NCBI GenBank assembly: GCA_011364985.1
Contig: RDOC01000002.1
Location: forward strand, 128,001 to 192,000
DNA length: 64,000 nucleotides
DNA from: Candidatus Thorarchaeota archaeon
Lineage (GTDB): Archaea > Asgardarchaeota > Thorarchaeia > Thorarchaeales > Thorarchaeaceae
Direction of reading: 5' to 3'
The notes under the pieces are model-generated. The model had not been told where the DNA came from and searched no databases. It worked only from the letters and a program-made list of their open reading frames with translations. Below are positions 1-64,000 of this stretch, piece by piece (positions within the stretch are counted from its first letter, which is position 1; each line of letters begins with the position of its first letter). Made by a program: the position numbers and the translations under genes.

Positions 1-10
1 CAGCAACAGC

Positions 11-268
11 TTGGCAAACAAATTCATTATGGAACGTTGGAAAATCCGCCCTTCACAAAGAAAACGATACCGAAATCTATTCGCCGAAATACGAAAACGG
101 TCTCGTGCAATTTTCCAACATTATTTAGCACGCAGTAAAATAGAATGGAAAACAAAAGACGCTAACTATGTTTTTGGCATCTTCAAGTTCGATGAGATTA
201 GGGGCAATCTAATTCTTGGTTTTGTTCCAATATCAAACGAATCTGAATGGACCTTGCCTGTTAAATAG
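11..268 (+). CDS. hypothetical protein (may be truncated by the window edge)
   Basis: ORF track 85 aa; no recognisable motif. Confidence 0.4.
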   Translation: MANKFIMERWKIRPSQRKRYRNLFAEIRKRSRAIFQHYLARSKIEWKTKDANYVFGIFKFDEIRGNLILGFVPISNESEWTLPVK

Positions 269-282
269 GTCTCCTATATTAG

Positions 283-293
283 TTGTAATACAA
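283..293. promoter_or_regulatory. palindromic TTGTAATACAA operator-like site
   Basis: Perfect 5-1-5 palindrome in intergenic DNA upstream of the 446 ORF; the same core recurs at 1290-1300, 5412-5422 and 49112-49122. Confidence 0.5.
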
Positions 294-445
294 TTACTTA
301 TCGGACACAATCTTAAATATCGTGTATACAATTTTGTATCCATCTGAGGTCTTTCAATTAGACTAAGAAAAGAGACGCTTATAATCCTCTATTCATTGAT
401 TAAAGGAATATGAGGTTCGAAAGCTTGACAGTAGAGGAGTAATTC

Positions 446-1015
446 ATGACCGAAGAAGATTCGTTAAGAGAAACAAGAATGCCTTCGTTAAGGATAATGG
501 CAAAAAACACAAGGGATGTTATGAAGGAACCAATACTACAAAGTATTCTGGAAAAATCAATACTCACAAAAACACAACTTGAAACACTCCTTATAGACCT
601 TGTAATTGAAGATGAATTTGAGAACCACATCTCGTACAAAGAGAAAGCTTCCTTACGATCGAAGGCTGCGAGTAGATCGAGAGGTGTTTCACGAGGCGCA
701 TTCAATAGAACCCTTAATCAAGCACGCAAGAATATCACTCGATGTTTTTATACAATGCTTCTCTTAGCCTATCTTGGATTATTTGAATTTACATTCTTTT
801 CTCCTTTTGAAGAACTTGCCACCCGAATAGAAGGATATCGCCGAATTCGTGATACATTAGCAGGGAAGACAGATTTATCATCTGAGGAAATTGAAAGCTA
901 TCAATCAGCCGAACGTACCATTCTTTCAGCACTCGACTCATTGTCTACATCTCTTTCCTTGAAATCTAGACTCTCCCGACGCAAGACTGGCTCTGAAATC
1001 GAATCAGAAAGGTAA
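446..1015 (+). CDS. conserved archaeal hypothetical protein, probable HTH DNA-binding protein
   Basis: 189 aa; HTH-like segment SYKEKASLR...GVSRGAFNRTLNQAR. Confidence 0.6.
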   Translation: MTEEDSLRETRMPSLRIMAKNTRDVMKEPILQSILEKSILTKTQLETLLIDLVIEDEFENHISYKEKASLRSKAASRSRGVSRGAFNRTLNQARKNITRCFYTMLLLAYLGLFEFTFFSPFEELATRIEGYRRIRDTLAGKTDLSSEEIESYQSAERTILSALDSLSTSLSLKSRLSRRKTGSEIESER

Positions 1016-1377
1016 AGGAAAAAATAACGGCACGAGTGTATCATGCAGATGATTTGCCGCAAGACTCTTTCAGCACATCGCTCTTGCCGGCGTGGATCTT
1101 CTTGAGGTTTGTATGCTTGAGGAGATAGAGATACCAACGACGGATGACCGAGGATGCTACTGTAATCAGATTAAGCGGCACTGGCCTACTGTCATCAGCA
1201 CAATACACTCATACTAATTATGAACAAACTTCTACATAGTTCTAATCTTAGAACGGGACTCCAGTGATACAAATCTCGTGCGAACTATTATGTAATACAA
1301 ATAATACATCAAATGATTGGACCAGTAAGTCTTATTCGCCAAAAAAATGAGAGTGAAAATGATTGTGAAGACCAGCT

Positions 1378-2625
1378 GTGATGAGAATGACAGGTGACAC
1401 GAATTCCAAATTGTTTCTAAAAGCTACAAAAGACCGGATAATGACCACAGAAAGGGACAAACTGGTTTCAGAAGTAACACAAGCAATTGGAGAAAGAAGA
1501 TGTAGAGATTTGCTTGACCTAATAGCCGGCATAGAAAAGACGAAAGACTGGAAAACAGCAGTGTCAATTCTTATGGACGCATCAGATCGAAGCTACAAAA
1601 CACCGTTTACAATTCAAAACAAGAATAAGAAAATTGAGTCATTGAAATACAGAGAGGTTATATTCGAATTATTGTCTTGTCCAGGGTTAGAACCAATTCC
1701 AGAAACTACAATAAGTCTTCTGCAAAATGTTGAAAGCAAGAAGTCTTTTGCACAAGCCTCAACTATGTTTGAAGAATATGCATTAAACCAAGCTATTGAA
1801 GAAATAAGAAACCGCAATACTCTCTTCTTTGAACTTCCACATAATCATCCATTATATGAAAAACATAGATCGTTACTGGAGGAGAGAAGGAAGGAAGAGC
1901 TAGAATGCCTTCGGTTGAGTAACGTGGAGGGGAAAATCAACATAGATCAATTATGGGCGACCAGTTATGGAAGAAGGGCACTTTCCGAGCTAGGTATCAC
2001 TGGTTTCCAAATTGATTATAGTGATATCGAAGTTGTATTATCTGTATTACAAATCCCACAATCTGTAAAAGAACAGCTTAAGGCAGGAATAAAGAAAGCA
2101 AGAACGGTCCAATCAACGAACGTAGGGGAGCGAATCTCAAATCCTGATTATTCCCAGCTACTCAAATCCTTGATTGAACAAGACACTCAGATCATAAGGC
2201 TGCAAGGAAGCAGACATGCAGTACCTACTCTTAACGCACTTCTCTTTGAAGCACTGAGCCAATATCGGTCTTCCCAATCAAGTGACAAATACCGACAAAT
2301 CGTTCATTGCCTATCCGATCTTACTCTAATACGTTCCCCTGATTCTTTCACTACTTATGAAATTCTCACTAATCTACGTGATTTGAGAATAACCACTCTG
2401 GCTATATCAGCACTAGGGAATTACTACCATGATTCGGCAACAGCTATACTTATTGATTTGCTCTGTGCAACTAGAATGAAATGGATTATACAGGCTTCAC
2501 TCGAAGCGCTAAGCAATCAAATAAAAAAACATCCTCAAGCGAAATATTCCATCAAAGCAGCAATTGACTCGGGTTGCAAAAACGCTGGTGATCTGGAACA
2601 TCTAATTAAGCAATATGGCAAATGA
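1378..2625 (+). CDS. hypothetical protein with C-terminal HEAT-like helical repeats
   Basis: 415-aa ORF; AISALGNY...LIDLLC...SLEALSN pattern. Confidence 0.65.
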   Translation: MMRMTGDTNSKLFLKATKDRIMTTERDKLVSEVTQAIGERRCRDLLDLIAGIEKTKDWKTAVSILMDASDRSYKTPFTIQNKNKKIESLKYREVIFELLSCPGLEPIPETTISLLQNVESKKSFAQASTMFEEYALNQAIEEIRNRNTLFFELPHNHPLYEKHRSLLEERRKEELECLRLSNVEGKINIDQLWATSYGRRALSELGITGFQIDYSDIEVVLSVLQIPQSVKEQLKAGIKKARTVQSTNVGERISNPDYSQLLKSLIEQDTQIIRLQGSRHAVPTLNALLFEALSQYRSSQSSDKYRQIVHCLSDLTLIRSPDSFTTYEILTNLRDLRITTLAISALGNYYHDSATAILIDLLCATRMKWIIQASLEALSNQIKKHPQAKYSIKAAIDSGCKNAGDLEHLIKQYGK

Positions 2626-2637
2626 ATAATAGCTACA

Positions 2638-4098
2638 ATGCTCGCAATGCAATCCTCGACAAACATAAATCTACAAGAAGTTCGGCTCAAAGCTATGACC
2701 AGTTCAGAAACATCTAATCTGTCAGAGATAGACCCCTTTTTCAATCCACAATCTGTTGCACTAATTGGAGCTTCATCAGACTATCGTAAACTAGGAAATT
2801 CGATTTTGATGAATCTTCTTGCATCAGAGATTGATGTATTTCCTGTAACACGAAACAGAGAAAGCATTTTGGGCGTCCGTGCTTATGGGTCTCTTAAAGA
2901 GATACCAAAACCAGTAGATTTGGTCATTGTTGCAGTTGCAGCTAAGTACTGTACAGATCTCATGACGCAAATCAGGAAAGCTGGTGCGAAAAACGCAGTC
3001 ATTATCTCAGGAGGTTTCAGTGAAGTTGGAACTGAAGGTGCAGCTATGGAAGAAGAGCTGGTCAAAGCAGCAAAGACGGCTGGTGTGCGCATAATTGGTC
3101 CAAATTGTGTAGGTGTTTCCAATAGTAAGGTGTTTAATGGTACATTTACAATGATGCCAGAACGCGGGAACATTGCCTTAGTATCTCAGAGTGGTGCTCT
3201 TGGTGGCATGCTAATCTATACTACAAGAGCAAAGCGTATTGGAATTAGCAAGTTCGCAAGTATTGGAAATGCAGCAGATGTAAGCTTCGTTGAGATTCTA
3301 GACTATTTCAAAGACGATCCGAAAAGCAGTGTTATTGCAGTCTATGTAGAGGGCTTAGAAGATGGCCGCAATCTTTTCAATTCTTTCAAGGCTGCAGCTT
3401 CGCAGAAACCCGTAGTAATATTAAAGGGTGGTCGGAGCGAGGCCGGAAACAGGGCAACGAAATCTCATACCGGTTCTCTTGCCGGTTCCAGTCATATCTT
3501 TGAAGGAGTAATCAAACAAGCAGGTTGTGTTTTGGCACCAACTCTTGATTCACTACTAGAAATATGCAAGCTCTTTGACTTTCAACCTCTGCCTCAAGGT
3601 TCTAATATTGGTATCATAAGTAATACAGGTGGAGCAGCTGTATTAGCAGCAGATGCTGCTTCAAATCTAGGCCTTAACATCCCACTCCTTTCAAGTGAAA
3701 CAAGGCATGAATTGCGGCAGGCATTGTCTCCAATGGCAGCAATTGACAACCCTGTTGACGTTGTAGCAAGTGGTGGTAGAAGAGAGTATCGACTCACTAC
3801 AGAGTACATGCTAAAAGATTCAAACATAGACATGCTCCTTGTTATTTGCGGTGTGCCCACATTTGCTGGAATGACACAGACGGAACATGCAGCTGGTACG
3901 TTGGAAGGAGTAAGAACAGCAGATACTAGAAAACCTGTTGTTGGAGTATGGCTAGCTGGCGATGTTGGTAAACCTGGAAAGGACTTGCTTGAAATGAATC
4001 AAATTCCCTGCTATGATGATCCTACTATGGCTGCTCTTTGCATGGCACATATCACGGAATACTCTCAAATGCATTTCAATAAGCAGAAGAAAGATTGA
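2638..4098 (+). CDS. acdA: acetate/acyl-CoA ligase (ADP-forming) alpha subunit
   Basis: CoA-binding N-terminus FNPQSVALIGAS, IIGPNCVG, SQSGAL, SHTGSLAG (phospho-His), NPVD. Confidence 0.9.
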   Translation: MLAMQSSTNINLQEVRLKAMTSSETSNLSEIDPFFNPQSVALIGASSDYRKLGNSILMNLLASEIDVFPVTRNRESILGVRAYGSLKEIPKPVDLVIVAVAAKYCTDLMTQIRKAGAKNAVIISGGFSEVGTEGAAMEEELVKAAKTAGVRIIGPNCVGVSNSKVFNGTFTMMPERGNIALVSQSGALGGMLIYTTRAKRIGISKFASIGNAADVSFVEILDYFKDDPKSSVIAVYVEGLEDGRNLFNSFKAAASQKPVVILKGGRSEAGNRATKSHTGSLAGSSHIFEGVIKQAGCVLAPTLDSLLEICKLFDFQPLPQGSNIGIISNTGGAAVLAADAASNLGLNIPLLSSETRHELRQALSPMAAIDNPVDVVASGGRREYRLTTEYMLKDSNIDMLLVICGVPTFAGMTQTEHAAGTLEGVRTADTRKPVVGVWLAGDVGKPGKDLLEMNQIPCYDDPTMAALCMAHITEYSQMHFNKQKKD

Positions 4099-4101
4099 TC
4101 C

Positions 4102-4404
4102 TTACAAGCTAAGATACTCATCTGCTATATCAGGAAATTCCTTTGCTACCGCATCTCTTAGCTTACGTTCAACCCACATACTTAGGTTAATAGCTCTTTC
4201 GTTTCTTACAGCCTGCAAACATGACCGTAAATCCGCTGCAATGGAGAAAGATACTATTGGGCTCTTTCTCTCTTTGTTGGGAACTGAAACTACAGCTTCT
4301 GCTGGAGTTTGTTTTCCTAGACTTATTTCAACAGAAGACTTAGTCGCATCTTCATCATCCGATTTTCTCTCTTCTTCTTTGCGATATTTTCCTAAGAGAC
4401 TCAA
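4102..4404 (-). CDS. small protein with charged/disordered N-terminus and C-terminal ribbon-helix-helix-like domain
   Basis: GAGGTG RBS before TTG; IVSFSIAADL...INLSMWVERKLRDAV strand-helix-helix pattern; 2 bp downstream of the ATPase gene. Confidence 0.65.
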   Translation of the reverse strand: MSLLGKYRKEEERKSDDEDATKSSVEISLGKQTPAEAVVSVPNKERKSPIVSFSIAADLRSCLQAVRNERAINLSMWVERKLRDAVAKEFPDIADEYLSL

Positions 4405-4406
4405 TA

Positions 4407-5381
4407 CTAGCGCACCTCTCTAAGTATTGTAGCATAAGCTTCCGCTACCAGTTTGGCAATATCCTTAGTCACCTCTGGATTACCAGATCGCCTTAGATTC
4501 TCCGCAGCCACCTGTTGACATCCTCGCGCCAACATTCGAATATCTCTCGGATTTCCCTTAGCTGCATCATTAATCACCTTAACAGCTTCATCGGTAAAGG
4601 GCGAAATGTCAGTGTTGTTTGGATTGAAGCTATCAATATCACCCTGAGCATAGGCAATTCTTCTTCCGATAAACTCCTTAGCTTTCATATCATCAAGAGC
4701 TGGGACATCAAGTGGTTCTGTTCTATCAGCAATCTGTGGCAAGAAACTAAGCATTGCATTCCAATATACATTGGTACCCGACATTATCAATGTAATAATC
4801 GGCTCATCTAAGACTTCAGGATATTCATCCTTCATTTCCTGAGTTGGTAAATCAGCCAAATATCTGAGCTTGTGAAAAGCTGCCTCTTGATTATCAGCCA
4901 CGTCTTCTACAAATAACGCGGTACGTGATTTTTCTTCGATGTATCTTCTAACACATTCCTTAGCTACTGCCTCAATAATCTGACTTGATTCCCATGACCT
5001 TCTATATTTTACTCTCAATGAATCAGCAATAGCTGCGGACATCTGCTTTTCATAGAGACCAGTCATCCCGACATAGCCAGTCACAAACTTGTTACCTTTC
5101 CGATCAGCCAAAGTAGGAAGGTCTCTCAAAGCTAAAAGCATCAGTGTGCTTTTTCCTGATCCTACAGGTCCTCTAAGGAATATATGTCGTTCATTTGTAA
5201 TTATCAAGTCAACTATACTATCGAGGAAATCCGGATGTTCTACATATAATCTAGAATCCGGCATCTTGAATCCACGAAACGGGGAGAATCGTGCACCAAT
5301 CTTTTCTTCCCATGCTCGCAAAACCTCCTTGCGAGTATTGAAATGACGAATCAATGCACTCTCATGTATCGCGATTGTCAT
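4407..5381 (-). CDS. AAA+ ATPase (ExeA/Cdc6-like ATPase core, no winged helix)
   Basis: Walker A GPVGSGKST, Walker B-like ALFVED, lid motif FTDEAV...GNPRDI; start placed at ATG 5381 after GAGGT. Confidence 0.8.
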   Translation of the reverse strand: MTIAIHESALIRHFNTRKEVLRAWEEKIGARFSPFRGFKMPDSRLYVEHPDFLDSIVDLIITNERHIFLRGPVGSGKSTLMLLALRDLPTLADRKGNKFVTGYVGMTGLYEKQMSAAIADSLRVKYRRSWESSQIIEAVAKECVRRYIEEKSRTALFVEDVADNQEAAFHKLRYLADLPTQEMKDEYPEVLDEPIITLIMSGTNVYWNAMLSFLPQIADRTEPLDVPALDDMKAKEFIGRRIAYAQGDIDSFNPNNTDISPFTDEAVKVINDAAKGNPRDIRMLARGCQQVAAENLRRSGNPEVTKDIAKLVAEAYATILREVR

Positions 5382-5403
5382 ATTGGCGACCTCATGTATC
5401 ACA

Positions 5404-5430
5404 TGTACTTATTGTAATACAATAAGTACA
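5404..5430. promoter_or_regulatory. perfect 27-bp palindrome (13-1-13), putative operator
   Basis: TGTACTTATTGTA-A-TACAATAAGTACA lying between TTATAA (5443-5448) and the ATPase start. Confidence 0.75.
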
Positions 5431-5599
5431 GGTTTGTATTAGTTATAAGTTGCGCGGTTATTATGTTCAATTGCAATTCATCAAAAACAAAGTTTTCAAA
5501 TCGTGACCACAAGACACAACCTTTTTGAACAGATTTCATTGACTTCATCCTGAATCAAATCTGACGTATACAAACTGGAATCCTAGGAGAAGACCGTTT

Positions 5600-5878
5600 A
5601 TGGACGTTGATAGAATTCAACATATACTGACATCTTTAATGATACTAAGCTTTCTTATTTTCGGAGGACTTTCAATCATAATCTTAATCACAAATGCTCC
5701 TCTTTCGAACGGAACAGTGGCTCTTCCTTTTGCTTTCCTATTCGTATCTATGATGACTTTAATCACAACCGGCCTTATTGAAGAGAAACCTACTACTGCA
5801 AGTAGACATGTCAATCAATGGTTGATTCTATGCGCCTTTATGGTATTTGTATCTGCACTTGTTTTCATATTCTCTTGA
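5600..5878 (+). CDS. small membrane protein (3 TM)
   Basis: Hydrophobic 92-aa ORF with GGAG upstream. Confidence 0.7.
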   Translation: MDVDRIQHILTSLMILSFLIFGGLSIIILITNAPLSNGTVALPFAFLFVSMMTLITTGLIEEKPTTASRHVNQWLILCAFMVFVSALVFIFS

Positions 5879-5963
5879 ACTTAACATAAAGATTTTAGGA
5901 AAGAGGAATTTGAAGAGGCTTCCCCAAAGCTTGCTAATCACCGCCTAGTCGAAGTGAATACAA

Positions 5964-6590
5964 ATGAGCAAGATTCTGCCAGGAACAAAGACCACAAGAA
6001 TGGAGCTACTTAGGCTCAAGAATCGAATGCGTTTGGCAGAACGCGGACACGATCTTTTGAAAGAGAAGCGTGATAGTCTCATTATGGAGTTCTTCAATGC
6101 GATTGCTGAAATCAAAGAAGCAAGAGAAAAGGTCGAAACGGATCTCATAGAGGCATTCTCAGCTCTTACCAAAGCAAAAATGGTAATGGGACCTTCAGCA
6201 GTTGTAGAATTTGCACGCTCATCAAGAGTTCAGGCGAATCTCTCAATTTCAACACGAAGCATGATGGGTGTTCTTGTCCCAGTACTATCAGTTGAACAGC
6301 ATACTCCCAATATACCATATTCCTTGCCTGATTCAAGTGCCCAACTAGATGTGATGGCAGTTAAGTTTCAAGAAGCCCTTAAGTCTATCGTTCGACTAGC
6401 AGAAATCGATTCAACAGTAAAACGTCTCGCTCTTGAAATCGAAAGGACAAAGCGTCGAGTTTCAGCGCTCGAATCTGTTGTCATTCCTCGCCTAGAAGCC
6501 ACATCAAAATATGTCAAACTTGCGCTTGAAGAACGCGAAAGAGAGGACTTCTTCCGTATTAAGATGATCCGTGACCGGATGCATGAATAA
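5964..6590 (+). CDS. atpD: A/V-type ATP synthase subunit D
   Basis: TRMELLRLK...RGHDLLKEKRD and EIERTKRRVSALE...LEERERE signatures. Confidence 0.95.
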   Translation: MSKILPGTKTTRMELLRLKNRMRLAERGHDLLKEKRDSLIMEFFNAIAEIKEAREKVETDLIEAFSALTKAKMVMGPSAVVEFARSSRVQANLSISTRSMMGVLVPVLSVEQHTPNIPYSLPDSSAQLDVMAVKFQEALKSIVRLAEIDSTVKRLALEIERTKRRVSALESVVIPRLEATSKYVKLALEEREREDFFRIKMIRDRMHE

Positions 6591-6605
6591 CGTAATGCTT
6601 GTATC

Positions 6606-7001
6606 CTACCTACGCCTTAGTTTCAATATTGCTGCAGCCAAATCTCCACCAGTATCCTTCAATGCCTGCAATGCGACTTCAATGTTAACACCTGTTTGAC
6701 TGGCCACAAGTGCTGCATCTTCCATTGGCACTTCAATCCTCTTTACCGGTTCTATTTCTTTCTCATCAATTTCTCCCTTAGTAAGAGCACGTTCGGAACG
6801 GATGCCAGAAACTTGGAAGGACTCAGTCCCTGACTGTTTAATCATAATGACCTGAGGATCATCAAGTACCCATTCTTTGTCATAAAAGCGAAATATCACC
6901 TCTTCGACGCCGGTAACTTCACTCTGTTCAATTCCCATCTGCTTCATCATTCGGGTAAGGCTACGAGATGAAACTCTACTAGATCTTCGGCCCATGTACA
7001 A
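6606..7001 (-). CDS. nac: nascent polypeptide-associated complex protein (archaeal NAC)
   Basis: RMMKQMGI NAC domain plus UBA domain (LVASQTGV...GGDLAAAIL). Confidence 0.92.
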   Translation of the reverse strand: MYMGRRSSRVSSRSLTRMMKQMGIEQSEVTGVEEVIFRFYDKEWVLDDPQVIMIKQSGTESFQVSGIRSERALTKGEIDEKEIEPVKRIEVPMEDAALVASQTGVNIEVALQALKDTGGDLAAAILKLRRR

Positions 7002-7070
7002 TTCCTCGAAATGCGATTCAATACCTTTGACAAAGATAGATACTTGAGCGATAGATAAAACGATTTTGTT

Positions 7071-7907
7071 TCACACCCGACCTTTTCGAGAGAGAACAAT
7101 GTCAAAGACATAATGTTTCACAGACGGTGCATAATTCTTAATCATAGTTATCGAAATAGATGGAAGAAAATCATGTCCAGAGCATACATCTTCTACATGC
7201 TTCACAATCTCTTCCTTGTTGTCTTCTTGTTGTGCAATATGCATATGCACAATACCCCCGCTCTTCTTTAAAGCACTAATTGCATAGCCAAGAAAGCAAT
7301 TCGTATCATGCAAGTATCCCATGACTACCCTATCCACATTTTCATCGGGCTGGAATTCCTTGCAATCTCCTAAGAATGGTTTCACCTTTTGTTCAACCTT
7401 GTTGAGTCTGATGTTTTCAAGAAGAAAATCGTATGCTACAGGGTTGATCTCTGTTGCATAGACTTTTCTTGCATTATTCATGGCAATTGGAATTGAGAAC
7501 TGACCAACACAAGCAAACATATCGAAAACAGTTTCTCCGGGTCGAGTAATTGAAGCCATTCTGATTCTTTCTTGTATATTTCCTCCAGAAAAAGTCAGGA
7601 CAAGTGGGTCAAGTTTGTACTTCACTCCCCCTTCCGTATGTATAACAATAGTATCTTGTATTCCTGCCACTATCATATAATTAGGATGTCTCTCTACTCC
7701 AACTGTCGGTCCAGTTCTTATTGCAACAGAACGAATTCTATTATCATACTGAAGTGTTGCTTCCCCTATTTCTTTTGAATATTTCATAAGTTCCCTTTTT
7801 ATTTGCAATAGGGCAACATGTCCTACGAGATGGTATCCTGAAGGTAAGGATTCGATGTTTGAAATAGCTCCTGCTAACCGATGTTCAATAAATTCTCTGT
7901 ATCTCAT
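7071..7907 (-). CDS. Trm5/Taw2 (Met-10+) family SAM-dependent tRNA-modifying enzyme
   Basis: FSGGNIQERIR, VFDMFACVGQF, EINP, DRVVMGY motifs. Confidence 0.85.
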   Translation of the reverse strand: MRYREFIEHRLAGAISNIESLPSGYHLVGHVALLQIKRELMKYSKEIGEATLQYDNRIRSVAIRTGPTVGVERHPNYMIVAGIQDTIVIHTEGGVKYKLDPLVLTFSGGNIQERIRMASITRPGETVFDMFACVGQFSIPIAMNNARKVYATEINPVAYDFLLENIRLNKVEQKVKPFLGDCKEFQPDENVDRVVMGYLHDTNCFLGYAISALKKSGGIVHMHIAQQEDNKEEIVKHVEDVCSGHDFLPSISITMIKNYAPSVKHYVFDIVLSRKGRV

Positions 7908-7944
7908 TTCCAGCCCGAGCGTGTAATATTTGTATTGCTATTTC

Positions 7945-9147
7945 CTAGCAATAAAGACTACTAGGAGCTTGATCTCCCTTTCCACGGCTCTGCAACTTCC
8001 CAATGGCTTTGCTGAAGTCTTCACTTGTAACACATATTCTACTGTCACGAATGGCAAACATTCCCGCTTCTGTGCAAATTGCCTTGATATCTGCGCCTGT
8101 CAAGTTATGAGTTGCAGAAACTAATCTACCAAAGTCAACGTTTTCGTGAAGATTCATTCCTCGAGTATGAATCTTAAATATCTCACCCCTGCTTTCATCA
8201 TCTGGTGTTGGAAACTCAATTATTCTGTCGAAGCGCCCTGGTCGCAACAGAGCAGGGTCCAAGATATCTGGCCGATTTGTTGCTCCAAGTACAGCAACCT
8301 GCCCTCGATTTTCAAACCCATCTAATTCGCTCAGGAGTTGCATAAGCGTCCGCTGAACTTCTCTGTCACCTGATGTGGCAATATCCAAACGATGGGAACC
8401 AACAGCGTCAAGTTCATCAACGAATACTATTGCAGGAGCTTTTTCTTTGGCCAACATAAATATCTCACGCACAAGCCTAGCTCCTTCACCAATAAATTTC
8501 TGCACAAGCTCTGATCCTATAACGCGAATAAATGTAGCATTTGTTTCGTGTGCTACAGCTCTGGCACATAGAGTTTTTCCGGTACCAGGGGGTCCTGTCA
8601 ATAACACTCCCTTTGGAGGTTCAATTCCAACCTGAGCAAATAGGTCCGGTTTTAATAGAGGCAGTTCAACAGTTTCACGAATTTCTCTAAGCTGATCCTT
8701 AAGACCACCTATATCTGCGAAGGATACATCAGGCGCTTCTTCAATTTCCATAGCTCGAATCATTGGATCCTTTGGCGGAGGCAATTCTTGCGTTACGGCA
8801 AATGAACGTTGGTTCAGCGCTACACGCATTCCAGGCTGCATACGTTCTTTTGGAATTGAGGAATGAACATGAACAACGAAGTTCGGTCCTGTAGAACTCT
8901 TAACGATGGCTCGGCCATCCTCTAATATTTCAATGACTGATGCTGTAATGAGAGGTGATTGTCTGAGTTTCTCAAGCTCTGTTCTCAGAGTTTGATTATC
9001 CTTTTCAAGTCGACTTCTTTCGGCTTGAAGTATCTGTTTCTCAGTTTCCAAAGCACGAAGCCGTCGTTCGAGATGCCGGGTGTAATTCTGAGTATAAGTA
9101 GTATCTTCGATGCTTCCTTCTTTCTTAGCATCAGTCGTCCCTGGCAA
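7945..9147 (-). CDS. pan: proteasome-activating nucleotidase
   Basis: Coiled coil + OB fold + AAA (GPPGTGKT, FVDELD, DREVQRT, ALLRPGRFDR); C-terminal HbYX motif LYC. Confidence 0.96.
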   Translation of the reverse strand: MPGTTDAKKEGSIEDTTYTQNYTRHLERRLRALETEKQILQAERSRLEKDNQTLRTELEKLRQSPLITASVIEILEDGRAIVKSSTGPNFVVHVHSSIPKERMQPGMRVALNQRSFAVTQELPPPKDPMIRAMEIEEAPDVSFADIGGLKDQLREIRETVELPLLKPDLFAQVGIEPPKGVLLTGPPGTGKTLCARAVAHETNATFIRVIGSELVQKFIGEGARLVREIFMLAKEKAPAIVFVDELDAVGSHRLDIATSGDREVQRTLMQLLSELDGFENRGQVAVLGATNRPDILDPALLRPGRFDRIIEFPTPDDESRGEIFKIHTRGMNLHENVDFGRLVSATHNLTGADIKAICTEAGMFAIRDSRICVTSEDFSKAIGKLQSRGKGDQAPSSLYC

Positions 9148-9382
9148 TCCTTGTCACCTCACGCCTCAATCTGCTAACTAGTGTTTTAAGGGTTGCTAAC
9201 AGCTCTCTAAGGCCTAAGCAAAGTCGAACATTCATCAGACAGGAGTTGAATGAATTAGTTTATATCTTCAGTATCACAATATCTCGAAGGCTTGGTATAT
9301 GTCCAAAGATGATTATTAGACACCAAGACTCGCATGGTCACACTATGTCAGGACTCTTGGCAACTATCAAGGAGTTCTACTC

Positions 9383-9625
9383 ATGTCTGTCTGTGTGTAC
9401 TGCCATGAGTATGATGAACACTTTCATGCTGATGTGGATGCTGCAAGGAATACAATGTATATTCAAGAGCCCACTACCGTTTGTGGACGGACTGCTTATA
9501 CTTCATGTCCAAGTTTGTCCAACTTACAATTAATGGTTACTTTGAAATCAGTCACCTATTTCTATTTCCTATTGTCTTGCCAGTCGACAACTTTTATCTT
9601 CATTCCCACTATTCTCAAAATGTGA
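9383..9625 (+). CDS. possible small Cys/His-rich protein
   Basis: AGGAG before ATG; N-terminal CxxC; no recognised family. Confidence 0.25.
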   Translation: MSVCVYCHEYDEHFHADVDAARNTMYIQEPTTVCGRTAYTSCPSLSNLQLMVTLKSVTYFYFLLSCQSTTFIFIPTILKM

Positions 9626-9632
9626 ATTAAAG

Positions 9633-10205
9633 ATGCACAGCTGCGAGCTTTGTGGACGAAACATGAAAGGCCGAGGCAGACGTATCGAAATAGAAGGAGC
9701 ATCAATAATCGTTTGTCCACAATGTGCCTCAAAGTTCGGAAGTCCCTCATCTGATACCGACCCCAAATCGTCTTACGTGGCAACTCGCCCGTCATGGATA
9801 GGTCCTCCTGAGAAGAAGCCTACCTCCGCGTCTCGATCACCATCGTCTCCACCAAGGAAACCAAGTGCAAAGCCAGCTCCCAGAAGAGGTGTTCTCTTGG
9901 ATGATTTGATGCTAATCGAAAATTACGACAAGGTCATCAGAACTGCAAGACAAAAAATGGGTGTTAGTCAAGAAGAATTGGCTCAAAAAGTCGGTGAACG
10001 CATTTCCACTCTTCAGGCTATCGAAACCGGAAGACAAAAGCCAAACAATAAGACAATACGAGGACTTGAAAGAGAGCTTGGAATTTCTCTGCTTGAACCC
10101 ATTGACCCTGTCTCTATCAAGGCAGCACGAGGCATTTCAACTGGTAGTCCAACTCTTGGCGACAGAGTCGTTGTGAAACGGAAGAAGCCAAAGAAACTAG
10201 ACTAG
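9633..10205 (+). CDS. mbf1: archaeal multiprotein bridging factor 1 (Zn ribbon + HTH)
   Basis: CELCG...IEGA...VCPQC then XRE-type HTH SQEELAQKVGERISTLQAIETG. Confidence 0.92.
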   Translation: MHSCELCGRNMKGRGRRIEIEGASIIVCPQCASKFGSPSSDTDPKSSYVATRPSWIGPPEKKPTSASRSPSSPPRKPSAKPAPRRGVLLDDLMLIENYDKVIRTARQKMGVSQEELAQKVGERISTLQAIETGRQKPNNKTIRGLERELGISLLEPIDPVSIKAARGISTGSPTLGDRVVVKRKKPKKLD

Positions 10206-10329
10206 AAAAACCTCAAACGAAGTGAATATATAGTATCTAGACATATAATAGTATGAGTGACAATTTCCAGACGCTGGAGTTCCGTTCCCAACACATATTC
10301 AGTGGACTAACTAAATCCCGCTCATCTAG

Positions 10330-10869
10330 GTGAACACTTCAATGGTACATTCAGGATTCAATAATGATCTCTTCCGTCTCGTTGTAGAAGAAATATCTGG
10401 TAAGGAAGGAGTGGACGTAGCATCTGTTCTAGTGAATGCAGAAGAAACCACTGATGAAGAAATTGCCACCAAGACCGACCTAAAGCTGAATATAGTTCGA
10501 CGAATTCTGTACAAATTACATGATAATCATCTTGCTTCCTATCGCCGAATCCGCGATACTAATACAGGATGGTTTCTATACTATTGGAGAATCGACCCCA
10601 AGAAGGCTCAGGCGCTCGTAAATCGCAAGAAAAGAATGGTTCTAGGTCTCTTGGAACAGAGACTGGATCACGAAACGAGCAATGACCTTTATGCCTGCGT
10701 GAACCGTGATTCTTCACCAGTCCCTTTTGAAGAGGCTATGAATTTGTCATTCCGGTGTCCAACATGCAATGAACAGCTTGAATATGTTGACAATAGCAAA
10801 GCAATCAGTTTTCTGAAGAAACGAGTTGAGGAACTGAAGGCAGACCTAAATGCAACTTCAACATCGTGA
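10330..10869 (+). CDS. tfe: transcription factor E (TFE alpha)
   Basis: TDEEIA...LNIVRRILYKL, TGWFLYYW, FEEAM...FRCPTC. Confidence 0.95.
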   Translation: MNTSMVHSGFNNDLFRLVVEEISGKEGVDVASVLVNAEETTDEEIATKTDLKLNIVRRILYKLHDNHLASYRRIRDTNTGWFLYYWRIDPKKAQALVNRKKRMVLGLLEQRLDHETSNDLYACVNRDSSPVPFEEAMNLSFRCPTCNEQLEYVDNSKAISFLKKRVEELKADLNATSTS

Positions 10870-10942
10870 AACAGCAATCAGACATTACATATATCAATAG
10901 ATTTCGAGAATTGCGTTTGGCGCGGACTGGAGGAGTTTTCCA

Positions 10943-11704
10943 ATGGAGTTCTCTCTAAAGACACACATCTACGGTTCTTATCAAAAGAGAATTCTGCAAT
11001 CTATACGTTCAGAAGTAATGGGGATGATCGCAAATCTTGATTGCAATCTCTTAGGACTGCGAACAGATAGAAGAGGGCTCATTGTCATTGAGCTGGAAGG
11101 AAGAGATAGCGAATTTGTTTCCAACGTCCTACAAAAAGAATATGGAACTATTCCAAAATTAGATGAGATACAGCCCGGATTTCACACAAGGGGGTACTTG
11201 ATCGACGTAGGAAAAGTAGGCTATGGTCTTTATGTTGACATTGGCATAACTACTTCACGCCAAATGGATGCCTTAATTCCTCTTCACAGACTACGAGAAC
11301 AGCTGCTCTTGCCTGAAGCATCACTAAGAAGCATTGCAAAAAAGATCATTCTAGTTGATAACCTACCCGTTGACATCGAAATTCTGAATACCGATTTTGC
11401 AAGACAGAGAATAGAAGCAGAATTTGAGCAGACCTTTCTTGATCGTTTGAATAATTGGATTGCAGATGATCATGAACGACTATTAGTCCTTGGTTCTACA
11501 CTTGACATGGTTGAAAACACACTCGTTAGATCTGGCCATAGGGAAGACATCTACCAAATCGAAAAGCTTGGAATCTTTGAATACTCCCTCCGATGTAAGA
11601 GAAGTACAAGGGCCTTTGGAATACTTGCAGCTATTGGCCCAAGAATGAGAGGTATTCCTATGCATTTATTCATTCCAAGTGAAATTGAGGCGGCAAGAAA
11701 ATGA
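10943..11704 (+). CDS. DUF2110 family protein
   Basis: DVGKVGYGLYVDIG motif; typical position after tfe. Confidence 0.8.
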   Translation: MEFSLKTHIYGSYQKRILQSIRSEVMGMIANLDCNLLGLRTDRRGLIVIELEGRDSEFVSNVLQKEYGTIPKLDEIQPGFHTRGYLIDVGKVGYGLYVDIGITTSRQMDALIPLHRLREQLLLPEASLRSIAKKIILVDNLPVDIEILNTDFARQRIEAEFEQTFLDRLNNWIADDHERLLVLGSTLDMVENTLVRSGHREDIYQIEKLGIFEYSLRCKRSTRAFGILAAIGPRMRGIPMHLFIPSEIEAARK

Positions 11705-12375
11705 CAAGACTGGACCTATGGCTCGTTCAAAACAAGCACTTCTCATCACGTCAGGCAGCAAAACGGGCTATTCATCAAGGACTTGTTACGATAGATGGAG
11801 TAAAAGCAAAACCATCCACACAGGTGTCAGGAACAGAGGGCATTGAAGTTTCTGATACAGCACTTAATTTTCCCATCGGATACTCCAAGCTCGAATTTCT
11901 GCATAGGACGGTATCACATCTTATCACACCTCAAACTCAAGCATTAGATATTGGAAGCTCAGCTGGAGGTTTTCTACGCTACCTTGCAGAGAATTGTAGC
12001 CATGTAACAGGTATTGAAATCTCAGATGAATTCATGGATGCATTGCAAGAAATCACTCAACAGCATGACACTGTTTCGGTTTTGATAGATAACGCCTTTG
12101 CTCTTGATCCGAGCATAATCTCTCAACAGAGTACTCTTGATCTTCTACTAATTGATGTTACAACAGGGCTTGAAGGGACCATAAAGCTGATCGAAAAGTA
12201 CTCATCACTTCTAGTAAGCGAGGGTTGGCTTGTCGCAGCATTCAAAGCGGTTCCTTCTCCAAATATCATTTCTGATATAGTGAATAAAGTAGAGAATCTT
12301 GAATTTCACGATGTAAAAGGTATCGTAATACAAGTATCACGCAAAGAATTTCATGTAGTTGGAAGGCGACACTAA
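11701..12375 (+). CDS. S4-domain RNA methyltransferase (TlyA/FtsJ-like)
   Basis: RLDLWL...SRQAAKRAI S4 domain; LDIGSSAGGF SAM motif. Confidence 0.85.
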   Translation: MTRLDLWLVQNKHFSSRQAAKRAIHQGLVTIDGVKAKPSTQVSGTEGIEVSDTALNFPIGYSKLEFLHRTVSHLITPQTQALDIGSSAGGFLRYLAENCSHVTGIEISDEFMDALQEITQQHDTVSVLIDNAFALDPSIISQQSTLDLLLIDVTTGLEGTIKLIEKYSSLLVSEGWLVAAFKAVPSPNIISDIVNKVENLEFHDVKGIVIQVSRKEFHVVGRRH

Positions 12376-12413
12376 GCAATTCTTTTATTGGGATTGATTA
12401 AACCCCAGCATTA

Positions 12414-12523
12414 GGGGCGGTGGTCTAGCCCGGCTATGATGTCTCGCTTACACCGAGAAGCCACTGAAGCCTTACGCTCTTTGGACTCGAAGGTCGCTGG
12501 TTCGAATCCGGCCCGCCCCACCA
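12414..12523 (+). tRNA. tRNA-Val(TAC) with 32-nt non-canonical intron at 44/45 (12460-12491)
   Basis: GGGGCGG/CCGCCCC acceptor stem, anticodon TAC 12449-51, BHB CGAG-AAG/CTCG-AAG, TTCGAAT, encoded CCA. Confidence 0.92.
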
Positions 12524-12631
12524 TTTCTCTACATGCAGCGAGTTCCTACAAGGAATCAATAGGATCAAGAAGAGCGGATCGGAATTGCCGGGAGTAACCA
12601 AGCCTGATCAAAGGCGAAGAACTTGGATTTC

Positions 12632-13499
12632 TCATCGATATGCTCTTTTCAACTCGGCTGCAAGTTTTGCATCTAGAGTCCTTAGTTTATATGATATGCC
12701 AAATGATGGTCTTCTTATTCGAATAATGACCATAAAGCTTACCAAGGCTAGGAAACTAAGGCCTACGAATAATGGAACTGTGGGAAGGCTTATTCTCTCA
12801 AAGGCTGCATTCTCTACACTAAAGCGTATGGTTTTTGGTTGTTCATTATCACATATATCTGTCACTTTAATAGTTATGTAGTAACTGCCATTATCCATCT
12901 CGATTGCATCAAGAATAAAGATGGTAGAATTTCCTTCAATGTAATATACATTCCATCTATATGGGTCAAACGAATTGGGATAGCTAAAGGCACATATTGT
13001 ACATTCAATTGAATCAATACCAACTTTGTGTACGCGGCATCAAAATTCCAAATTCCTGATAGCACATCATCATCATTGACATTGCATTCTATTGTGGGTT
13101 CGACCAAATCAATATAGAGTTCTGTGTTCATTGTTTGTGCCGTGCAAGCATCATCTGTGTTATCAAAGACCAGATACCAACGAATGCCTGACCACCTGCC
13201 ACCATAGCTGAGAAACTCATGCTCACCACTAGTCACATCTTCTTGAAATTCACAGGCTTCAATTTCATGACCATCTGTCCAGTGATTGAATTCAGTTTCA
13301 TTGCAGATGAAAAACGTTATTCCTGTTCCATTTACAATTCGAATTGACCAAACAGACCCATGTAATTCTTGCTGGACGTATACCACGTCCAAGTTTCATA
13401 TTTCTCAGGCAGAATATACAGTGATTGAAGGGCACAAATCCCCGGGACTTGGAAAAATACAAGTAAAATGATTAAAAGGAAGATGACAGCTTTTCTCAA
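12632..13499 (-). pseudogene. frameshifted surface/membrane-anchored protein
   Basis: TTG start at 13499 with a signal-like N-terminus; coding-like pieces continue in different frames (12874-13392, 12632-12898 with C-terminal TM). Confidence 0.45.
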
Positions 13500-13813
13500 C
13501 TCAGTCACTCCATTACATCTAGAATTGTATTCTCTCGGAATGGCATTAAGGTTATCCCTGTGTGATACATTTCGCTGTCAAAGCTACTCAACTGTTGTTC
13601 CTTCTGTCTAAAATAACAAGACAAATGGCAACTGAAATCACAAGTTATTCTTCAATTGCTCAAATGCCAAAGACAGGTCAAAGAGCCTCTACTCATAAAT
13701 CTCCGTTATTATTGTTCAGAATTCCCATGTATTAGACTAGAATATGTATTATTGAGTTCAGGAACCTTAAAAGCCGAATCAATTCTAACCCGAAGCAAGA
13801 TACTAAGAAAAGC

Positions 13814-13934
13814 GCGGAAGTAGCCAAGCCAGGCCAAAGGCGCCAGACTTAAGATCGTATGTACAGTGGGGTCATACGAAGAGGACATCTGGTCTGGAAG
13901 CAGTTCGTGGGATCGAAGCCCACCTTCCGCACCA
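13814..13934 (+). tRNA. tRNA-Leu(TAA) with ~33-nt intron at 37/38 (13854-13886)
   Basis: GCGGAAG/CTTCCGC acceptor stem, CCAGA/TCTGG anticodon stem, long variable arm, intron hairpin TCGTATG/CATACGA, CCA. Confidence 0.92.
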
Positions 13935-13993
13935 TTCTCTTCTTTTGACTATCGAGATAGTCTTATCCGAGCTCTTGCAACGAGAAATCAGGA

Positions 13994-15322
13994 GTGATGG
14001 CCATGGGCTATAGAAATCTTGAATTCCCAGACGATTTCCTTTGGGGAAGTGCTGCTTCTGCTCATCAGACAGAAGGTGGTAACCATAACAGCTGGAGCGA
14101 ATGGGAGAAAATTCCCGGGAAGATTAAGGACGGTTCAAACGCTGACATAGCATGTGATCACTACAACAGATACAAAGACGACTTTGACTTAGCAAAGGAA
14201 CTGGGTCATCAGATTCACCGTTTTTCCATAGAATGGAGCCGAATTGAGCCAAACCAAGGAAGATGGAATGATAGCGAACTCGGGCATTACGAGTCCGTTA
14301 TCAAAACCTTACTAGAACGAAATATCAAGCCAATGATGACCCTTCATCATTTTGCAAACCCAATTTGGTTTCGAGATATGGATGCATGGCTTAATCCCGA
14401 GAGTCCTGAATTGTTTGGCAAGTATGCGAGAAAAGCCGCCGAGGTTTTTTCCAAGTACAACCTCATATGGAACACCATTAACGAACCCATGGTAGTAGCA
14501 ACACTTGGTCATCTATTCGGAGAGTTTCCCCCTGGTTACAAGGATTTCAACAAGACAATTACTGCGACAATGAATATGCTAAAGGCGCATGGCCAAGCGG
14601 CCATGAATATTCGGGAAGTATACGATGAAAAGGGATTGGAACAACCATTAATTGCCCCTGTTCTCAGCGTTAGTTACTTCATGCCAGCAAATGCGGATAA
14701 CAAAGAAGATGTCGAACTTGCGAACTATTTAGATAATTTGTATAATCAAGAATGGATTCGGGGCGCAGTAACAGGAATTATCCCCGACCTAGATGGAAAT
14801 GGCGAGCGGTATACTCCACTCGAGAACTCCGTGGATTTCATCGGGCTCAACTATTACAGCCGCCAAGTCGTATCGTCAGAATTAGATTATCTGGCGGGTG
14901 AGATGGCACCAAGAAACCCGAATCTTGAACGATGCGAAGGATTGGACTGGGAGGTATATCCCCAAGGATACTACCCAATCATCAAATCATACTGGGACAA
15001 TTATAGAAAACCAATCTTCCTAACGGAGAATGGAATTGGTACCCTTGATGATATGCTAAAGCAGAGATACATTGTGAGTCATCTCCAACAAGTATATCGT
15101 GCCATAGAAGATAAAGTGGATATTCGTGGTTATCTTGTATGGAGTTTAACAGACAACTTTGAATGGACTCAAGGATACAGTAGCCATTTCGGACTAGTGG
15201 AGATTGACTATAAAACCCAAGAGCGACATTCTCGGAATAGTGCCTTCATGTATAGAGATATAATACGGAATAATGGCCTGACTGAGGAGCTACAACAGCG
15301 CATTTTGTCAAATTGGAGATGA
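13994..15322 (+). CDS. glycoside hydrolase family 1 (beta-glucosidase/galactosidase)
   Basis: FPDDFLWGSAASAHQTEG, INEP and TENG catalytic motifs, DNFEW. Confidence 0.95.
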   Translation: MMAMGYRNLEFPDDFLWGSAASAHQTEGGNHNSWSEWEKIPGKIKDGSNADIACDHYNRYKDDFDLAKELGHQIHRFSIEWSRIEPNQGRWNDSELGHYESVIKTLLERNIKPMMTLHHFANPIWFRDMDAWLNPESPELFGKYARKAAEVFSKYNLIWNTINEPMVVATLGHLFGEFPPGYKDFNKTITATMNMLKAHGQAAMNIREVYDEKGLEQPLIAPVLSVSYFMPANADNKEDVELANYLDNLYNQEWIRGAVTGIIPDLDGNGERYTPLENSVDFIGLNYYSRQVVSSELDYLAGEMAPRNPNLERCEGLDWEVYPQGYYPIIKSYWDNYRKPIFLTENGIGTLDDMLKQRYIVSHLQQVYRAIEDKVDIRGYLVWSLTDNFEWTQGYSSHFGLVEIDYKTQERHSRNSAFMYRDIIRNNGLTEELQQRILSNWR

Positions 15323-15332
15323 TTGAATCGTT

Positions 15333-15893
15333 ATGCCTCTACAATCTCTCTTGTCTGCAATCGGTATTGTCTTTGTCACAGAGATTGCTGACAAAACCAT
15401 GCTAACTACACTATGCTTGAGCGCTCAATATAGAAGACCTTTAGTTGTCTTACTTGCAACAATGCTAGCTCTATTATTGGCATCCATAATCGCAGTTGTT
15501 ATTGGAACCCTTTTGGCATTATCACTTCCAGCTGACCTAATTCTTCTCATCTCAGCAGGACTGTTTCTTATAATGGGTATCCACTCCTTTGTAAAGAGTA
15601 TTCCAGAGGAAGATGCCTGCAGACAACCAACAACCTTTCTTAGCATGATTTCTCTTGTCTTAGTTTCCGAACTCGGTGACAAAAGCCAACTTGCAATTTT
15701 AGCATTGGCAGCACAGTCTCAATTCCCATTATTCATACTTTTCGGATCAATTGCTGGCTTTTTCATAGTGAATCTCATTGGAGCCTTTGCAGGTGACAGA
15801 GCTGCAAACCGTTTACCAATACAACTTATCAACAAAGCAACCGGAGCAATATTCATCATTTTTGCAATTCTCATTATGCTGAATATTCTCTAA
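15333..15893 (+). CDS. TMEM165/GDT1 (UPF0016) Ca2+/Mn2+ transporter
   Basis: Duplicated E-x-[AG]-D-K-[ST] motifs (EIADKT, ELGDKSQ). Confidence 0.92.
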   Translation: MPLQSLLSAIGIVFVTEIADKTMLTTLCLSAQYRRPLVVLLATMLALLLASIIAVVIGTLLALSLPADLILLISAGLFLIMGIHSFVKSIPEEDACRQPTTFLSMISLVLVSELGDKSQLAILALAAQSQFPLFILFGSIAGFFIVNLIGAFAGDRAANRLPIQLINKATGAIFIIFAILIMLNIL

Positions 15894-15985
15894 ATGGTTA
15901 GAGTATTAGCATATCATGAATTTGGCGAAGACTTTATGACCGAGCCAGAGAGAAGAAGCCTTGCTTCCTTTAAGGTGAGATAGTC

Positions 15986-17341
15986 TTGGGATTAGAAATC
16001 TCTGGTTATAGCGGACTTGTTCTCGAAAAACTTGTATCAATAAATGCGAAAATCGGTGACCTCGTCATAATCAGGTATAATGGCAGTGAATATAGTGGGA
16101 TTTTGATGCCACGTGCACAAATTGGTAGCGATTCAAATCATATCGTGATTAAGCTTTCAAGCGGCTACAATATTGGAATCAAACTATCATCCAGCTCAGA
16201 AGTTGCACTATTAAAACGTGGAAAACGGAAGAAGAAAACCGTTGCAGATAAACCTCCAGAAATCAATTCCAACCTCCCGAATGTATCAATTCTGAGCACT
16301 GGTGGGACAATTGCAAGCAAAGTTGACTATCAAACAGGTGCAGTAAATCCGGCACTGTCAGCCCAAGACTTTTATGATACCGTTCCGGAGCTAAGAGTAC
16401 ATGCCGATGTTAAGGCTAAAGTACTGATGAGTGCACTCTCAGAAAATATTCACCCTACGGATTGGACAAGAATAGCAAAAGCCGTTGCATCGGAAATACG
16501 AAAAGGAACTGATGGCATTGTTATTGCCCATGGTACCGACACCATGGCATTCACTTCTGCTGCCCTTTCTTTTGCATTACAGAACTTACCAGTTCCAGTT
16601 GCGTTAGTAGGCTCACAGAGGTCTTCCGATAGACCATCTTCCGATTCTGCCATGAATCTTATCCGAGCCACAGACTTGGTGGGAAGAATAGATGCAGCTG
16701 AAGTTATGGTTGTTATGCATGGAGAAACGGATGATAGCTTCGCCTATGCGCATCGTGGAACGCGAGTAAGAAAGAGTCACACCAGTAGAAGGGACGCTTT
16801 CCAATCACCAAACTTCTATCCACTCTTTAAAATCACTTCTTCAAACTTTGAGGAAATCTCTCTACCATTATTGCGTCGTGACTCGAAAAGAAAGTTAAAG
16901 ATGAAGGCATCATTTGAAGATAGAGTAGGCATGATACGAACGCACCCAGGAATCAAAGCATCATTAATCGAATCGCTAATCGAATCTGATTACAAGGGCA
17001 TAGTAATCGAGGGAAGTGGACTTGGACATGTTCCTCAAGTTCTTCAAAGTGCCATAAAGCGAGCAATCGATTCCGAAATTATTGTCGCAATGACCAGCCA
17101 GTGTATTTCTGGGCGGGTGGACATGAATGTCTACCGAACAGGTGTTGAGCTACTTGAGATGGGTGTATTGCCATGTGAAGATATGCTAACTGAAACTGCA
17201 CTTGTCAAACTCATGTGGGCTCTTGCCAATTTTAAGAATATTCAGGACGTGCGAACAATGATGCTGACACCTCTCGTGGGAGAGATATCTATGCGTAGTG
17301 AAATGGCTCAGTATACTCGAATTGGACGTGAGAAAGAATGA
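15986..17341 (+). CDS. gatD: Glu-tRNA(Gln) amidotransferase subunit D
   Basis: KLSSGYNIG, TGGTIASKVDY, HGTDTM, SQRSSDRPSSD. Confidence 0.97.
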   Translation: MGLEISGYSGLVLEKLVSINAKIGDLVIIRYNGSEYSGILMPRAQIGSDSNHIVIKLSSGYNIGIKLSSSSEVALLKRGKRKKKTVADKPPEINSNLPNVSILSTGGTIASKVDYQTGAVNPALSAQDFYDTVPELRVHADVKAKVLMSALSENIHPTDWTRIAKAVASEIRKGTDGIVIAHGTDTMAFTSAALSFALQNLPVPVALVGSQRSSDRPSSDSAMNLIRATDLVGRIDAAEVMVVMHGETDDSFAYAHRGTRVRKSHTSRRDAFQSPNFYPLFKITSSNFEEISLPLLRRDSKRKLKMKASFEDRVGMIRTHPGIKASLIESLIESDYKGIVIEGSGLGHVPQVLQSAIKRAIDSEIIVAMTSQCISGRVDMNVYRTGVELLEMGVLPCEDMLTETALVKLMWALANFKNIQDVRTMMLTPLVGEISMRSEMAQYTRIGREKE

Positions 17342-19260
17342 GTGACGATACAAGATACAAGAAACTTGGCCTGAGAGTTGGTCTTGAGCTACACCAACAA
17401 CTTGATACTTCAAGGAAACTCTATTGTCACTGTCCAACAACAATTCGAGATGATGACCCTCATGGTGGCTTTGTAAGAAGACTGAGACCAACGCAGAGCG
17501 AGATGGGTGAAATTGATCCGGCAGCCCTATTCGAATTTCAACAAAAGAAACAATTCTATTACGAGTATTACAATGATACGACGTGTCTTGTCGAGGCAGA
17601 CGAAGAACCTCCACATGAATTATGCGATGAAGCCATCGACATTTGTCTTATCATGGCAGATTTTCTGAAATCAAGGCCTGTCGATGAAATCCATCCTATG
17701 AGGAAGATTGTAATTGACGGAAGCAATACCACAGGTTTCCAACGGACTTGCATTGTGGCCACAGGCGGAAGTCTTCAATTTGGCGAGAAATCAATCGGAA
17801 TTCAGACAATTTGCCTTGAGGAAGATGCAGCTAGGAAAATCGCTGAAAAGGACAATATGCGTGTGTACAGACTTGACCGGCTCGGTATTCCGCTTATTGA
17901 AATAGCTACTGCACCAGATATACACACACCCTCCGAGACACAAGAAGTGGCTCTGAAAATCGGGCTTCTATTAAGATCGACAGGAAAAGTCAAACGCGGA
18001 CTGGGCACAATTCGTCAAGATGTTAATGTATCTATTAGTGGGGGAGCAATTACTGAAATTAAGGGATTTCAACAGCTGGATATGCTATCTAATCTTGTTG
18101 AAATGGAAGCGCTTCGGCAAGAACGACTATTGGAGATACATCAACAACTTGTAGAACGAGGAATATCTCCCAATGACATCGAAGGGAAGATTCACGATGT
18201 GAGTGATGCATTCTCAGGCACCGAGGCGAGAATAATCAGAAAGGCACTAAATTCAGGTGGGGTTGTTCTGGCAGTCAATCTCCAAGGGTTTCATGGACTT
18301 CTGGGAAAAGAAATTCAGCCTAGCAGGAGACTTGGAACAGAGCTATCAGATTATGCGAAATTCTGGGGACAAGTAGGAGGGATCTTTCATACTGATGAAC
18401 TCCCCAAATATGGAATATCAAACGAAGATGTATCTATGCTGCGTACAAAAGCGAATGCAGAAGACCTTGATGCCGTGGTCATGGTGGCAGCTCCAAAGGC
18501 TAATGCAGTTTCTGCATTGAATGCAGTAGTCGATAGGGCACGACAAGCTACAATTGGAATACCAACAGAAACGAGAACTCCGCTGCCTGATGCGACCACT
18601 ATGTATGCTCGTCCTCGCCCTGGTGCCCAAAGAATGTATCCAGAAACAGATGTCAGACCTGTACAGATTTCACAGCAGCATTTGAAGAAAATTACGAGAT
18701 CTATACCTGAAACCCTTGAAAAGAAAGGGAAACGATTCATCACTGAAATTGGTCTCAGTGAAGAGCTGGCTTCCCAGATGGTTAAGTCTACCAACTTGGA
18801 GCTCTTTGAGAGAATAATTGCAGATTCAGATGTCTCACCCACACTTGTTGCAGCTACTCTTGAGAACACCCTAGTAAGTCTACATAGGGTTGGTGTTCCC
18901 ATAGAACAACTGCAAGATTCGCACATATTGTCCCTTTTCGAATATGTATCAAAAGATAAGATTTCAGCGGAAGCCATTCCACGTATTCTAACTCACTTGT
19001 CAATCAATCCAAGAAGCAATATTGAGGATGCTTTGAGTGCTACGAATCTTGAAATGATAACGGAAGATGAACTCAAGCAAATCATTCGAAACATTGTTGC
19101 GAGTCGAACTGACTTTGTCTGGGAGCGAAAAGAAACCGCTGTGGGGGGTCTCATGGGCCTGGCCATGAAAGAACTCAGAGGAAAAGCCGATGGAAAGACT
19201 GTCAGACGTCTTATCATCCAAGAAATCAAAAGAATTCTTGCAGAAAAACGACAGTCTTGA
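17338..19260 (+). CDS. gatE: Glu-tRNA(Gln) amidotransferase subunit E
   Basis: GLELHQQL, RRLRPTQSE, RLDRLGIPLIE, RPRPGAQRMYPETD. Confidence 0.97.
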   Translation: MSDDTRYKKLGLRVGLELHQQLDTSRKLYCHCPTTIRDDDPHGGFVRRLRPTQSEMGEIDPAALFEFQQKKQFYYEYYNDTTCLVEADEEPPHELCDEAIDICLIMADFLKSRPVDEIHPMRKIVIDGSNTTGFQRTCIVATGGSLQFGEKSIGIQTICLEEDAARKIAEKDNMRVYRLDRLGIPLIEIATAPDIHTPSETQEVALKIGLLLRSTGKVKRGLGTIRQDVNVSISGGAITEIKGFQQLDMLSNLVEMEALRQERLLEIHQQLVERGISPNDIEGKIHDVSDAFSGTEARIIRKALNSGGVVLAVNLQGFHGLLGKEIQPSRRLGTELSDYAKFWGQVGGIFHTDELPKYGISNEDVSMLRTKANAEDLDAVVMVAAPKANAVSALNAVVDRARQATIGIPTETRTPLPDATTMYARPRPGAQRMYPETDVRPVQISQQHLKKITRSIPETLEKKGKRFITEIGLSEELASQMVKSTNLELFERIIADSDVSPTLVAATLENTLVSLHRVGVPIEQLQDSHILSLFEYVSKDKISAEAIPRILTHLSINPRSNIEDALSATNLEMITEDELKQIIRNIVASRTDFVWERKETAVGGLMGLAMKELRGKADGKTVRRLIIQEIKRILAEKRQS

Positions 19261-19346
19261 AATGATAAGAATAACTTTAATAGTAGAGCCCAGAGTGCTG
19301 CTCGAACAGACCAAAGGATTCAATGAGATTCTTTTGTCTGATACGA

Positions 19347-19515
19347 GCCGCAGTGGCCTAGCCTGGCAGGGCGCGAGACTCATAATCTGACTGGAGTTCC
19401 CGGTCAAAAATACGGGGTCAGTTCTCAGCCCAAGCTTTGTTGAGGCATCTCGAAGTCGTGGGCTCGAAACTCCGTTACGTTACGTGATGGGGCGAACATC
19501 CCACCTGCGGCACCA
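19347..19515 (+). tRNA. tRNA-Met(CAT), elongator-type, with two introns (37/38: 19385-19446; 59/60: 19469-19498)
   Basis: GCCGCAG/CTGCGGC acceptor stem, CGAGA/TCTCG stem, CAT 19381-83, BHB-type junctions, CCA; Met versus Ile2 judged only from the acceptor sequence. Confidence 0.85.
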
Positions 19516-19661
19516 CTCCTTACTCCTTTTTTCCTAAGTTCTGTTGTATCTAAAATCAAGATTCTTCTCTTCTAATCTAGAAAGCTGGGAAGCAATACTC
19601 AAAGTTGTTACAGCTAGAAGTTTCATTACGGGATTATTAGGAAAAATACAGACAAAGAACC

Positions 19662-19925
19662 ATGACAGCTGAGAAATGGAAGATACTAGGAGGGAGGGTC
19701 TTCAAGCTAGTTGATATTTTCGAAGACCCAATCGAAGCAATTGAGCTAGCAAAAGAGATCAAACAAGAAAAACAAGTGTTCCTTCACCGTACTGACAATG
19801 GTGTCTGGGCTGTCTATTGGAGAAACAAGGAAGAAATTCCTAGGTGTCCTTCTAAGCTCTATAGCGTAGCACAAGAGAATTCAAGTAGGAGTATAATAGA
19901 TACATCATCAAACCAAGACATATGA
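19662..19925 (+). CDS. small hypothetical protein
   Basis: 87-aa ATG ORF overlapping the next gene by 4 bp. Confidence 0.6.
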   Translation: MTAEKWKILGGRVFKLVDIFEDPIEAIELAKEIKQEKQVFLHRTDNGVWAVYWRNKEEIPRCPSKLYSVAQENSSRSIIDTSSNQDI

Positions 19926-20233
19926 CAATAGACTCGAATCTCACAGTACTCAATCTTGACGAAAGACGAATTGCAATCGAGTCATTTGGAAAAATGATCA
20001 CAGAGGGTTTGACTTCTCACTTCGAGAGTCTATTGAGAAAATATAGTATGTTTGGCACTATTGACATAACAGAATGGACAATTCCCGCAATCCGCACCCT
20101 GCTTCTAGTATGCAGAGGTAAGGAACAAACAATTCACCTGAAATACAAGGATCGATATATAGCAACAGCAAATTATCCCAGAGGAAATATCTCCAATCAG
20201 TTTGTTGAAATGATAATGGGTGGAAATCACTGA
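19922..20233 (+). CDS. hypothetical protein
   Basis: 103-aa ORF, ATGA overlap. Confidence 0.6.
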   Translation: MTIDSNLTVLNLDERRIAIESFGKMITEGLTSHFESLLRKYSMFGTIDITEWTIPAIRTLLLVCRGKEQTIHLKYKDRYIATANYPRGNISNQFVEMIMGGNH

Positions 20234-20312
20234 AAAAGGCATCCTCTGATACATGGCAAGATAACAAGTTCTTTATCCAAGATATTCTCCTGCACTGCAC
20301 AGGTGAGATAGC

Positions 20313-21518
20313 TTGTCTCTGCCATTCAAAACTATCGATGATGTAGAAATCGCTGGAAAACGGATACTGCTTCGTGTTGATATGAATTGCTCAGTTGACC
20401 CCGAAACCAAGATAATACTTGACGATTCAAGAATAGTTGCTCTTCTACCTACCCTTAGAGAGCTATCATCCGCTAAAGTCGTGTTGATGGCTCATCAAGG
20501 CCGCCCTGGGAGTGATGACTTCATTTCCCTACAGCAACATACACAGATCTTGAAGAACTATGGGATAAATGCCTCCTTTGTTGATGACATCTTCGGAGAT
20601 AAGGCCAAGAACGCGATTCGAAATGTGCAAGTCGGAGAGGTACTCGTTCTTCAAAACGTAAGATGTTTCGATGGAGAACTCAAGACAGGCCCTGCAAAAG
20701 AGGTTGCTAAGGAATCCATTGTACAAGAGCTTTATCCATTATTCGACCTATTCATTAATGATGCATTCGGAGCAGCACACCGGTCTCAACCTTCTTTGGT
20801 TGGATTCACAGCTGTTCTCCCCTCGGTAGCAGGCAGACTTGTCGAAAAGGAGATTCGCACACTCACGGATGCTACAGCCACGGATCGGCATCCTTGGACA
20901 TTGGTTCTTGGCGGCAGCAAGATAGAAGACAAGATTAAAACACTGGAGAAACTTCTTGCAGTAGGTCGAATAGACAATGCCCTGCTAGGCGGCTTAGTGG
21001 GTACGCTGTTTCTCATAACCAAAGGCAAGATTTCTGAGAGCTATTCTGCTTCCATAAAGGGTTTTGACGATATAGCGGCAAGGGCAAAGAAAATCTTAGG
21101 ATCATATTCTGATATTATTCAACTTCCCATAGATGCTGCAGTTGAAAAAAAGGGTCAAAGAATTGAATGCGATTTCGACAAAATGAATGACGCTCCGTTC
21201 TTTGACATTGGCCCAAAGACTGTTGCGAGCTTTGCCGACACAATCACCAAGTCAGCTGTTGTGTTTGCAAATGGTCCGATGGGCTTCTTTGAAAAAGAAG
21301 CTTTCGCGATTGGAACGTCAGAAATTCTTGATGCAATTGCTGCGTGTCAAGGAATCACTGTTGTTGGTGGCGGTCATATGGGTGCCATGGCCAAAGCAAA
21401 GAAGATAGAAGACAAAATCACTCACATCAGCACCGGGGGCGGAGCAACTATCAACTTTCTCACAGGCAAGAAGCTCGATCTTATCGTTGCTCTTGAAGAA
21501 GCAGCAAGACGGATGTGA
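20313..21518 (+). CDS. pgk: phosphoglycerate kinase
   Basis: LRVDMN, AHQGRPG, NDAFGAAHR, NGPMG, HISTGGGA. Confidence 0.97.
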   Translation: MSLPFKTIDDVEIAGKRILLRVDMNCSVDPETKIILDDSRIVALLPTLRELSSAKVVLMAHQGRPGSDDFISLQQHTQILKNYGINASFVDDIFGDKAKNAIRNVQVGEVLVLQNVRCFDGELKTGPAKEVAKESIVQELYPLFDLFINDAFGAAHRSQPSLVGFTAVLPSVAGRLVEKEIRTLTDATATDRHPWTLVLGGSKIEDKIKTLEKLLAVGRIDNALLGGLVGTLFLITKGKISESYSASIKGFDDIAARAKKILGSYSDIIQLPIDAAVEKKGQRIECDFDKMNDAPFFDIGPKTVASFADTITKSAVVFANGPMGFFEKEAFAIGTSEILDAIAACQGITVVGGGHMGAMAKAKKIEDKITHISTGGGATINFLTGKKLDLIVALEEAARRM

Positions 21519-21798
21519 ACGAATGAATGCGATTGCCTATTGAACCTGTCCTAGTTGTTGTTCTATCCTATATTTAATACTGAATGTAATTTCTCTCATG
21601 GCAATGTGGTAGGACAAAAGAAGAGCAAAGAGAGATGAGTGGTGTGTTGCTGAGGCAACTCAGCTCTTTTTCATTCTTGTTGGTGAAGACCTTGGACTTG
21701 TTCTTGCAATGTACAAGTTCAGACACAAGACCCAGAAGCGGACCTAAAGCCCAATACAAACTGATTAGTGCTTTGGCATCGAATGGATGATAGAGAAA

Positions 21799-21953
21799 TG
21801 GAGCCCCAGGCGAGATTTGAACTCGCGATCTCCTGATTTCTTAGTCGGCAGAAGCACTTACGACATACAAGTCAGGCGCAGTGTCGACCTGCAATATTTG
21901 TCATCCCAAACACAGGGGCAGAATATCACAGTAGGCCGCTTTGCTACTGGGGC
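21799..21953 (-). tRNA. tRNA-Thr(TGT) with two introns (37/38: 21838-21865; D-loop about 21882-21931)
   Basis: Reverse strand GCCCCAG/CTGGGGC-T-CCA, CCTGA/TCAGG stem, TTCAAAT; D-loop junctions approximate. Confidence 0.87.
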
Positions 21954-22031
21954 ATTATTCACTGCCCATTCTTCAACTCATTATAGAGTTTTCGCAGTAT
22001 GACAGAACTCATGACAACCAGTTCTATTTAC

Positions 22032-22760
22032 TCAACGAACTACTTGGGATAGGAGAGCTAGTTCAATCTCAATATCATACCAGCTATAGATGTCTGTAAT
22101 GAAATGTGAACCATACTTACCATATGTAAAGTATCCCTCAATTAAACATCCATTTTCAAGAGATACAATCGCCTGTACCCAGTATTCTATCTCCACACCT
22201 CCATAAACATCTACAATTTGAAAATGGCTATCAAATAGCTTTGCATATTGATCATTCCCTAAGCAGATAACATCAATCAGAGGGTCTTGATATAACTCGT
22301 CTAAGAATGACCATCCACCAATTGGCAGCAACCCAGTAGAAATGAGAAGATTCAATCATCTCTTACTTTCTATTGAAATCTCGGTACCAATCACAAAACC
22401 ACAGTCCACCTTGTCGGTACGAACGAATTCTCCAAAGGAACTCCTGTTTATTTCCTCTGGAACTCTTGGCAAATTGAGAATACGAGCTACAATTACTGAG
22501 TTGTTTATGGCTGCAATTAACAGTGGACTTTCGTAGTAAATCAGTGTTTCATTGACGGAGTCATACTCATAGATGATATCAACTCTACGGATAATTACCG
22601 AATAGGCAAATTTGTCGTTGATAGATACTGCCCATTGAAAGTCAAATCTCTGATTCAGTCTGGGCTGGACAAAAAAGAACACATCTACTGAAGCTACGAG
22701 TAGCAACCCAATGACGAATATGCTTCTGACCACTGATGAACGTTTCATCACTTTATCCAA
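22032..22760 (-). pseudogene. membrane-anchored hypothetical protein interrupted by an in-frame TGA (22356-22358)
   Basis: Two abutting ORFs in the same frame separated only by TGA. Confidence 0.55.
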
Positions 22761-22891
22761 TAATACATAAATGTCATTTCTACCTATCTAACCTTAGTAC
22801 AGTCGATTATCTCTAACTTCCCATTGACCCACCTTTGGGAATTCGCTTGTAATATCGCTTCAAGAAAACTGATGTGTAACATCTTGGAGCA

Positions 22892-23464
22892 TCATTTGTC
22901 GTGGTAGATATTATCAATAATAATTGCATAGGCCAAAAGCATCAGTCTGTCAACGTCCGTGTCTTCTATATGTATGGCATAACGGTCCTTGAAATTAAAA
23001 CTAAGCGCAAACACGTCACGCCACCTATCTGCCTTTTTTATCACAGCATACTTCTTTTTCCTATCAACAGCATCAATTATCTCGAAGTTCCATTTTGTCA
23101 CTCCACCTTGTGCCTTGTATACATGAACATCATTATGATCATAGAAGTCAACAGAGTCTCTGAGGGCGACTAGCGGTCTCTTAGCTCTACCAATCAGCTC
23201 ATCATTTGGATTCTTGACGTCATAAATTGGACGGGCGCTAATCAATTTCTTATTGATTGTACAGAGGAGAGTTTCATCTGGGTCATACAACTGAATCTCA
23301 GCTCGCATTGAAAGGAGTCTTCTTTTCATGGAGCCAACTTTGTTACAGTGTTGGTCGTAGATTTCTCCACCACCAAACTTCCAAGTTTTTTCGTGCAACA
23401 CATAAAAACTAATTGTCGGATCGAGCAGACTCATTGAATTCATTTTCTGTTGTCCATTATTCAT
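22892..23464 (-). CDS. LURP-one-related/scramblase (tubby-like) family protein
   Basis: Repeated beta-strand pattern and C-terminal DRYAIHI...DRLMLLAYAIIID. Confidence 0.8.
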   Translation of the reverse strand: MNNGQQKMNSMSLLDPTISFYVLHEKTWKFGGGEIYDQHCNKVGSMKRRLLSMRAEIQLYDPDETLLCTINKKLISARPIYDVKNPNDELIGRAKRPLVALRDSVDFYDHNDVHVYKAQGGVTKWNFEIIDAVDRKKKYAVIKKADRWRDVFALSFNFKDRYAIHIEDTDVDRLMLLAYAIIIDNIYHDK

Positions 23465-23740
23465 GCTGTCATTTAAGCTAATGTCAGTTAGACTGACAAC
23501 TGTTTAGGAATGTAAAATATAGCCAAAAATAGGAAACTTGTCACTTTAATGAACACTGTTTCTTATCTATCACGAACATGTTTATCAGGTCAGATTCCAC
23601 AACAATTCTTGGCCAGTAGAGCCACATCTTGTGAAGCCTAGTGACACGTACGTGATACAAACCAAAAAAGCCTCACAAGAAAGCTAAAATACAGCACACG
23701 TGATGCGAACATTAGCCGACATGCTATAAGGTGATACCAG

Positions 23741-24721
23741 TTGCAATTCGCCCAACCTGAATATATGGATACATTCTTCCAATACATATTCGGTTTCTTC
23801 GACCGTTTATTCTCAACTCCTCTACAGCCCTGGATACCTTGGGGGCCTGGAGACTGGTACTTTACAATTTCGACAATATTCTTTGTCGTAGTTATTCTAT
23901 TCCTAGTTCGCAAGGTTCGAATGGGTGGAACTGGTTCCATGAGTGCGGGCGTCAGGAGGATAATCGCATCTACTGGTGATGTTTCAACGGGTATGTCTGG
24001 TGTGAAGAAAGTCAAGTTCCTTCAGACACCGGGCGATGCAATGGTTTTCCTAAAAATAGAGGAGAACGCCATTCAACAGGCTCTTTCTGCAATAAATTAC
24101 TACGCAGACCAAGGCGAGATAAATGAGAGTGTCAAACTCAAACTCGAAACTCTCTATCAACAGAGACTTGAATCTGTACGCCGATCAATAGCTGCAGATG
24201 AGCAGTTAAAGGAAGCCTTTGAAACTTCTACTGCAGCTGACAGCGCTCGAGAAGCATACCTCCGAAAGCTTGCAGCAATGACAGGAACTACAGTTGAGGA
24301 CGAAAGTGAAGTTGGTCCTCCTAGCGTAGGGCCACCTAGCGTAACAGAAACTATCCCGGCGACACGTCCTGCAGTTGAAGATGCCCCAGCGGGTGGTCCT
24401 CCGGGTGGGGCTATTCCTTCAGCCGGTCCTCCGGGCGGCGAAGCGCCTACAGGTGGTCCCCCAGGTGGCGGCGCTCCAATAGGTGGTCCTCCAGCGGGTG
24501 GTCCTCCAAGCGGCGGTGCTCCAATAGGTGGTCCTCCGGGCGGCGAAGCGCCTACAGGTGGTCCCCCAGGTGGCGGCGCTCCAATAGGTGGTCCTCCGGG
24601 CGGCGAAGCGCCTACAGGTGGTGTTCTTGAGGGGGTTCCAACAGCAGTAGGCGGAAAGAGCACACTGCAATCAGAGATGCTCAGAGAGATGGAACGGCTC
24701 AAAGAGCTCATGGGTGGATAG
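23741..24721 (+). CDS. single-TM protein with coiled coil, Gly/Pro-rich repeats and a C-terminal amphipathic helix
   Basis: GGTGA RBS before TTG; TM segment near residues 40-56; multiple GGPP(G/A/S)G units. Confidence 0.8.
   Translation: MQFAQPEYMDTFFQYIFGFFDRLFSTPLQPWIPWGPGDWYFTISTIFFVVVILFLVRKVRMGGTGSMSAGVRRIIASTGDVSTGMSGVKKVKFLQTPGDAMVFLKIEENAIQQALSAINYYADQGEINESVKLKLETLYQQRLESVRRSIAADEQLKEAFETSTAADSAREAYLRKLAAMTGTTVEDESEVGPPSVGPPSVTETIPATRPAVEDAPAGGPPGGAIPSAGPPGGEAPTGGPPGGGAPIGGPPAGGPPSGGAPIGGPPGGEAPTGGPPGGGAPIGGPPGGEAPTGGVLEGVPTAVGGKSTLQSEMLREMERLKELMGG
24425..24622 (+). repeat. intragenic 60-bp direct repeat (copies 24425-24484, 24530-24589, partial 24590-24622)
   Basis: Identical GGTCCTCCGGGCGGCGAAGCGCCTACAGGT... 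units. Confidence 0.9.
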
Positions 24722-24804
24722 GTAGTACCTCAGATGCATCTAGACAACTTGGAAGCCTTTTTTTGGAGGCATAATGACCATACCACATCATATGGGGTTT
24801 CCTG

Positions 24805-25488
24805 ATGTCAACAGTCAAGCTAAACGCCGCAAAAAGCGCTGCAAAATTGGTCCCCACAACAGGTGCTCTTGGTCTGGGGAGCGGATCCACTGTCACATTC
24901 TTTGCTAAAGAGCTAGGAAAAATAGTTTCAACAAGAAACGCGGACATTCGAGTCGTACCCAGCTCCTATCAAGCATACCAGCTTGCTATCGAACATAGGA
25001 TACCGCTGACTAATCTTGACATAGATCCAATTCTTGAGCTGACAGTAGATGGCGCCGACGAAGTGGACAAGGACCTGAACCTTACAAAGGGTGGCGGTGG
25101 AGCACTACTTCAAGAGAAGGTTGTCGCATCTGCTTCGAAAAAGGTAGTAATCATTGTGGATGAGTCAAAGCTGGTTGATAGGCTTGCGACTCGTTTTGAA
25201 ATACCAGTAGAGGTACTTCCTTTCTCTCTCGGAGTAGTAAAACGAAAAATAGCTGAAATGGGGATATTGCCCAAAATACGAGAGGCTCAAAAGAAGATGG
25301 GCCCCGTTGTCACAGATAATGGAAACTTCATCCTAGACCTTAAGTTTCCAGAACCTATCACTAATCCTGCAAAGGTTGCTATTGACTTAAAGATGATACC
25401 AGGCGTTGTTGAAACCGGTCTATTCATAGGAATGACCGATGAGGTACACGTAGGAACTGAGAAAGGTTCTTACATACTCAAGAAGTAA
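24805..25488 (+). CDS. rpiA: ribose-5-phosphate isomerase A
   Basis: GLGSGST, VDGADEVD, KGGGGALLQEK, VTDNGN. Confidence 0.97.
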   Translation: MSTVKLNAAKSAAKLVPTTGALGLGSGSTVTFFAKELGKIVSTRNADIRVVPSSYQAYQLAIEHRIPLTNLDIDPILELTVDGADEVDKDLNLTKGGGGALLQEKVVASASKKVVIIVDESKLVDRLATRFEIPVEVLPFSLGVVKRKIAEMGILPKIREAQKKMGPVVTDNGNFILDLKFPEPITNPAKVAIDLKMIPGVVETGLFIGMTDEVHVGTEKGSYILKK

Positions 25489-26602
25489 CTTTGTCGTTCT
25501 CGAACATATTCCGGAGTTTCGGATATCGTTTCGGTTTTGATAGTACATCAGTAGAGTTGACAAATTGATCCACCCCCCCGAGAAACTTTGGAAGTGACAG
25601 GACTTTTTCATCTTGAATTGTTTCATAGATTGCATCCGCAAACTTGTCTGCTTGAATAATTAAGAAGGGTCGATTGTGAAAATTGGACACCTTGGTTTCC
25701 ATAGGCTTTGTGATACCAAGGTCATTGTGCATCCCAACAACCACTTCGTATGCTTCTGTCAGTCGTTTCTCTCGTTCTCTCCATGAAGTTGCTTCAAACA
25801 CACGTTCAAGGATTGGTGTCAAAACACCTGCAATCCTAAGCTGCGAAAAAGCTGTTCCAAACCATTTGATATATGGTGCATACTGCTTCTCCATCAAGAA
25901 ACAAAGCTTCATGATGTCGTATACCAGTCTAGAACCAACAACACGAGAGCCTAACTCATCTCCTACCTGCCCGCACCGTCCCATGAAGGCTTCTTCTTGA
26001 GCAATCCGCCGCCATTGAGTTGACAAGAGATACAGCCACACGTCATTAGGATAGTATGACAGTTTCCCAAGAATAGATTGCAATTTTTCGAGTCCATCAT
26101 GGAAAATTCGGCCACTTACAATGCTTTGTAATCGTTGTTCAGGAAGCACAACCCAATCTATTGGATTCATCTTCTCAAGTGGATTTACAGTAAGATATCT
26201 CTCAAAGAAATCCCTGATTGTAACTATCTCGGCTCTATGATTGAGCGGTCTATCATCAGAGAGCTGCATAACAATAGTACCATCATCATGGTAGCCAAAG
26301 TTTATCGGGAAACCACGAATCTCAGTGGGTAAGTTGTGACCGAGAAAACTGTCTAGAGATTCGTGGTATTTATCATAGTTCTTCTCCCCAAGAAAAATCA
26401 ATACCTTTGGTCCCCAATCGTGATCCATAGACTGCTCTGTGTCAAAACCTAGTACATCCGACCCAGAACCCAAATGACCTGCTGAGTATACAAGATTCGG
26501 AAACTCTGACTCTAGGAGCGGTTTAACAGCTTCCTCGTAGAAAACATGGCTAAGGTCTAGTCCTTTCATAAACCGGTCAGCTGAAGGATATTCTGGACTC
26601 AT
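25478..26602 (-). CDS. DUF4037 domain protein (nucleotidyltransferase-like)
   Basis: GSGSDVLGFD...DHDWGP, YAPYIKW. Confidence 0.85.
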   Translation of the reverse strand: MSPEYPSADRFMKGLDLSHVFYEEAVKPLLESEFPNLVYSAGHLGSGSDVLGFDTEQSMDHDWGPKVLIFLGEKNYDKYHESLDSFLGHNLPTEIRGFPINFGYHDDGTIVMQLSDDRPLNHRAEIVTIRDFFERYLTVNPLEKMNPIDWVVLPEQRLQSIVSGRIFHDGLEKLQSILGKLSYYPNDVWLYLLSTQWRRIAQEEAFMGRCGQVGDELGSRVVGSRLVYDIMKLCFLMEKQYAPYIKWFGTAFSQLRIAGVLTPILERVFEATSWREREKRLTEAYEVVVGMHNDLGITKPMETKVSNFHNRPFLIIQADKFADAIYETIQDEKVLSLPKFLGGVDQFVNSTDVLSKPKRYPKLRNMFENDKVTS

Positions 26603-26626
26603 ACTTGATTCCCCACAGAAGGAGAG

Positions 26627-26704
26627 TGGCGGGCCCGCCCGGATTCGAACCGGGGATTACTAACTTAGGAGGCTAGTGCCCTATCCAGGCTAGGCCACGG
26701 GCCC
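26627..26704 (-). tRNA. tRNA-Arg(CCT), intronless
   Basis: Reverse strand GGGCCCG...CT CCT AA...TTCGAAT...CGGGCCC-G-CCA. Confidence 0.95.
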
Positions 26705-26745
26705 TTGAAATTAACCAAGCTATTATTTTGTTGTTAAAGCTTTTG

Positions 26746-28023
26746 TCATTCTGCAATCTTTGCAGTAATCCTTGCACCTTCTTCGAGAGCATCTACAAGA
26801 GAGCTTCCTTGACGTGTCTTTATCCGAATAGAACTCTCTCCGTTTCGGCCAATCACAGTAGTGAGAAGATACATATCATCTGCAAATATTTCTACTCGTT
26901 GCTTTGCATACTTCCGACCTGCATATAGTGTGACTTTCTTCTTACTGTAACTGACCGACACTGGAACTGATTCCCCAGGTTTACCACGTCTTTCTTGTTC
27001 TCTTCTGAATGAAACGGCACCAGTTCCCCGGACCGGAACTACAACTTTTTCGCCGCCAAATGAGAACATCTCGAACTCCAATGCACCTCTCTCAAAATCT
27101 CTTACTTCCACTACTGGTCGTGCCAAGTCTCGCTGCGTACCACCAAAACCTGTTGGCAGTCTCACCTTTAGTGAGAGTGAAGAAACCTTTGCCACTCTTC
27201 CATCTTCAATATGAACCACTGTGTCAACAGTGCTAGGAATTTGCCCAAGCTCAACTCGTCCTCCAAGGATGAGTCTTTGAAGCGCATCAATTGCTGAGCC
27301 CGCATGTACGACTCCTACCATGCCTACCCCTGCTGATCTAAGGTCTGAATAGGCTTGGAAGTCTGCATTTTTTCTCAGCTCATCATAAACAACATAGTCC
27401 GGACGAACAAGAAGTAAAACATCCGCAGCTTTTTCCATACTATTATCAAGAGGTGCATACTGCACAATACTTTCCTCGACTTGAAGGTCACGAGGCTGTT
27501 CCAAGGTCTTCACTACATTGCCTTTCCTACTATAAAACTCGGCAAGCGCAGCAGCAAAGGTACTCTTACCAGAGCCAGGCGAACCTGAGATTAGTATTCC
27601 TTCTGCTCTACTCTCAAGTCTATTCATCAGTTTCTCGCCAAGCCCGTAGTCCTCAAGATTTAGCTTGACAATTGGCCGAATAGCTGAAATCTCCATCTTG
27701 TCCGCAAAGGGGCGCATTGCAATTGCAATTCTTAGGTTCCGAAGCTGAACCACAGAAGCGCCATCCTCCTCAATCTCAATGAAAGACTCTGAGTCATATC
27801 GTGCCGTTTCAAGAATTGCTTCAGCAATTGCATTAAGTTCCTCATAGGTGAGAATTCTATCTGATAAATCAACAAGTTCCCAGTTGCCAGGTTGTCCTCT
27901 CTTTGCCCTTGGTGGATTTTTCTCAATCAGATGAACACTCATCGTATGTTCGTCGAAGAAGGCCTCTAGTTTGGAAATATACTCGCTGTACCCCTCATAT
28001 ATTCCATCATCATTTTTCCGCAT
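26746..28023 (-). CDS. PINA-family (VirB11/PilT-like) ATPase lacking the N-terminal PIN domain
   Basis: GILISGSPGSGKSTF, LLLVRPDYVVYDELR, GVGMVGVVHA, DLARPVVEVRDF; start moved to ATG 28023, which overlaps the endA stop. Confidence 0.85.
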   Translation of the reverse strand: MRKNDDGIYEGYSEYISKLEAFFDEHTMSVHLIEKNPPRAKRGQPGNWELVDLSDRILTYEELNAIAEAILETARYDSESFIEIEEDGASVVQLRNLRIAIAMRPFADKMEISAIRPIVKLNLEDYGLGEKLMNRLESRAEGILISGSPGSGKSTFAAALAEFYSRKGNVVKTLEQPRDLQVEESIVQYAPLDNSMEKAADVLLLVRPDYVVYDELRKNADFQAYSDLRSAGVGMVGVVHAGSAIDALQRLILGGRVELGQIPSTVDTVVHIEDGRVAKVSSLSLKVRLPTGFGGTQRDLARPVVEVRDFERGALEFEMFSFGGEKVVVPVRGTGAVSFRREQERRGKPGESVPVSVSYSKKKVTLYAGRKYAKQRVEIFADDMYLLTTVIGRNGESSIRIKTRQGSSLVDALEEGARITAKIAE

Positions 28024-28651
28024 TTGTTTCAACTCCAATCTTGGGCAATGTAGCTTGTGATACCTTGTAGTAATTGACCTCGCCATTCTGGTCGACAAGG
28101 GCAAAAACCAATTTCTTTCTTGACGCCAAGGCTGTTTCAGTAATCAAGTCCAAATCGGTAAGGGATATTGCTTCATCTTCTTTTAGAACATATATCAACT
28201 GGTTGGCACTGGCAGCTCCGGGGCGTTCCCCACGTGCATATACGCGGAATCCAATCACATCCCCGAATCCTTGTCGGACGGCATACCCACGACTTCTCAG
28301 GTCTCTGAAAACCAAGTAGTTCACCCAAAGTCTTGGATTCAAATCTTGAAGTTGATTCACAATATCCTTTGCAGTCACTGATTCTCCTGATTTTGATGTC
28401 ACAACAACTCGTTTTCTTTCGATAAGATGAAGAAGTTCTACGGGTTCCAGTTCCAATCTGCCATCTTTAAGACGAGTACCATAGAAGCCCTGTTGCGAAA
28501 TCCTATCAGCATCATCGCTAATCACATACCCTTTCCCATTTTCGAAGACCGTAGTTGCAGGCTCTTCTTCTAGTTCAATTTCCTCTATGAAATCGTCTTC
28601 AGAATCTTCCAAATCGACCGGCTCAAAACCAGTGCCATTTTTGTCCGACAA
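28010..28651 (-). CDS. endA: tRNA-splicing endonuclease subunit, probably structural (non-catalytic)
   Basis: LEPVELLHL, YLVFRDLRSRGY, FRVY, RKKLVFALVD...VNYY; no His at the catalytic position. Confidence 0.85.
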   Translation of the reverse strand: MSDKNGTGFEPVDLEDSEDDFIEEIELEEEPATTVFENGKGYVISDDADRISQQGFYGTRLKDGRLELEPVELLHLIERKRVVVTSKSGESVTAKDIVNQLQDLNPRLWVNYLVFRDLRSRGYAVRQGFGDVIGFRVYARGERPGAASANQLIYVLKEDEAISLTDLDLITETALASRKKLVFALVDQNGEVNYYKVSQATLPKIGVETNAEK

Positions 28652-28749
28652 CTTCTTTCTCCTGCTTCATGTAGTCAATTCGCTATTGTGAAAAATCCTT
28701 CGACAGAACCAATGGCAAGAACTATACGCGACATAGGAGTTGCAGACCT

Positions 28750-29250
28750 GTGAACGAACAAAGACTCAAAGAAGAACTAAGGCTTTTCATCTCAGGCGCA
28801 AAGAGAATAGCCATTCTTGGGATTGGGAATGACTTGCGAACAGATGATGGCCTTGGGCCATACGTAATCAATTCGCTCAAAACAAATCACCAAGATATTC
28901 TGATAGAGAATGTAGGTTCGGTACCTGAGGGTTTTGCGCGACCCTTAGCCGAATTTGGTGCTGAAAGGATAATAATGATTGATGCTGCTGATATGCGAAA
29001 ACCACCTGGCCATGTCGAGCTGGTGACAAAGAATCGAATTGGCGGAATTGCACTAAGCACACATAGCATGCCTCTTTCTATGCTCATGTACTATCTTGAA
29101 CAACAGACCAAAGGTGTTACAATCCTTTTGGGAGTCCAACCAGCGAGTATTTTGTTCGGAGAAGGCCTGACCCCCGAGATTCAAAAGGTAGCTAAGAAGA
29201 TTATTAGCACCCTAGACTCTTTGCTTGTTGACCACTTGGGAGGAAAATAG
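28750..29250 (+). CDS. hycI: hydrogenase maturation protease (HycI-like)
   Basis: LGIGNDLRTDDGLG, IDAAD, STHSMPL, LGVQP. Confidence 0.88.
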   Translation: MNEQRLKEELRLFISGAKRIAILGIGNDLRTDDGLGPYVINSLKTNHQDILIENVGSVPEGFARPLAEFGAERIIMIDAADMRKPPGHVELVTKNRIGGIALSTHSMPLSMLMYYLEQQTKGVTILLGVQPASILFGEGLTPEIQKVAKKIISTLDSLLVDHLGGK

Positions 29251-29251
29251 A

Positions 29252-30286
29252 ATGTTCAGGACCATTGAATGGCTCGATGATAACACTGTACGATTCGTGG
29301 ATCAGACAAAACTTCCTCTTGTGACGGAACACATCACAACATCTAGTTACGAACGGATTGCTGAAGCAATTAGAATCATGGAGGTTCGTGGAGCCCCTGC
29401 AATTGGTGCAGCTGCAGGCATGGGAATGGCGCTAGCTGCACTTGAGAATGAGGCACATGCAAAGAACCAGCTAGTCGAGTTTCTTGAACAGGCTGCAATC
29501 ACATTGAATACTAGACCTACTGCTGTAAACCTCACATGGGCAACAAAACGTATGCTTGATGTTGCAAAGGAAACCGAAGGCAATGCAGATCAGGTTACTC
29601 AAAGGCTGATTGAAGAGGCAAAAGAGATTGCTGAAGAAGATGTGCGAATGTGCAGAGCAATTGGAGAAAATGCTCTTTCTTTGATAAAGCCCGGTTTCGC
29701 AATTCAGACAATATGTAATGCAGGTTCTTTGGCTACTGTTCACCTAGGCACAGTAGGAGCCGTGATTCGTATAGCTCATCAGGAATATGGTGGAAGTATC
29801 AAGGTCTATGCCGCTGAAACTAGACCTCGCCAGCAGGGCGCTCGGCTAACGGTCTTTGAGTTCATGGCCGATAATATAGATACTACGCTAATCACAGATG
29901 GAATGATAGGAACGGTGTTCAAAGAGGGACGTGTTGACTGCTGTGTGGTCGGCTCTGACAGAATCTTCCGAACTGGACACATAACCAACAAGATTGGAAC
30001 CTATACGATGGCAATAGCTGCAAGATATCACAACATTCCATTCTATGCTGCAGCTCCTATATCAACAATTGATTGGGAAACTAATCCTAAAGATGTAGTG
30101 ATTGAGGAACGAAATCCAGATGAGATTCGAATGATTAATGGCGAGTATATCACAGTCCCTGATGCAAAGGTCTACAACCCCGCTTTTGACACAACTCCAC
30201 CAGAGCTCATCACAGCAATAATCACTGATCGAGGTATTGTTGAACACCCAAATGAAGAAAAAATGCTGAAGCTGAAAGACCAATAA
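29252..30286 (+). CDS. mtnA: S-methyl-5-thioribose-1-phosphate isomerase
   Basis: VRGAPAIG, RPTAVNL, CNAGSLAT, ETRPRQQGARLT, NKIGTY, NPAFDTTP. Confidence 0.92.
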   Translation: MFRTIEWLDDNTVRFVDQTKLPLVTEHITTSSYERIAEAIRIMEVRGAPAIGAAAGMGMALAALENEAHAKNQLVEFLEQAAITLNTRPTAVNLTWATKRMLDVAKETEGNADQVTQRLIEEAKEIAEEDVRMCRAIGENALSLIKPGFAIQTICNAGSLATVHLGTVGAVIRIAHQEYGGSIKVYAAETRPRQQGARLTVFEFMADNIDTTLITDGMIGTVFKEGRVDCCVVGSDRIFRTGHITNKIGTYTMAIAARYHNIPFYAAAPISTIDWETNPKDVVIEERNPDEIRMINGEYITVPDAKVYNPAFDTTPPELITAIITDRGIVEHPNEEKMLKLKDQ

Positions 30287-30305
30287 AAGTTGTTGAGTTG
30301 ATTCT

Positions 30306-31196
30306 GTGAGTACAATTCGGCTTGAATTTGTAACAACTCAGGGCAAATCTGGCAGTTTCGAAATCGATTCAGAGGAAACTGTGGCTGATTTCAAAGAAAA
30401 CGACATCAGGACAATCGATCTAGCTCCTTTGAACACGTGTTCCAAACTCGAAAGTCTCTCCTTGGCACGTAACAGTATCTCAACTCTAAGTTTCAATCCA
30501 CTTGCAGGACTCACTTCTCTGAAATGGCTAGATCTTAGTCACAATCAACTTGAAAGCATAGATTTGGCCCAGTTAGAACCCTACATGGCCTTGGAACGGT
30601 TATCGCTCTCATACAATCCTCTAAAACGGGTAGATTTGTCACCGATAAGTCACTGCACACAGCTTCAAACGTTAAGACTAACTAGCACACAGCTTCAAAC
30701 TCTTGATCTGAATCCACTAAGGAGCTGTTCCTATCTTGAACAGCTATCTATAGCCTTCAATGAATTGGAAGAAATAGACCTAAGACCCCTAGCAGACTCT
30801 AATCGACTCCAGATTCTATCTATGAATCGAAATCTGTTGAAAGAAGTTGACCTCTTCCCTCTTGGAAAATGTTCTGCCCTGAGGACGCTCAATCTTGGTG
30901 ACAACCAGCTTACGCACATAGAGCTGGAACCACTCCGTACCTGTACGAATCTCCTTTCTCTTATCCTGAACAAAAACAAATTAAAATCCATCAATCTGGA
31001 ACCAATTGGCTCACATAGAAGTCTAAAGGGACTCGACTTGAGCATGAATCAGCTAAAAACGATCAATCTTGTACATCTGCAATATTGCAGCGAGATGCAA
31101 GAAATCAAGCTTTATGACAATCCTCTTGAACACATTATCAAACCAGATTCTCAACGCTCTAGGTCACTTTTAGAAGATCTCTCAAGATCCAAATAG
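30306..31196 (+). CDS. leucine-rich repeat protein (22-aa repeats)
   Basis: About 11 LxxLxLxxNxLxxIDLxPL units. Confidence 0.92.
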   Translation: MSTIRLEFVTTQGKSGSFEIDSEETVADFKENDIRTIDLAPLNTCSKLESLSLARNSISTLSFNPLAGLTSLKWLDLSHNQLESIDLAQLEPYMALERLSLSYNPLKRVDLSPISHCTQLQTLRLTSTQLQTLDLNPLRSCSYLEQLSIAFNELEEIDLRPLADSNRLQILSMNRNLLKEVDLFPLGKCSALRTLNLGDNQLTHIELEPLRTCTNLLSLILNKNKLKSINLEPIGSHRSLKGLDLSMNQLKTINLVHLQYCSEMQEIKLYDNPLEHIIKPDSQRSRSLLEDLSRSK

Positions 31197-31242
31197 CATC
31201 ATCATGGAAGGCCTTAAGAACAGATTAACATCCGAATTCTTG

Positions 31243-31320
31243 GGGCGCGTAGTCTAGCATGGATAAGGCGCCAGCCTTCGAAGTTGGAGGCCCCAGGTTC
31301 GAATCCTGGCGCGCCCGCCA
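31243..31320 (+). tRNA. tRNA-Arg(TCG), intronless
   Basis: GGGCGCG/CGCGCCC-G-CCA, CT TCG AA loop. Confidence 0.95.
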
Positions 31321-31629
31321 TATCTGTTTCTTCTATTCCAAACAATCAAATGGACCGGAATCTAGTATCTAGTGATGTGACCATGCGAAGAATACACATT
31401 GCTTGAGAATATGCTTGTTCTTATCATTCCGTATATATTTTCATGTTAGTCGTCTATTTCTTGGTAAAACCATTTCTCAAACGAAAAATAACAGAGAAGA
31501 TCGCTAATTCTGATTCCACTAGCAAAGAAGAAAACGACGAATAATGGTAAACCGCTTCTCATTTTGGTATCAAACAAGGCATTCTGAAATCAAATTGATG
31601 AATCCAGTACCTTCTCCCTATTTTGGATA

Positions 31630-31848
31630 TCAATCAGCACAAATCAAACACAATCCAAGTAGGAATACGAATTCCAGTGGAATAGAGATGTATAGAAATC
31701 CAACAGAAGCAATTACCCATATTAGTTCTCCAAATGCATCTTCAGGGTAAAAAACATTGACTGTGTAATCAAATAGCCAACCGGTAGCGATGACCCAAGA
31801 TACGAAGCCGATAACCATTAACAAAAGTCTAACATGATACTGCTTCAC
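31630..31848 (-). CDS. small membrane protein or gene fragment
   Basis: Two hydrophobic segments. Confidence 0.4.
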   Translation of the reverse strand: MKQYHVRLLLMVIGFVSWVIATGWLFDYTVNVFYPEDAFGELIWVIASVGFLYISIPLEFVFLLGLCLICAD

Positions 31849-31910
31849 AAAATTGCACGCAGTTCCATATCATAGTCCTAGTTGACTTTAGACTTTTCAT
31901 TTTCACAATC

Positions 31911-32129
31911 TCATTTCTTTCCTAGTTTCTTACTCCATACTTCTATGAAATACTTGAGTGACCTGTCATAGGTTTTCTCCGCATCTTCTGGAAATAGACA
32001 ACCGGGCAATTCCTTATGCTTCCAATGATAGTGAATACAGTCACAACAATAGCCTTGTCTGGAACATCCTGGATATGTACAGCCACATCGGTCCTTATTT
32101 CTTTGAACATTACAAATTCGGCCTGTCAT
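31911..32129 (-). CDS. small Cys-rich protein (DUF6485-like)
   Basis: CxCTYPGCSRxGxCCxCIxYH...LPGCLFP...EKTYDRS. Confidence 0.75.
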   Translation of the reverse strand: MTGRICNVQRNKDRCGCTYPGCSRQGYCCDCIHYHWKHKELPGCLFPEDAEKTYDRSLKYFIEVWSKKLGKK

Positions 32130-32221
32130 CGCAATCTCAAGATGTGTTTCAAGTATTACGATAAAACCTGTTTGGTCTGGTCGATAGCCTAATAGACCCC
32201 GAAGGGCAATCAGCAAACATC

Positions 32222-33004
32222 ATGAATCTCCTAAATGGATTCAGTATTGACCTAACTGGTATTGATAGTAAGAAGCTAAAGGATTCTCGTTTTGCCACAT
32301 TTCAATCATTAATGAGAAACGCCTGCGGCCTGGACGTCGAAATAGAATCCATTGTTCGGTTGAGGAGCAAGAAAAACCTCGTACTTCACATCATCTATAC
32401 TTCTGCAACAAAACCCGAAACATCCAGTTTAATAGCAAAGCTATTCGTTGCAGATACTTTTCAGAACGAGCTTGATCGCCTATCCTCAAGCATAGAGAAC
32501 CGTCTCACAGTACCGAAAGTAATCGCAGCTCAAGGCGGAGTAATCCTAATGGAATTCATCCAAGGAGAACCCCTGGTCGATAGAATAAACCGGACCTTTG
32601 AACCTACAATCGTAGAAACACTAGCCGAATGGTATTATAATTATCATCAAATACATAATCACATCAAGGGTGACCCTCGTCTCAGGAATTTCATATGGAA
32701 TGATGGAATGATTTTTGGTCTTGACTTTGAGGAGTCAAGAGAAGAGCACTGGATACTTGACATCGCAGGGGTTGCAGCAAGCATACTTGATACGGATCCA
32801 ATATTTGATGCCAAGAAACGTGCTTTAGCCTGGATTCTCTTGGACCATTATCTCGGTCTTAGACACATGGAACGGACGTCCAAGGTAGAAAAACTGTTTC
32901 TTGAAACAATGGTCGATACGCTTGCCCAGACTGCTGAATGGAGAAACGACGATAGAATAATGCAAGTCTCGAATCAAATCAGGCAAGAGGGTCTTGATGT
33001 CTGA
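32222..33004 (+). CDS. protein-kinase-like (RIO/Bud32/APH-like) phosphotransferase
   Basis: AK.F lysine, VPKV...ILMEFIQG, KGDPRLRNF catalytic loop, LDFE. Confidence 0.8.
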   Translation: MNLLNGFSIDLTGIDSKKLKDSRFATFQSLMRNACGLDVEIESIVRLRSKKNLVLHIIYTSATKPETSSLIAKLFVADTFQNELDRLSSSIENRLTVPKVIAAQGGVILMEFIQGEPLVDRINRTFEPTIVETLAEWYYNYHQIHNHIKGDPRLRNFIWNDGMIFGLDFEESREEHWILDIAGVAASILDTDPIFDAKKRALAWILLDHYLGLRHMERTSKVEKLFLETMVDTLAQTAEWRNDDRIMQVSNQIRQEGLDV

Positions 33005-33083
33005 TTGGAGCAGAAAACAAAGCCTTCATATTTACGAATGGAACGCATCAACACAACGCAAATTCGGAGAGCATTCATAGAAC

Positions 33084-34361
33084 ATGCAGCAAAGACGGAT
33101 AGCTATCGGAGTGGCAGTTCTCCTAGTTACTGGATTTGCTGTTCTTGGCATCTCTTACTTCTATCTGGGTTCGGAGAGAGATTCCATTCTAAACTTCTAT
33201 GTCTTTGGTGATTCTCAAGGTTATCAGGATGGAATTCATCAAATTGCAGCCATTTCTGCAATCTATAATCCCGATTTTGTCTTCCACTGCGGAGATCTCA
33301 CCCCCTTTGGCCAAGAAAGCCAATATAATGCAGTTATTGACGCACTTGCAGAATTCACCATACCAGTATACACTACTCCAGGGAATCACGATGTCCGACT
33401 GGACGGCGGTACAAGATACCTTGAACACTTCGGACCAGCACTATATTCCTTTGACCTTGGATCAGCTCACTTTGCAGTATTCAACAGCACAACAGGAGAT
33501 ATTCCCGAAGCTGACATTTCTTGGCTTTCGTCAGATTTGGAAGCCTCAGATGCAGAGTTCAAGTTTGTATTTTCCCACATTCCACCCTTTGACCCTCGAC
33601 CAGAGCAAGATCATACGTTTTCCAACTTAACGACAGCATCAAGGTTGATGACCATATTTCAGGAAACGAATGTGACCACAGTCTTTTCAGGACATGTTCA
33701 TATCTTTAACGAGAGCGTTGTTCAAGGTGTCCGTTATGTAATAACAGGCGGGGCAGGTGCAAGCCTCTATGCGAGCCCAGAAAATGGCGGCTATTACCAC
33801 TTCGTAAATGTGACCTTGACAGAGTCCGAATTGCTTATCGAACCTGTGCTGTTAGATGCTCCTTCTCTCCAGCGCAATATGGTTGAAATCAGAAACCAAG
33901 ACGAGAGCTTAACGCTCACGTTAGATGATCTATTAGTGCTTTCAGACTTGGAAGGCTTCTCATCCTTCCAAAATCAATTCGACAATTGGCGAGGGCAAGG
34001 AACATACCGTGGAGTTCTGATTGCAGACCTTCTCAAGTTCGTGGGTGGAATGCAGGAAACTGATATACTACGAGTCACCGCAAATGATGGATATCAATAC
34101 GAATTCTGCTATTCTAATGTCTATCCAAACAGCTCATGGCATGACATTCAGGGTGATATGATACTTGCATATTCCTTCAACGAGACACTTGTTCCCGATT
34201 GGACTGACGGAATGCGATTGGTAATGCTTGTCCCAGACGGAGGCTATAGCAATGAAGACCTGCGGCTCACATCTGCCCCTGGAATGGGCTATTACATCTA
34301 TGAATCTGCAGGCGCAAGCTGGGTTCGTTATGTTTCAAATATCGAGGTGATTCAGCAGTGA
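33084..34361 (+). CDS. membrane-anchored calcineurin-like metallophosphoesterase fused to a sulfite-oxidase/MsrP-fold-like domain
   Basis: GDSQ, GDLT, GNHD, HIPP, GHVH; C-terminal YRGVLIADLL...ANDGY...ILAY...RLV...WVRYVSNIEV. Confidence 0.85.
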   Translation: MQQRRIAIGVAVLLVTGFAVLGISYFYLGSERDSILNFYVFGDSQGYQDGIHQIAAISAIYNPDFVFHCGDLTPFGQESQYNAVIDALAEFTIPVYTTPGNHDVRLDGGTRYLEHFGPALYSFDLGSAHFAVFNSTTGDIPEADISWLSSDLEASDAEFKFVFSHIPPFDPRPEQDHTFSNLTTASRLMTIFQETNVTTVFSGHVHIFNESVVQGVRYVITGGAGASLYASPENGGYYHFVNVTLTESELLIEPVLLDAPSLQRNMVEIRNQDESLTLTLDDLLVLSDLEGFSSFQNQFDNWRGQGTYRGVLIADLLKFVGGMQETDILRVTANDGYQYEFCYSNVYPNSSWHDIQGDMILAYSFNETLVPDWTDGMRLVMLVPDGGYSNEDLRLTSAPGMGYYIYESAGASWVRYVSNIEVIQQ

Positions 34362-35422
34362 ATGCATCAAATAACACTGCAATCACAACCCGCGATATTG
34401 TCACAATCGCAATGCTGAGTTCTTTGGGCGGCGCACTTAGCACATTCGTAGGCTACCTTGGCAATCTCATCAACTTGTCCTTGGGAATCCCCTTTGGAGC
34501 CGGTCAATTCATGGCTGGTCTTCACGTGTTTTGGATTGTACTTATGAGAGTCCTAGTTCCGAAGACCGGTGTTGGATTAGCAGGTGGTGCACTGAAGGGT
34601 CTTGTGGAGCTATTTACTGGGAGCACTCACGGAATTGTCATAGTACTGGTTTCACTTATTCAAGGACTAATCATTGATGTGGGGGCTTCAAGTTTTAGGG
34701 AGTTGAATGGAGTCTCAGTTTCATCTCAAATCGTATGGTGGGTGACTGCAGGGTTCTCTTCTGCCTCAAATGTCCTAGTATTTCAAGCCCTTTACTTCAC
34801 CGGCGCTCCAATAGTGTACATAGCCGTCATGACAATCTTGGCTTTTTGCTCAGGAGTAATATTTGCAGGCTACTTTGCTTGGGAAACATTGGAATTTCTG
34901 AACGAAATCGAAATAATTCCAGCTAATATCAGTAGCAGAGAACCTTCTGCAACGCCTAGAAGAAAGTTGATAGTGCGAAACTTTCCAGCGGTAGCATTTC
35001 TTACATTTATCATTGTAGGCTCTGTCTACTTCACAGTATTCGTTGCAGTAATGCAGACTGACCCATATTCTTGCGAAGTCACTGGACTTGTTGAGAACCC
35101 CTATACCTATCATCAATCAAACTTTGTGGGACAGGAAGTGACAATAGAAGCAGAACTCATTGGCGCATATACCCATCTCGACCCAGCTAATTACACAGGA
35201 ATCCTTCTAGGTACAATCCTGAATTATGCCAATCCAAATTCAGGAGCCACAACGCTCAGGGTGAGTGCCCGGGATGGCTACACCGTCTTGTTTGACTTTG
35301 ACTCAGTGGTGTGTGATAATAGAATGCTTCTGACCGAGAGCGAAGATGGGCTCTGGCTAATTGCAGGTGACTATGATGGAGCATTATGGGTGAGATGGGT
35401 TACCGTTCTAGAAGTATTCTAG
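34358..35422 (+). CDS. ECF transporter S component fused to a sulfite-oxidase-fold-like domain
   Basis: TTRDIVTIAMLSSLGG S-component start, 6-7 TMs, then YTGILLGTIL...ARDGY...WVRWVTVLEV. Confidence 0.8.
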   Translation: MNASNNTAITTRDIVTIAMLSSLGGALSTFVGYLGNLINLSLGIPFGAGQFMAGLHVFWIVLMRVLVPKTGVGLAGGALKGLVELFTGSTHGIVIVLVSLIQGLIIDVGASSFRELNGVSVSSQIVWWVTAGFSSASNVLVFQALYFTGAPIVYIAVMTILAFCSGVIFAGYFAWETLEFLNEIEIIPANISSREPSATPRRKLIVRNFPAVAFLTFIIVGSVYFTVFVAVMQTDPYSCEVTGLVENPYTYHQSNFVGQEVTIEAELIGAYTHLDPANYTGILLGTILNYANPNSGATTLRVSARDGYTVLFDFDSVVCDNRMLLTESEDGLWLIAGDYDGALWVRWVTVLEVF

Positions 35423-35431
35423 GTGTGATAG

Positions 35432-36895
35432 ATGTTAGAAGCTCGTGACTTAGTATTCTCATACGAAGGTACTCAGCCTATCCTTGAAAAAGTCACCATG
35501 CAGCTTCATCCTAGAGAAATTGTGCTCCTAACTGGCCCCACTGGGTCTGGCAAATCAACACTAGCCAAATGTTTGTCAGGTTTCATACCCCGTATGATTA
35601 AAGGGGATTATTCTGGGTCTGTTTTCATCGAGAACAAAGATGTTTCAGATCTTCTGCTATCCGAATACGCAGAGAAGGTTGCATTGGTACAACAGGATCC
35701 CGATGGGCAAATCTGTACTCTAAATGTAGGTGATGAAGTAGCATTTGGTCCCGAGAACTACTGCAAAGATACCAAAGAGATAGAGCGACTTGTAGAATCT
35801 TCTTTGTCATCAGTCAGTTCTTGGCATTTACGAAACCGTTCCACGCATAAGCTATCCGGTGGCGAAAAGCAGAGAATTATCATTGCTGCCATGCTCGCAT
35901 CTGAGCCAGACTATTTGATTCTTGATGAATCTTCGTCAAGTCTGGATCCCAAAGGCACTCTTGAGCTTAGAGATGTTCTTGTTGCTATGAAAGAGAACAA
36001 CTTGGGAATTCTTTGCATAGAACACCAACTGTCTGCATTCTTGCCAATAGCTGACCGGATTTTGCAGATTTCTGAAGGAAAAGTAATTGAAACTCCCCAA
36101 AACAAGACATTTTCTGCAGATATTCCACAGAAATCTTCGGGTATGATCAGGATCGAAAACCCAGAGGAAGTTATTCGAATAGAGAACACAACCTTCTCCT
36201 ATGGAAAACAAATAGCTGTGAATCAGGTTTCACTGATCCTTAATCGAGGAGATTTCGTCGCTCTTATGGGCGATAACGGATCCGGAAAGACTACTCTATT
36301 ATCCATGATAGCTGGTCTGCTTGAGCCAAGCATCGGAAAAGTTTTTCTGAACAGAAAATCCATATCATCATTTGCAAAAAGAGAGATCGCAAAGAGGATC
36401 GGAGTTGTTTTTCAGAATCCTAATCACCAAATTTTCGAGAGAACTGTATGGAAGGAACAAGTCCTTGGTTTGGAAGTTCTTGAATATGATATGGAAGAAA
36501 ATCTGGATAATGCCAAGAACGTTCTCGATGCAATGGGACTTTCTCCTTATAGTGAAAGAAATCCTTTCTCACTGAGTCATGGTCAGAAACGACGCTTGAA
36601 TGTTTCTTCTGTAACTCTCCATGAACCAGAAGTATACCTCTTCGATGAACCTTTCATTGGGCAAGATGCTGATGGGAGGAGAATTATCGCAGAAAAGATG
36701 ACCCGCCGGGTTGAAACAGGGGGCATCTGTGTAGTTGTGACTCATGATCCCACCTTTGCAAGAGAATTCTGTAATCGGATCCTGTTCATGGAAAACGGTT
36801 CAATACTGCTCGATGGGAGCCCACAAGCGGTTCAAGATCGTTTACAGGAAATTGGAAAGCCAGAATATACAGCTCAAGGGGGACAATCAGAGTGA
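35432..36895 (+). CDS. ECF transporter fused double ATPase (EcfA-A')
   Basis: Two ABC cassettes (GPTGSGKST/LSGGEKQR; GDNGSGKTT/LSHGQKRR), QDPD and QNPN Q-loops. Confidence 0.93.
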   Translation: MLEARDLVFSYEGTQPILEKVTMQLHPREIVLLTGPTGSGKSTLAKCLSGFIPRMIKGDYSGSVFIENKDVSDLLLSEYAEKVALVQQDPDGQICTLNVGDEVAFGPENYCKDTKEIERLVESSLSSVSSWHLRNRSTHKLSGGEKQRIIIAAMLASEPDYLILDESSSSLDPKGTLELRDVLVAMKENNLGILCIEHQLSAFLPIADRILQISEGKVIETPQNKTFSADIPQKSSGMIRIENPEEVIRIENTTFSYGKQIAVNQVSLILNRGDFVALMGDNGSGKTTLLSMIAGLLEPSIGKVFLNRKSISSFAKREIAKRIGVVFQNPNHQIFERTVWKEQVLGLEVLEYDMEENLDNAKNVLDAMGLSPYSERNPFSLSHGQKRRLNVSSVTLHEPEVYLFDEPFIGQDADGRRIIAEKMTRRVETGGICVVVTHDPTFAREFCNRILFMENGSILLDGSPQAVQDRLQEIGKPEYTAQGGQSE

Positions 36896-37710
36896 GTACA
36901 CGCTTTGGTTTTGTCCGCAGAGAAGGTACAATCCACAACCTCAACCCTGCAATGAAGCTTCTTTCTCTAACCTTTCTGATGATTAGTATCCTAGTCTATC
37001 CAAGCTGGGTTCTAAGTGGACTGCTACTTCTTGTCAATCTTGTGTCATTTAGAGCTGCTAGGGTTCCAATACGGATCTCATCAAACCGAGTACGGTTTCT
37101 TGTTATTTTTTCATTGGTTTTACTCCTGTTTCAAATCTTTTTGACTCCTAATGGTACAATTTTGACATATATTGTGCCTAAAATTGGTAACATTGGCCCG
37201 TTTATTCCAATAACAAGCTTTGGACTGGAGCGAGGACTATCCATCTCACTCAGATTTCTTCTAATCGTATTCTCAAGTATGCTCTTTATCTCTGTAACAA
37301 ATCCAACGCTACTTGCCCATGCACTCACCAAGTTCAGAATCCCGTACAGGTATAGCTTTGCTCTAGTTATTGCGCTAAGATTTCTTCCTCTCTTTGATAT
37401 GGAAACAAACTTGGTGAGAATGTCTCAGAAATCACGAGGACTTTCTTCAGAAATTGGAGGGCTCAAGAAGATTATAAGAACAATCAGATACACTTTCTAT
37501 CCACTGCTTGTTTCGGCACTATCACGAGTCGAAACTCTCTCGCTATCTATGGATGGGCGGGGATTTGGTTATAGACCAGAACGATCTTACTTGCAGGAGT
37601 CTACATGGTCAAAAACCGATTATCTGGTAATGGCCCTTTCAGTAGGTCTGTTATTCTTCTGCTTTCTCCTAGCACTAGGAATGCTTCCCGAATTGTCTGC
37701 AATTCTATGA
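36892..37710 (+). CDS. ECF transporter transmembrane component T
   Basis: IHNLNPAMKL, IALRFLP, KSRG and DGRGF coupling motifs. Confidence 0.92.
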   Translation: MSTRFGFVRREGTIHNLNPAMKLLSLTFLMISILVYPSWVLSGLLLLVNLVSFRAARVPIRISSNRVRFLVIFSLVLLLFQIFLTPNGTILTYIVPKIGNIGPFIPITSFGLERGLSISLRFLLIVFSSMLFISVTNPTLLAHALTKFRIPYRYSFALVIALRFLPLFDMETNLVRMSQKSRGLSSEIGGLKKIIRTIRYTFYPLLVSALSRVETLSLSMDGRGFGYRPERSYLQESTWSKTDYLVMALSVGLLFFCFLLALGMLPELSAIL

Positions 37711-37716
37711 ATGATT

Positions 37717-39858
37717 CTATCTGTCCTGTTTCACGAGCAAATCTATCGATTCGAGTGCTTCCTCAACGCCGATGTATTCACCATTTTCTATTACTTTCGG
37801 ATAATATTGAGAGTAAAGCTCGAAACACTTTCCCAATGCTATAACATACCTATCAAGGTCGCTCAAGGTCGCTCCGTTTTCCTGTAAATGCCTAACTAGG
37901 TCCTGAGTTGCATCCTTAATGTTACCCTTGACTACTGACCAATTCATTGCCGATCGACGCTTTCTTCTCTTCTTGCAGACAATAACCATATCATAGGCGA
38001 TATTCTTCAAGTCGTGAAGATGCGTTGATGCTCTCATCTCACTTCTGACCGGATATATTGTTGTCACGAAAAGTCCTGAATCCAGAATTGCTTGAAGAAC
38101 GGCAGACCAAGCCTCTTTCTTCTTGTGGTGAAAAGTGAATACAAACACACCATCATCCTTGAGAATTCTATTGCTTTCCGAAAAGACCCGTGTGAGACCG
38201 GCTAGGAAGTCCTCTTTCCCCTTTTTCTGACTACGATTCTCGATGACCTCTTCTTCCCAAGGAACTAGTTTTCCCTTGAACCAAGCATATCTATCCTTCA
38301 ATGCCAATCGAAGCCAAACATAGAAGAAATTTGATAGCTCCGAGTACATAACATTTCCATAGTAAGGGGGGTCTGTGACTACTGCATCTGCTGTTTTATC
38401 TGGTACTTTCATTTGTTCGGATGACCCACAAAGAAGCAAGACTTTCCTTTTGCTGTCAAGCTCAGCATACCTACCAGCCATGGAGGCAACTAATCGTCTT
38501 CCAGAGGGCATCTTGACCATTGATTCGTTTTGAAAGATTCTCTCAAAGGGTGACCTGCAGTACTCCTTTCCTTCAATCACTAAGTTGACAAAGGCCGTAA
38601 ATGCGCCTCTACCTCGCGGCGTGTCATAGCAGTTTGCTTCCACCGGTGACATTGAGGGAGAATATGAGTGAGTTCGAAAGATATCCGTGATGAAACCTCT
38701 TGTCGCATTATATTTGGCGAACTTGTTGTTGTACTTCAGTGAGTTTGAGAAGGCAAGAATAAGAAACTCCTTGACATGCCAATCCTTGAGCGTAAGAATC
38801 CATCTATAGATCTTTCCCAAGTTTAGCAGCTGTCTTTCATTGAACATCTCCCTGAACTTTGTATAGCCATGATTCAGGGCCCGTTTGGTTTCTACACCAT
38901 TGGGAATGGACGTATCTGGAATGGGGAGTTTGACATCTATCTCTCTGAACTCCTTCTTAGCAAGCTCCAATAGTTTAAGGTCTCTTTTGTCCGGGGCTTT
39001 GTAGCCTCTTCCATTCTTCAGATTTGGATTCTTCTTCTTTTCACATTTCTTACAATGGAACTCGATGGCATACATCTTCTCTCTTGGTATGCCATTTTGT
39101 CTGATCCAATCAACAATCTTCTTCGATTTGCATTCTCTGGTATGACAGTAGTAGTCCCGACCAGAAGTGTAGCTTGTTTCTGCAGGGATGAACACATGAT
39201 TACATTTGGGGCACTTCGTTTCGTTTCTTCTGCTAACAGCTTCAAAGATGTTCCAACAATGCTGACAAACGACAATATCTGAATCATTTACTAACGACTT
39301 TGCAAGGAAGAAATTGCGCATTAACGGAATCTCTTTCGCGCAATCTGGACAGGAGAGCTCTTTGCAGTAAAAATAATAAATCCCGTCCGCAAAGTCGCCG
39401 CACTCAGGACATTTTGTCCTGTAGTACTTTCTCAATTCCAGTCCAAGTTCGTTGTCGATCTGAACTAAGGCATCTCTGAGTAAATCAGGATCAATGTCTT
39501 CGATTTGTTTCTTTGTAATAAACCATGAAACAGGGTTCAAATCCCCGGCGACTACCGTGCAGCCAAGCTTCAGGGCCTCAACTACCGTGGTCCCACCGCC
39601 CATCATTGGGTCGAGAACGATCTTGTCTGAGAGATCAATCCCCTTTGGATACCGCTTCCAGAGGTCCTGAATACTTTCGGTTTCAGCTAGTGAGTAGAGA
39701 AGAATGGTACGGAATATGGACCCAAGTCTCCGAGCCCACCATTTATGCATGACGTAAACTGGTCTATAATGCCGTCTTCCAAATCCTGTCGATTCTCTCT
39801 CTGCAATCCTGTTTAATTCTACTATTGGAAATCCAAGCTCAATTGGCCGCTTTGGCAG
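37717..39858 (-). CDS. DUF1156-type adenine-specific DNA methyltransferase with Zn-ribbon insert
   Basis: HKWWARR, LDPMMGGGT (motif I), TDPPY (motif IV), several CxxC; frame extends 36 codons upstream to a CTG after GAGGAGG. Confidence 0.88.
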   Translation of the reverse strand: MPKRPIELGFPIVELNRIAERESTGFGRRHYRPVYVMHKWWARRLGSIFRTILLYSLAETESIQDLWKRYPKGIDLSDKIVLDPMMGGGTTVVEALKLGCTVVAGDLNPVSWFITKKQIEDIDPDLLRDALVQIDNELGLELRKYYRTKCPECGDFADGIYYFYCKELSCPDCAKEIPLMRNFFLAKSLVNDSDIVVCQHCWNIFEAVSRRNETKCPKCNHVFIPAETSYTSGRDYYCHTRECKSKKIVDWIRQNGIPREKMYAIEFHCKKCEKKKNPNLKNGRGYKAPDKRDLKLLELAKKEFREIDVKLPIPDTSIPNGVETKRALNHGYTKFREMFNERQLLNLGKIYRWILTLKDWHVKEFLILAFSNSLKYNNKFAKYNATRGFITDIFRTHSYSPSMSPVEANCYDTPRGRGAFTAFVNLVIEGKEYCRSPFERIFQNESMVKMPSGRRLVASMAGRYAELDSKRKVLLLCGSSEQMKVPDKTADAVVTDPPYYGNVMYSELSNFFYVWLRLALKDRYAWFKGKLVPWEEEVIENRSQKKGKEDFLAGLTRVFSESNRILKDDGVFVFTFHHKKKEAWSAVLQAILDSGLFVTTIYPVRSEMRASTHLHDLKNIAYDMVIVCKKRRKRRSAMNWSVVKGNIKDATQDLVRHLQENGATLSDLDRYVIALGKCFELYSQYYPKVIENGEYIGVEEALESIDLLVKQDR

Positions 39859-39923
39859 GACAGAGCCTCCTCTTTTAAGTACTCATGATGAGTACTACGA
39901 GGCCTTTCAACCTTGCGAGTAGT

Positions 39924-40694
39924 CTACTTCACCTTTCCAACGGGAGCAAGATAGACGGTCATCTCTTCCTCCCCGTCAACGCCTATCAGTTCATCCATAA
40001 GCTTCTGATTATAGGCAGCTATGGCACAGGTTCCAGCTTCTATTGCCTCACAGGCAAGATAGAGATTTTGGCAAATATGACCTGCTTGAATGAGAATGTC
40101 CTTGTAACTCATGATGCTGTAACGCCATTCGGTCTTGTACGGTATAGCAGCCCATACAAAGATTACAGGGGCCTTTCCAATGAATGCTTGATACCAAGCA
40201 TACTCCTCCAGTTCGGCTTCATCGGGAATCTCCTTTGGTACGTGAAGCAATTTATGCTCGATTGGAAGATAGCGATACAATCCTCTCCCCAGGCTCTCAA
40301 CACGATTCACGATCAGGTAGGTTTCGAAGGGTTGACGGCTGCCTCCAGATGGCACAGCACGTTTTGTCCACACCTTATTCGGGTCAATCTCACGAACGCC
40401 CTGTGTCGTCCAGAGCAGAAAGGATAATTCCTCCAAGGAAAGCGCGTCATCAGTGAATGTTCGTCGGCTTTCGCGACTTGCAAGGGCGTCAAACAATGAT
40501 ACCCTGCTCATGTTAAAGTTCTTTGACTCAACTAGATCAATCAAGATGGCACTGGCATCAAAGGGCTTTTCCAACGGCGGAGCATCAAACCCCTTTCTTT
40601 GATCAGGAAGCCACCAGCCCTCGGGTGGAATGGCTTCGTAGTCGTGAGCCTTCAGGAGTTCTCTTCTCTGCTTGATTATCTCATCGTACTTCAT
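39924..40694 (-). CDS. SagB/ThcOx-family dehydrogenase (nitroreductase fold)
   Basis: RESRRTF, RAVPSGG, AGHICQNLYLACEA. Confidence 0.9.
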   Translation of the reverse strand: MKYDEIIKQRRELLKAHDYEAIPPEGWWLPDQRKGFDAPPLEKPFDASAILIDLVESKNFNMSRVSLFDALASRESRRTFTDDALSLEELSFLLWTTQGVREIDPNKVWTKRAVPSGGSRQPFETYLIVNRVESLGRGLYRYLPIEHKLLHVPKEIPDEAELEEYAWYQAFIGKAPVIFVWAAIPYKTEWRYSIMSYKDILIQAGHICQNLYLACEAIEAGTCAIAAYNQKLMDELIGVDGEEEMTVYLAPVGKVK

Positions 40695-41401
40695 CTAGCT
40701 GCATCTTCCTTGATGAATATCAGGAACATCGGCAGGACAACTATCAGATAAGCGTCCTTGTTCACACTTTCAAGGCTACTGAGTTATCATTCTACTGCCA
40801 CTAGAGATGCAACGTAGCTCTATCTAGCAGCATTCGTACTATTTTGCATCTTGTGCATGGTGCTGATGATTGTACAAACTCAACCTTTCTGCCAATTCAC
40901 TGAGGATACAGCCGCCATCACCATTCTCCAGCAGCTTAGCACTTACCAAACTGACTATCTATATAGTACCCCGACCGAATATATAAAGCATAATTAATTA
41001 ATCAATTAACTTATTTATTACTGCGGCGATGCAAAGAGGATTACTTGAATATCGTGTTTATCATATTCATCTTAGTTCATCCAGCAAAACCTGAAACTCT
41101 AGCAAAAACTCATTTTCATTTACAATATTGTAGTCTGATAAATCTCCCTCTTCAAGCTGGTGATATAAGTATTCCAGAAGAGATTCATGAAATCTTTCTG
41201 TTGACAGTTACATCGGATGGAGAAAGGGTGGAATACAGAAGTTACATGCAGTTGAATTCGCTCAACATTGGAGTGATGTAACAGGTCCGCAATGGACTGT
41301 AGGGGATGTCAATATCAATACGCATAACTCGAAATGAATTGGAGCTAGGGAGGTCAAGCAGCAATCCTTTTAACATCATGAACTAGCACAAAATGCGGAA
41401 T

Positions 41402-41598
41402 CGGAGCGTAGCTCAATCTGGCAGTCTTGTGCACATCAGTGTACTCGGCCATTAGCAATGGACTGTAGAGAGCGGCCATCGTGACAGCTGTTCGCAGCTA
41501 TCCATCGGTTGCCGGTTCGGCACGATTACCTGCGAATTGTGCGCCGAAAAAATCGCATGTGAATTCCACAAGTGATGGCAATCCGGCCGCTCCGACCA
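41402..41598 (+). tRNA. tRNA-Tyr(GTA) with four introns (41425-41453, 41469-41499, 41519-41548, 41552-41581)
   Basis: C1:G72 acceptor CGGAGCG/CGCTCCG-A-CCA; removing four BHB-bounded segments gives a canonical 77-nt cloverleaf. Confidence 0.85.
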
Positions 41599-41632
41599 TC
41601 CTTTCTTATCCCTACCTTAACCGAGAAGCCAT

Positions 41633-42400
41633 CTACTTCTTCTGCCCAATTGTGATGCCACGGCTAACAATCTCCTGTTCGTGGATATGAGAGAGTTGTT
41701 CTTCAGTCGCATCTTCAAGCATACGGAAGTAATCAAAGAGAACCTGAAAGACTTCCTTGATTTTGGAGGGTTCTATCCCTAATTCAAGGAGGGTTTTTGT
41801 GGTGTTCGGTTGTTGTTTTTCAAACAGCTCTCGTCTTCTTCGTATCCACGCCTTTCGTTCCATGAAGTCGAATCTTGTGTCAGAGAGTGTGAATACCGAG
41901 TACCAACCGTGGCATCTGATATTCGCTAAACCGACCTTTTCGAAGAAATCCGGGTAGGAATAGTAAAAGGGGTTCTCCTGTTTGAGGTTGTCAAAGGCTT
42001 CTGTTCTTCTTAGAGACATGATGACATTGTATTGACAGAGTGTGTCAAATGCTTCTTCCACAGACTTATCGGGTACGAAATGTCGAGAATCAAGAGCGGG
42101 CTCGATGCAGACGACATATCTCCCCTTTCGAACTGCTCGCTTCATTCGTTCAATTGCAATCAATGGCCTTGGGAGATTGTGGATAACAATATGTGAAACG
42201 GTGATATCAAATTCATCATATAGGCTGAGTTCTTCTAGGGGAACCTAGAAGAACTGAAAGGGTATGTAGACAAATTGACATCTCCCTATCGATAGTTCAT
42301 TATTTTAGCAATAAGTACTCTTCCTAGAAATGCTGTTGATTTGCATACAAGTTGGGACAAATCCGGTTCTTCTCAAATACCCTTGATTACTTTCGGATGA
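41633..42400 (-). pseudogene. degraded class I SAM-dependent methyltransferase
   Basis: FDITVSHIVIHNL...GRYVVCIEP retained; N-terminal SAM-binding part broken; 5' boundary approximate. Confidence 0.55.
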
Positions 42401-42478
42401 ATTTACAGCATTCCAATTTTTTTCCCCCAAATAGAGTGACTTATCTATTCCAGAATAGAAAGAGAACCTGATAATTCT

Positions 42479-43390
42479 ATGAGAATCACACTGAAAGCAT
42501 GCCTTCCATTCTCCCTCTATTCCACCGTAAGATCTCATGGCTGGCACCAGATGGCTCCATTCTCATTCAATACTGAACCTCTAGTTCTTGAGTATGTTCT
42601 TCAGCTGGAATCTGGTACGATTGCACAGTTAGAAATCAGCGAAACAGCAGATGGAGTTAGAGCTAGGACAGAAGAGAGTATCACCTCCGAAGAGAAGAAG
42701 GAACTGAAACAAAAAGTCACATGGATGTTGGGTCTGGATCGAGATTTTTCGTCGTTTTACAGGTTGGCACATGATGAACCTAAACTGGCCCGGATGGAAG
42801 CGAAGGCTCAAGGGCGAGTTCTTCGGTCAGCTACATTCTTTGAAGATGTGATCAAGACAATACTCACAACAAACACGCTCTGGGCTGCTACCAAACGAAT
42901 GAATCAGAATCTAGTTGAACAATTTGGGACTCCAGTTAAGAAAGGCTCATCACAGAAGGCATTTCCTACACCAACACGACTGGCAAGGACCAGTGAAGAT
43001 GTCTTGCGAAAGGAAACAAGGCTTGGTTATCGGGCACCATATGTGCTGGAACTAGCAGAGTCTATCAAGAAAGATGATATAAACTTGGAATCTTTTAAGA
43101 ATTCAGACCTCCCTACAGAACAACTTCGCAAGAAGCTTCTTACAATCAAGGGCGTGGGTGATTATGCAGCTGCCAATTTACTGAATATTCTTGGCCGCTA
43201 TGATTATCTTCCAATCGACTCTTGGGCATTGAAAGTCGTTTCATTTGAATGGTACAACGGGGCTTCTATTGGAAAAAAAGAGGTTGAAACTGCTTTCGAA
43301 CACTGGGGCGATTGGAGAGGTTTGGCTTTCTGGTTCTGGGACTGGTCATATTATAAGAAAAGTGAAAAGGAGTCTGATGTAGAAATGTAG
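42479..43390 (+). CDS. HhH-GPD DNA glycosylase (AlkA/OGG-like)
   Basis: AFPTP, LGYRA, LLTIKGVGDYAA, LPIDSW. Confidence 0.9.
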   Translation: MRITLKACLPFSLYSTVRSHGWHQMAPFSFNTEPLVLEYVLQLESGTIAQLEISETADGVRARTEESITSEEKKELKQKVTWMLGLDRDFSSFYRLAHDEPKLARMEAKAQGRVLRSATFFEDVIKTILTTNTLWAATKRMNQNLVEQFGTPVKKGSSQKAFPTPTRLARTSEDVLRKETRLGYRAPYVLELAESIKKDDINLESFKNSDLPTEQLRKKLLTIKGVGDYAAANLLNILGRYDYLPIDSWALKVVSFEWYNGASIGKKEVETAFEHWGDWRGLAFWFWDWSYYKKSEKESDVEM

Positions 43391-43494
43391 GTCTGTGGAT
43401 GGCATGGTTTTCTTTTCTCATTGTGTACGACATCTTTTCTTCGTAGAGGCTAACAAGGATGGATACTTGTATTGACAGATGCATTCCTTCTCAT

Positions 43495-45501
43495 TCAGTC
43501 ATCATTATCAGGATAGGGGAGCCTGATCTGGCTCAGCATGGCTGAAACATCGTCATTCCAAGTGTCGTCTTCGTTGAGTATTCGTTGGTAGAATCTCCAT
43601 GAATAACTTCTGTAGGATACGACACGGTAACAAGACAAAGCCAAATCTTGTTCTGCAGCCTTCCCTGGCAATTCTATCATTATTTGGCGAGCAATTGAGG
43701 GTGGAACTCGGGCCATTATCAATGACCATCTTCCCCCTCTTGCTACAAAGACTGTAGCTGAAGGTGAATGTTTCAAAAACCCTTGGACAAATGAACAAAT
43801 CTGACCAGATCGACCCTGTGCAATCAATGCAATTGTCATATGATTTCGAAATACAGGTGTATAAGATATATCAACGACAGTCTTCTTTTTCATTTCCATA
43901 ATGGCATCAAGTAGCTCTTCTCTTGTAAGGCCAAGTTTCTGCAGGTATTCCAGTTGTTCAAACGATGCCAAATATCCAAGATTTGCTGTTGCATCAAGGC
44001 ATTTGACCCATTTTCGCTTTGGCTGATATGGTTTTTGTCCTATCCATGTACCAAATTCACTTTCGAGTTTCTTTAGAGTTTGATTTCCAAGCAATGAGTT
44101 TTGTATTCGCTTGAAAGAAACTCTCCAGCTATTTTCATGGAAGTCATAGAGATTTGCATTAGTAATGCTTGCAGACCAATCTAATGTTATGACATTGGGT
44201 CTAATTTTCTTTACCCGATCCACAGCCAAAGGTGGCATTTCCATTATCTGGATATGGGGTTCTCTGTAACTCTGTGCTGCAATACTTGCTGACCATTTCA
44301 TATGCTTGTGGGGCCATTGATGTGCTCTTGTAACATCTATCAAACCAACAAGCCCTAAAGCCTGTGGTCTTAAGTGAGTTCTAATTCTTAGACCAGACGC
44401 CAATAGAAGAAATCTGTTTTTCCAATTCTCCTGAGATTCACTAGCTTCTTTTCGGGTGATTGGTAAACTAACAACAATCTTCTTTGTTCTGTTAAGCTCA
44501 GCTGTACATTCTATTGCTTTTCGGAAAACACTTGGTGTTGTTTCTACTATTCTGAACAATGCAGGTGTCCAAGGATTCCATTCTTCGTCACGTATTGCAC
44601 TTGATGGCAAAGCCAATTGATGTCGAGAACTTCTCTGGATTATTCTAACATATGATGGAATATCCATGTCACTAAATTTTCGTATTACATATCCTAGCAA
44701 GAGTGTGTTAAGAACATCTAATGGATAGATTCTGTTGAAATAGTCCACAGGATCTTCTCGTGGAATATCCCATCTTGACACCAGTGTGAAAAATGCCATT
44801 ATCTGTTCTCTGACTATGTCTTCATAGGCTTCAGGAATCAGCTGCTGCATTGTATTTCTGGCATCTTTCCCCAAGCGCAGGTTTGGAATATGCACATCAT
44901 GAATCAGTTTGGTCAGTTGCTCCCAAGTTGGCGATTCACTTACCAAAACACTATTCATCCATTTCTTGGCTTTGATCAAGGATTTCTTAGAAGCAAAGAA
45001 CGATGAATACTCCTCAAACTCTTCTTCAAACTCAAGTGCTCCAACCTCAAAAGGGAAAATTGGATGCGCTTCAAGGACTCTAAAATCCGATTTACTCAGG
45101 ATAACAAGCCAAAGTCTGAAATCATCCACGATTCGGTGAACAAAAACAATAACATTCAATCCAGTTCTATCTATCCTGCTAAACCACCCTTTCGTTGATG
45201 GAGGGTACAATGGTTCTGGTCTATTTCCATCTACTGAATATTGTTTCTCGGTTTTGAGTATAGGATTCAATTTGATATTCAATAGCTGACTTCTCAGAAC
45301 TCTTACCGATTTACTCCCTTTGTCGATAAGAACGTCGCATTCGATTCTGAATACTTTCTCAATGTTAGCATCAATCTTCTTTTCCAGTAGAATCTGTGGA
45401 CCCGTAGTATCATAGGAAAGAAGGGCTCTTTCTGGTCTCCCCTCCACCAATACCTGTACTGGCAGACAGCTGACTTGGTGACCCAAATATCTTCTCTCCA
45501 T
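43495..45501 (-). CDS. large hypothetical protein (668 aa)
   Basis: Long uninterrupted ORF; no recognised motif. Confidence 0.75.
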   Translation of the reverse strand: MERRYLGHQVSCLPVQVLVEGRPERALLSYDTTGPQILLEKKIDANIEKVFRIECDVLIDKGSKSVRVLRSQLLNIKLNPILKTEKQYSVDGNRPEPLYPPSTKGWFSRIDRTGLNVIVFVHRIVDDFRLWLVILSKSDFRVLEAHPIFPFEVGALEFEEEFEEYSSFFASKKSLIKAKKWMNSVLVSESPTWEQLTKLIHDVHIPNLRLGKDARNTMQQLIPEAYEDIVREQIMAFFTLVSRWDIPREDPVDYFNRIYPLDVLNTLLLGYVIRKFSDMDIPSYVRIIQRSSRHQLALPSSAIRDEEWNPWTPALFRIVETTPSVFRKAIECTAELNRTKKIVVSLPITRKEASESQENWKNRFLLLASGLRIRTHLRPQALGLVGLIDVTRAHQWPHKHMKWSASIAAQSYREPHIQIMEMPPLAVDRVKKIRPNVITLDWSASITNANLYDFHENSWRVSFKRIQNSLLGNQTLKKLESEFGTWIGQKPYQPKRKWVKCLDATANLGYLASFEQLEYLQKLGLTREELLDAIMEMKKKTVVDISYTPVFRNHMTIALIAQGRSGQICSFVQGFLKHSPSATVFVARGGRWSLIMARVPPSIARQIMIELPGKAAEQDLALSCYRVVSYRSYSWRFYQRILNEDDTWNDDVSAMLSQIRLPYPDNDD

Positions 45502-45589
45502 CTGCAGAGAAATGCCTCAATGCAAATTTATCATTTCCTAATAGAAAGAGAATTGAAATCTCTCAGATGAGAAAAAAAAAGAATGAGGC

Positions 45590-45657
45590 GGACGTAACAG
45601 AACTCACAATTATCTTGGTATGAATACACCAAGAGCTTCAGAGTGTCTGATACGTCC
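45590..45657 (-). terminator. long imperfect hairpin followed by a T9 tract on the minus strand
   Basis: Nested stems GGACGTA/TACGTCC, CAGA/TCTG, ACTC/GAGT, TCTTGGT/ACCAAGA; A9 at 45572-45580. Confidence 0.5.
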
Positions 45658-45665
45658 TACATAGA

Positions 45666-45785
45666 TTAGAAGGTCCAAGGTTCGGGATGAGGGATCTCTC
45701 CCGGATTCAGACCAAAGGTCCAAGGTTCGGGATGAGGGATCTCTCCCGGATTGCTATGACTAAACCTATCTTTGCCAATTGTCAT
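45666..45785 (-). CDS. putative 39-aa peptide with a duplicated core: MTIGKDRFSHSNPGEIPHPEPWTFGLNPGEIPHPEPWTF
   Basis: Manual translation; repeat period of 45 nt keeps frame and the stop falls right after the second core. Confidence 0.45.
   Translation of the reverse strand: MTIGKDRFSHSNPGEIPHPEPWTFGLNPGEIPHPEPWTF
45670..45752. repeat. 38-bp perfect direct repeat x2 (45670-45707, 45715-45752)
   Basis: AAGGTCCAAGGTTCGGGATGAGGGATCTCTCCCGGATT twice. Confidence 0.95.
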
Positions 45786-46049
45786 TATTCATCAAGAATC
45801 AATGCCCTAATTCCATGCAGAAACACATTCTACAGCTTTTGTTCACAAATCAGTGGTCAAACTTCAAAATATCGCAACATAACATAAGCTGACAAGACGT
45901 TTATGAATACGAGTTAATATACTCGCATAAGAACTTAGAGTATTTGAAGACCTCTGCCCTAGTTTAAAAACGTGATATCTCTATTGCAATGGCAAATCAA
46001 TACAGAGTTATTTCCTCTTTGGTAACTGTTACATATAATAGGTTAGGAA

Positions 46050-46529
46050 CACTCAAAACAAGGTGTTTTACAATAGTTAAGGCACACAGTATACAACTCG
46101 AACAAAAGTAGTAGCTTATCCTATTTCTTCTGAGATGGCTAAGTATGTCAACCTTCGAAGCCAATTCCATTGGTTCTTTGGTACTCCTTGTGATTGGAAT
46201 GTACCAAGCATGCAGATTCGTTGGTCTGGATCAGATTATTAGCTCTAGGATAGAACACAGTCAGAATGAGTTGTAGAATGCTCTTCCGTAGCTAGCATAT
46301 GCTACTAGCACAGTACCAATCTTAGCAAGATGGAAAGCCAAGTAATATATCAGACACCTCTTGGTTTTGTCTCTGAGTACAGCAAACCTCTACTGCTGTC
46401 CATTCATGGCACTTAAAACAGAGATTGCAGCCTTAATGCACTCTCTGACCAAGTTCTCTGGTACAATATCAAGTCTGTATTGCCTGATACTTCTCTCTCC
46501 CTGAATCCCTCATCAATGATCATTGCCAT
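46050..46529 (-). pseudogene. nitroreductase-family pseudogene
   Basis: Manual translation RSIRQY...VPENLVRECIKAA...SAMNGQQ*RFAVL with TAG at the conserved Trp; 3' boundary approximate. Confidence 0.65.
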
Positions 46530-46548
46530 AATGGGGGGAGATAAGTGT

Positions 46549-47547
46549 CTATCCTTCGACTTTCTCAATCACGTTTCTTGGAAGCTGAATGGCAAATGTA
46601 CACTCCATATCACCCTTGAGTACTGACTTTATCATCTCCACATCAAGCGGCTGGTCAAGTGCCATCTCCCAGGGCTGGACAGTAAACCCGCCACTACAAT
46701 TGCAAAACGTAGCTGGAATCTCTAATTCATTATTCATGATGGTTTCTCGTGCCCATGCGCAATGACAGGCATAGTATCTCTTCTTCTTCTCATCCTTTTC
46801 ATCTAGATACTCTTTTGCCATGTAGGGAATCTTTGTATGAATTATCTTGTCGCCATTTCGCATTCCAGTCATAACGTCTGGACGATTCTTTACATACTCG
46901 ATAACATCATCGGTAATCATCTGGTTGAAGAACAACCTACCCTCATCTCTATGCTTCTCTAAGTTAGCAATGATCTCAGCTCTCTTGTTAGCAAGGTACT
47001 CGTCAATATCCTTGGCCTTTAGGAACTTCTCTCGCTCCTCTTTGTACCATTCTTTGGGTATGCCATGAGCAGTATCCACAAGGGCCTTTCTACAATCCTC
47101 AGGTGTCAATAGCTTTTCCATCTGGTCTAGTACTGCCTTTGCAACCTTCGGCTTTTCTGTAGATGGCAATCCCAAGGGATTATCAATATCCTTGAAAATC
47201 TCATCACTCTTTCCTTTTCCAGCAACTTCCCCTATCCGTTCGCGAAGTACATCCAATACCTCCGCACCATCGAGTAGTTCCAAGACCGCAAGGTAGAGGT
47301 CGAAGTTCTGAATGAAATATCCATACCTTGAGAGTGCTAGGTAATTGTCATAGGTATTTGTTTCCTCTTCAATTAGCATTTTTGAAAAGTTCCTAACGTC
47401 CATCGAGGTCGCGGACTCAAGAGTTCTCCCAACCTTTTCAACGAATTTTTCAAATCTCTCAATCATTGAGATTGCAGGTACTATCTTCTCCTCGGGAATT
47501 GGTTTCTCCCTATCGGTCAGGTATATTCGATAGCCTTCTTTATCCAT
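46549..47547 (-). CDS. DUF6144-like protein with C-terminal Cys cluster
   Basis: YYACHCAWARE...FCNCSGGF...SVLKGDMECTF. Confidence 0.7.
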   Translation of the reverse strand: MDKEGYRIYLTDREKPIPEEKIVPAISMIERFEKFVEKVGRTLESATSMDVRNFSKMLIEEETNTYDNYLALSRYGYFIQNFDLYLAVLELLDGAEVLDVLRERIGEVAGKGKSDEIFKDIDNPLGLPSTEKPKVAKAVLDQMEKLLTPEDCRKALVDTAHGIPKEWYKEEREKFLKAKDIDEYLANKRAEIIANLEKHRDEGRLFFNQMITDDVIEYVKNRPDVMTGMRNGDKIIHTKIPYMAKEYLDEKDEKKKRYYACHCAWARETIMNNELEIPATFCNCSGGFTVQPWEMALDQPLDVEMIKSVLKGDMECTFAIQLPRNVIEKVEG

Positions 47548-47800
47548 TCGTCACACCTCAGGTTTGTATTTCGGCGCTTTGTCTTTGTTTCTTAATGAAA
47601 CACATGCTCGACGCAACCGAGTCAAAACCAGTCTAGCAATAATTGACAGCCAACTCCAATTCGATGTGCCTCTCGAAATGGCGCCAAACCAAGTAATATC
47701 AGAGATAAGTAGTAGACTCGGAATACTGCAAATCCTACAATTTCGTAGATAATATCTCTTGAAGAATGCCAGAAAATGTGTTAGATTTTCACTTATTCGA

Positions 47801-48300
47801 TTAAAAATCATGAATTTCTGCACCTTCTTCTTCAAGCGTATCTTCTATCTCTTTCAATATCTCATTCCTATTCTCAGAACTTATCTTGCGCCCTATCAGA
47901 TTGAATCTAACCTCGTTCTCAATGTCTTCTGAGGATAAGATTTGGGTCTTAACCTCCTCAGAGGGTAAAGATAGTAATGTCAATTCCACAAAGTCTGTTT
48001 CATTCTCCACATTGCACAAATGGACGATGACATCTAGCCTTCTTCTACGCCTACCTTCCTCAAGACGAACACCGACAAATCGCAGTTCAGGGATCTCTTC
48101 TGGAACTACCTCTTCACCCTCCATTTGAATCCAATCAGACTCTGCTGACTCTAGCTTCTCGATAATGCCCCATTATGGCACTCTGAATCCTGGAATACTC
48201 AAATAGAATGTGTACCAATCGCAGGCTCACAAGAGATTCTGCGTCGATGTTAACATCTTATCTCCGGTTGGATTCAATATCCACAAGCTGGCTACACTCT
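47801..48300 (-). pseudogene. C-terminal remnant of the TnpB-associated large protein (paralog of 56597-57034)
   Basis: VHLCNVE..TDF.EL.LLSL.SE.VK.Q...EVR.NL.GR...EILKEI shared with the 56597-57034 ORF. Confidence 0.7.
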
Positions 48301-48310
48301 GCTAAGAGCT

Positions 48311-48979
48311 CTCTATGTTGCAATTGGTCGTTTGAAGAACATCAGAAATACAGCGCACAAGGGTAATTTCAAGGGAAGAAAGTTCAGGGGCATGATACAC
48401 TCATGGGCCTTTGCTAGGATTACTGAAAGCCTTAGGCATGGGCTTACTCAGCTTGGGTGGAAGGCTGATGGAAAAAACTCTCGTTTTCGAGTTGTGCCTG
48501 AAATTTAGACTTCTATCATGTACTGGAAGTGTGGAGCTAAGGGAATACGACCCAAACAGAGCTACTTCAGATGCCTTTCGTGTGGTCGCCAGACAAATGC
48601 TGATAGGAATGGAGCCATCAATATCGCCGGACGCCTTATTACGCTTACAAAGTCATTGCACTCTGTGAGAGGACTAGGTAAGTGGGCCGACTCTGTCCAG
48701 AGGACAGGGAAGCGTTCACGACTGAAAGCCCGAAAGAAGAAGCCTTCTCAAGGGAAGTCCTTACTCTCAAGAATGGAACAATCATCAAGTTCCAGAGAGT
48801 CCGCGGCTGTTCACTTTGTTCAATCGGACCTTACCAGTTTCAGCGATGACACTGAAAAGAGTGATCATGACCCCGCCATGGAAAGAACTGTGGAAAAGCT
48901 CTCTGTTGCTGGAAGTGATGCAGCCAGAATTCGACAGGAGAAAGAAGTCAGGTCTTCAGGAGGGATCCCATCCCAATGA
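48311..48979 (+). pseudogene. tnpB: 5'-deleted tnpB pseudogene
   Basis: LYVAIGRLKNIR...IHSWAFARIT...VPE aligned to 59029-60705; premature TAG at 48506-48508. Confidence 0.88.
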
Positions 48980-49093
48980 AGGTTGACAATGCTCTTGCTA
49001 ATTCTTGTATTTCAAATGAAATACGAAGAGGTGGTGACACTGGCAGGAGAAGGGCGGAACACAGAGGTTTCTTACAGTTGTGTTCACTCACAA
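48977..49093 (+). ncRNA. putative TnpB omega/reRNA scaffold 3' part and element right end, copy 1
   Basis: Non-coding sequence conserved with 60703-60817; similarity stops abruptly after TTCACTCACAA. Confidence 0.65.
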
Positions 49094-49169
49094 GAAATTG
49101 TAAGAAATAGGTTGTAATACAGGTGCTTTAGTACCCTAGTACGAAACAACACCGTGGTGGATTGTTACG

Positions 49170-49457
49170 ATGGAGGCAATAGAAGCCAAGATAAAGCATG
49201 GTCTTGAAGATAAGGGAATAAAATGCCAATCAGTGTATAGAATCCCTGATCCTGATGACCCAAGACTACTACTATCATTTCATTCACATGATTCCCAGAA
49301 GATTACAACGATGCGAATCCAGCATGTCCTGAACTCTCTTGGAGTTGGTGAGTTCAATGTTCCCAAGGAATTTCAGCGTCTGAGTGCTGCTTTTCTCCAT
49401 CTAGAAGTATCAATGGGAGCTAAGACAGAGAAGAAAATCGCTCCTCGTGCCACATAG
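49170..49457 (+). CDS. small hypothetical protein
   Basis: 95-aa ATG ORF with GGTGG upstream. Confidence 0.7.
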   Translation: MEAIEAKIKHGLEDKGIKCQSVYRIPDPDDPRLLLSFHSHDSQKITTMRIQHVLNSLGVGEFNVPKEFQRLSAAFLHLEVSMGAKTEKKIAPRAT

Positions 49458-49517
49458 TTCGTTTTGATGAACACAGCAGCCGTCTTTCTTATGTACTATC
49501 TCGCATAATACCATCCC

Positions 49518-50273
49518 ATGGATCTCAAACTGAATAAACGAGTCTATTTGGTGACGGCAGCCTCACGCGGTCTTGGCTTTGGAGTTGCTGAAGCACTGGT
49601 TCGCGAAGGTGCTAATGTAGTAATCTGTGGTCGTACTGAAGAATCCTTGAAGAAAGCTGCAGCCAAGCTTGGTAAACAGGCCAAGCATTTAATGGCAGAT
49701 GTTTCAAAGGAGAGAGATATCGATTCACTAGTCGAATTCGTAGATGAGAACTTCAAGAAACTGGACGGTCTCTTTGTCAATGCAGGCGGTCCTCCTCCAG
49801 GAAAGTTCTCTGACATCTCTGACTCCGACTGGGAGAAGGCATTCCATCTCACATTGATGAGCGCAGTCTGGCTCACTAGGAAGTCGCTACCTCTACTAGA
49901 GAAATCGGACGCTCCTTCAGTACTCTATAGCACATCAATCTCAGTGAAGCAACCAATTGACAATCTCCTCTTATCAAATGCTCTTAGACCTGGAGTCATC
50001 GGACTGATGAGAAGCATCTCTCCAGAGCTTGGGCCAAAGGGCGTTCGGATCAATGCCATCTGCCCGGGCTACATCTACACTGCCCGTGTTGAAGAACTAA
50101 TGTCTAGCAACGAGTCTGCAAAAGATGCAATAGAGTCCCGAATTCCTCTAGGGCGAATGGGGACTCCAAGCGAGTTCGGTACAACCTGTGCATTCCTGCT
50201 AAGCCCCGTGGCCAGCTATATACACGGAGCATTGCTTCTGATAGATGGTGGACTCTATCAGGGAATGATGTAA
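49518..50273 (+). CDS. short-chain dehydrogenase/reductase
   Basis: VTAASRGLG, NAGGPP, GVRINAICPG. Confidence 0.93.
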   Translation: MDLKLNKRVYLVTAASRGLGFGVAEALVREGANVVICGRTEESLKKAAAKLGKQAKHLMADVSKERDIDSLVEFVDENFKKLDGLFVNAGGPPPGKFSDISDSDWEKAFHLTLMSAVWLTRKSLPLLEKSDAPSVLYSTSISVKQPIDNLLLSNALRPGVIGLMRSISPELGPKGVRINAICPGYIYTARVEELMSSNESAKDAIESRIPLGRMGTPSEFGTTCAFLLSPVASYIHGALLLIDGGLYQGMM

Positions 50274-50280
50274 GCCATAC

Positions 50281-51258
50281 CTAGAGTTTGAAGTCAGAAG
50301 GGTCGACCTCACCCAATCTCAGGAGTGCCATCTTAGCATAATCGCGGGTTTGCTCATCGGGGTCGTTTACCAGAGTCCTGAGCGTGCCGGCAGCTGGCGG
50401 ATAGGATGCAACTCCCATCGCCCATGCAGCCACTCGTTTCACATCCAAGTCTTCTGATGTCAGCAGTTCAGCAATCGCTCTAAGGATAATCTCCGAGCGT
50501 TTCTCAATCACTAGACGAATCATTCGAACCTGCTCGTTTGGCTCAACTCGTGCGATTGTATCAGCTAGCCCCTGCAGGGCCCTAGCATTATCCATATCAC
50601 GAAGTGCACGAATTGACCAATCCCTGACCTCTTCATCGGGGTCCTCAAGAGCTGCAAGAAGACAGTGAACAGACTCAGGAGAGCTTATGCTACTCAGTGC
50701 CCATGCTCCGGACCGCCGTAGCTCGACCAAAGGGTCGCCCAGCAAGGCACAGAGTGCTCCAATCGTTTCATCATCTGTTACCTTGGTGAGGGCATAGACC
50801 GCTTCCTTACGAACTCTGATATCCTCTTCTCGATTTTTCGCAAGTCTTCGAAGTGTCTGGCCATAGTTCCTTGGATCACTACTCCCGAGAATATGAACCG
50901 CCCATTTTCTGGCTTCAAACTCCTCCTCAGTATCAGTGAGAATGCGTGTCACATCTTCATTAAGAGAGTCGACTCTGGTTCTGTAGACCGCCTGGAGTCC
51001 CCGAACCCGAGTGGTGTTATCCTTGTCCGCAATAGCTTTCTCAAGGACGGGTATAGCAATCTTGCTGGGGAGCAAATCAATCAACCCCAAAAGGCGGTAT
51101 TTTAGGTTGATAATGTTCTTCTCTTCGGACAGCTCGAAGATCCTTGACACTGCTACCTTGAATTCTTCTGGATTATTGATAACATACTCTGCAAGCTCTC
51201 TGCGATGTTCAGCGTCTTCCACTCCTGCCAGCTTTTCGAGAATGAAATTCACAGACAA
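50281..51258 (-). CDS. HEAT (PBS-lyase-like) repeat protein
   Basis: Repeated LxDxxxxVRxxAxxAL units. Confidence 0.9.
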   Translation of the reverse strand: MSVNFILEKLAGVEDAEHRRELAEYVINNPEEFKVAVSRIFELSEEKNIINLKYRLLGLIDLLPSKIAIPVLEKAIADKDNTTRVRGLQAVYRTRVDSLNEDVTRILTDTEEEFEARKWAVHILGSSDPRNYGQTLRRLAKNREEDIRVRKEAVYALTKVTDDETIGALCALLGDPLVELRRSGAWALSSISSPESVHCLLAALEDPDEEVRDWSIRALRDMDNARALQGLADTIARVEPNEQVRMIRLVIEKRSEIILRAIAELLTSEDLDVKRVAAWAMGVASYPPAAGTLRTLVNDPDEQTRDYAKMALLRLGEVDPSDFKL

Positions 51259-51273
51259 TTCCTCATGACGACT

Positions 51274-52278
51274 CTAGTAAATCTTGAAGGCATCAACGTT
51301 CGGTTTTCGCCATCCTTCCTTATGACTATCATGCTTGAGAACATTGTAGTATGCTGCCATCTGTAGTGCAATCGAGTTGGATATTGCTTGTCCAAGGCTG
51401 GTCCGAAGACCGATTTCTTCTGGTGTGAATAGATGATAGCTACGCATCTTTAGAGTATCCAGAAGGGCATGCAAATACCTTCGATCATCCTCCTTTGGAG
51501 GCGAGTCAGTGATTAGCACAGCTCCATCATCTTTATTGATAGTTAACACGTAATGATGTCGGAAGTCCTCCCAGAGAGCGGTCGTGCTTTGCAATACCCC
51601 ATACTCGTTAAACTTCATCATGCCAACTTGTGCAGCTGTATAATTCGCCCCCTCTGATATCATGAAAAGGGGTTTTCCAAGAATGGGAACTTCTGCAATC
51701 TGTTTTCCAATTTTCTCCGCCCAGTCAACAATTTTCTTTCCGCCGCTCTTGAGCAGATTAACATCACTGGAAATCTTGGTTTGTTGAGCTTCCTGATTTT
51801 CAACAGATAGTCTAAGGAGGTAGGCCATGGCTGCGGTGGTTATTGATGAGGGACTGATATTGTACGATGTAGCCCCTGATTTGGTTGTCCAAGTATAATC
51901 TGCATACCCAACAGTATCCCTGTCTTCTTTGTCAGTCAATAGAACCGTTGCTGCCTTTGATTCTTGAGCGAGTTTCAAGGCATCAACTGTTGCCAAGCTT
52001 CTTCCTGAAGCGCTTACACCAATAACAACACAGTCCTTGTCAAGGTGAACCTGTGTGAGTTCCGAGGGGGACAGGGTAACTGCGTTCATTCCCTGCCTTA
52101 GAAAGGCCCATTTTCCATAATCTGCTGCGGCAAGGGAGTCGCCACATCCGGTCAATATAATCAATCGTTTATCATGCAGAATGGTGGCATCTTGAGTATT
52201 TACAGCAGCAAGGGTGTTGGCAATTGAGGTTTCCTGTTTTCTAATTGCAACATAACAAGCATCCAAGAACTCGGTCAT
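51274..52278 (-). CDS. SIS-domain sugar-phosphate isomerase/deglycase (GlmS/FrlB-like)
   Basis: LTGCGDSLAAA, VSASGRS, second SIS domain with KFNE...DFRHH. Confidence 0.88.
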   Translation of the reverse strand: MTEFLDACYVAIRKQETSIANTLAAVNTQDATILHDKRLIILTGCGDSLAAADYGKWAFLRQGMNAVTLSPSELTQVHLDKDCVVIGVSASGRSLATVDALKLAQESKAATVLLTDKEDRDTVGYADYTWTTKSGATSYNISPSSITTAAMAYLLRLSVENQEAQQTKISSDVNLLKSGGKKIVDWAEKIGKQIAEVPILGKPLFMISEGANYTAAQVGMMKFNEYGVLQSTTALWEDFRHHYVLTINKDDGAVLITDSPPKEDDRRYLHALLDTLKMRSYHLFTPEEIGLRTSLGQAISNSIALQMAAYYNVLKHDSHKEGWRKPNVDAFKIY

Positions 52279-52294
52279 TTGATTCTATCTCCTT

Positions 52295-52669
52295 TCACAG
52301 CATGTTGACATCAGGTGGTTCATATCCTAATTGCCTAATCAGTCCAACTATCAGTCCATGGTGATGGATTTCATCAGTGGCTAGGTGCACTAAGACCTTT
52401 TTCACTGTGAAGCTCACAGTCTGGTTGCCCATCGTACACTCTTCACATGGTGTAGTGTGTCAGAGTGAAGATTTCAAAGTATTCCCTAGTTCTTGTTTCC
52501 GATTCTTTCATGGCAACAGAAATACTGTTGAAACCGTCCGAATATTCTTTCTCAGGCAATTGATGCTCTTCTTCTTGAGCTTGTCATCTGACAACTTCTG
52601 AAGAACATCTAGAATGGGTTCTCTAACAGCATAGTTGTGCTCCAGCAGCATCTCTATACAGGACATCAT
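52295..52669 (-). pseudogene. DinB-family pseudogene
   Basis: Manual translation ends HLATDEIHHHGLIVGLIRQLGYEPPDVNML; internal frameshifts. Confidence 0.65.
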
Positions 52670-52723
52670 AGATGAAAAACCATCTAATCGTGTTTATCAG
52701 ATTCACGTTTGGATGCTATTCTA

Positions 52724-52960
52724 TCACAGTTTCCTGTATTTTGGAACAATCTCTTTGATTATCTTTTCAAAGCTAGGTATCTGACCAGGAGCGAAGAATG
52801 GATAATAGAATATGAGTCCATTGATTCCAATCGCTGTATATCTATTCACAACTTCTGCAAAGTGCATTTCCGAGGCAAAGGCGATGTTTGCTTCCGAACC
52901 AAATACTAGCAGCGAACGCCTAACTGATACCAGGTCCCTTGAGTCTGGAATGCCAGATCG
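52724..52960 (-). pseudogene. C-terminal fragment resembling an LLM (luciferase-like) oxidoreductase
   Basis: RRSLLVFG...NRYTAIGINGLIFYYP...FEKIIKEIVPK*; no start codon. Confidence 0.45.
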
Positions 52961-53011
52961 AACAGATTCCTATTTGACAGGTAGAGTCAAGTATTTCTTC
53001 TGCAACTACAA

Positions 53012-54094
53012 GTGAGAAACAAATGTGAATGCCATTTATTCCGGTTTCAAATAAAGGGATACCATAAATTTACTAATGTCATGAGAAGTATATCCGAGTC
53101 AACTGATTTGAATAGCATCTTTAGAAATATGACACTTGGATACTGGTTGAGGGCTTCGTTTCAAATAGCTATTCTGCTCGTATTGCCCTATGGGATTGAC
53201 TTCTGGAATATCAACACGTTGGATTGTCTGTACTATCATTCAATCGCTTTTCATCTGATGTTCTCTGGATACTATGCAGAATTGGATGTGGAGTTCGCTA
53301 ATTTCCTTACATTTCTTTTTGCAATTATTCTTTGTATCCCAGCTATTCTCTTCGATACGCTTCTCTTTAGGGCAGAAAAAGGCAAGCCAATTCGGATTCC
53401 AGGAATAGTAGTTATTCTTACCACAGTTCTTCTTGTCATCCTGCTCGGTCAGGAACTACCTAATCTGGCTTTTCCAGGATTTCAAGTTCTTCTAACTGGG
53501 AACCTTCTCCGTTTTACAAACCTTGTTCTAGTAGTGCTTGTATTCCTTCCTATTCTCAGCAGAGAAACTTCACTACTTCTTTTCGACAGAGCTAAAGCAG
53601 AAGAGAACAATGATGAAGAGAAGCCGGATATGCAACTCAGAAACCAGTTTCTTGGTGTCACATTGGGGCTGCTGATTCTTGTGATGCCCTACGTTCTTCT
53701 TGTTGATATCCATACATCTTTCCGACTTGATTTTCATCTGTTTGCAAGTGTTGCCTACTTTATGATTGAGTGCGACGTACGTTATAACTACACAGCAATC
53801 AGCTTCTCTGCTGTCAGTATATACAATCTAGTTTTGTATCTTCTAGTTGCAAGTCTTCAGGTGATGTATTCCTATGGTGTTCTAAGATACCTTAGGGGTC
53901 TAGAAAGTCGAAATCAAACTTTAATCTGTGGTGTACTTGGTCTACTGCTCCCCCTTGCTGTCTTCTCGATAGTATCACCTTTCTATGTCCGCGGCCAGCT
54001 TTCATATCCGGCTCCCTTTCCAGTTGTTTTCTTGCTCGGCATTGCTGTCCTATGGTCTGTGAAACCTCTAGGGATACGTGTGATTGAAGCCTGA
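53012..54094 (+). CDS. multi-pass membrane protein (apparent internal duplication)
   Basis: About 8 hydrophobic segments; true start may be ATG 53081. Confidence 0.75.
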   Translation: MRNKCECHLFRFQIKGYHKFTNVMRSISESTDLNSIFRNMTLGYWLRASFQIAILLVLPYGIDFWNINTLDCLYYHSIAFHLMFSGYYAELDVEFANFLTFLFAIILCIPAILFDTLLFRAEKGKPIRIPGIVVILTTVLLVILLGQELPNLAFPGFQVLLTGNLLRFTNLVLVVLVFLPILSRETSLLLFDRAKAEENNDEEKPDMQLRNQFLGVTLGLLILVMPYVLLVDIHTSFRLDFHLFASVAYFMIECDVRYNYTAISFSAVSIYNLVLYLLVASLQVMYSYGVLRYLRGLESRNQTLICGVLGLLLPLAVFSIVSPFYVRGQLSYPAPFPVVFLLGIAVLWSVKPLGIRVIEA

Positions 54095-54141
54095 ATCTCA
54101 CATGATCTTGAAGGAAAAACTGTATGTTCAGCCAAAAGAAT

Positions 54142-54172
54142 TGGCGCTCCCGCCGGAACTTAAACCCGGGTC
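54142..54172 (-). repeat. degenerate copy of the tRNA-Asp 3' end (att-like), inverted
   Basis: Reverse complement GACCCGGGTTTAAGTTCCGGCGGGAGCGCCA matches 56548-56578 at 26/31 positions. Confidence 0.75.
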
Positions 54173-55310
54173 AATGCCCTCGTTCAATCAGTGTGTTCAC
54201 TTGTTTCTGCGTTAGCATCGAGAAATCAGTAAGTCTAGATTGCACGAGATTGCCAAATTCCTCCTTACTAATTGGTGTAATAAGCTCAGTTAGCTGTTTT
54301 ATCAGTCCAAATGACACATTAAGTGCAGGTCCACTTGATTTTCTTGCTTTTGACGCTTTGCCTTTCTTACCCCCTAGTCCTTTTACCCAATCAGTCATCG
54401 CTTTATAGACTTCATCCTTGCTTTTACCATCAACTACTCCATGCGTTTTGCTATAAATTTGCCAAAGTTCATCAAATTTCCCTTGAGTAATATTCTCTAG
54501 CGGACTATATCCTCTAATTCCATCAGGATACACCCAAATGAATGCATATGCATCACTGTATCTTGGAAGTTGAGGAGTGTTGTAAGGAAGAAGCAACATT
54601 TTCAAACCATTTTCATGGAATCCAAATCTGCTGGATGAAATCTTGACCAAAATGCCTCTGAATGACTCCTGAAGTTTCTTGAATGCTCTTTCAAATGATT
54701 CGGAAACCATAGTCTGAACACGCAAGCAAGGTTTCTCGTTGCCATACTCTTCTAGGATTTCTCTACAAAAGTCATCATACTCAGCCCCAAGAATCATTTG
54801 TTCGACTTTGGAACGTGTTTCCATTTTTGTTTCGTCAATCGGTTCCAAAGATTCATAGAACTCATCTATTGCATCAGGTCGAATTTCCCATATCACGCCT
54901 TCAGTTGCAACATCATCCGTTGCCTGTCTAATATCAGCTGGAAGAAATGGTCTGAATGCACCTGTTCTGGCTCTGATTACATGTTTTGCAACTCCAATTA
55001 GCGACTCATCGTCTAGTTGTTTCGATTTGATTTCTTCGTCACTCACAAAGACAGTTAGCTTTCTTCCACCATATCTACGGAATTGTTTCTCTTCTTCCTT
55101 TTCTCTAATTACCACTTCTGGGGTAGCAGTTAGAAGGGCCTTGGAAAATACCGTTTCCGTGTTTTTGTTTATTTTCTCAAGGATAGGATTCCAACCCTCT
55201 CCCATAAACTTCCTTTTTCTCCACCAATGTCTTGGCTTGGAAAGCTGCCTGCGTATCCAATTTCCTATATCCTTAAGTAACGTGTATGCAAAGGATACAT
55301 CTACCCCCAC
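54171..55310 (-). CDS. hypothetical protein (379 aa)
   Basis: Long ORF; GGAGG before GTG. Confidence 0.75.
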   Translation of the reverse strand: MGVDVSFAYTLLKDIGNWIRRQLSKPRHWWRKRKFMGEGWNPILEKINKNTETVFSKALLTATPEVVIREKEEEKQFRRYGGRKLTVFVSDEEIKSKQLDDESLIGVAKHVIRARTGAFRPFLPADIRQATDDVATEGVIWEIRPDAIDEFYESLEPIDETKMETRSKVEQMILGAEYDDFCREILEEYGNEKPCLRVQTMVSESFERAFKKLQESFRGILVKISSSRFGFHENGLKMLLLPYNTPQLPRYSDAYAFIWVYPDGIRGYSPLENITQGKFDELWQIYSKTHGVVDGKSKDEVYKAMTDWVKGLGGKKGKASKARKSSGPALNVSFGLIKQLTELITPISKEEFGNLVQSRLTDFSMLTQKQVNTLIERGH

Positions 55311-55335
55311 TACTTATTGCCCTCCCTTAAGTTAA

Positions 55336-55677
55336 TCAAGATGCGTCTTCTTCGCAATCCCACATCTTTTCTTCGAGTTGCCTCATATATAATTCCAAGC
55401 ATGATGGGTTCTTGCATACAAATTCAATTTCGCCATTCATCTCATCTTCTGCAAGAGTTCCTAGGTTTTGAAATGATATCGCATTTCCACATGCAGCACA
55501 AGTCATTCTCCCCAATTCGAAATCTTTCCAGACTTTCCGTTTTCGGAGTATATACTCTACCTCAAAGGCGTCAACTGGATCCATTTGCAGCCTTGACCTA
55601 ACATATCCTATCCCCTTAGCTGTAGATATAGTTGCAATGAAGAAACCTACTACAATGATTAGTTCAAATGGCCACAT
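55336..55677 (-). CDS. membrane-anchored small Zn-finger-like protein
   Basis: N-terminal TM; CAAC...CKNPSC. Confidence 0.65.
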   Translation of the reverse strand: MWPFELIIVVGFFIATISTAKGIGYVRSRLQMDPVDAFEVEYILRKRKVWKDFELGRMTCAACGNAISFQNLGTLAEDEMNGEIEFVCKNPSCLELYMRQLEEKMWDCEEDAS

Positions 55678-55933
55678 ACCACCACTTCACGGTCCATTTC
55701 TTTTGCACAAACTCAATCTCATCTCGGAATCGGTGAGATTTAACTTTTGGGTCAATGCATCTCTTTGCTAAGTAGACATGGATTTGAATATTTATCGTAT
55801 TAAGAAACTCAAATTCGAAGAATAATTCAGGAAGATTCACGAACTTCTTCGTAATCGATTTTCAGAACTGGCACCCCTTGTTTCTTTACAACAGTCATAA
55901 GACCTTCATCATCCAGAGTATAGCCTCTTTCAC

Positions 55934-56152
55934 TTAGGAAATTAAAACCTTCGCATTCCCCTCCATTAGAATATAGTATTCATTGAACCATTCCATGAAA
56001 TCTTGACGAAACAGTACGGTAAAGAGCTTGACACGTTCCCTGAAGATCTTCGCCCTCACTCCACCTTCAAGTATAGCAATGAAGAAGGCAAGCAGACTTG
56101 AAGTAAGAAATCCTGTTATTAAATTCCCAATAACGCCTACAAAGTAGTTCAT
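55934..56152 (-). CDS. small membrane protein or degraded gene
   Basis: 72-aa ORF with a hydrophobic N-terminus. Confidence 0.35.
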   Translation of the reverse strand: MNYFVGVIGNLITGFLTSSLLAFFIAILEGGVRAKIFRERVKLFTVLFRQDFMEWFNEYYILMEGNAKVLIS

Positions 56153-56470
56153 TTTCGGATGGATACTGCATGAACCAAATCAAAGCCATTATACTTGCAC
56201 ACAATACAAAACTCGTTGTTTTGTGAACTCGATGACCAAATCACGTTCATGAGTTGTGAATTCAAACCCCTCTGGTATTTCGGGACCATTTTCTTTATTC
56301 ATTTTCAAATCATGCCCAAGTAGTGAAACCTTCTAGTGTCACATTGTCATGAGAACTGATAAACCTGCACTCAGATAGAGTGACCTTCAAGAAACACTGT
56401 GAAACCGATTTTGCCATTGTTCAAGAACGACAACTTTAATAGAAAACCAAAAGTGGAGCAGTCGAACCAT

Positions 56471-56578
56471 GCCCCTGTAGTGTAGTACGGTCAGTACTCC
56501 AGATGACCTGAAGTATCCGGAATAGCATTCAAGACTGTCACTCTTGAGACCCGGGTTCGAATCCCGGCGGGGGCGCCA
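56471..56578 (+). tRNA. tRNA-Asp(GTC) with ~31-nt intron in the D-arm
   Basis: GCCCCTG/CGGGGGC-G-CCA, CAAGA/TCTTG stem, GTC 56537-39; extra segment about 56494-56524, junctions ambiguous. Confidence 0.88.
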
Positions 56579-56596
56579 TCTCCTTTTCGGGAAGAA

Positions 56597-58769
56597 TCAG
56601 GAATAGTCTATTCTTACTCCCCTCTTCTCAAGTGCATCCATGATCTCCTTCAAAATCTCATCATTTTCATCAGAAGTCACCCTACGACCCCTTAGATTGC
56701 ATCGGACTTCTCGTTCAATGTAATCAGCCGATATTGATTGAATCTTCACAAGCTCAGACGAGAGCGATAACAGAACCAATTCCGTAAAGTCAGTATCATC
56801 CTCCACATTGCACAAGTGAACGACAACATTCAACATTCTTCCACGGATAGATTCTTCAATGCGGGCACTGACAGAAAGCGTGGTAGCTTCCAACTCAACA
56901 AGATGGTTCAGCAGATGCCAGTTCTTGGCAAGCCAAGCTGCGCTTCTTCCAGAGGAAGTGGGAGAGGGTACAGAAATGTATTGCGTGAAGTGGACTTTGT
57001 CTTCTATTCGCTCATTCATCAAATGGATTTTCAAAACGTATTGATTCCGAAGGAACGATTTTCTTCAAAATATGCTTAGGACCTTTAGCTGGAACCATCG
57101 TGATTGCAATTCTGGGCACTGCTTTGCTAGAATCTGTGTTTTCAAATGTCAGCGTCGCCCATTTTTCATAGAATTCGCCCATCACTAGCGAATCAGCAAG
57201 TTGACTAACGAGTTGATCAAAGACCTTCTTTGTGATTTCATAATCTTGAGATATATCAAGTGTCACAACGCCCTTCCAGAGGGTTTTCAGTTCTAGAACA
57301 TCACCAGCAAGTGCATTGTATTCCGCAAGTATCGATTGTTCATATGCATCTAATTGGCCAAGATGAGAATGCGGAGGAATAGAATCCAGCATTGCTTTCC
57401 ATTCAGCTTCTGTAAGACTTTCTTTCCATGAATAGAATTCAGGAGCATAAACATTCGATTCTTTGGTTCGAGGTTTCCTACCGTAGAGGTTGAAACGAAA
57501 CCCTGCTTTTGTCTTCACCTCAAGTATCATAATTGGGGTCCAGATGTACTGATTCGCAGCTTTCTTGTTACGAACAAAGAGAACAAGATCAATCCTACCA
57601 GCTCCTTGAGGTCCAGTAACAGGGACTTCTGCAAGATACTGCATTCCAGACGGCTCCTGTAGAAGGTCGTCACCAGCAAAGACGGCTGCTTTCAGAGAAC
57701 TAGGATGTGAAAATCCTGAGAGCAGAACTCTATGCCAGTCGTTTCCTTCTCGTTGTGTCTTTTTGCTAACTTCTTCAATGAAATTGGAAATATCGGCATC
57801 TCCAACTATATCATTCTCAATATGAGCAAGGATAACCTGTCCTCTTTTCCCAGTGGAGTCATCCTTTTCCATCTCAGCTTTTGCCTTGCCCATGAGAAAA
57901 TCAACCCCTGGATTCTCAGTTGGACCCTCTATCTGCTCACTGATTCTCTTGGCACTGCCAATTCTTTGACTAAACCGAGTTCTAATCTCAAGCACAAGTC
58001 TACGAAGCTCTTGGTCTGCATCCGGATAGAAGTTTTTTCGACCAATCCTTCCTCCCGTGTAAATCCAATCAAGGAAAGGAATCAATCTATGAGTCAAAAG
58101 TCGAATGTATCTCTGACTCTCCTTTCGTGGAACACCATGGATGAAGCATTGACGACACAACTCAACTAGATGAGCACGAATCATATCACCGAAATCAAGA
58201 GCGGGAAGCGTGGGATGGGTGAGTAGTATCCGAGGTTTCTTGGAGTTGCCTGGATATCCAGCTTTTAGATGAACCTTGGCATCTTCTAAGGTTGACAATT
58301 CATCAGCTACACGCTTTGGGATAACCTTCGTGCGGCCGTCTGAGAATTGCCTAATTTCATAGAGTTGTGGGTTTGGAAAGGGATATCTAGTGACCAGCAG
58401 ATCACGTAGCGTAGAGCCTGCAGAATTGAGTAGGGCATTAAGGGGACCGACAGTCCCCTCTCTCCAGCTGTATACCCGTTTGAACTCCTTGTTACCATAT
58501 CTTGCGGTACTATACCAAAGCATTTTGAGATATAATCTTCTCAATACTGGTTCTATACCTTGTACTGAAGAGAAGTCATGAGAGCCCTTAGCTTTGGATG
58601 ATTTCCACTCCTTGCGTGCGATTTTCCAGTTCTTGCTAATCTGCTGATAGAACCTGTACGTCTTTGCATTCTTCCGTTTTGATGCCAATCTTACAAGGGC
58701 TGACAATCCAGCATAAATCGCATCTGCCAAGACCACATTTGGTCTGAATTCCTGAATTTTCCGCCCCAA
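56597..58769 (-). pseudogene. large PD-(D/E)XK (RecB/Cas4-like motif) nuclease-domain protein, frameshifted at 57012-57019
   Basis: YLAEVPV...GRIDLVL...LEVKT...QLDAY; ORFs 57012-58769 and 56597-57034 join if a 4-bp duplication is removed. Confidence 0.7.
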
Positions 58770-59028
58770 ATAGACTCCTCGATACTTAGAATCCCTTTTT
58801 ATTTATAAGTAATTCTTCCCTATTTGGAAATCTCCATTACTAATTTAAAGGTCGCATATGGCTTCTTTAAAAGAATAAAGGCCTATTAGATTATTTTGTT
58901 TAATAAGTTTATATTGTTTGTCACAGAAATATGTACGAGTTCAAAGGCTCTACTCTTGACAATAAAGGGAGTGAACTCAACTGACTCAGAAATGGGTCAG
59001 AAGTTTATATTGTATTGGGCGAAAATCA

Positions 59029-60705
59029 ATGGCTCGGTTTCAAGGAACTACAATCAGCGTCAAGGTCCCGATAAACTGGGAAGCAATGACGATGAAATCT
59101 AAGCAGAGGCTTAGACAGATTGTAGGAAGGGACACGAGGGTGATTCGTGCATTTCTCGGGATAATCGAACAACATGAAAACGACTTGCTTGCTGGTCGCA
59201 ATAAGCATCGAATTCATGACGGGAAGCTAGACAAGCTTACCATGACCGCACTCAGAGTCAAGGCTGGCTATGCTCAAAGAGCCAGTGTTCCTCATGACTT
59301 CAAGGCTCGCTTCCCACGCATCTCCCAAAACGAGATAACCGAGTGTCGACAGACTGCTGTTGCTCTCTACAAGAGCTACCTGAAACTTAGAGCTAAAAGA
59401 GGCTTGAATGTTTCACGACCAGCGTCAATCAATCAAAGCCGACGGATACCAAGATGGGTCTTTTCGCAGAGATTCAAACTTCTTGAGAGAAGTACTGCTG
59501 CTTCACGATGGTGGCTTGATATTAGGGACTCTCTTGACTCAGTACAAGAGGGACGAACATTTCATGACCGACTGAATATTCCCCTAAAGATGTCACCTTT
59601 CCACTTCAACCAGATTAAACGAGGCGATGTGAAGGCAGTTCAAATCTTTACTGACCGCTTTGGGAAGTGGTGGGCAACCATTGCGGTTAGGATTTTTACA
59701 GACCTACCTCCCAAAGAGGATCTTCCGATAGGAATCCTTGGAATTGACTTGGGTATTGAAAAGGCAGCCTGCTCGACACTGATTACACCGAAGAAAACAA
59801 GAGAAACAAGGTACTTTGTCCAGCGGCAGAAAGTCAAGGTCATCAAGAAGTACGACAGACTTGTTGCTGACCTTCAGAGGACGATGCAGAATCACAAAAG
59901 TAACGGACTTCCATATGACAAGATGGCGAAAAAGCTCCGGCAGATGAAAGCCAAGAGAGAGAATGTTGCTAAAGAGTACGACCGTGTTCTTCTTCGCCAG
60001 ATTCTCGACTACATCTTAGATCTATCGGAGAAGTATACACTCTATGTTGCCATTGGTCGCCTGAAGAATATACGACTACGTGCTAAACGAGGAAACTACA
60101 AGGGGCGAAGGTTCAGAGCAATGATTCATTCATGGGCCTTTGCTCGAATAACAGATGGCCTCAAACATGGCCTCGCTCAGCAGGGGTGGAAGGTCGATGG
60201 AAAGGATACCTGCTTTAGAGCTGTTCCAGAGGCATGGACTTCTATCATGTGCTGGAAATGCGGGAGCAAGGGAACACGTCCCAAACAGAATTACTTCCAT
60301 TGTACCTCCTGTGGACACAAGACCAATGCTGACAGAAATGGTAGTATCAACATTGCAGCACGTATGCTCATGCTCACAAAGTCACTGCACTCTGTGAGAG
60401 GACTAGGTATGTGGACTAGGGCTGTAGATAGGGCTCGACGTGCGCGACCGAAAGCCCGAAAGAAGAAGTCTTCTCAAGGGAAGTCCTTACTCTCCTCTAA
60501 GGATTCAACATCAAATCTTGGAGAGTCCGCGGCTGTTCACTTTGTCCAGTCGGACTTTGCTGGCTTCAGTGATGAAACAAGCGAGAGTGATGATGACCCC
60601 GTCGTGGCAAATACTGTGAAAGCTCTCTCTGTCATTGAGGGTGATGACTCAATAGCAATACAGGAGAAAGAAGCCAGGTCTTCAGGAGGGATTCCATCCC
60701 GATGA
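59029..60705 (+). CDS. tnpB: TnpB/Cas12-like RNA-guided nuclease (558 aa)
   Basis: RuvC-I GIDLG, zinc finger CWKC/CTSC, RuvC-III NADRNGSINIA; RuvC-II reads VAIG, with an alternative Glu in VPEAWTS. Confidence 0.92.
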   Translation: MARFQGTTISVKVPINWEAMTMKSKQRLRQIVGRDTRVIRAFLGIIEQHENDLLAGRNKHRIHDGKLDKLTMTALRVKAGYAQRASVPHDFKARFPRISQNEITECRQTAVALYKSYLKLRAKRGLNVSRPASINQSRRIPRWVFSQRFKLLERSTAASRWWLDIRDSLDSVQEGRTFHDRLNIPLKMSPFHFNQIKRGDVKAVQIFTDRFGKWWATIAVRIFTDLPPKEDLPIGILGIDLGIEKAACSTLITPKKTRETRYFVQRQKVKVIKKYDRLVADLQRTMQNHKSNGLPYDKMAKKLRQMKAKRENVAKEYDRVLLRQILDYILDLSEKYTLYVAIGRLKNIRLRAKRGNYKGRRFRAMIHSWAFARITDGLKHGLAQQGWKVDGKDTCFRAVPEAWTSIMCWKCGSKGTRPKQNYFHCTSCGHKTNADRNGSINIAARMLMLTKSLHSVRGLGMWTRAVDRARRARPKARKKKSSQGKSLLSSKDSTSNLGESAAVHFVQSDFAGFSDETSESDDDPVVANTVKALSVIEGDDSIAIQEKEARSSGGIPSR

Positions 60706-60817
60706 TGGTTGACAATGCTCTTGCTAATCTAGGAATCCATTGGATTCCAAGAGGTGGCGACACTGGCAAGAGAGGGGCGGAACACAGAGGTTTCATGCAG
60801 TTGTGGTTCACTCACAA
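60703..60817 (+). ncRNA. putative TnpB omega/reRNA scaffold 3' part and element right end, copy 2
   Basis: Conserved with 48977-49093, with a structure-preserving hairpin swap. Confidence 0.65.
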
Positions 60818-61207
60818 TTTTAAAAGCAGGTCATACACTACAGGGGCTCGGATTGCTCGGCCTCCAGCATTTCTCCGAACTTGTAGCACCAGCCCTAGTT
60901 TCACAACCGGTTTTGTAGAAACTGAAGATTTTTCTCGATACAGAACTGCTTCCTGTCAGTCTGTTAGCCAACTAGCGCAATGCTTTTTACCGAAGAAGCT
61001 AGTATGTACACTGGTTCACCCAAACCTGCCTAGATGATATTCTATCTTTCGTTTTATGGAAAGGTTTTTATCAAGACAATTTGCCGTCCGAATAGCCCAG
61101 GCAGAACTGCTTCCCACTCTAGCATGGCCAAGCGTTACATTCCATAGAAGCCATTATACTACATGACTATATGTCTGGCATGTCACGGTGGCCTGTGATG
61201 ACGATAG

Positions 61208-61284
61208 GGGCTCGTGGCGCAGCTAGGTAGCGCAGCAGGCTTTTAACCTGATGGCCGCGGGTTCGAATCCCGCCGAGCCCGCCA
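61208..61284 (+). tRNA. tRNA-Lys(TTT), intronless
   Basis: GGGCTCG/CGAGCCC-G-CCA, CT TTT AA loop, TTCGAAT. Confidence 0.95.
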
Positions 61285-61448
61285 TATCCCTATCGCCGAG
61301 TGGTGCCAATCGGTTTCTGTTCAGGCTAAAACATACGGGGCGGCTATTGCAGCAGATGGGTGAGCTCGGATTTCTCTGGGTTCCATGCGTTGGGAAGCGT
61401 GTATGTTTGCAGTAGTTCCCCCGTCCTTCAAGATCATGGTGTTGCGAT

Positions 61449-64000
61449 ATGGCAGCTGGCACAGAAGAAAGGGGCAAGTATTGGACGGTCATTGAGTCCT
61501 TCTTCGATCAGTTTGGCCTAGTAGGTCAGCATCTGGACTCGTTCAACCGATTCCTTAGCGAAGAGCTTCAGCAAGTGGTTGATAGTGTTGCACGGCTTAA
61601 TCCAAAGGTCGAAGGGTACCATGTAGAGCTGGGCAATATTATCGTCGAGGCCCCCTCAGTTAGAGAAGCTGATGGAAGTGAGCATCCTCTGTTTCCCAAT
61701 GAAGCAAGGATTAGAAACCTGACCTATGCAAGTAAGCTCTACTTGGATATGACCCCTGTCCGCAAGGAGGGGTCAATCTCAACCAGAATGGAAACGATGA
61801 GAATCTACATTGGCGATATTCCTATTATGCTCAGGAGCGAGAAATGCCTTCTCCATGGTATGTCCAACGAAGAGCTAATCCAGAAAGGTGAAGACCCGAA
61901 GGATCCAGGCGGCTACTTCATAATCAACGGGTCCGAACGTGTTCTTGTCACACAGGAGGACCTTGCACCTAATCGGATTCTAATCGAAGAGGCAAGCAAG
62001 AGCTCGAGTTACACACACATTGGCAAGGTGTTCTCCACCTCCCGTGGATTCCGAGCCCCAGTTACAATTGAGAGAAAGCGGAATGGAGAGCTTCGTGTAT
62101 CATTCCCCTCTGTGCCAGGAAAGATTCCCCTTGCTATTCTCCTCAAGTCCCTTGGTCTAGAGTCAGATAGAGAAATTGTAGATGTCATCTCCGATGATGA
62201 TGAAATCCGAAACGAACTCATTGTCACAATCGAACAGTCAGCTCCCATCAATGCAACTCGCGAAGATGAGGAGAGCACAACAAGAGAGAATGCCCTTGAC
62301 TTCATTGGAAAGCGTGTAGCTGTCGGACAGACAAAGGAGTATCGTCTTGCCCGAGCAGAAAAGGTTCTTGACCGTTATCTTCTCCCGCATATTGGAACTG
62401 AAGAGGAGCATCGTTTGCAGAAGGCCTACTATCTTGGACAAATGGTGGAACGTCTTCTTGAACTAGTTCTATCCAAGCGGCAGCCCGATGATAAGGACCA
62501 CTATGCCAACAAGAGACTGAAGCTATCTGGGGATTTGCTGATGTCTCTCTTCAGAGTGGCATTGTACTCCTTGACTCGTGATATCAAGTATCAACTTGAG
62601 AGAACAGCAGTACGAGGTCGAAAACCAAACATCCGTACTGCAGTCAGAGCTGATGTAATCACTCAGCGTCTAAAGCACGCTTTGGCAACAGGCAACTGGG
62701 TCGGCGGCAAGGCTGGTGTTTCACAGCTACTAGATCGTACAAATTACATCTCATCCCTCTCACACCTTCGACGAGTGGTATCCCCCCTCTCGCGGTCACA
62801 ACCACATTTCGAAGCACGAGACCTTCACTCAACCCACTGGGGAAAGATATGTCCAAACGAAACTCCTGAAGGTCCAAACTGTGGTCTTGTCAAGAATATT
62901 GCAATGATGGCCTATATCTCGGTAGGCACTGACGAAATTGCCGTGGAAAAGGCTCTTTTGAAGGCCGAGGTGGAGAGTATTGAGAAGATACGTGGAAAAC
63001 GTGGTACAAAGTGGGCCGACGTGTTTCTAAACGGTCGACTTGTAGGTATCCATCCTGCACCACAGGTCTTGGTAAAGACTATCCGACAGAAACGGCGTGC
63101 TGGCGAAATCGACCATGAGGTCAATATCGCATACTACGAAAATACGCACGAAGTACAGGTCAACTGTGATGCAGGCCGAGTAAGAAGGCCTCTCATAGTT
63201 GTTGAGAATGGAAAGAGCAGACTAACTGACGAGCATCTACGAATGGTCCAAGATGGTGAATGGACTTTCAACGACCTAATGAGAAATGGAATAGTCGAGT
63301 TCTTGGATGCAGAAGAAGAGGAGAATACACTAATTGCAATGTATCCAAACGAACTTGGTCCAGATACAACCCATCTCGAAATTGAACCCTCGACAATTCT
63401 AGGTATTTCTGCAGCACTCATTCCGTTTCCAGAACGAAATCAGTCACCTCGTAACGTCTACATGGCAGGAATGGCAAAGCAGTCTGTTGGAGTGCCGGCA
63501 TCGAACTTCAAGTATCGTGCTGACACACGTTCGCACTTCTTCCATTATCCACAGATACCACTAGTCAAGACTCGTGCAATGGACTCAATAGGATACGAGG
63601 AGCGACCTGCAGGGCAGAACTTCATCGTTGCAATTCTCTCCTTTGAGGGTTACAACATTGAAGATGCTCTGATTATGAACAAAGCATCTATTGAGAGAGG
63701 TCTAGGTAGGAGCACTTTTGCCCGAGTCTACGAGAGCGAAGAGCGAAAGTATCCTGGCGGTCAGGAAGACAAGTTTGAGATTCCCGATCGCAGTGTTCGT
63801 GGATACAGGGCTTCCGAATCTTACCGTAATCTGGGCGAGGATGGTATCATTGAAACCGAGGTGGAAGTACAAGGCGGTGATGTGCTTATTGGTAGAACTT
63901 CCCCACCAAGGTTCCTAGAAGAATACTCCGAGTTCGAGATGGCTTCGCCAAATCGACGTGAAACTTCTGTTGCTGTACGTCACGGAGAGTCAGGCGTTGT
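61449..64000 (+). CDS. rpoB: DNA-directed RNA polymerase subunit B (Rpo2, unsplit), partial; runs off the window
   Basis: Manual translation: QHLDSFN, EARIRNLTYAS, GGYFIINGSERV, DKDHYANKRL, ETPEGPNCGLVKN, GYNIEDA; not in the ORF track. Confidence 0.97.
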   Translation, partial: MAAGTEERGKYWTVIESFFDQFGLVGQHLDSFNRFLSEELQQVVDSVARLNPKVEGYHVELGNIIVEAPSVREADGSEHPLFPNEARIRNLTYASKLYLDMTPVRKEGSISTRMETMRIYIGDIPIMLRSEKCLLHGMSNEELIQKGEDPKDPGGYFIINGSERVLVTQEDLAPNRILIEEASKSSSYTHIGKVFSTSRGFRAPVTIERKRNGELRVSFPSVPGKIPLAILLKSLGLESDREIVDVISDDDEIRNELIVTIEQSAPINATREDEESTTRENALDFIGKRVAVGQTKEYRLARAEKVLDRYLLPHIGTEEEHRLQKAYYLGQMVERLLELVLSKRQPDDKDHYANKRLKLSGDLLMSLFRVALYSLTRDIKYQLERTAVRGRKPNIRTAVRADVITQRLKHALATGNWVGGKAGVSQLLDRTNYISSLSHLRRVVSPLSRSQPHFEARDLHSTHWGKICPNETPEGPNCGLVKNIAMMAYISVGTDEIAVEKALLKAEVESIEKIRGKRGTKWADVFLNGRLVGIHPAPQVLVKTIRQKRRAGEIDHEVNIAYYENTHEVQVNCDAGRVRRPLIVVENGKSRLTDEHLRMVQDGEWTFNDLMRNGIVEFLDAEEEENTLIAMYPNELGPDTTHLEIEPSTILGISAALIPFPERNQSPRNVYMAGMAKQSVGVPASNFKYRADTRSHFFHYPQIPLVKTRAMDSIGYEERPAGQNFIVAILSFEGYNIEDALIMNKASIERGLGRSTFARVYESEERKYPGGQEDKFEIPDRSVRGYRASESYRNLGEDGIIETEVEVQGGDVLIGRTSPPRFLEEYSEFEMASPNRRETSVAVRHGESGV

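Follow-up and report, generated by a model that had tools for sequence, protein, structure and literature searches.

Several systems with multiple introns in a single tRNA gene have already been described. In Thermoproteales the number of tRNA introns reaches a maximum of three (PMC4033280). Among Asgard archaea, genes with four introns were tabulated in 2024 for Freyarchaeia (Arg-TCT, Ile2-CAT and Leu-GAG) and Atabeyarchaeia-2 (Trp-CCA; Valentin-Alvarado 2024, PMC11291895, Supp. Data 4), and a recent preprint reports up to five introns per Asgard tRNA, the splicing of none of which has been shown yet (bioRxiv 10.64898/2026.10.13.758758). The Asgard tRNAs of these two papers resemble the gene studied here in carrying several short, non-canonical BHB introns per gene alongside two EndA paralogues, but the papers focus on Atabeyarchaeia and Jordi/Freyarchaeia, and Thorarchaeota are not named in the text of the preprint. 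Internal exons in the 2024 table are at least 7 nt long, except for one 3-nt gap in a His gene marked as 'possible pseudo' and one 1-nt gap that was curated to a single intron (PMC11291895). A dependent order of splicing is known for archaeal pre-tRNAs (Sugahara 2007 and Tocchini-Valentini 2009, as cited in the review PMC3978253). According to the same review, in the nested or dependent pre-tRNAs of Crenarchaeota the BHB of the last intron forms only after the others have gone, as it appears to do in our case, although the crenarchaeal maximum is three introns and the dependence here arises from a 3-nt exon between tandem T-loop introns. The tRNA-Pro(GGG) of ARMAN-2 likewise has two introns in one T-arm, at 53/54 and 59/60, but these are separated by a 6-nt exon that is just enough for an independent BHB, compared with 3 nt here (PMC3239211). 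Ordered BHB processing is also found in Cyanidioschyzon merolae, where it was shown by RT-PCR; that system differs in being eukaryotic, with three introns and independently folding motifs whose order follows stability or position (PMC3728597).

The gene described here occupies 197 nt of the window, by which we mean the whole 64,000-nt stretch of a Candidatus Thorarchaeota contig that was analysed. Codes of the form G### denote genomes and L### orthologous tRNA-Tyr loci, G000 being the genome under study, which is 1.7 Mb in size and 74% complete. The original prediction held that the gene reduces to a canonical 77-nt tRNA-Tyr(GTA) when segments of 29, 31, 30 and 30 nt are removed. Our analysis confirms both the coordinates (41425-41453, 41469-41499, 41519-41548 and 41552-41581) and the product, to which ARAGORN gives a score of 122, and the sites at 22/23, 37/38, 56/57 and 59/60 as well as the central helices are as claimed. 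Five exon pieces of 23, 15, 19, 3 and 17 nt remain. The features of the locus are as follows.

41359 to 41375, plus strand: putative archaeal BRE/TATA-like promoter, with TTTTAA at 41369-41374
41402 to 41424, plus strand: exon 1, positions 1-22 and 17a, bearing the identity base C1
41425 to 41453, plus strand: intron 1, 29 nt, at 22/23, central helix TGGC/GCCA
41454 to 41468, plus strand: exon 2, positions 23-37, with the anticodon GTA
41469 to 41499, plus strand: intron 2, 31 nt, at the canonical 37/38 site, strict BHB
41500 to 41518, plus strand: exon 3, positions 38-56
41519 to 41548, plus strand: intron 3, 30 nt, at 56/57, CGGT/GCCG helix and 8-bp inner stem, outer helix absent
41549 to 41551, plus strand: micro-exon AAA, T-loop A57, A58 and A59, set by two BHB registers and the same in G002/L002
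41552 to 41581, plus strand: intron 4, 30 nt, at 59/60, TTCA/TGGC (3/4 pairs) with the T-stem as outer helix, a motif present only once intron 3 is gone
41582 to 41598, plus strand: exon 5, positions 60-76, with G72, A73 and an encoded CCA

The spliced product has the GUA anticodon, the C1-G72 pair, A73 and a short variable arm, while the unspliced gene is called by neither ARAGORN nor Rfam. A BRE/TATA-like motif also lies about 30 nt ahead of orthologous tRNA-Tyr genes. Logan's separate assembly of a marine-sediment run, a possible source of the genome, contains an identical gene sequence at a depth of ~32, and an exact search of metagenome contigs for the splice junction gave no match. No RNA run was listed as containing the stretch, and two metatranscriptomes of the same study yielded nothing for the gene, which speaks neither for nor against its expression. 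The gene had been proposed for a check as the sole tRNA-Tyr, and we found no second one in this genome, which at 74% completeness could have an extra copy unassembled. A beam search for splice sites recovered introns 2, 3 and 4 unaided and ranked out intron 1, because its inner stem begins after an internal loop.

To evaluate the junctions we used a BHB criterion of a 4-bp central helix between two 3-nt bulges carrying the cut sites. Introns 1 to 3 each have 4/4 central pairs, all of them Watson-Crick in TGGC/GCCA and three Watson-Crick plus one G-U in both CTGT/GCAG and CGGT/GCCG. The TTCA/TGGC helix of intron 4 consists of two Watson-Crick pairs, one G-U pair and one mismatch. In the primary transcript the register of intron 4 reads GAAA/TGGC, with 2/4 pairs and no outer helix; after removal of intron 3 it has 3/4 pairs, the 5-bp T-stem as outer helix and an inner helix. 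The original prediction, which placed the AAA exon at 41549-41551 and made the TTCA strand dependent on the loss of intron 3, is borne out on both points. Two other registers of intron 4, 57/58 and 58/59, give the same product and were rejected on their poor motifs. Since the mismatch at the position-54 pair is also seen in the 59/60 introns of the tRNA-Asn and tRNA-Met genes of the same genome, it may well be tolerated at this site. No tabulated junction in the genome has fewer than 3/4 pairs after upstream neighbours are taken out; of the 59/60 motifs it contains, that of intron 4 is the weakest. Nearest-neighbour folding models penalise bulges and leave the enzyme out. By such folding the central helix of intron 4 has a probability near 0 and lies ~2 kcal/mol above the open form, and that of intron 3 reaches a probability of at most 0.14; these probabilities give no support to any T-arm central helix, nor can the order of removal be ranked from them. 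When 41519-41581 was shuffled with dinucleotides preserved, 0/200,000 shuffles could be parsed into consecutive BHB introns as good as the two observed, and 394 did so at lenient thresholds, the thresholds having been taken from the observed values.

On the 5' side of the cut, a BHB motif draws on six bases of the exon, of which four pair in the helix and two lie in the bulge. Because the 3-nt exon falls short of these six bases, intron 3 would probably be removed before intron 4, and the appearance of the intron 4 motif only after that removal is the mark of a dependent order at the sequence level. We therefore regard it as likely that intron 3 is cut and ligated ahead of intron 4 in a strict order. 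In the mechanism we propose, the locus would be a working tRNA-Tyr(GUA) gene with four independent introns of ~30 nt, each cut at its BHB motif by a two-subunit EndA and sealed by RtcB. The primary transcript could already form the motifs of introns 1, 2 and 3, and the first two of these introns seem to be independent. On its 5' side intron 4 would need U54-A57 for the helix and A58-A59 for the bulge, of which the exon supplies three bases; C56 would be joined to A57 first, and only then would intron 4 become a substrate. With intron 3 removed before intron 4, the AAA would stay attached and never be a free trinucleotide. We infer expression, cleavage and splice order of this precursor alike. 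Other genes of the genome show what somewhat longer exons allow. A 6-nt exon in tRNA-Asn leaves room for independent splicing of the neighbouring introns, and in the three-intron tRNA-Gly(GCC) (G000:C16:36642-36807, plus strand), one exon of which is 5 nt long, the last motif improves from 3/4 to 4/4 pairs once its neighbour is removed, so that the 5-nt exon costs one pair.

The processing enzymes are encoded in the genome. A catalytic EndA on contig C11 combines the Tyr/His/Lys triad with the crenarchaeal-loop Lys, which aligns to K44 of the Aeropyrum enzyme; the protein is 72% identical to a Ca. Thorarchaeota MAG EndA and matches a Nitrososphaeria protein at 46% and Aeropyrum EndA with an E value of 1.7e-46. 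Aeropyrum K44 has been tied to broad specificity, and EndA enzymes of two subunits that carry this loop cleave relaxed motifs (PMC3241643). The window itself contains a second EndA gene.

28010 to 28651, minus strand: EndA paralogue in which the catalytic His and the specificity loop are missing, a candidate structural subunit, 13 kb from tRNA-Tyr

The EndA of this genome is predicted to be a two-subunit enzyme of broad specificity, and its RtcB is intact. Such an enzyme would also suit a reading with four introns and no strict order, in which a relaxed EndA nicks the junctions of intron 4 without the TTCA helix, or cleaves this intron from a nicked, unligated intermediate. The hairpin of intron 4 itself forms in every state by folding, which fits this reading as well. 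However, the register of intron 4 before removal of intron 3 has only its 2/4 pairs and lacks the outer helix, and cuts on both sides of the exon ahead of ligation would release the AAA, so we consider an unordered pathway unlikely.

Comparison with orthologs bears on whether the T-loop holds one insert or two. By gene length, the 54 complete orthologs of the family comprise 22 with no intron, 17 with one, 11 with two, one with three and three with four. The 22 intron-free orthologs have the same mature frame, with exons meeting at the same points and the T-loop TTCAAAT in nearly all of them, and each of the four intron sites is occupied in some ortholog without its neighbour. The sole intron of L007 is at the 22/23 site, and intron 2 has close homologues in L003 and L037. 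G020 (L008) lacks intron 4 but has a homologue of intron 3 whose junctions are the same and in which 12/12 pairs are kept, two of them changed on both sides, a covariation that involves three sequences only and is equalled by 49/500 shuffles. The 59/60 intron of G011 (L009) is unrelated, has a perfect TTCA/TGAA helix and occurs without a 56/57 partner, and the tRNA-Phe of the genome under study has a lone 56/57 intron whose junctions are the same as those of intron 3. The same 56/57 and 59/60 pair is found in another species, G002, where intron 4 is identical and intron 3 matches at 26/30, while the 5' half, the acceptor stem and the other introns of that allele differ from those of the gene studied. 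Among 86 genomes an identical copy of intron 4 occurs in G002 only. Since the RtcB genes of other family members are only ~72% identical to that of this genome (the G002 gene not being among those compared), the shared T-arm block suggests either patchy transfer or strong constraint. A family-wide search for a second T-loop insert behind a 56/57 intron gave clear cases in G000 and G002 only; its four other matches were no more than the reversed control gave. This comparison backs the four introns and the 3-nt exon of the original prediction, and we are almost certain that the tRNA-Tyr gene has four separate introns.

A gene with three introns and no micro-exon would result if the T-loop insert were one 60-nt intron at 57/58 (41520-41579), leaving the T-loop TTCGAAT. 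This single cut gives an equally good tRNA (ARAGORN 123.7), base 41519 is a purine in both species, and gap alignment with the match and insertion scores of the 2026 preprint turns introns 3 and 4 into one 60-nt insert, so that the gene appears with three inserts. It is also the only single excision that keeps a normal T-loop, but its junction is without a usable motif: it has one mismatch, two G-U pairs and one A-U pair, lacks an inner helix and clashes with both hairpins. In addition, intron 3 stands alone with the same boundaries in L008, and 60 nt compares poorly with the 28-32 nt of nearly all introns of the genome. Excision of 41519-41581 as a whole, which the original prediction had named as the case against it, yields a computed product with a 4-nt T-loop. 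A single T-loop intron is thus very improbable. That the gene is defective or wasteful, with a GCCG/TGGC helix skipping the AAA and intron 4 and Tyr decoding left to a copy unassembled in the 74%-complete genome, is scarcely credible, for although this helix, GCCG(41543-46)/TGGC(41576-79), has 4/4 pairs with both cut sites on real junctions and is favoured in the isolated T-arm (-27.3 vs -20.3 kcal/mol), its 5' bulge has 6 nt instead of 3, its probability in the full precursor is at most 0.04, the tRNA-Tyr exons are undamaged, the arrangement is preserved in a second species, and two tRNA-Tyr gene starts occur in only 2/56 genomes. At a different locus, L042 of G088, the tRNA-Tyr 5' half ends at the anticodon and is followed by unrelated AT-rich DNA; another gene start lies elsewhere in G088.

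Four separate introns in one tRNA gene do not constitute a record. The maximum of three given in the original prediction is outdated, since four (PMC11291895) and up to five (bioRxiv 10.64898/2026.10.13.758758) have been documented and a tRNA-Asn(GTT) gene of the same genome has five, and the idea of a record was rejected. This tRNA-Asn gene (G000:C16:187305-187529, minus strand) contains five BHB introns of 29-32 nt at 22/23, 28/29, 37/38, 43/44 and 59/60, every one of these sites being also occupied in orthologs; it has two 6-nt exons and no encoded CCA, its spliced form is canonical (ARAGORN 125), and its five introns equal the highest count in the preprint. The tRNA-Tyr case is an extreme form of a known phenomenon, neither a record in intron number nor a new mechanism, and what distinguishes it is the 3-nt exon. 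No well-supported 3-nt internal tRNA exon was found in the literature compared, in which Sugahara 2007 and Tocchini-Valentini 2009 figure as cited in PMC3978253. This exon bears the invariant A58, and the precursor offers a natural substrate for studying the minimum size of a tRNA exon and the alternation of EndA and RtcB (cut, ligate, cut) on one molecule, with orthologs that carry either T-loop intron alone as ready controls. Censuses based on gap alignment fuse such intron pairs, and Asgard intron counts may therefore be too low.

An RNA scaffold remnant also lies near the gene.

41207 to 41302, plus strand: orphan TnpB-type RNA scaffold remnant, ~100 nt upstream of tRNA-Tyr

The final 14 nt of the remnant (41289-41302) copy exon 2; it has no remnant of a TnpB protein beside it, and shows 82-86% identity over 50-60 nt to the scaffolds that adjoin complete TnpB genes in G002 and G080. 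At L002, L003, L005, L007, L009, L011, L020, L029, L030, L036, L037 and L041, too, a scaffold end is followed by 11-16 nt that match tRNA-Tyr. These tails match differing parts of tRNA-Tyr, several of them an acceptor-stem allele that is not the resident one. Where the resident allele was read, it was set apart by an intron or by substitutions within or beside the stretch that the tail matches. Mobile elements and tRNA introns have been connected in an earlier proposal (PMC3293823). In the present family, the pile-up of introns might be linked to a tRNA-targeting TnpB element whose tails match intron-free or foreign tRNA-Tyr alleles, with intron-bearing alleles either favoured by selection because they escape the element or carried along with it, a proposal that we regard as rather doubtful. 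In its favour, scaffolds within 1.5 kb are found only beside intron-bearing orthologs (13/32 vs 0/22 intron-free; Fisher p 3e-4, a value that overstates the association, as there are about five to seven independent events), and among loci with long flanks the mean number of introns is 2.5 with a scaffold and 0.6 without. Against the escape model, there is an exact match between the tRNA-Asp of this genome and its tail, a scaffold lies directly next to an intron-free tRNA-Gly, one tail, a 41-nt tRNA half, resembles insertion debris, and no target-adjacent motif common to the tail matches was evident. If true, the link would be a route of intron spread of the kind left open by the preprint (bioRxiv 10.64898/2026.10.13.758758).

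Some further observations concern other tRNA sequences of this genome and its relatives. At L115 (G035) and L116 (G080), 1-4 kb downstream of tRNA-Tyr, there are intron-free tRNA-Tyr 3' pieces, some with an acceptor stem unlike that of the resident gene, which resemble attachment-site remnants. The 5' end of tRNA-Asn has a second, inverted copy 3-11 kb away, at G000:C16:176999 (plus strand) and also in G035, G070, G076, G093 and G098; the copy in G000 is a decayed fragment. Within the window, a tRNA-Met(CAT) gene at 19347-19515 (plus strand), missed by ARAGORN, has a 62-nt insert at 37/38, which may contain a nested inner BHB intron, and a 30-nt intron at 59/60. Further intron-bearing tRNA genes of the window are Val-TAC (12414-12523), a Leu-like gene (13814-13934), a 155-nt gene on the minus strand (21799-21953) and Asp-GTC (56471-56578).

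What the first reader, a model, noticed from the sequence alone, without database searches (positions are those of the whole stretch)
47801..60817. TnpB paired head-to-head with a large PD-(D/E)XK nuclease gene, present twice
Seen: at 56597-60817 a RecB/Cas4-motif nuclease gene (minus strand) and tnpB (plus strand) diverge from a 259-bp spacer, directly after tRNA-Asp. At 47801-49093 the 3' ends of both homologous genes survive in the same arrangement, as if one deletion removed the middle. The copies are clearly diverged, so the pairing is not a recent chance insertion. No TnpA, serine recombinase, integrase or CRISPR array is present. Inference: an undescribed two-gene RNA-guided module (mobile element or defence system) in which TnpB works with a second large nuclease. 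The partner looks internally deleted here, so intact versions may be much longer.
Basis: partly seen in the sequence, partly recalled or inferred. Interest (0 to 1): 0.78.

Follow-up and report, generated by a model that had tools for sequence, protein, structure and literature searches.

The report
Asgard Cas1-TnpB transposon at tRNA-Asp
The two-gene pair is real. It is a copy of a jumping element of Asgard archaea already catalogued by computer but never tested: a Cas1-type integrase plus an RNA-guided TnpB nuclease, whose guide here points at the start of the aspartate tRNA gene while an altered copy of that tRNA sits beside the element.

Summary
In detail: a 259-bp head-to-head pair beside tRNA-Asp, plus a deleted second copy.

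The pair is not undescribed and does have an integrase. The partner opens with a Cas1 catalytic domain (E73/H185/D195 kept), then a Cas4/RecB nuclease; ~1700-aa intact relatives add a RecA-fold domain. This matches the aCas1-TnpB loci of Altae-Tran et al. 2023. This scan also reported the element before on other DNA.

Linkage: 27 of 27 partner loci have a divergent tnpB. The two window copies are independent insertions.

Detail beyond the paper's main text:
- The guide starts after an RGGTYA end.
- Three filled/empty pairs show 6-8-bp target duplications.
- The guide here is a conserved 14-mer against tRNA-Asp.
- The adjacent tRNA-Asp has a rare base change at the likely TAM.

TnpB and aCas1 partners are shuffled between elements, which argues against a dedicated complex. 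Best reading: aCas1 moves the element, and TnpB cuts unoccupied tRNA-Asp alleles to retain or spread it. The window's frameshift is absent from an independent assembly, and the deletion may be polymorphic.

The parts
56597..58769 (-). aCas1 gene, internally deleted: Cas1 catalytic domain (aa 1-255), Cas4/RecB-type PD-(D/E)XK nuclease (aa 272-563), start of a RecA-fold domain, then about 975 codons missing at 56873/56872, then the C-terminal ~90 aa. A 4-nt duplication at 57012 breaks the frame in the window.
58770..59028 (.). 259-bp AT-rich divergent spacer (244-360 bp in 42 paired elements); inferred shared promoter region
59029..60705 (+). TnpB, 558 aa, rearranged RuvC (D240; G343 in place of the canonical Glu; alternative E401; D435), C4 zinc finger; predicted active
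60706..60833 (+). 3' part of the omegaRNA scaffold / element right end: covarying stem, GTTCACTCA motif (60806-60814), RGGTYA terminus ending at 60833
60834..60847 (+). Inferred guide: 14 nt antisense to tRNA-Asp nt 14 to 1; identical in three other genomes of another genus, while DNA beyond +18 is unrelated
56429..56578 (+). tRNA-Asp(GTC) with promoter (56429-56445) and D-loop intron, inverted relative to the native gene of relatives; rare allele with a pyrimidine at position -3 before the guide match
54134..54172 (-). Degenerate 3' end of a tRNA-Asp in the native orientation: remnant of the old gene or an att-like scar
54171..55677 (-). Two ORFs (379 aa, 113 aa) found between the tRNA remnant and the inverted tRNA-Asp; absent from the 40 related loci tested; probable cargo
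47801..48308 (-). Second copy: 3' remnant of aCas1, frameshifted
48311..48979 (+). Second copy: tnpB remnant from codon 338, with one premature stop
48980..49114 (+). Second copy: omegaRNA end / right end; host DNA resumes at 49115 with a conserved promoter-region motif of the next gene

Best explanation
Both loci are copies of a multi-copy Thorarchaeota transposon made of aCas1 and TnpB.

Shown:
- Cas1 + Cas4/RecB + RecA-like architecture, by predicted folds.
- Catalytic residues are kept.
- tnpB is almost always the head-to-head neighbour of aCas1.
- Many unrelated insertion sites exist.
- Target duplications are 6-8 bp.
- The guide begins right after the RGGTYA end.

Inferred:
- aCas1 cuts and joins the element ends.
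- TnpB, loaded with an RNA read across the right end, cuts the unoccupied version of the site and so keeps or spreads the element by repair, as shown for IS200/IS605.
- At the main locus the target is the 5' end of the essential tRNA-Asp gene. The adjacent inverted tRNA-Asp keeps the 14-nt match but changes the base at -3, the likely TAM. It probably escapes cutting, giving a cut-and-rescue effect (this step about 50%).

The window's aCas1 has lost its middle and is probably unable to mobilise, while tnpB and its guide are intact. The second locus is a dead, separate insertion.
For: Fold. The top 12 structural matches for aa 1-255 are all Cas1, including a casposase (best Z 12.7, rmsd 4.0 over 177 aa; range Z 8.7-12.7). 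Residues 272-563 match Cas4/RecB/MGME1 more weakly (Z 6-7.5). The deleted part begins with a RecA/RadA/KaiC fold (Z 11.9, rmsd 4.3, 207 aa). E73, H185 and D195 are invariant or nearly so in 79 sequences.

Spread and linkage. The partner is in 48 of 85 family genomes, often in several copies. 27/27 aCas1 loci with upstream DNA have a divergent tnpB (19 of the 558-aa type, 8 of a 721-aa type), and 30/40 full tnpBs have aCas1.

Ends. Filled/empty pairs L042/L035, L068/L074 and L131/L136 give 6, 6 and 8 bp duplications, with the guide equal to the right flank. The second locus is empty in 13 relatives.

Guide. It is 14/14 identical in three other genomes while DNA beyond +18 is 15-32% identical. 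All 4 genomes with this exact guide carry the rare tRNA-Asp allele, versus 3 of the other 82. 30 of 31 native alleles have a purine at -3. Other elements at tRNA-Asp aim at the D-loop or the promoter, and their own tRNA-Asp has an intron or a changed promoter at that spot.

Literature. PMC10691335; bioRxiv 10.1101/2023.03.14.532601.
Against: No activity has been measured for aCas1 or this TnpB. aCas1 lacks the N-terminal beta domain of Cas1, so how it would dimerise is unknown.

A left end and target duplication could not be fixed for either window copy. Only one of three clean pairs shows an inverted terminal motif.

The TAM is tentative: 17/17 purines at -3 when alleles were hand-picked, about 14 vs 4 by top hit, and 6 vs 1 (p 0.125) in an automated test. 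The four guide carriers may be one lineage.

Only a minority of guides match tRNAs (10 non-self of 128 in the strict test, about 22 in the looser one). The 721-aa TnpB elements of this genome carry an IS607 serine recombinase next to aCas1, so aCas1 is not the only possible mover.
Confidence: 0.68

Rival explanations
1. TnpB physically steers aCas1 to the guide-matched site, giving RNA-guided integration in the manner of CRISPR-associated transposons.
For: Near-obligate pairing across two very different TnpB clades. Guides often match tRNA genes. Some guides are stand-alone 14-20-nt pieces rather than a continuing flank.
Against: Partners are shuffled: pairwise identity correlation is 0.19, the nearest neighbour is the same in only 7 of 42 elements, and TnpBs 70-79% identical to ours sit with aCas1s 25-64% identical to ours. 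RuvC is kept active-looking, unlike Cas12k. In clean cases the guide is simply the flank created by insertion.
Confidence: 0.12
2. aCas1 is not the transposase but an adaptation enzyme (Cas1-Cas4 like) that writes new guides behind the omegaRNA end, or is cargo. Movement comes from an IS607 serine recombinase acting in cis or trans.
For: Cas1 plus Cas4 is the usual spacer-acquisition pair (established knowledge). Tandem 'RNA end + older guide' units occur in L139, L140 and L141. Near neighbours on the TnpB tree carry different guides. An IS607 tnpA sits beside aCas1 in the two 721-aa-type elements of this genome.
Against: No tnpA was found beside about 25 elements of the 558-aa type. 6-8-bp target duplications fit a staggered-cut integrase, not a serine recombinase (established knowledge). 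There is no Cas2-like neighbour and no regular array. Nested insertions explain the tandem units.
Confidence: 0.12
3. A host defence module in which TnpB and a giant nuclease cut invading DNA.
For: Two nucleases and a RecA-like domain; common in one family.
Against: The guides that could be assigned match host tRNA genes, promoters or flanks. Copies are scattered, patchy and often decayed. There is no PADLOC hit for the partner.
Confidence: 0.05
4. The two window loci come from one segmental duplication, or the pairing is chance.
For: They lie 11.7 kb apart in the same orientation.
Against: Flanks are unrelated and the second site is empty in 13 relatives. The two TnpBs are separated by a 100/100 branch and are never one clade in 200 bootstrap trees. 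Linkage is 27/27 elsewhere.
Confidence: 0.01

Closest known systems
aCas1-associated TnpB loci of Asgard archaea (groups Cas1H-Asgard-1 and -2; Altae-Tran et al. 2023, PMC10691335; aCas1 named by Makarova et al. 2020, cited there, not readable here)
   Same: Asgard host, Cas1-variant gene paired with tnpB, GTTCACTCA motif downstream of tnpB, two distinct TnpB groups, proposed to be a transposon with aCas1 as transposase.
   Different: The paper places the guide upstream of GTTCACTCA and its main text never mentions tRNA. Here target matches start after a further RGGTYA motif 13-27 nt downstream, target duplications are 6-8 bp, and the guide aims at tRNA-Asp with an altered tRNA-Asp next to the element.
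Casposons (Beguin et al. 2016, PMC5137440)
   Same: Cas1-family integrase as the proposed mobility enzyme, target duplication, frequent use of tRNA genes.
   Different: No family B polymerase found in the element, no long terminal inverted repeats seen, duplication 6-8 bp rather than 15 bp. The Cas1 lacks its N-terminal beta domain and is fused to Cas4-like, RecA-like and further domains. TnpB and an omegaRNA are present.
IS200/IS605 and IS607 TnpB elements (Meers et al., bioRxiv 10.1101/2023.03.14.532601)
   Same: The guide is read from the flank at the right end; TnpB is predicted to cut the vacant site and retain the element.
   Different: No Y1 or serine TnpA at this locus, divergent rather than tandem gene layout, 558-aa TnpB with a rearranged RuvC-II, target duplications.
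CRISPR-associated transposons (type V-K, Cas12k)
   Same: An RNA-guided TnpB-family protein beside an integrase; tRNA-directed short guides resemble homing spacers.
   Different: No Tn7 TnsB/TnsC/TniQ, no CRISPR array, nuclease residues kept, and effector and integrase do not co-evolve tightly.

Membership tests
aCas1-TnpB loci (Cas1H-Asgard) | Host is an Asgard archaeon | tested here: met
   Homologues are named Thorarchaeota and are confined to two Asgard families
aCas1-TnpB loci (Cas1H-Asgard) | Cas1-variant gene next to tnpB | tested here: met
   Cas1 fold for aa 1-255, Z up to 12.7, triad kept; 27/27 linkage
aCas1-TnpB loci (Cas1H-Asgard) | GTTCACTCA motif downstream of tnpB | tested here: met
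   60806-60814 and 49082-49090; conserved across loci
aCas1-TnpB loci (Cas1H-Asgard) | Locus often flanked by repeats | tested here: inconclusive
   6-8-bp duplications in three relatives and tRNA repeats here; no clean left end in the window
aCas1-TnpB loci (Cas1H-Asgard) | TnpB falls inside the published clusters Asgard-1 or -2 | not testable with these tools
   The paper's supplement is not held; Makarova 2020 is not held
Casposon | Cas1-family integrase with catalytic triad | tested here: met
   Casposase 6opm Z 10.7, rmsd 4.7, 192 aa; E73/H185/D195
Casposon | Family B DNA polymerase gene inside the element | tested here: not met
   The ORFs between 54134 and 60833 are aCas1, TnpB and two small ORFs with no polymerase hit
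Casposon | Long terminal inverted repeats and ~15-bp target duplication | tested here: not met
   Duplications of 6-8 bp and at most a short inverted motif in three filled/empty pairs; no inverted repeat of the right end in the window
IS200/IS605 or IS607 | TnpB with RuvC triad, zinc finger and omegaRNA at the right end | tested here: met
   D240/E401/D435, C4 finger, covarying stem
IS200/IS605 or IS607 | Y1 or serine TnpA in the element | tested here: not met
   No Y1 hit in the genome (74% complete); serine recombinase only beside the 721-aa-type elements on other contigs
Type V CRISPR / CAST | CRISPR array and inactive Cas12k with TnsB/TnsC/TniQ | tested here: not met
   No array, no such neighbours, RuvC residues kept

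The most novel reading that the evidence does not exclude
An array-less forerunner of type V CRISPR. The Cas1-Cas4-RecA protein either is directed by TnpB's RNA to insert the element at the guide-matched site, or writes new 14-20-nt guides behind the RGGTYA end. Elements competing for tRNA-Asp would then act as natural cut-and-rescue drives, each supplying a resistant copy of an essential tRNA.
Probability: 0.2. Interest if true: 0.88.

Novelty: new member of a known kind. Interest (0 to 1): 0.5.

Why it matters
aCas1-TnpB elements join the two ancestral halves of type V CRISPR, a Cas1 integrase and a TnpB nuclease, in one mobile unit of the archaea closest to eukaryotes. I found no experimental study of them.

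This work supplies inputs for a first test: a revised guide boundary, a named target, a candidate TAM position, target-duplication lengths, intact ~1700-aa representatives, and an allele pair predicted to differ in sensitivity. If the rescue step holds, it is a natural RNA-guided cut-and-rescue drive on an essential tRNA. The gene pair itself is not a new system.

Tried and rejected
Searches that found nothing or little:
- Pfam, NCBIfam, PADLOC and PDB sequence searches gave nothing for the partner.
- Foldseek on the 585-aa model gave only weak Cas1 rows; the wide structural search was needed.
- The metagenome scan with a single protein gave one locus.
- The C-terminal ~800 aa of the intact partner were not tested as separate domains, so I make no claim about their fold.

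Tests with no usable answer:
- Complex prediction of aCas1 5-562 with TnpB 1-440 returned no answer (score 0.01). It is not used as evidence either way.
- No RNA holder was listed, so expression is untested.
- Single-sequence folding of the RNA region was not better than shuffles (z -0.63); only the alignment shows covariation.

Ideas considered and rejected:
- The paper's proposed guide position upstream of GTTCACTCA: windows 18 and 25 nt before the junction gave 0 and 1 tRNA matches in 128, though the paper's exact window was not reproduced.
- A casposon-length 14-bp duplication of the tRNA 5' end: not present as a direct repeat.
- The hand-picked 17/17 TAM count is biased and is not relied on.
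- My notebook split of '20 + 7' for the 27 loci was a miscount; it is 19 + 8.

Full report
Observation. The window is part of a Thorarchaeota genome. tnpB (59029-60705, +, 558 aa) and a large minus-strand gene starting at 58769 diverge from a 259-bp spacer, and the large gene ends 18 bp from an intron-containing tRNA-Asp. At 47801-49114 the 3' ends of both genes abut, 69-75% identical in DNA to the main copy.

What the partner is. Relatives are 1400-1900 aa and occur in 48 of 85 genomes of the family, often several times, and in one other Asgard family. A confident model of the first 585 aa (pLDDT 87) matches Cas1 proteins over residues 1-255; the top twelve structural hits are all Cas1, including a casposase. 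Residues 272-563 match Cas4/RecB-type nucleases more weakly. The Cas1 triad E73/H185/D195 and the nuclease motifs are conserved. I read the passage: two Asgard TnpB groups are paired with 'aCas1', proposed as the transposase, with a GTTCACTCA motif downstream. That motif is present at both window loci. The pair is therefore known by computation and does contain an integrase.

State of the window copy. The gene has lost about 975 codons in frame at 56873/56872 and carries a 4-nt duplication at 57012. An independent assembly of a probable source run lacks the duplication, which would give one 722-aa ORF. Its contigs stop exactly at the deletion junction, overlapping by the 2-nt microhomology. 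I infer that an intact allele may coexist in the sample, or that the junction is an assembly shortcut; raw reads would decide. The deletion in the second copy is spanned by a single contig and is real. TnpB has the rearranged RuvC described as probably active (Gly for the RuvC-II Glu, an alternative Glu before the zinc finger).

Linkage and independence. All 27 partner loci with upstream DNA have a divergent tnpB: 19 of the 558-aa type and 8 of a 721-aa type. In reverse, 30 of 40 full-length tnpBs have the partner. All four aCas1 genes of this genome are so paired. The second window locus sits in an intergenic region that is empty (179-245 bp) in 13 relatives, and host DNA resumes right after its right end. 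The two TnpBs are not sisters. However, aCas1 and TnpB are shuffled among elements (identity correlation 0.19; same nearest neighbour in 7 of 42). That argues for co-residence in one element rather than a tightly matched complex.

Ends and guide. Downstream of tnpB a conserved RNA-like region with a covarying stem runs through GTTCACTCA and a short variable linker to RGGTYA, after which conservation stops (138 elements). Three filled/empty comparisons show 6-8-bp target duplications, with the post-RGGTYA sequence equal to the right flank. This is the usual TnpB arrangement, in which the vacant site is the target. A minority of guides match tRNA genes or their promoters for 14-20 nt starting at the junction: 10 non-self of 128 in a strict masked test, against 0 upstream and 3-4 downstream.

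The tRNA-Asp locus. In about 30 relatives tRNA-Asp lies on the minus strand a short way upstream of tRNA-Lys and rpoB. Here the matching side of the element holds only 14 nt of its 5' end, directly after RGGTYA. A 3' remnant lies at 54134-54172, and a complete inverted tRNA-Asp follows the aCas1 stop. The 14 nt are identical in three genomes of another genus, while DNA beyond +18 is unrelated. This suggests selection on a guide. The inverted tRNA keeps the match but reads CGTAC instead of the common CGGAC just before it. All four genomes with the exact guide have this allele, against 3 of 82 others, and 30 of 31 native alleles have a purine at that -3 position. Other elements at tRNA-Asp target the D-loop or the promoter, and their own tRNA copy has an intron or a changed promoter exactly there. 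A third, tnpB-less RNA end at 41195-41288 has a guide against the neighbouring tRNA-Tyr, whose intron alters the same upstream position. A purine at -3 as TAM is suggested but not established (6 vs 1, p 0.125, in the unbiased test), and the carriers are related.

Mechanism. Most likely aCas1 integrates the element, and TnpB cuts unoccupied alleles so that repair keeps or copies the element. At this locus the target is an essential tRNA, and the adjacent copy is probably resistant. Folds, residues, linkage, duplications and sequence matches are shown; all activities are inferred. Rivals are guide-directed integration (0.12), aCas1 as guide writer or cargo with an IS607 recombinase as mover (0.12; such a recombinase does sit beside the 721-aa-type elements), and defence (0.05).

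Verdict. This is a real feature and a new, partly broken member of a computationally known but untested element family, which this scan has also reported from other genomes. The guide boundary, short duplications, partner shuffling and allele pair make it directly testable. Interest 0.5.

Noticed in passing
window 41195-41302 (+) and tRNA-Tyr from 41403: Orphan omegaRNA end without tnpB; its 14-nt guide matches the neighbouring multi-intron tRNA-Tyr (41455-41468), whose D-loop intron changes the bases just before the match.
   Followed up: partly
G000 C21 46806-54828 and C17 133507-141324: aCas1 paired with a 721-aa TnpB with canonical RuvC and flanked by an IS607 serine recombinase (intact on C21, remnant on C17); C17 lies at tRNA-His.
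   Followed up: partly
G000 C16 48803-55700: aCas1-TnpB element between tRNA-Gly and a diverged repeat of the tRNA-Gly 3' half; the same layout in L065 and L091, with no clear RGGTYA end.
   Followed up: partly
L139, L140, L141 downstream of tnpB: Tandem degenerate omegaRNA ends, some followed by an older tRNA-Asp D-loop guide: nested insertions or a primitive array.
   Followed up: partly
L153 (rpoB-upstream locus): Guide is a 17-nt match to the common tRNA-Asp promoter, including the promoter in this window (56429-56445), while the element's own tRNA-Asp promoter differs after 11 nt.
   Followed up: partly
L154 7655-7895 and 18353-18593: Element flanked by inverted, 80%-identical ferredoxin genes, echoing the inverted tRNA copy seen here.
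   Followed up: no
window 45670-45752: Exact 38-bp direct repeat with 45-bp period in an intergenic region.
   Followed up: no
rpoB-upstream loci L100-L138: tRNA-Asp alleles carry up to three introns in varying positions (D-loop, anticodon, T-arm), and orphan tRNA-Asp 3' ends are frequent: an insertion hotspot.
   Followed up: partly
G000 C15 207894-208131 and C17 204546-205520: Two further tnpB 3' remnants with omegaRNA ends; the C17 one sits on the 5' half of tRNA-Arg(CCG).
   Followed up: no
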